Part shown: positions 1 to 9,499 of the stretch, one piece after another
Layout: the number at the start of each line of letters is the position of its first letter
How positions within the stretch are numbered: position 1 is the first letter of the stretch
Virus record (IMG/VR): IMGVR_UViG_3300009662_000082
Span: 1 to 9,499 of that record
DNA: 9,499 bases
Source of the DNA: a virus
Strand: one strand, 5' to 3'
The notes under the pieces: generated by a model
The model's input: only the letters and a program-made list of their open reading frames with translations
Told to the model about the DNA's origin: nothing
The model's database searches: none
Made by a program: the position numbers and the translations under genes

Positions 1-123
1 AGATGAATCATTGGTTAAAAGCATCGCAGACAATGTTATGCGCACTGTATTGGCTGATTTCTCCAATCAGGCTGTTATTAGGCAACGCAGTAAACTTCAA
101 TTTTTAACATTCAGGCGTAACCC
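1..123 (+). repeat. Terminal direct repeat, left copy (identical to 9377-9499)
   Basis: Base-by-base comparison: agatgaatcattggttaaaagc...ttcaggcgtaaccc is present at both window ends. Confidence 0.97.
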
Positions 124-193
124 TGAAGCCATTGCGCCTAGTTGGGCATTCCGTAAGCCTGGCTCTGTTCCTGGCTTTCCAACACTGAGATAA
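1..193 (+). CDS. 3' part of a junction-spanning 85-aa hypothetical protein (same ORF as 9312-9499)
   Basis: The frame is open from the window edge (..DESLVKSIADNVMR...GFPTLR) to stop TAA 191-193. The identical sequence at 9377-9499 lies in frame with ATG 9312. Confidence 0.55.
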   Translation, partial: DESLVKSIADNVMRTVLADFSNQAVIRQRSKLQFLTFRRNPEAIAPSWAFRKPGSVPGFPTLR

Positions 194-203
194 GGGCAAC
201 ACC

Positions 204-497
204 ATGTCGAATACTATTGTGGTTGAAGTAACTGGCAACTTCCGTAGCGGTACTGCTGCAAAATCCGGAAAGCCTTATTGCATGTTCGAGGCGTACGCTC
301 ATCTTCCGAATATTCCGTACCCTCAAAAATGTACTTTTTACGCTGAAACTCCTCAGCAGGTGCCTCAGCCTGGTAAATATGAGTGCGATGTGATTGCTCA
401 AGTTCGGGATGATCGCCTTATGTTTGAAGTCGATCCTCGCCAAGGTCGTCGTGTTAGCAGCGGCGCGCCACAAGCAGGTGCCGTTAAAAGTGCCTGA
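204..497 (+). CDS. gV-like ssDNA-binding (helix-destabilising) protein, 97 aa
   Basis: Small protein directly upstream of the coat genes. The pattern RSGTAAKSGKPYCMFEAYAHL...YP...PGKYECD parallels Ff gpV (RSGVSRQGKPYSLNEQLCYV...YP...PGLYTV). AGGG lies about 7 nt before the ATG. Confidence 0.75.
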   Translation: MSNTIVVEVTGNFRSGTAAKSGKPYCMFEAYAHLPNIPYPQKCTFYAETPQQVPQPGKYECDVIAQVRDDRLMFEVDPRQGRRVSSGAPQAGAVKSA

Positions 498-510
498 GGG
501 TTAAATCTTA

Positions 511-735
511 ATGTCTGATTTTGTTCGCTGCACTGGCGAGCTAAAAACTGAGGGTGGTTTTCCTCAGTGTTCGGGATCTTGGGAGGCTGTTCAAGTTCAA
601 CCTCCTTTTGATCCATCCCAGCTAGATCCAATTATCTTGGGTCAAGCATTCGGCGCTGGATTTACTTTGGTAGCAACTTTCATGGTTTTCTCCATGGGAG
701 TCCGTGCGTTTCTAAACTTCATCAAAACAAGTTGA
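511..735 (+). CDS. Small membrane protein, possible minor coat or assembly protein (74 aa)
   Basis: Sits between the gV-like and gVIII-like genes, where Ff has gVII/gIX. One C-terminal hydrophobic helix (GAGFTLVATFMVFSMGV). Confidence 0.55.
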   Translation: MSDFVRCTGELKTEGGFPQCSGSWEAVQVQPPFDPSQLDPIILGQAFGAGFTLVATFMVFSMGVRAFLNFIKTS

Positions 736-742
736 GGCTTAC

Positions 743-964
743 ATGCTTAAAAAAATCGGCAAAAAAAGTATCGCTGCTGTCTTCTTCACTGCTGCAATCT
801 CGGCCAATGCCTTTGCAGCCGGAGCAACTTGGGATTATTCGACGCTGACTTCAAGCGTTGATTTTTCGACGATCAGCGTTGGTGTTCTTGCTGTAGCCGC
901 TTTGCTCGCTGCTGTTTATGCCGGTATCAAAGGCGCGAAAATCGTTCTCGCTTTCTTACGTTAA
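743..964 (+). CDS. gVIII-like major coat protein precursor (73 aa: 25-aa signal peptide plus 48-aa mature protein)
   Basis: Signal peptide MLKKIGKKSIAAVFFTAAISANAFA with an AxA cleavage motif. The mature part has an acidic/polar N-terminus, a hydrophobic core (ISVGVLAVAALLAAVYAG) and a basic C-terminus (IKGAKIVLAFLR). GAGG lies 5 nt before the ATG. Confidence 0.88.
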   Translation: MLKKIGKKSIAAVFFTAAISANAFAAGATWDYSTLTSSVDFSTISVGVLAVAALLAAVYAGIKGAKIVLAFLR

Positions 965-980
965 AAGCCTTTGCGTGACA

Positions 981-1007
981 AAGGGCTCTTTTTGAGCCCT
1001 TTTTTTT
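981..1007 (+). terminator. Rho-independent terminator after the major coat gene
   Basis: 8-bp stem aagggctc (981-988) / gagccctt (994-1001), loop ttttt, then a T-run to 1007. An alternative overlapping stem is cctttg (968-973) / caaagg (979-984). Ff phages also have a terminator after gene VIII. Confidence 0.8.
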
Positions 1008-1019
1008 AAGGGGATTCTC

Positions 1020-1094
1020 ATGGACCAACTCTACTATTTCGCAATGTTTGTCATTGGCTCAAGTTGTGCTTTTGCCGTTTTTTGGGGTTGGTAA
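1020..1094 (+). CDS. Candidate 24-aa hydrophobic micro-ORF (MDQLYYFAMFVIGSSCAFAVFWGW)
   Basis: Below the ORF-track size cutoff. A strong SD, AAGGGGA (1008-1014), lies 5 nt before ATG 1020. Stop TAA 1092-1094 is 1 nt before the gIII-like ATG 1096. Size and hydrophobicity resemble Ff gVII/gIX-class proteins. Confidence 0.3.
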   Translation: MDQLYYFAMFVIGSSCAFAVFWGW

Positions 1095-1095
1095 A

Positions 1096-2529
1096 ATGAA
1101 AAAAATACTCAATATTTTTGTTTTGTTTTTTCTAGCATCTTTCTTTTTCGCAAATTTTGCTCAAGCACAAACCACTTATAAATATAGTTGCGATCATCCT
1201 ATGAGTTATGCTGGTGGTTATAATTGTCCAGACCCGAGTTATAAATTTACTGATCCTGTTGAAGCTGCTGAAAGCGCAATTACAAGCTATAAGGCGTGGT
1301 GGAAAGACCAAGTTTATAAAGAGAAATTCGTTAGTTTTTCTAAAACCTCTCCAGAATGTTCTTACTGGGATCCTAACACTCCGCAATATTACGTTTTGCG
1401 GTGTACCTATCGATACAGAATCACCTATGTCGATACCGTCGGTGGACCTTGGATTCAAACGGCTTATACAGATTCATTTGTTTTTGTTGTTCGTGAGCAT
1501 CCGTGCGAATTCAACGTTGCTTTAAAGGGTACTCTTGGGGCTGTCATTTCCTCCTCTCAATCTGATGGAAAAAAATATATTCTTTCCCAGAATCCTGGAG
1601 AGCCGGCTTGTGTAAGCACTTGCTCTTATAATCTTGATCGTCAGGACAAATGCTATTTAACTATCGGTTCTGAAACTGAAGGGTTTTGTAACTACAATTA
1701 TAAGCTTGGGCTGGACGCATCAGGTAACGAACAAAGATGTCAGACCAATCCGTCTATTAAACCGGCGGAAATCGGTGATGAAATAACTGACAAATGCTCG
1801 GATGGTTACGAATTCGCCAATGGTTCCAAAATGTGCACGCTTATTCCTTGTCCTGAAGGTTCCGAGCGTTTGGAGGGAAGTGAAACCTGTACTCCAATAC
1901 CAAAACAACCTGGTGGTGGAGGTTCTAGCGGTGATGGTGGAACAGGTGGCAGTACGGGCGGTGGAACAGGTGGCGGCACTGGCGGTTCTGGCGGCGGAAC
2001 AGGTGGTGGTACTAGTGGCACTGGTGGCGGTACTGGCAGTGATGGTGGAACTGGCGGCGGCACTGGCGGTACTGGCGGCGGAACAGGTGGTGGTACTAGT
2101 GGTACTGGTGGCGGTACTGGCAGTGATGGTGGAACTGGCGGCGGCACTGGCGGTACTGGCGGCGACACTGGTGGTGATGGTGTTACAGGCGGCGGTACTG
2201 GCGGTGATGGTGGTGGTGAAACTTTTACTCCACCAGGTCCTCTTGATTTGTCGGCTTCTGTTGCTGGACGTGGTGCGCAAGCAAAATCACAGCTCATTGA
2301 TATGAAACAAAAAATGGTTGCATCCAGTACATTCACTACTGCGAAATCTGCTTTCAGCGGTTCTTCTCATGCTGCTGCTGTTTGTCCTGTTGGTTCTGTA
2401 TCTCTTTTTTCAAAAGAAATTGTTTTTGATAGTCACTGCAAGTTATTTGCTCTCATATCGCCAATTTTGAAAGCAGTGTTTATTGCTGTTTGGTCCTTTC
2501 TTGCCGTTCGTATCATCCTGACAGCTTGA
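1096..2529 (+). CDS. gIII-like minor coat / host adsorption protein (477 aa from ATG 1096; the ORF track starts at TTG 1048)
   Basis: Signal peptide MKKILNIFVLFFLASFFFANFAQA. Cys-rich N-terminal domains, a long GGTGG(S/T) glycine linker (about 1912-2217), and a C-terminal hydrophobic anchor (ISPILKAVFIAVWSFLAVRIIL). Positioned after gVIII as in Ff. Confidence 0.85.
   Translation: MKKILNIFVLFFLASFFFANFAQAQTTYKYSCDHPMSYAGGYNCPDPSYKFTDPVEAAESAITSYKAWWKDQVYKEKFVSFSKTSPECSYWDPNTPQYYVLRCTYRYRITYVDTVGGPWIQTAYTDSFVFVVREHPCEFNVALKGTLGAVISSSQSDGKKYILSQNPGEPACVSTCSYNLDRQDKCYLTIGSETEGFCNYNYKLGLDASGNEQRCQTNPSIKPAEIGDEITDKCSDGYEFANGSKMCTLIPCPEGSERLEGSETCTPIPKQPGGGGSSGDGGTGGSTGGGTGGGTGGSGGGTGGGTSGTGGGTGSDGGTGGGTGGTGGGTGGGTSGTGGGTGSDGGTGGGTGGTGGDTGGDGVTGGGTGGDGGGETFTPPGPLDLSASVAGRGAQAKSQLIDMKQKMVASSTFTTAKSAFSGSSHAAAVCPVGSVSLFSKEIVFDSHCKLFALISPILKAVFIAVWSFLAVRIILTA
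1993..2160 (+). repeat. Tandem 84-bp (28-codon) duplication inside the glycine linker
   Basis: 1993-2076 and 2077-2160 differ at one base (ggc at 2017-2019 versus ggt at 2101-2103). Both encode GGTGGGTSGTGGGTGSDGGTGGGTGGTG. Confidence 0.9.
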
Positions 2530-2537
2530 GGTGATTT

Positions 2538-2825
2538 ATGTTGTCCACACTTGCTTCTTGGTTCAAATCAATTTTCGAGCAGATTGCAACTTGGATAATC
2601 GACATCTTTTTTCTGGTGCTCGGTTGGATGTGGGATGCATTTATTTTCCTTCTCGATTCTTTAGGTTTGGCTGATCAAATTCGTACTTCTGCAACCGCTT
2701 TTGATGGTATTCCTGATTCGGTCTGGTATTTCATGAACATGTTTCAGATTCAGTTTGGTCTGGGCTTGATAATTGTTGCCTACCTTATTCGGTTCATGAT
2801 TCGTCGTATTCCGGTGATTGGCTGA
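2538..2825 (+). CDS. gVI-like minor coat / membrane protein (95 aa)
   Basis: Very hydrophobic, with multiple predicted TM helices. Lies between the gIII-like and gI-like genes. SD GAGGTGA precedes the ATG. The stop overlaps the next ATG (gcTGATGg). Confidence 0.7.
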   Translation: MLSTLASWFKSIFEQIATWIIDIFFLVLGWMWDAFIFLLDSLGLADQIRTSATAFDGIPDSVWYFMNMFQIQFGLGLIIVAYLIRFMIRRIPVIG

Positions 2826-3916
2826 TGGCTGTACATGCTTATGTTGGTAAGCCAGGACATGGCAAGACCTATGGTGTTACTGAGCGAGTTGTTATTCCAT
2901 CGCTTAAACAAGGTCGTCATGTTGTAACCAACATCCCCTTAAATATTGATGACTTGCTTGCTGATTTTGGCGGAACAATTCAGCAGCTTCCAGAAGACTG
3001 GTTTGAACTGCCTGACTTGGCCGAATACGTGTTACCTGGGTGTGTTTTGATTATTGACGAAGCATGGCGTCGCTGGCCTCAAGGCCAGAAAGCTAATCAG
3101 GCTAATCCTTGGGATAAGACTTTACTGGCTGAACATCGACACATGGTTGATTCCAAAAACAATTCGATGCGCATTGTCATCGTTACTCAGGATCTTTCTC
3201 AGATTCCCAGCTGGGCAAGAACCCTTATTGAAACAACATTCCGCGTTGTTAAGATCTCCAAGAAAATTTATCGGGTCGATGTTTATTCCGGTGTTGTTAC
3301 TGGCGATAAACCTCCAGTTTCTAATAGGATTCGGCAATTTCCGGGGCGTTTTGACAAAACCATTCAATCCTATTATCAGTCTGCAACACATTCTGCTACT
3401 GGTACTGTTGGTGATGAATCTGTTGCTGACAAGAGTGCGTCTTTTCTGCGCTCGTATGGCTTGTGGTCATTAATTATTGTTGCTGTTGTTGGCTTGCTCA
3501 TTGGCATTTTCGGGATTAAGAGTTTTTTCAAAAAACCTGAAACCCAGACACATCAAGATTCCCCTCAGAAAAAGACTGTTACTGAGGTTCAGACTCCTAA
3601 AATTGTTCCTGTTCCGCCACCTATTATTTACTCTGATTCTTGGAGATTAACCGGTTTCGTCCATCCTTCTGAACCTGATCCAAATGCCAAGCGTGATTCT
3701 TCTGTGGCTGTACTTATCGATAATGCTGGTCACTTGCGTTACATATCTTTTTCAGCCTGTCGTTTCTTCTCTGATTTCAAAGAGGCTTATTGCGACATCG
3801 ATGGTGAACGTGTCACTACCTGGACAACACAAAAAACTTCTTTTTCCATGCCGCCCATTATAAGTGGCTTAGGCGGTGGAGCTGCTCAGCGTAGCGCAAG
3901 CAGCCCATCCGGCTAA
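2825..3916 (+). CDS. gI / Zot-like assembly ATPase (363 aa)
   Basis: N-terminal Walker A GKPGHGKT and Walker B-like VLIIDEAW. A single mid-protein TM helix (LWSLIIVAVVGLLIGIFGI) and a periplasmic C-terminal domain, which is the Zot/pI architecture. Confidence 0.9.
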   Translation: MAVHAYVGKPGHGKTYGVTERVVIPSLKQGRHVVTNIPLNIDDLLADFGGTIQQLPEDWFELPDLAEYVLPGCVLIIDEAWRRWPQGQKANQANPWDKTLLAEHRHMVDSKNNSMRIVIVTQDLSQIPSWARTLIETTFRVVKISKKIYRVDVYSGVVTGDKPPVSNRIRQFPGRFDKTIQSYYQSATHSATGTVGDESVADKSASFLRSYGLWSLIIVAVVGLLIGIFGIKSFFKKPETQTHQDSPQKKTVTEVQTPKIVPVPPPIIYSDSWRLTGFVHPSEPDPNAKRDSSVAVLIDNAGHLRYISFSACRFFSDFKEAYCDIDGERVTTWTTQKTSFSMPPIISGLGGGAAQRSASSPSG

Positions 3917-3940
3917 GCTAATTTTTATCTAGGTATCTTT

Positions 3941-5170
3941 ATGAAAACTTTGTGTTCAATGATGTGTGTCGTTCTTTTCGCTGCATGTTTTTCAGTTTTT
4001 GCAGATGATGAAAGGATGAATTTCGATTTTGACGCTATTCCCTCGAAAACTGCCTTACAGCTTATTGCTGATTTTGCCCGTCTTAATTTGGTTGGTGCGG
4101 ATGATGTCGATGGCTCGATTACGATGCGAATGAAGTCTGTTACTTGGCAGAAGGCTTTGGAGTATGTTGTCAAAACTAAGAGCCTTCATTATGAAATCGA
4201 GGGCAACGTTTTATATGTATCTCGTGATCCAAAGTATTTCGTTCCTCTGGATTCTCCTTTGCCAGTGAGCAAGGATGACAACAAGAATACGATTTTTAAT
4301 ATAAAACATATGCTTGCATCTGAAGCTATTGCTGGTTTTCCGCTTTTTTCCAAAGAATTCAATCAAGAATCGCTTGCTGCTAATGATGCTTCTGGTGTGG
4401 TTTTGGCTCGCCTTTCCCCATCCCGGCTCGAAGAGCTGGCCTCGTATCTAAAAGCCGTAGATTTTCCGCGAGCTCAATTAATGATTGAGGCACGCATTGT
4501 TGAGGTAGACCGATCTTTTTCCAAACAACTTGGTGTTGATTGGTCTGGAACCATCAAGGCCGGAAATTTTATAGGAAAAACTGCCAGTACTTTTGTTGAT
4601 ACCGGTTCTTTGCCTGTTAGTGGTGGCATTGGCTTTGTCTCCAGTTCTGCGATTCTAGATCTGGAATTAGCTGCGATGGAGAAGGGTGGTTATGGAAAGG
4701 TGATCTCTCGACCAAATGTCTTTGCTCGTGATAAGCAACAAGCTCGGATCGTAAAAGGTACCGAGGTTCCTTATCAGCAGACTGCAGGGCAGGGGGCTAC
4801 ATCCACCTCATTTAAGGAGGCTGTGCTTTCTCTCGATGTGACTCCGTTTATCGATGACACTGGCGTAAGGCTCGACATCAAGCTTGCCAAGGATGAGCCT
4901 GATTTTGCTAATGCACTCAATGGTGTTCCGCCTATCAAAACTGTTTCTCTAGCCTCAAATGTCCGAGTAAAGCTCGGCACAACCGTTGCCCTTTGTGGTG
5001 TGTACTCGACGATTGAGACAACCCAGGAGCATCGCGTTCCTGGTCTAGCTTCAATCCCATTTCTTGGCCGGATTTTTCGTTATGAAACGCAATCGACTTC
5101 AACAGCGGAACTGATTCTTTTCATTACTCCAACCTTGGTGCCAGCGGCTGATGTCGCTCAAGTCATGTAG
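3941..5170 (+). CDS. gIV-like secretin (409 aa), with a PilQ-like N-domain
   Basis: Signal peptide MKTLCSMMCVVLFAACFSVFA. The secretin C-domain shows GKVISRPNVFARDKQQARIVKGTEVPY and the C-terminal motif VPGLASIPFLGRIFRY...LILFITPTLV. Confidence 0.9.
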   Translation: MKTLCSMMCVVLFAACFSVFADDERMNFDFDAIPSKTALQLIADFARLNLVGADDVDGSITMRMKSVTWQKALEYVVKTKSLHYEIEGNVLYVSRDPKYFVPLDSPLPVSKDDNKNTIFNIKHMLASEAIAGFPLFSKEFNQESLAANDASGVVLARLSPSRLEELASYLKAVDFPRAQLMIEARIVEVDRSFSKQLGVDWSGTIKAGNFIGKTASTFVDTGSLPVSGGIGFVSSSAILDLELAAMEKGGYGKVISRPNVFARDKQQARIVKGTEVPYQQTAGQGATSTSFKEAVLSLDVTPFIDDTGVRLDIKLAKDEPDFANALNGVPPIKTVSLASNVRVKLGTTVALCGVYSTIETTQEHRVPGLASIPFLGRIFRYETQSTSTAELILFITPTLVPAADVAQVM

Positions 5171-5194
5171 TGCTGATGAGTTCATAGAGCTTAT

Positions 5195-5236
5195 AGTTAT
5201 AACTAAACTAAATGCTTCTTTAGTTTAGTTATAACT
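5195..5236. repeat. Perfect AT-rich 18-bp inverted repeat (hairpin); candidate packaging signal or bidirectional stop
   Basis: agttataactaaactaaa (5195-5212), loop tgcttc, tttagtttagttataact (5219-5236). Lies 25 nt after the secretin stop, between convergent genes. Confidence 0.9.
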
Positions 5237-5293
5237 TTAATTGCTTTGGCGGAGCAGGGCAGCGGGCAAATCCCACATTCCAAATAACTTGTC

Positions 5294-5599
5294 TTAATCT
5301 CTTCGTTTTCCTACGACTATAGCTCCGCGGCTGATTGAGAACCCGACATCACCAACGTAGGTCCCATTCGTTGCTATAGAGCTTTCCGATGTGCCTAAGG
5401 AAATCGGAAGGATGTTTACTACGTCATAGCCTTCGGCATCGTAGTCGTTGTAGACAGCTTCGAGCTGTTTGGCCATTTCGTCGACGTCTACCGTTCTTGG
5501 GTCGTAGACATCCTTGGTCGACATTCCCAAAATTCCGCTGGATACCTTTTTAGTTTTTAGGGCGCTGTAGAACCAGGTGGTGATGAATTTTTTCGACAT
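5294..5599 (-). CDS. Hypothetical cargo protein, 101 aa (MSKKFITTWFYSALK...AIVVGKRRD)
   Basis: ATG 5599 is preceded by a strong SD (AAGGAG, 6 nt spacer). The longer 122-aa ORF-track form starts at a GTG without an SD. No TM segment or signal peptide, and no family I can name. Confidence 0.6.
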   Translation of the reverse strand: MSKKFITTWFYSALKTKKVSSGILGMSTKDVYDPRTVDVDEMAKQLEAVYNDYDAEGYDVVNILPISLGTSESSIATNGTYVGDVGFSISRGAIVVGKRRD

Positions 5600-5715
5600 T
5601 GATAGCTCCTTGGGCTTTACGTTTAGGTTCTTCGTTGAACCGAACGGCTTAAAGGCTATCACGATCGATAATGGCTATACGATGTCACTCGCGGTGATTG
5701 GTTTTTTCGCTGAGG

Positions 5716-5907
5716 CTACGGACGAACTACCGTCAGGATGATCGTGCCATCAGGTTGTTTTTCTATGTCCAGTTTGTCACCGGTGGTTAGCCCGGTAGCC
5801 GCTAGCAGATCATCAGGCAAGGGTATGATCAGGTCGCCACTGCCATCAGCGGCGTCTTCGCAGGTGACAATCCATCGTTTGTTTTCAACGCTTGGTGAAT
5901 GGTTCAT
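5716..5907 (-). CDS. AbrB/MazE/SpoVT-fold DNA-binding protein, 63 aa
   Basis: DLIIPLPDDLLAATGLTTGDKLDIEKQPDGTIILTVV fits the swapped-hairpin AbrB/MazE pattern (IP....LG...GD.L......G.I.L). I chose start ATG 5907. The 42-aa upstream extension of the track ORF looks non-protein-like and runs into the dif-like site. Confidence 0.6.
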   Translation of the reverse strand: MNHSPSVENKRWIVTCEDAADGSGDLIIPLPDDLLAATGLTTGDKLDIEKQPDGTIILTVVRP

Positions 5908-6024
5908 AGTTTTGATCCCGTGATGGCCAGAAGCTGATGATGCCTGTCTACCTTGTAAAAGGCAGTAGCAGGTCGCGTCAGGCTTAAAATCTGACCACCA
6001 GACGCTCCCACGTCCGTATAGGAC

Positions 6025-6142
6025 GGTACGCATAATATCGATGACGTTATGGTAGCTATGCCGTCGTTTTCGACGAATTTAGCGCCGGGATAATGGCGAA
6101 GCCCCGGCGCTGAATTTATCCATAACGTCCATTATGCGAGGC
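6025..6142. other. Candidate XerCD-type attachment region: two inverted dif-like sites able to form a forked hairpin
   Basis: Site A, + strand: GGTACGCATAA (6025-6035), 11-nt spacer, TTATGGTAGCT (6047-6057). Site B, - strand: GCCTCGCATAA (6142-6132), 6-nt spacer TGGACG, TTATGGATAAA (6125-6115). Compare E. coli dif, GGTGCGCATAA-TGTATA-TTATGTTAAAT. In ssDNA, 6029-6036 pairs with 6131-6138 and 6043-6052 pairs with 6120-6129. Confidence 0.45.
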
Positions 6143-6177
6143 GTAGATTTAGAGATTCTTGTGCTCAGATCGCCTTT

Positions 6178-6206
6178 CTATAATCGCTCTATAATCGCCT
6201 ATAAAG
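6178..6206 (+). repeat. Tandem CTATAATCGC repeats (2 perfect copies plus the partial CTATAAAG) at an 11/10-bp period; possible promoter -10 elements or iterons
   Basis: ctataatcgc at 6178-6187 and 6189-6198, then ctataaag at 6199-6206. Each carries TATAAT or TATAAA. TTGTGC (6159-6164) lies 15 nt upstream of the first TATAAT. Confidence 0.8.
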
Positions 6207-6241
6207 TCAGCTTTCTGCCTGCTGCAGGAGATGCCTCACTG

Positions 6242-6264
6242 AAAAGTTTCACGCTGGAACTTTA
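6242..6264 (-). repeat. 23-bp palindrome family, copy 1 (inverted orientation, 21/23 match)
   Basis: aaaagtttcacgctggaacttta. It matches the reverse complement of the consensus (central cgc rather than gcg) and lies just upstream of the HAD gene. Confidence 0.85.
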
Positions 6265-6314
6265 TAGATCGGTGAGCTTTTTTGTCTTTTAAGCATTCCG
6301 CTGAGCTCTTACTT

Positions 6315-6926
6315 ATGCCAGTTTCTGTAGCAATTTTTGATGCTTTCGGCACGTTGCTAAAAATTGAGGAAGGCTCTCATCCTTACCGCAAAATCCTCAA
6401 GCTAGGGATCGAGCAAGGCCGTCGTCCCGGCAGCCGTGATGCCGAAGATTTGCTGACTAAGCCATTGGATTTAAGGCAGGCCGCTGACCATTTCGGCATC
6501 AGGGTTGAGGCTTCTATGATGAGCCGCCTCGAGTTGGATTTGGAAAGGGAGCTGGCAGGTATTGAGGCTTATTCTGATGGTCTCGCGGCTGTTAAAGCGC
6601 TCAAAGCCGCGGGCATAAAGGTTGTTGTGTGTTCGAACCTTGCTCAACCGTATGCCTCGCCAATTGAGCGACTTTTCCCGACCTTGAATGGCTATATCTA
6701 TAGCTTCGCGGTCGGTGCGACTAAACCTTCGTCCGTCATTTATCACGAAGCTTTGCAGTCGGTTTCTGCGCTTCCGGAACATGCTTGGATGGTTGGTGAT
6801 TCACGACGTTTTGACTGCGATGGGCCTACTGCTCACGGCATTCAAGGCTTCTATTTGGACCGTAAAGGTTGTGCCGGCTATGCGTCACTAGATCTGTTTG
6901 CGGAGGCTATTTTGTTAGCCCGGTGA
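6315..6926 (+). CDS. HAD-superfamily (subfamily IA, haloacid-dehalogenase-like) hydrolase, 203 aa from ATG 6315 (alternative TTG 6282)
   Basis: Motif I is AIFDAFGTL, which lacks the second Asp, as in 2-haloacid dehalogenase FDxYGTL. Motif II is VVVCSN. The motif III Lys is in GATKPSSVIY. Motif IV is MVGDSRRFDCDG. No good SD precedes ATG 6315. GGTGAG lies 5 nt before TTG 6282. Confidence 0.85.
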   Translation: MPVSVAIFDAFGTLLKIEEGSHPYRKILKLGIEQGRRPGSRDAEDLLTKPLDLRQAADHFGIRVEASMMSRLELDLERELAGIEAYSDGLAAVKALKAAGIKVVVCSNLAQPYASPIERLFPTLNGYIYSFAVGATKPSSVIYHEALQSVSALPEHAWMVGDSRRFDCDGPTAHGIQGFYLDRKGCAGYASLDLFAEAILLAR

Positions 6927-6954
6927 GCTTTTCATTCAGTCTTTGTTCGTGAGG

Positions 6955-7016
6955 GTGGGACAGCTTTTTCGTCCCGCGCTCTCGGGCGAAGAGCGGGTGG
7001 TAGGGCAGAGCCCTAC
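6955..7016. repeat. Three consecutive GC-rich hairpins downstream of the HAD gene
   Basis: gggac (6957-6961) / gtccc (6971-6975); cgctct (6977-6982) / agagcg (6990-6995); gtaggg (7000-7005) / ccctac (7011-7016). Confidence 0.75.
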
Positions 7017-7037
7017 GTCTTCCATCCGAGTCCCTTC

Positions 7038-7060
7038 AAAAGTTCCAGCGTGGAACTTTT
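7038..7060 (+). repeat. 23-bp perfect palindrome, copy 2
   Basis: aaaagttccagcgtggaactttt: 10-bp arms around a central gcg. Confidence 0.95.
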
Positions 7061-7257
7061 CACTCTTCCTCTTCGAACCAGCCGCCTTGGGCAGGGCCAG
7101 CTAGCGGGCCGAGTGGTTCCAAACTCTTTTCAGGGTGCTTTAGAAATTCCAGAAGCTTTTCATCCGTGGCATGGATCACGCGTTCCGATTTCTGATCTTC
7201 CCCAGGTACTGCTCGCTCAAAAGTTCCAGCGTGGAACTTTTTCGGCTCATCGCTCAT
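7060..7257 (-). CDS. Candidate acidic 65-aa protein (MSDEPKKFHAGTFER...GGWFEEEE)
   Basis: ATG 7257 is preceded by GAGAGGAA with about 6 nt of spacing. Palindrome copy 3 lies inside codons 6-13, and copy 2 starts at the last base of the stop codon. By my count it has 15 D/E against 8 K/R. It may still be a chance ORF in a structured non-coding region. Confidence 0.35.
   Translation of the reverse strand: MSDEPKKFHAGTFERAVPGEDQKSERVIHATDEKLLEFLKHPEKSLEPLGPLAGPAQGGWFEEEE
7218..7240 (+). repeat. 23-bp perfect palindrome, copy 3 (with a conserved 5' flank)
   Basis: aaaagttccagcgtggaactttt preceded by ccaggtactgctcgctc. Copy 4 is preceded by the near-identical cctggtactgctcgttg. Confidence 0.95.
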
Positions 7258-7297
7258 GGCTGATTCCTCTCTGCATTCGCTACCTGGTACTGCTCGT

Positions 7298-7320
7298 TGA
7301 AAAGTTCCAGCGTGGAACTT
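7298..7320 (+). repeat. 23-bp perfect palindrome, copy 4 (with a conserved 5' flank)
   Basis: aaaagttccagcgtggaactttt, 80 bp downstream of copy 3. The extended unit of about 40 bp is shared with copy 3. Confidence 0.95.
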
Positions 7321-7355
7321 TTGATGCCTTGCCGCTCTGGTTTCGGAGCGAAGCG

Positions 7356-7404
7356 AGTGGGGGTGCTGTTACACCCCCACTTTGGTATGGTTTTCCATAC
7401 TTTT
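7356..7404 (+). terminator. Tandem hairpins, terminator-like on the + strand (end of the HAD transcription unit; convergent with the repressor gene)
   Basis: 10-bp GC-rich stem agtgggggtg (7356-7365) / cacccccact (7372-7381) followed by tttgg. Then gtatgg (7385-7390) / ccatac (7395-7400) followed by tttt. Confidence 0.5.
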
Positions 7405-7456
7405 AAAGCCTGCCAGCTTTCCTGTCTTTCTTGGCATCTCGTGTTTTACACCCACT

Positions 7457-7807
7457 TCACCGTGGTTTCCCACGGTCGGTGAAATAGTCTTCGAGCTCCA
7501 AGCTCGAAAGCACACCGCTAACTATGTTGCGAGCCATTGGTTTAACGGAATCGGGTAAATCACTGAATCGTCTAAACAAAGCTTTCATGTCTTCTGCTAC
7601 GTCACGCTCGCTCCCTTCAAGCAGGATCTCGTCTGTCGTGCATTTAAAAAGGATCGCCATGCGCACCACTTTGTCACCTGGCGGAGCATTTTTATCCTTT
7701 TCCCAGCCCGCGACGGTGTTCTCACCGCTGCCTATGGCTTCAGCCAGAGCCTTCTGAGTGAGACCTTGCCTCTCTCTTTTGATCCGGATGTTTTCTCCGA
7801 TGCTCAT
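7457..7807 (-). CDS. XRE-family helix-turn-helix repressor, 116 aa from ATG 7807 (alternative GTG 7849)
   Basis: IGENIRIKRERQGLTQKALAEAIGSGENTVAGWEKDKNAPPGDKVVRMAILFKCTTDEILL is a typical HTH_3/XRE (cI-like) domain. The gene is divergent from rep, as in CTXphi rstR-rstA and the Pf repressor arrangement. Confidence 0.85.
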   Translation of the reverse strand: MSIGENIRIKRERQGLTQKALAEAIGSGENTVAGWEKDKNAPPGDKVVRMAILFKCTTDEILLEGSERDVAEDMKALFRRFSDLPDSVKPMARNIVSGVLSSLELEDYFTDRGKPR

Positions 7808-7963
7808 TTCTGTGTGTACCAAGTAACTTTGATCGGCCAAATCTAACACCTGTATATTTATCCATCCCGAAATTATGTGGTTTTACCGCGAAATTCCGGT
7901 TGCGGCTCAAGCACCATATATCGTAGGCTATCATTCTAATTTAGTGGCTTGACAGGTTTTTGG
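7808..7963. promoter_or_regulatory. Divergent repressor/rep control region (putative lysogeny switch)
   Basis: Non-coding region between divergent genes. The direct 7-mers CGAAATT at 7868-7874 and 7889-7895 are 21 bp apart. TATAAT-like hexamers TATCAT (7929-7934) and TCTAAT (7935-7940) face rep. I could not assign convincing -35 elements. Confidence 0.5.
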
Positions 7964-9103
7964 ATGTTCATCGATTGGCTCACGATTTCGCAGGAGCATG
8001 ACCACGATCTACCGATCGTTGGCAACATCGTGCACCTGACGGTTGACGAGAATACCAATCAAGTTTTGAGCACTAGTCGACCTCGTTTCAAGCATGAGGG
8101 TAGTTTCTCCACCTCGGTCACGATTCATATTCAGGGCCGAAAAATTCGAGTTGAGGGAAATCCTAGTCGGGTAGGGCGGTTGGACAACCTGTTTGGACAC
8201 GCGACCATCGAGCAATGTGTCTCGGTCTACAACGGATTGCTGCGTGAGTACGGTCTTCCTGGCTTCACCCGTTGCACAAGAATTGATATTCGCCAAGGGA
8301 AGCCAGATTCAGTTGTTAAATCCGGTGACCGTATAGCCGACGGCGCAAAAATTGAGCGTATCGACCTAACGACCAACTTTGCATTGGGGGAGGGCAACGT
8401 ACTTGCTTATTTGCGTGGTGTTTCTAGTCAGCGTATTGGGCACTCCATCGGTTTTCTACATCCGAATGGCCGTACTGTTTCTTGGACTCCAAAGGGCAAT
8501 GGAAAAGGCGGTCGACTTCAATATCGTAAGGCCTACGACAAGGCTTTTGAGATGGATCTGAATTCTCTTCCAAAGATCAAACGTCGGTTTGGTGAATCTT
8601 CAGAAGAGTACAAATATGTTAAGCGGGTTAGAGATTACTGCGCACAAGAAGGCGTGGTCCGCTTGGAACAAGAGCTAAAAAGCGAATTTTTACAGCGTGA
8701 AGCCCTTTGCTATTGGGGCCTATTTGATGAACGGCGTTTGGCCGAACTCCACAGCGAGTTTCTTAAGATAGATGAAAAGTTAAAGGTGACAGCCATGGAT
8801 ATTGTGAGTATTGCCGAACAGTTAATTGCTGAGGGTGTTTGCGACACCCTACGCTCTGCTCGTACCACGGCTAGTTACGCTCTTGAGTGGATGTCCGGAA
8901 CAGCTAACATCGACTTTAAGAAGTCTCAGGTTAAAGGGCACGCAGCGAAGCTTAATCGAATCGGCATCAATATTCGAAATGCTTGTGACACAAGCCGCTT
9001 TGCTCCTGTTTTTGTTCGTCAATGCCGTGAAGTTTCAAAGTCTGCTTTGGTCGTCCCAGTCTGGTATCAACGGGCTAATCATCTCCAGCAGGTCGCAGCG
9101 TGA
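7964..9103 (+). CDS. Rolling-circle replication initiation protein (gII / phage CRI family), 379 aa from ATG 7964 (the track starts at TTG 7949)
   Basis: The N-terminus MFIDWLTIS and the motif EGNPSRVGRLDNLFGH resemble the conserved IDWL and GNP..x..N.FG signatures of filamentous-phage gene II/X-family Rep proteins. It is the first gene of the long + strand operon. Confidence 0.88.
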   Translation: MFIDWLTISQEHDHDLPIVGNIVHLTVDENTNQVLSTSRPRFKHEGSFSTSVTIHIQGRKIRVEGNPSRVGRLDNLFGHATIEQCVSVYNGLLREYGLPGFTRCTRIDIRQGKPDSVVKSGDRIADGAKIERIDLTTNFALGEGNVLAYLRGVSSQRIGHSIGFLHPNGRTVSWTPKGNGKGGRLQYRKAYDKAFEMDLNSLPKIKRRFGESSEEYKYVKRVRDYCAQEGVVRLEQELKSEFLQREALCYWGLFDERRLAELHSEFLKIDEKLKVTAMDIVSIAEQLIAEGVCDTLRSARTTASYALEWMSGTANIDFKKSQVKGHAAKLNRIGINIRNACDTSRFAPVFVRQCREVSKSALVVPVWYQRANHLQQVAA

Positions 9104-9312
9104 GAACTGTAGATTTTCAAGGTACTCAGCTTTCAACAGGTCAAAAACGTCGTTTGGCTGAGCAGCGACAAGTGCGTTCTTCATTTATCAATCCTGTTCT
9201 TGCTCAGCAGGTCGAACAAACATTTAGGGCTGTTGAAGCTCTTAAAGAGCTATGGTTTTTCGATTATGAAGAGAAAGGGACGCTTTGTATTGTCGATTGG
9301 GTGGGTTTCTAA
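9100..9312 (+). CDS. Hypothetical protein, 70 aa (GTG start overlapping the rep stop)
   Basis: The ORF is coupled at both ends: GTGA overlaps the rep stop and TAATG overlaps the next start. It has no internal Met and no recognisable motif. Confidence 0.5.
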   Translation: MRTVDFQGTQLSTGQKRRLAEQRQVRSSFINPVLAQQVEQTFRAVEALKELWFFDYEEKGTLCIVDWVGF

Positions 9313-9499
9313 TGGATAAGAAACAGTTTCAGGTTCTTCGCTGGAATATCGAAGCTGACATTCGTAACCATGTGACAGATGAATCATTGGTTAAAAGCAT
9401 CGCAGACAATGTTATGCGCACTGTATTGGCTGATTTCTCCAATCAGGCTGTTATTAGGCAACGCAGTAAACTTCAATTTTTAACATTCAGGCGTAACCC
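9312..9499 (+). CDS. 5' part of the junction-spanning 85-aa hypothetical protein (continues at 1-193 of the circle)
   Basis: ATG 9312 overlaps the preceding stop (TAATG). The frame is open to the window end, and the frame agrees with the ORF ending at 193 after subtracting 9,376. Confidence 0.55.
   Translation, partial: MDKKQFQVLRWNIEADIRNHVTDESLVKSIADNVMRTVLADFSNQAVIRQRSKLQFLTFRRN
9377..9499 (+). repeat. Terminal direct repeat, right copy (identical to 1-123)
   Basis: Same 123 nt as the window start. Consistent with a circular assembly overlap or the start of a second tandem genome copy. Confidence 0.97.

What the first reader, a model, noticed from the sequence alone, without database searches (positions are those of the whole stretch)
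6025..6142. Two inverted dif-like sites that fold into a forked hairpin: a CTXphi-style ssDNA XerCD attP in a phage with no integrase
The phage has a cI/XRE-type repressor but no integrase, so a host-recombinase route to lysogeny is expected. Site A has an XerC-like arm, GGTACGCATAA (10/11 to E. coli dif), and an XerD-like arm, TTATGGTAGCT (8/11), separated by a non-canonical 11 nt. Site B, on the opposite strand, has GCCTCGCATAA (8/11, CGCATAA core intact), a canonical 6-nt spacer and TTATGGATAAA (7/11). In the packaged + strand the two sites can pair: 8 bp from 6029-6036 with 6131-6138, and 10 bp from 6043-6052 with 6120-6129. This leaves ATCGAT (6037-6042) bulged opposite a single C. The 57-nt apex carries two further hairpins, cgtcg/cgacg (6062-6075) and agcgccggg/cccggcgct (6081-6111). 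That geometry is what is established for CTXphi: two inverted dif-like sites, one with an over-long spacer, are masked in dsDNA and form a functional XerCD substrate only in folded ssDNA. Site B alone could instead act as a dsDNA attP (VGJphi type). Another hairpin, cgtcc/ggacg (6011-6025), abuts the site.
Basis: partly seen in the sequence, partly recalled or inferred. Interest (0 to 1): 0.8.

Follow-up and report, generated by a model that had tools for sequence, protein, structure and literature searches.

The report
Pseudomonas filamentous phage dif-integration hairpin
This is the attachment site of an integrase-less Pseudomonas filamentous phage: two inverted copies of the host's chromosome-dimer-resolution site (dif) that can fold into a hairpin in the phage's single-stranded DNA, and real host-phage junctions show the phage integrates at dif exactly there, as the cholera-toxin phage CTXphi does.

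Summary
The window is a circular, roughly 9.4-kb inovirus with no integrase. Positions 6025-6142 hold two inverted dif-like sites. Site A (+ strand) has an 11-nt spacer; site B (- strand) has a 6-nt spacer. The + strand folds as described (-38 kcal/mol, z = -6.3).

I recovered the full attB/attP/attL/attR set for this phage from metagenomes:
- Empty host site: GTTACGTGTAA-TGTATA-TTATGTTAAAT.
- attL: host arm joined to phage sequence from 6036.
- attR: phage sequence up to GGTACGCATAA, then TGTATATT.

The crossover therefore lies in TAAT (6033-6036), the XerC cleavage position of site A on the packaged strand. Site B is never a junction, which refutes the VGJphi-type alternative.

Relatives in Pseudomonas genomes sit at dif in one orientation (12 of 12), often in tandem arrays. 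Forty-two distinct relatives keep the same architecture: site A spacer 9-13 nt, site B spacer 6-7 nt, with compensatory changes in the central-region stem and apex hairpin.

That the substrate is ssDNA, and that XerC/XerD are required, is inferred and not shown. This is a new member of the CTXphi-type class, in a genus where I found no description of it. Published P. aeruginosa relatives were left without a mechanism.

The parts
6025..6035 (+). Site A XerC-binding arm, GGTACGCATAA. After integration it becomes the XerC arm of the regenerated dif (attR).
   Evidence: attR contigs L001 and L004 read ...GGACGGTACGCATAA|TGTATATT.
6033..6036 (+). Crossover interval TAAT, shared by attP and host dif. 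The canonical XerC cleavage position falls between 6035 and 6036.
   Evidence: Comparison of attB (L162, L133), attP (window), attL (L003) and attR (L001, L004).
6036..6046 (+). Site A over-long central region, TATCGATGACG (11 nt). T6036 and GACG 6043-6046 pair with site B. ATCGAT 6037-6042 is bulged.
   Evidence: The spacer is 9-13 nt in 42 relatives, and its XerD-proximal 3-5 nt covary with the site B spacer.
6047..6057 (+). Site A XerD-like arm, TTATGGTAGCT. TTATGG is paired; the outer TAGCT is unpaired and forms the fork.
6062..6075 (+). Small apex hairpin, CGTCG-TTTT-CGACG.
   Evidence: Relatives replace it with other short GC hairpins at the same place (GGCC-AGC-GGCC, CTGCCC-CA-GGGCAG).
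6076..6116 (+). Large apex hairpin: 14-bp stem (6076-6089 with 6103-6116) and a conserved 13-nt loop, ATAATGGCGAAGC.
   Evidence: Seven of 14 pairs show compensatory double changes, and 97.9% of cells are paired across 14 relatives.
6115..6142 (-). Site B: GCCTCGCATAA-TGGACG-TTATGGATAAA, with a 6-nt spacer. On the + strand it supplies the bottom strand of the folded site. It is never itself a junction.
   Evidence: No dif junction on the - strand in any locus.
7457..7849 (-). XRE/cI-type repressor (HTH_3). Lysogeny module of the same phage.
7949..9103 (+). Replication initiator pII (Phage_CRI and G2P_X_C). It defines the + (packaged) strand and was used to find relatives.

Best explanation
Positions 6025-6142 are the attP of a CTXphi-type integrative element that exploits the host Xer recombinases.

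Proposed mechanism, step by step:
1. In the circular + strand, site A and the complement of site B pair into a hairpin.
2. The stem carries a near-consensus XerC arm (CGCATAAT duplex, 6029-6036 with 6131-6138).
3. Next comes a central region that is bulged next to the XerC side.
4. Then comes a partly paired XerD arm (6043-6052 with 6120-6129).
5. Two nested hairpins cap the apex.
6. Host XerC/XerD bind this mimic of dif.
7. XerC exchanges the + strand after GGTACGCATAA (6035|6036) with the top strand of the Pseudomonas chromosomal dif.
8. Replication resolves the pseudo-Holliday junction.

Products:
- attL is the host XerC arm followed by the phage 11-nt spacer. Such a spacer should be inactive as duplex DNA, which would make integration irreversible.
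- attR is a regenerated dif carrying the phage's XerC arm. It can accept further integrations, which explains the tandem and mixed arrays.

Shown: the sites, the fold, the host attB, both junctions, the crossover position, the orientation, the arrays, the covariation, and the absence of an integrase.
Inferred: dependence on XerC/XerD, ssDNA as the substrate, single-strand exchange followed by replication, and irreversibility.
For: Nature of the element:
- The window is an inovirus encoding pII, pV, pVIII, pIII, pVI, pI/Zot, a pIV secretin and an XRE repressor. No ORF matches an integrase or a XafT-like factor.
- It is circular, with a 123-nt terminal repeat.

Fold and chance:
- Fold z = -6.3.
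- The motif pair is far above chance.

Host:
- Relatives with 69-89% pII identity are found in Pseudomonas genomes.

Empty attB, found with a pattern that did not constrain the XerC arm:
- 88 of 105 contigs read GTTACGTGTAA TGTATA TTATGTTAAAT.
- L162 matches the host flank of the attL contig L003 at 98.7%.
- L133 comes from the same metagenome as the attR contig L004.

The four att sequences:
- attB: GTTACGTG-TAAT-GTATA...
- attP: GGTACGCA-TAAT-ATCGAT...
- attL: GTTACGTG-TAAT-ATCGAT...
- attR: GGTACGCA-TAAT-GTATATT

Relatives:
- attL with the same host arm lies next to a chromosomal Cupin_5 gene in P. iridis (L013) and Pseudomonas sp. NPDC099000 (L015).
- 12 of 12 complete dif sites at right prophage ends are on the pII strand, and more than 20 contigs start or stop at the XerC arm.
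- Tandem arrays occur in L019 and L020, and a different element's right end lies to the left of the L020 array.
- 42 distinct relatives have a site A spacer of 9-13 nt and a site B spacer of 6-7 nt. Their central-region stems are complementary and covarying: AACG/CGTT, GACG/CGTC, GGGA/TCCC.
- The apex helix shows compensatory changes in 7 of 14 pairs.
- All divergent relatives fold to the same topology, z = -5.6 to -10.7.

Literature:
- The defining features of the CTXphi class match: two inverted sites, 12-bp and 5-7-bp spacers about 90 bp apart, (+)ssDNA as substrate, XerC making the first exchange, and completion by replication (PMC4246890).
Against: - No experiment shows XerC/XerD binding or catalysis on this DNA.
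- The - strand folds nearly as well.
- Junction position and orientation would look the same if duplex site A were the substrate.
- Invariance of the CGCATAAT stem could reflect protein binding to each site separately, not pairing.
- Homology next to the XerC cleavage point is minimal: 1 nt (T) on the phage top strand and TG on site B, against 3 nt in the P. aeruginosa relatives.
- That the host site is the true dif at the replication terminus is inferred from its 17/17 identity with the PAO1 dif central region plus XerD arm. It was not mapped.
Confidence: 0.8

Rival explanations
1. Duplex site A alone is the attP. XerCD (or another host recombinase) acts on the double-stranded replicative form. 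Site B and the hairpin serve another purpose or none.
For: The junctions fall in site A only, and that result does not itself require a hairpin.
Against: - Site A has a 9-13-bp spacer in every relative. For CTXphi, the over-long central region of attP1 makes the duplex unsuitable for Xer-mediated integration (PMC4246890).
- Site B is retained in all 42 relatives although it is never a junction.
- The two central regions and the deviant XerD arms (TTACGT/ACGTAA) change together.
Confidence: 0.08
2. The same hairpin is the substrate, but it is extruded as a cruciform from the supercoiled replicative form and is not formed in free + ssDNA.
For: Both strands fold with similar energy. From my own knowledge, not checked here, cruciform extrusion is described as one route for folded integron attC sites.
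Against: - The palindrome is imperfect and has a 67-nt structured apex, which I would expect to disfavour extrusion (my own reasoning, not checked here).
- An extruded cruciform would also present the - strand hairpin, whose XerC-cleavable strand is site B, yet no site B junction exists in 12 of 12 cases.
- Inoviruses supply abundant + ssDNA.
Confidence: 0.07
3. Site B, with its canonical 6-nt spacer, acts as a VGJphi-type double-stranded attP.
For: It has a canonical spacer length and an intact CGCATAA core.
Against: - No attL or attR junction lies in site B.
- Every junction lies at the XerC side of site A.
- Every regenerated dif is on the pII strand, the opposite of what site B would give.
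Confidence: 0.01
4. The region is only a replication or packaging element (minus-strand origin or packaging signal), and the resemblance to dif is incidental.
For: The apex hairpin covaries strongly and its loop is conserved. This suggests a function beyond holding the two sites together.
Against: - The junctions map precisely inside the region.
- The dif-like motif pair is far above chance.
- A separate origin-like element at 7341-7403 is conserved at 97% where its flanks are about 77%.
Confidence: 0.02

Closest known systems
CTXphi attP(+) of Vibrio cholerae, with the class members RS1, YpfPhi and CUS-1Phi listed in PMC4246890
   Same: - Integrase-less inovirus.
- Two inverted dif-like sites, one with an over-long spacer (12 bp in CTXphi, 11 here) and one with a 5-7-bp spacer (6 here).
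- The two sites are separated by a short loop (about 90 nt in CTXphi, 67 here).
- The + strand folds into a stem that presents XerC and XerD arms around a partly unpaired central region.
- Crossover is at the XerC side.
- attR regenerates dif.
- Tandem arrays form.
   Different: - The host genus is Pseudomonas.
- The phage backbone differs: the window carries its own pIV secretin gene.
- The apex carries a strongly covarying hairpin with a conserved loop.
- Only 1-2 nt of homology lie next to the XerC cut.
- The host XerC arm (GTTACGTGTAA) is less consensus-like than the phage's own arm.
- Nothing has been tested biochemically.
P. aeruginosa integrase-less prophages Pf 17897 (OR621025) and Pf 36-2 (OR621019), plus phage WX_Y and phage silverpheasant213 (PMC10675462)
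   Same: - Homologous pII, 44-77% identity.
- No integrase.
- Same double-site hairpin at the left prophage end.
- Their 12-nt terminal repeats, TTCGCATAATGT, equal the PAO1 dif XerC arm plus TGT.
   Different: - The paper reports only 'intergenic region' insertion and guesses at host integrases. It does not mention dif or the hairpin.
- Those phages are about 7 kb. Their annotation tables list no secretin and no HAD-type gene.
- They share 3 nt (TGT) of central-region homology with dif.
VGJphi-type and TLCphi-type IMEXs
   Same: They also use host XerCD and dif.
   Different: - VGJphi uses a single duplex site and integrates reversibly.
- TLCphi uses a single duplex site and integrates by a XerD-first exchange. 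From my own knowledge, this depends on a Xer activation factor, XafT.
- Here the canonical-spacer site is not the junction, no XafT-like protein is encoded, and the crossover is at the XerC side.

Membership tests
CTXphi-type IMEX (folded ssDNA attP(+)) | No element-encoded integrase | tested here: met
   Pfam and PHROGs scans of all ORFs of 60 aa or more give no recombinase. The genome is a closed circle.
CTXphi-type IMEX (folded ssDNA attP(+)) | Two dif-like sites in inverted orientation, one with an over-long central region and one with a 5-7-bp central region | tested here: met
   Site A has an 11-nt spacer and site B a 6-nt spacer, 67 nt apart. The same holds in 42 relatives, with spacers of 9-13 and 6-7 nt.
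CTXphi-type IMEX (folded ssDNA attP(+)) | The + strand folds so that the two sites pair into one Xer-site-like stem | tested here: met
   Predicted DNA fold, z = -6.3. The same topology appears in divergent relatives. Compensatory changes occur in the stem and apex. This is a prediction, not a structural probe.
CTXphi-type IMEX (folded ssDNA attP(+)) | Integration at the host dif with the crossover at the XerC-arm/central-region border, regenerating dif at one end | tested here: met
   attB/attP/attL/attR set. 12 of 12 regenerated dif sites lie at right prophage ends.
CTXphi-type IMEX (folded ssDNA attP(+)) | Tandem or mixed arrays at dif. These are needed in CTXphi for rolling-circle production from the prophage. 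| tested here: met
   Exact tandem copies in L019 and L020. A heterologous element lies to the left in L020. L015 carries a 285-nt deletion derivative. Phage production itself was not tested.
CTXphi-type IMEX (folded ssDNA attP(+)) | Requires XerC catalysis and the presence of XerD. The substrate is ssDNA. Completion is by replication. Integration is irreversible. | not testable with these tools
   Needs genetics and biochemistry. Only the indirect arguments given above are available.
VGJphi-type IMEX | A single duplex dif-like site with a canonical spacer is the recombination site | tested here: not met
   Site B, the only site with a canonical spacer, is never a junction.
TLCphi-type IMEX | XerD-first exchange driven by an element-encoded Xer activation factor (XafT) | tested here: not met
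   No ORF gave any Pfam or PHROGs match to a recombinase or a Xer activation factor. The crossover is at the XerC side.

The most novel reading that the evidence does not exclude
The attP may be a composite with a second function, and integration may rewrite the host's dif.

1. The apex hairpin (6076-6116) shows 7 of 14 covarying pairs and has a conserved 13-nt loop. It may be an independent ssDNA module nested inside attP. Candidates are a minus-strand origin, a packaging signal, or a folding nucleator that keeps the site free of ssDNA-binding protein.
2. Integration replaces the host clade's unusual XerC arm (GTTACGTGTAA, 88 of 105 empty sites) with a consensus arm (GGTACGCATAA). Lysogeny may therefore change dimer-resolution efficiency and make the cell a better target for further Xer-exploiting elements.
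Probability: 0.25. Interest if true: 0.6.

Novelty: new member of a known kind. Interest (0 to 1): 0.42.

Why it matters
It extends the CTXphi-type, single-strand, host-recombinase integration strategy from Vibrio, Yersinia and E. coli to a large and diverse clade of Pseudomonas inoviruses. These come from soil, plant-associated, food-spoilage and clinical P. aeruginosa settings.

It also explains how the integrase-less Pf groups reported in 2023 integrate.

It supplies a natural series of 42 covarying attP variants, together with matched empty and occupied host sites. These could be used to study what XerCD needs from a folded substrate.

Finally, it shows that a whole Pseudomonas lineage has a non-consensus XerC arm in its dif, and that lysogeny overwrites this arm.

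Tried and rejected
- Megablast of the whole window against GenBank phages found only a 47-bp hit. Against complete E. coli genomes it found nothing.
- A search for full-length E. coli dif with up to 3 mismatches finds nothing in the window, because the sites are too diverged for that filter.
- The junction-arm pattern ACGTGTAATGTATATTATGTTAAA has no hit in viral contigs.
- A literal search of papers for the fluorescens-type dif sequence found nothing.
- Rfam found nothing relevant in the window.
- I first suspected that the odd left arm, GTTACGTGTAA, was the right end of an older element. I rejected this because the upstream genes are ordinary chromosomal genes (Cupin_5, TonB receptor, GGDEF/EAL) and empty sites carry the same arm.
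- The small apex hairpin could not be scored on the MAFFT alignment because its register shifts between relatives (helix 3). It was judged by eye.
- The PMBT54 paper turned out to concern an unrelated Pf3-like phage.

Full report
**What the window is.**
- The 9499-nt window has a 123-nt terminal direct repeat (1-123 equals 9377-9499). It is therefore a closed circle of about 9376 nt.
- It encodes, on the + strand:
  - pII (7949-9103)
  - pV ssDNA-binding protein (204-497)
  - major coat protein (743-964)
  - a Gly-rich pIII (1048-2529)
  - pVI-like protein (2538-2825)
  - pI/Zot (2825-3916)
  - a pIV secretin (3941-5170)
- It also encodes an XRE repressor on the - strand (7457-7849) and a HAD-family hydrolase (6315-6926).
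- No ORF matches an integrase or a Xer-activating factor. The + strand is the coding strand, and in inoviruses that is the packaged strand (established knowledge).

**The observation.**
- Reading the sequence confirms both dif-like sites and all of the stated pairings.
- The - strand folds at -37.4 kcal/mol.
- CGCATAA-N6-12-TTATG occurs only at these two places, against 0.01 expected.
- Corrections:
  - The apex is 67 nt, not 57.
  - The large apex helix is 14 bp.

**Host and attB.**
- pII relatives at 69-89% identity lie in Pseudomonas genomes.
- Near-identical metagenome contigs break at the site or cross it into foreign DNA:
  - L001 and L004 end ...GGACGGTACGCATAA|TGTATATT.
  - L003 has 227 nt of non-phage DNA, then GTTACGTGTAA|TATCGATGACG...
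- I searched metagenomes with a pattern anchored on a conserved left-flank motif and on the dif central region plus XerD arm. The XerC arm was left free.
  - This returned 105 empty sites, of which 88 read GTTACGTGTAA TGTATA TTATGTTAAAT.
  - L162 matches the L003 flank at 98.7%.
  - L133 comes from the same metagenome as the attR contig L004.
- The flanking gene is a chromosomal Cupin_5 gene, as in P. iridis and Pseudomonas sp. NPDC099000.
- The central region plus XerD arm is identical to the PAO1 dif (PMC2731167).

**Crossover.**
- The four att sequences place the exchange inside TAAT (6033-6036).
- This interval includes the canonical XerC cleavage position, on the strand where site A reads 5'-XerC arm, spacer, XerD arm-3'. 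That strand is the + strand.
- Site B is never a junction.
- All 12 complete dif sites at right prophage ends lie on the pII strand.
- More than 20 contigs start or stop at the arm.

**Evidence for the hairpin.**
- Forty-two distinct relatives keep the same layout on the pII strand. Site A has a 9-13-nt spacer and site B a 6-7-nt spacer.
- The XerD-proximal 3-5 nt of the two spacers remain complementary through different sequences: AACG/CGTT, GACG/CGTC, GGGA/TCCC.
- In one alignment of 14 relatives:
  - The large apex helix has compensatory changes at 7 of 14 pairs.
  - The central/XerD helix has compensatory changes at 2 of 10 pairs.
  - The CGCATAAT helix is invariant.
  - 92% of cells are paired, against 28-40% when the 3' partner is shifted by 1-3 columns.
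- Divergent relatives, including published P. aeruginosa prophages, fold to the same topology with z from -5.6 to -10.7.
- In some relatives the XerD arm is fully paired, so the fork is not universal.
- P. aeruginosa relatives carry the deviant XerD arm TTACGT in both sites even though the host dif has TTATGT. This argues for a pairing constraint.

**Consequences seen in genomes.**
- attL joins the host arm to the 11-nt spacer.
- attR is a dif with the phage arm.
- Exact tandem copies occur in L019 (period 6727) and L020 (period 6894).
- A different element's right end precedes the L020 array.
- L015 has a 285-nt deletion derivative between the prophage and dif.

**Comparison with the known classes.**
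- The review PMC4246890 lists the features of the CTXphi class:
  - two inverted sites
  - spacers of 12 bp and 5-7 bp
  - about 90 bp between the sites
  - (+)ssDNA as substrate
  - XerC making the first exchange
  - completion by replication
  - irreversible integration
  - phage production by rolling-circle replication
- It names RS1, YpfPhi and CUS-1Phi as members.
- Every sequence-level feature is met here. The enzymology cannot be tested with these tools.
- The VGJphi and TLCphi classes fail their defining tests.

**Novelty.**
- I found no description of a dif-integrating Pseudomonas inovirus in the held library.
- The closest published relatives are Pf 17897, Pf 36-2, WX_Y and silverpheasant213.
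- These were reported as integrase-less, with 11-12-nt terminal repeats in an 'intergenic region', and with the mechanism left open (PMC10675462).
- For the two prophage records I read, Pf 17897 and Pf 36-2, the 12-nt repeat is TTCGCATAATGT. That is the PAO1 dif XerC arm plus TGT, and both carry the same double site.
- This is therefore a new member of a known kind, with strong natural-history evidence and no biochemistry.

**Rivals.**
- Duplex site A acting alone is disfavoured by the spacer length and by retention of site B.
- Cruciform extrusion is disfavoured by the imperfect palindrome and by the absence of site B junctions.
- Site B acting as a duplex attP is refuted.
- An origin-only role is excluded by the junctions. 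A separate conserved element at 7341-7403 is also the better origin candidate.

Noticed in passing
window 1-123 and 9377-9499: An exact 123-nt terminal direct repeat. The contig is a closed circle (or was assembled from a tandem array) with a unique length of about 9376 nt. An 85-aa ORF (PHROG 6290) runs across the join.
   Followed up: yes
L107-L211 (empty host sites), e.g. L162:2416-2467: In this Pseudomonas lineage the native dif has an unusual XerC arm, GTTACGTGTAA (88 of 105 contigs; ATTACGTGTAA in 7; GTTGCGTGTAA in 4), against GATTCGCATAA in PAO1. Lysogeny replaces it with the phage's consensus-like arm. I did not find this sequence in the searchable literature.
   Followed up: partly
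window 7341-7403, hairpin 7356-7381: A short non-coding stretch is conserved far above its surroundings: 97% in L011 and 88.5% in L013, against about 77% for flanking genes. It is also the only nucleotide match to phage silverpheasant213. It contains the hairpin AGTGGGGGTG-N6-CACCCCCACT, found on the pII strand in 12 loci. It is a likely plus-strand origin.
   Followed up: partly
window 7038-7060, 7219-7241, 7300-7322: Three copies of a 23-nt palindrome, AAAAGTTCCAGCGTGGAACTTTT, lie between the HAD gene and the repressor gene. Two of them overlap the ends of a called 65-aa ORF on the - strand (7060-7257). Their function is unknown; operator, terminator or origin repeats are possible.
   Followed up: no
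window 6315-6926: A HAD-family hydrolase gene (Pfam Hydrolase, HAD_2) sits between attP and the repressor. It has no PHROGs match, and the annotation tables of the roughly 7-kb P. aeruginosa relatives list no such product. It looks like cargo, in the position where CTXphi carries ctxAB next to its attP.
   Followed up: partly
window 6167-6206: Two and a half tandem copies of CTATAATCGC(C/T) lie just downstream of site B and upstream of the HAD gene. They could be stacked -10-like boxes or a protein-binding array.
   Followed up: no
window 6011-6026: The flanking hairpin CGTCC/GGACG is real in the window, but its pairing is not kept in relatives. Instead the sequence GTATAGGACGG immediately 5' of the XerC arm is conserved. 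It may be the promoter of the divergent AbrB/MazE-like gene (5716-5907, - strand) or an accessory site.
   Followed up: partly
window 5716-6033 (- strand): The 105-aa ORF that overlaps site A is probably an over-extension. Gene callers on identical contigs start it at ATG 5907, giving 63 aa with an AbrB/MazE-type fold and a PHROG 661 match. attP is therefore intergenic.
   Followed up: yes
window 1800-2300 (pIII): The Gly/Thr/Ser-rich repeat region of pIII varies in length between otherwise more than 99% identical contigs: 493 aa in the window, 491 aa in L002, 414 aa in L001 and L003.
   Followed up: no
L015:16437-16732: A 285-nt element lies between a full prophage and dif. It consists of the first 104 nt (the attP hairpin) and the last 96 nt of the phage, joined by about 98 nt of unique sequence. 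It is an internally deleted second copy that still has both ends.
   Followed up: partly
L018:6334-7335 and L020:8930-9017: In P. lundensis a tyrosine-recombinase ORF (Phage_integrase, 333 aa) and a window-like AbrB gene region lie immediately left of the prophage. In L020 the right end of a different, window-like element abuts the tandem array. Mixed arrays of elements therefore form at dif.
   Followed up: partly
window 5191-5240: An AT-rich 22-nt inverted repeat (95% complementary, 6-nt loop) lies between the convergent pIV gene and the 122-aa ORF on the - strand. It is a candidate bidirectional terminator or packaging hairpin.
   Followed up: no

Follow-up and report, generated by a model that had tools for sequence, protein, structure and literature searches.

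A multi-copy palindrome at cargo-gene boundaries of a Pseudomonas inovirus clade: a candidate two-way transcription attenuator

The window analysed here, a stretch of 9,499 nucleotides, is a circular genome of about 9.4 kb of a Pseudomonas inovirus. It contains several copies of a 23-base palindromic element, AAAAGTTCCAGCGTGGAACTTTT (named P). Across 11 related phage genomes 31 copies of the element were counted, and plasmid contigs of three strains contributed another 6. In the carrier phages, P always lies at gene boundaries in the variable cargo region, which extends from an attP-like hairpin to the probable replication origin. The anatomy of P, its positions, distribution and copying, and the mosaic breakpoints around it were observed directly in these genomes. 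We suggest, with a probability of about 0.4, that the P copies are weak bidirectional hairpin attenuators or insulators, which were spread by copying and act as recombination joints. P would then be a short portable hairpin that marks the edges of accessory (cargo) genes in this inovirus clade.

The P element in the window

Three copies of P in the window are identical (23/23, plus strand), and a fourth copy, in the opposite orientation, agrees with them at 21 of 23 positions (Table 1). The initial annotation had reported all four; the inverted copy at 6242 was placed correctly, as was the first identical copy, whereas the starts given for the other two, 7218 and 7298, differ from the true ones by 1 and 2 nt. 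The reported spacings of 180 and 80 bp between centres have to be replaced by start-to-start distances of 181 and 81 nt. In 200 dinucleotide-preserving shuffles of the window, the exact sequence of P has an expected count of 0.00 and a maximum of 0. The term "perfect palindrome" holds for the arms, which are complementary over 10 + 10 nt, but not for the 3-nt centre GCG, which is not self-complementary; the orientation of a copy is set by this centre alone. The extended unit of about 40 bp proposed earlier is real: positions 7202-7241 and 7283-7322 (40 nt each) are 93% identical, the latter consisting of a 17-nt extension and P_up. Two features had been overlooked: the 7219 copy is contained in a conserved ORF of 65 amino acids, and the stop codon of this ORF directly adjoins the 7038 copy.

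Table 1. Coordinates of P copies and neighbouring features in the window
Feature	Position	Strand	Remarks
P_up	7300-7322		exact match; junction of conserved core (origin, XRE, Rep) and variable cargo
P_in	7219-7241		exact match; inside small ORF, encodes KKFHAGTF
P_stop	7038-7060		exact match; against small-ORF stop, between convergent HAD gene and small ORF
Inverted P copy	6242-6264		21/23; 50 nt upstream of probable HAD start (ATG 6315)
Small acidic 65-aa ORF	7060-7257	-	between P_up and P_stop; no known domain
Structured non-coding block, three hairpins	6936-7017	+	between HAD stop codon and P_stop
HAD-family hydrolase cargo gene	6315-6926	+	Pfam PF00702, E = 1.7e-11; between 6242 copy and P_stop
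XRE-family repressor gene	7457-7849	-	Pfam HTH_3, E = 9.8e-13
Probable plus-strand origin	7357-7400	+	hairpin GTGGGGGTG-CTGTTA-CACCCCCAC, TTTG, palindrome GTATGG-TTTT-CCATAC

Positions relative to genes and transcripts

The small ORF, whose ATG is 42 nt from the end of P_up, is conserved as a protein. It has 33 homologs, and all of those with an organism named in the source are from Pseudomonas; no Pfam or PHROG family was matched. The structured block that neighbours P_stop is about 95% identical across lineages, against about 73% for the flanks there. Folded together with the 7038 copy, it gives z = -5.3 on the plus strand and z = -2.0 on the minus strand. Its hairpin 2 is swapped for a different hairpin in three of the compared lineages (L080, L161 and L162; labels of this kind denote our set of related genomes). 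Rfam models gave no match at E <= 1 between positions 5900 and 7950, and no tRNA or tmRNA gene was found.

P_stop holds its position in nine lineages, no more than 15 nt from the small-ORF stop codon and between convergent genes; in FP215 it lies within the 3' end of the small ORF, in a different reading frame. A further copy of this kind, P466 of L080, is located 3 nt past the stop codon of ORF83. P_up lies 64-185 nt past the XRE stop codon; its distance to the conserved origin-like hairpin is 33-43 nt in 10 of the 11 carrier lineages. P_stop, P466 of L080 and, loosely, P_up are located just downstream of gene ends, and the exceptions are the in-ORF copy and the copy 50 nt upstream of HAD, which has no gene end nearby. 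For four unrelated cargo genes, P precedes the start codon by 27-54 nt. Transcription from the XRE gene crosses the origin region and then P_up before it reaches the cargo genes, which places P inside the XRE-to-cargo transcription unit. In L067, the next ATG follows P after only 27 nt; this leaves no room for a separate promoter, so P itself must be transcribed or passed through.

Conservation and folding of P

The consensus of P is AAAA-GTTCCA-SCS-TGGAAY-TTT, with invariant arms and a free centre, and its degenerate form is AAGTTCCANNNTGGAAYTT. Taken over 9 bp, the arms are essentially invariant, whereas the centre and the outer flanks vary. A occupies positions -2 and -1 in 30 of 31 copies, positions +15 and +16 are T in all 31, position +17 is T in 30 and position +18 is T in 16. 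The stem cells of 35 copies are paired in 97.1% of cases, with no compensatory double change in any of these copies, which indicates that the sequence of the arms is kept beyond the demands of pairing. All stem variants are transitions, and mostly they retain a G·U pair on the plus strand: 13 cells vs. 4, or roughly 6-8 events vs. 2, a difference that is not statistically significant. Four of the five variant stem-pair states of P_stop have the G·U pair on the plus strand. In the L080 lineage, it is the hairpin of the small-ORF mRNA that is weakened by the plus-strand wobble.

The 6-bp core of P contains three G·C pairs and has a folding energy of -5.0 kcal/mol as RNA; the A·U extension brings this to -9.3 kcal/mol as RNA and -7.9 kcal/mol as DNA, a marginal stability. 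The T-tract 3' of the stem comprises merely 3-4 T, predicted to pair with the A-tract, and the run of about five or more U directly after the stem that characterises intrinsic terminators is lacking. A scan for consensus terminators flagged none of the P copies.

On the attenuator reading, the hairpin of P would form in RNA and reduce read-through. This reading is favoured by the conserved A/T flanks, the high degree of pairing and the gene-boundary positions, as well as by the retention of plus-strand G·U pairs and the plus-strand folding of the adjacent block. It is also favoured by the finding that L083 and L084, sister phages devoid of P, carry other A/T-flanked palindromes in the corresponding region, and by the fact that no phage protein co-occurs with P. 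A bidirectional attenuator made of A-tract, hairpin and T-tract was among the roles listed in the initial annotation, with the caveat that the hairpin is weak. We now favour it as the most likely role, and the caveat still stands. The weak hairpin, the short T-tract, the missing covariation and the copies located 50 nt upstream of HAD and within the ORF speak against it.

According to this proposal, the A-tract, hairpin and T-tract would constitute a weak two-way transcription attenuator or insulator. P would curb read-through from the repressor gene towards the cargo genes and keep the convergent HAD and small-ORF transcripts apart. It would also protect the origin and the immunity core against transcription arriving from the cargo or, in a prophage, from the host side. 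Local copying or gene conversion would multiply and homogenise the copies, and, being identical, they could also serve as joints for swaps of cargo modules.

P as a possible protein-binding site

The near-invariance of the 9-bp arms next to a variable centre is what one would also expect if P were a double-stranded operator or roadblock for a dimeric protein other than the immunity repressor or a cargo protein, exerting stoperator-like control at cargo boundaries. The site would span about 21 bp, the centres of its half-sites being separated by about 11 bp, and the spacing of P to the starts of the four unrelated cargo genes fits as well. The arm variant TGGAAT is common to all copies of L080, L161 and L162 although their centres differ, and the arms recur on unrelated Pseudomonas plasmids and on a contig labelled Janthinobacterium. 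However, no candidate protein co-occurs with P, the arm variant of these lineages lacks symmetry, which would be unusual in a site for a symmetric dimer, and the plus-strand wobble bias is left unexplained. The identity across replicons could reflect horizontal transfer, given that plasmid pA62H2 has a fragment of the phage origin 35 nt from its P copy. We regard such an operator as the main, though less likely, alternative; its binder would be either a host factor that is conserved or a protein of the phage core.

The two proteins that had been named earlier as possible binders can be dismissed. P is identical across at least four types of XRE/Rep intergenic (immunity) region, each with its own repeats, and the recognition helix of the XRE repressor is the same in carriers and non-carriers of P. 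AbrB is missing in L001 despite its three P copies, and L081 and L088 encode AbrB without having any P. The earlier observation that the repressor/rep intergenic region lacks P was borne out, as positions 7850-7948 contain neither a copy nor a half-site repeat; this region has its own AATTWWGTGG repeats over the TTGACA of the Rep promoter.

Copying, homogenisation and mosaic joints

The identity of the copies had been taken as a sign of selection or recent spread, and both concerted evolution and copying are indeed visible. P_in with its extension (7202-7241) forms an in-frame insert of about 14 codons (about 40-42 nt) in the small ORF of the window, L006 and L160, and this unit is lacking in L001, L073, L080 and L163. 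In this respect P behaves like a mobile palindromic mini-element of the MITE or RPE type, with copies arriving at new sites, including in frame within genes; a non-systematic look revealed no obvious target-site duplications or phage transposase gene. Read on the same strand, the centres are uniform within a genome and differ between genomes (GCG three times in the window, GCC three times in L160). L001, L073 and L163 are not homogenised in this way, with GCG in P_up and GGC in P_stop, and their arms are intact. The counterpart of the inverted copy in L006 also keeps intact arms (22/23 overall).

Homology between genomes breaks at P_up, at position 7288 in the comparison with L086 and at 7298 in that with L067, and L079 and L160 have insertions within 7-35 nt of P_up. 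The HAD module is about 73% identical between flanks of 88-90% identity; the HAD gene itself shares only 40-46% identity with its counterparts in L001 and FP215, again with flanking DNA at 88-90%. L163 lacks a 142-nt segment that contains the 6242 copy, and L090 carries a deletion scar, AAAAGTTACTTTT. The in-frame 40-nt insert, the per-genome uniformity of the centres and the breakpoints at P are the grounds for including copying and recombination in the attenuator proposal.

The same data, together with the phage origin fragment that adjoins P in pA62H2, would suit an element without regulatory function that serves chiefly as a recombination joint or is a selfish palindrome prone to being copied. 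Its persistence would then be due to identical 23-bp repeats promoting module exchange and gene conversion among co-infecting phages and plasmids. We find this rather improbable, since P has no associated recombinase, a length of 23 bp is at the lower limit of what homologous recombination needs, and neither the A/T-flanked palindrome nor its regular spacing to start and stop codons would be explained. Moreover, the arms stay intact in L001, L073 and L163 even though the copies there are not homogenised. A bolder and quite unlikely possibility is that P is the junction signal of a gene-cassette system common to filamentous phages and small plasmids. Here the hairpin, single-stranded or as a cruciform, would be read by a host or core-phage enzyme, leading to capture, inversion and exchange of cargo beside the rolling-circle origin, in an integron-like manner but without an integron integrase.

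Distribution of P and its relation to host, Rep and ParB

The distribution of P is independent of Rep, the XRE repressor, AbrB, HAD and the host chromosome. When 185,579 species genomes (one each) were searched for the 19-mer with the GCG centre, it was found in Pseudomonas only on the phage-derived contig L006, and the suggestion that P is a REP-like repeat of the host is thus unsupported. Capture together with HAD does not apply either, as P is present without HAD in L086, L067, L080, L161 and L162. A search of the phage collection returned only chance matches within coding regions, and a metagenome scan with the structured-block motif yielded no contig beyond one already in the comparison set. 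No protein shared between the P-bearing plasmids and the phage was found. In the plasmids, P is directly followed by a stronger terminator-like palindrome, so a terminator role for P would be redundant there. Broader GTTYC...GRAAC palindromes are enriched (58 observed vs. 21.5 in shuffles); we do not treat them as a superfamily, as the excess comes mainly from P and the L083/L084 repeats.

A filamentous phage whose origin holds a closely similar palindrome is M13: its positions 5795-5809 (GTTCCA-AAC-TGGAAC, as in f1) have the same 6-nt arms and 3-nt spacing as P. This palindrome lies within the published gpII footprint on M13, 5774-5813 (PMC5405960). The Rep of the window contains PF05144 and PF05155, and P lies close to the probable origin hairpin both in the phages (33-43 nt from P_up) and in pA62H2 (35 nt), which would agree with P being an accessory site for a Rep of the gpII family. 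Nevertheless, we hold this to be very unlikely. The exact P core occurs at two of 80 loci with a 69-93% identical Rep and is missing from the other 78; the closest of these that were also screened at up to two mismatches (L081, L082, L084, L088 and L090) have no P-like copy. The spot equivalent to that in M13, 3 nt 3' of the hairpin, is occupied by GTATGG-TTTT-CCATAC or ACCGTGG-TTTC-CCACGGT, P_up being on the 5' side of the hairpin instead. M13 gpII and the Rep of the window are too distant for a link by phmmer. The origin-site identification drawn from the M13 match therefore fails on both co-occurrence and position.

The element that does track Rep is the hairpin at 7357-7400, which lies outside the P family, is near-invariant across 78 loci and probably functions as the plus-strand origin. 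Given this different, invariant hairpin and the 78 Rep relatives without P, the earlier idea of P as a hairpin used by Rep is unsupported; a role of P on single-stranded DNA, such as minus-strand priming, is still conceivable in view of the weak plus-strand wobble bias.

The partition site parS, TGTTCCACGTGGAACA, is a 16-bp palindrome recognised by ParB. In P. aeruginosa, ParB binds the half-site heptamers GTTCCAC and GTTTCAC (PMC10419367). The arms of P are those of parS (GTTCCA/TGGAAC), the 6242 variant reads GTTTCAC, and the canonical heptamer is present in 23 of 37 copies, three of which have it twice. One could imagine P as a decoy or piggy-back site that resembles parS and brings in the partition protein of the host, all the more as the small plasmids L009/L010 and pGLE121P2 have no partition genes of their own among the genes examined. 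This is hardly to be expected, however: P is one central base pair longer than parS, 14 of the 37 copies, including all three of L160, lack the canonical heptamer, and half of the GTTCCAC excess in the window stems from Gly-codon repeats of the pIII-like gene. No true parS was detected in any carrier replicon at up to two mismatches. With the heptamer missing from so many copies, identity of P with the ParB half-parS was rejected.

Several further candidates were rejected. An AlgU/sigma-E-type promoter, with GGAACTT resembling its -35 element, lacks a TCnnA -10 element at 16-17 nt in every lineage (by eye). Sigma-54 promoters, integron attC, XerCD dif and the core sites of serine and tyrosine recombinases do not fit in spacing or sequence, on inspection. 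A mini-CRISPR array (40-nt repeats, 41-nt spacer) was discarded because one repeat is coding and the second is missing in relatives. The peptide repeat KFHAGTF was dropped as a conserved feature because the same DNA element is read in a different frame in FP215, and a start codon upstream is lacking in L006 and in the window.

Significance

If the attenuator reading is true, a very small phage insulates its replication and immunity core from fast-turnover accessory genes, which would explain why the cargo genes are exchanged as neat cassettes. If P is instead recognised by a protein or enzyme, this would be a new host-phage-plasmid interaction. AAGTTCCA-N3-TGGAACTT offers a simple tag with which the cargo boundaries of this Pseudomonas inovirus clade can be found and exchange between phages and plasmids can be traced. 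The analysis has also located the probable origin and attP for this unstudied clade.

Comparison with known systems

Pseudomonas parS and half-parS sites share the arms of P and, in many copies, the heptamer GTTCCAC or GTTTCAC, but P has 17 bp (8-1-8) and not 16, and A rather than T outside the arms. The gpII-binding palindrome of M13/f1 has the same arms and 3-nt spacing, and both phages have a Rep of the gpII family. Unlike it, P does not co-occur with Rep, is multi-copy, stands at cargo-gene boundaries and lies outside the probable nick hairpin, on its other side.

The stoperators of mycobacteriophages of the L5/Bxb1 type are multi-copy repressor sites that block elongation. Like P, they are several identical short intergenic sites spread across a gene block and within transcription units. 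They are asymmetric 13-mers bound by the immunity repressor, also at the early promoter, whereas P is a palindrome, does not vary with immunity type and is missing from the XRE/Rep promoter region. REP/BIME and Rickettsia palindromic elements are likewise short palindromic repeats at gene ends, and the latter are inserted in frame in protein-coding genes, as one P copy is. In contrast to REP/BIME, P is not a repeat of the host chromosome, occurs in 1-4 copies per replicon, and has no GTAG-type head and no known associated transposase.

The bidirectional intrinsic (Rho-independent) terminators that flank phage "morons" have the same make-up of A-tract, hairpin and T-tract, and in prophages they are likewise placed between accessory genes in convergent or tandem arrangement. 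P differs from them in its short stem with three G·C pairs, in the 3-4 U that follow, in the conservation of the stem without covariation and in having some copies in 5' leaders and inside ORFs.

Genome organization and host

Both ends of the window carry the same 123 nt, so it represents a circular genome of ~9376 bp. Besides the genes listed in the table, it encodes a Zot/pI protein, a pIV secretin, a Gly-rich pIII-like protein and an AbrB/MazE-like protein, and this gene set, Rep included, identifies it as an inovirus. The repeats of the pIII-like gene are tandem coding repeats rich in Gly/Thr/Ser. Sequence relationships identify Pseudomonas as the host genus. Window 6025-7360 has a 95% identical counterpart on a 1.6-kb contig of Pseudomonas sp. 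ANT_H12B (L006), and the assembled genomes of Pseudomonas sp. FP215, AU10 and SED1 contain related prophages. The forked hairpin at 6019-6150 resembles an attP of the CTXphi type, which folds as a single strand and is used by XerCD. Sequence similar to the inverted repeat 3' of the window's secretin gene occurs at the right end (L073, about 12150-12190) of the FP215 prophage, which has AbrB-like genes at each end.

Features of the window and their positions
Feature	Position	Strand	Remarks
Terminal direct repeat	1-123; 9377-9499		exact, 123 bases
pIII-like gene repeats	1915-2211		11 overlapping 84-nt copies
Inverted repeat 3' of secretin gene	5191-5240		22-nt arms, 95% complementary, 6 nt between
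Forked hairpin	6019-6150		predicted, long, -54 kcal/mol
CGCATAAT...TTATGG motifs	6029; 6138	+; -	inverted, on both arms of forked hairpin
Conserved segment	6027-6142		kept in 21 relatives, frequently at contig or prophage ends
P6242	6242-6264		21/23, opposite orientation
HAD hydrolase gene	6315 (probable start) to 6926		
Conserved block	6936-7017		82 nt, non-coding, three hairpins; between HAD and P_stop
P_stop	7038-7060		exact; adjoins stop codon of small ORF
Small ORF	7060-7257	-	65 aa
P_in	7219-7241		exact; within small ORF
P_up	7300-7322		exact
Extended 40-nt unit	7202-7241; 7283-7322		93% identical
Hairpin GTGGGGGTG-CTGTTA-CACCCCCAC	7357-7380		
Probable plus-strand origin	7357-7400		hairpin, TTTG, palindrome GTATGG-TTTT-CCATAC
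XRE repressor gene	7457-7849	-	
XRE/Rep intergenic region	7850-7948		AATTWWGTGG-form repeats overlap TTGACA of Rep promoter
gpII-family Rep gene	7949-9103		

The palindrome family

The 23-base palindrome P, AAAAGTTCCAGCGTGGAACTTTT, has no match in 200 dinucleotide-preserving shuffles of the window. The initial annotation correctly described three exact copies, an inverted 21/23 copy and an extended unit of ~40 bp; its starts of 7218 and 7298 were off by 1 and 2 bases, and its spacings of 180 and 80 are actually 181 and 81 nt. It overlooked that P_in lies within the small ORF and that P_stop adjoins the stop codon of this ORF. The ORF is a real gene: its product is conserved in 33 database proteins, of which all source-named ones come from Pseudomonas. 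P has arms of 10 nt and a non-palindromic 3-nt centre, and it folds with -7.9 kcal/mol as single-stranded DNA and -9.3 as RNA (-5.0 for the 6-bp core alone).

In total, 31 copies were collected from 11 phage genomes (the window, L006, L001/L079, L073, L080, L086, L067 and L160-L163), with 6 more on plasmid contigs. The consensus is AAAA-GTTCCA-SCS-TGGAAY-TTT. Ten arm positions are invariant in 31/31 copies, and the four arm variants are all transitions. In a formal count over 35 copies, 97.1% of stem cells are paired. The middle pair of the centre is always C:G, while the centre otherwise varies (GCG, CGC, CCG, GGC, GCC, CCA, TCG, ACG); no conservation was detected outside the A and T tracts of the 31 copies. 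All phage copies are confined to the variable region between the attP-like hairpin and the probable origin. They are placed at gene boundaries: four cargo genes unrelated to one another (the small ORF, HAD, ORF83 of L080 and an Xre_MbcA_ParS_C-type antitoxin-like gene) have a copy 27-54 nt 5' of their start codons, and other copies lie at or beside the stop codon of the small ORF. The downstream copy of FP215 lies inside the 3' end of the small ORF in another reading frame and with another centre, so the constraint on P concerns nucleic acid rather than peptide. No Rfam family matches the P region, and the annotated records examined hold no label for P. It is best described as a kind of short palindromic boundary element of mobile replicons.

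Possible attenuation and strand asymmetry

The initial annotation listed bidirectional attenuators among the possible roles, and we tentatively favour a weak bidirectional attenuator or insulator, with a probability of about 0.4. This preference is based on the build of P (A-tract, hairpin, T-tract) and its placement at boundaries, on the absence of a partner protein and on a strand signal, as well as on the other palindromes that sister phages carry in this region. The distance from P to the next start codon in L067 is only 27 nt and includes the ribosome-binding site, so P lies inside the transcription unit that extends from XRE through the origin to the cargo.

The strand signal has two sources. 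The first is the conserved block, present only in lineages with the small ORF: together with P_stop it gives z = -5.3 (RNA) and -5.2 (DNA) against shuffles on the plus strand, and -2.0 (RNA) and -3.1 (DNA) on the minus strand. The block has no Rfam match, its hairpin 2 is swapped for a different one in L080, L161 and L162, and it may represent a small RNA, a structured 3' UTR or an element that acts as single-stranded DNA. The second is the stem variants, which produce plus-strand G·T(U) in 13 cells versus 4 (outermost position excluded), roughly 6-8 independent events versus 2; P_stop has plus-strand wobbles in 4/5 variant stem-pair states. This suggestive, non-significant bias fits plus-sense RNA or packaged plus-strand DNA. 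With its 11 phage genomes in about six or seven lineages, this small family offers few independent events on which to base the arguments from strand bias and concerted evolution.

The attenuator reading has its difficulties. The hairpin is weak, the U-tract is short, and a consensus scan flagged 0 copies; one copy lies 5' of HAD, away from any gene end, and another within an ORF. The formal count over 35 copies found 0 compensatory double changes, so that arm sequence is kept without covariation, and plasmids have a stronger hairpin directly after P. Because of these weaknesses, a site for a sequence-specific binding protein is a serious rival, albeit a less likely one.

Candidate binding proteins and host repeats

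A co-occurrence screen of all ORFs yielded no carrier-specific protein. The XRE operator role proposed earlier fails, as P is identical across at least four XRE/Rep intergenic types. In the carriers, the repeats that overlie the TTGACA of the Rep promoter are particular to each type and none is P-like, and the XRE recognition helix does not differ between carriers and non-carriers. The AATTWWGTGG repeats are the likely true XRE operators, and at least four immunity types of this kind occur among relatives. An AbrB operator is contradicted by L001, which has three P copies without AbrB, and by L081 and L088, which have AbrB without P.

The arms of P equal those of Pseudomonas parS; a ParB site is nevertheless highly improbable. 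ParB has been documented to bind GTTCCAC and GTTTCAC heptamers (PMC10419367), but P has one extra central base pair, the carriers have no true parS, and the heptamer is missing from 14/37 copies, including all three of L160. Half of the window's GTTCCAC excess is due to Gly-codon repeats: GGTGGAAC occurs four times within the pIII-like gene repeats and inflates the count.

The suggested REP-like host repeat, captured with HAD, was not borne out either. A scan of one genome per species (185,579 species, GCG-centred 19-mer only) found the 19-mer in Pseudomonas only on a phage-derived contig, and P is also present without HAD. Matches in Bradyrhizobium and Bacteroidota are single sites in sequence context conserved across species, which we infer to be coding sequences.

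Copying, recombination and related replicons

In the attenuator reading, P was duplicated and homogenised by local copying, and would incidentally serve as a recombination joint. In the window, L006 and L160, the small ORF has an in-frame insert of ~14 codons relative to the homologous ORFs of L001, FP215, SED1 and L080, and this insert is the 40-nt unit. The three forward copies of the window are identical with centre GCG, and the three of L160 are identical with centre GCC read on the same strand. The asymmetric arm variant GTTCCA...TGGAAT occurs in all copies of L080, AU10 (L161) and L162, with differing centres. L001, FP215 and SED1 keep a stable difference between the upstream copy and the one at the stop codon (GCG vs GGC). 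Homology to the window begins at 7288 in L086 and 7298 in L067, the left edge of P_up, and in L001 and L160 additional genes are inserted 7-35 nt away from P_up. A 142-nt segment that holds P6242 is missing from SED1 (L163), and the HAD/small-ORF module is ~73% identical between the window and L001, with flanks at 88-90%. At the P_up position, about 49 nt from its origin hairpin, L090 has AAAAGTTACTTTT, which looks like P after loss of the central 10 nt. The mosaic breakpoints at P_up, the in-frame unit copy and the homogenised centres speak for a pure recombination or selfish element, a reading that we regard as improbable.

The cargo adjoining P varies by lineage, and the region is a hot spot for defence- or toxin-type genes. 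L086 (3690-5325) encodes a Fic-domain protein and an antitoxin-like partner; L160 carries an Xre_MbcA_ParS_C antitoxin-like gene (4147-4623) and a MazE-like gene together with a HipA_C kinase gene (6247-7721); L001 has a 126-aa ORF (8024-8404).

Two plasmids of Antarctic Pseudomonas strains, pGLE121P2 and pA62H2, also carry the P core, as does a small Rep_3 replicon (L009/L010), usually with a second palindrome, TTTTCGCG-NN-CGCGAAAA, within 6-8 nt 3'. No protein is common to these plasmids and the phage. In pA62H2, one P copy lies 35 nt from a stretch of 27 nt that matches the phage origin hairpin at 96%, which shows that phage and plasmid DNA recombined near P. About 60-120 nt from plasmid copies, a long hairpin is followed by CACCTATCTTGCCC (L009 about 3070-3120, L010 about 3381, L165, i.e. 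pA62H2, about 3520-3560), which resembles the nick region of the IncP/RP4 oriT.

P is absent from the sister phages L083 and L084, which have three tandem ~107-nt units (990-1270 and 500-780, respectively), each with the A/T-flanked palindromes AGTTTCCGA.T.TCGGAAACT and AGTTTCGCGG.CCGCGAAACT. These share the outer stem AGTTYC...GRAACT with P, and the latter resembles the palindrome after P in plasmids. An unrelated AT-rich viral contig (L049, 13220-13311) has two intergenic copies of GTTCCAAAATGGAAC, 77 nt apart, probably by convergence on a similar palindrome.

Comparison with the M13 origin

The palindrome GTTCCA-AAC-TGGAAC of the f1/M13 origin was confirmed at M13 5795-5809, inside the gpII footprint (5774-5813, nick 5780/5781; PMC5405960), and strikingly matches P in arms and spacing. 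Even so, P is very unlikely to be a Rep site. Its core is present in only 2 of 80 viral contigs with 69-93% identical Rep, and in none of the apparently complete genomes with 86-89% identical Rep; L081, L082 and L084 lack P even when two mismatches are allowed. The Rep-hairpin role envisaged earlier thus falls on co-occurrence and position, and a different hairpin tracks Rep, namely that at 7357-7380, which hardly varies among 78 Rep-related loci and has non-P palindromes 3-4 nt 3' of it. P_up lies 33-43 nt from this hairpin, on the side opposite to an M13-type binding palindrome. The layout of the probable origin itself parallels that of M13, in which the nick hairpin is followed by CTT and then by the binding palindrome.
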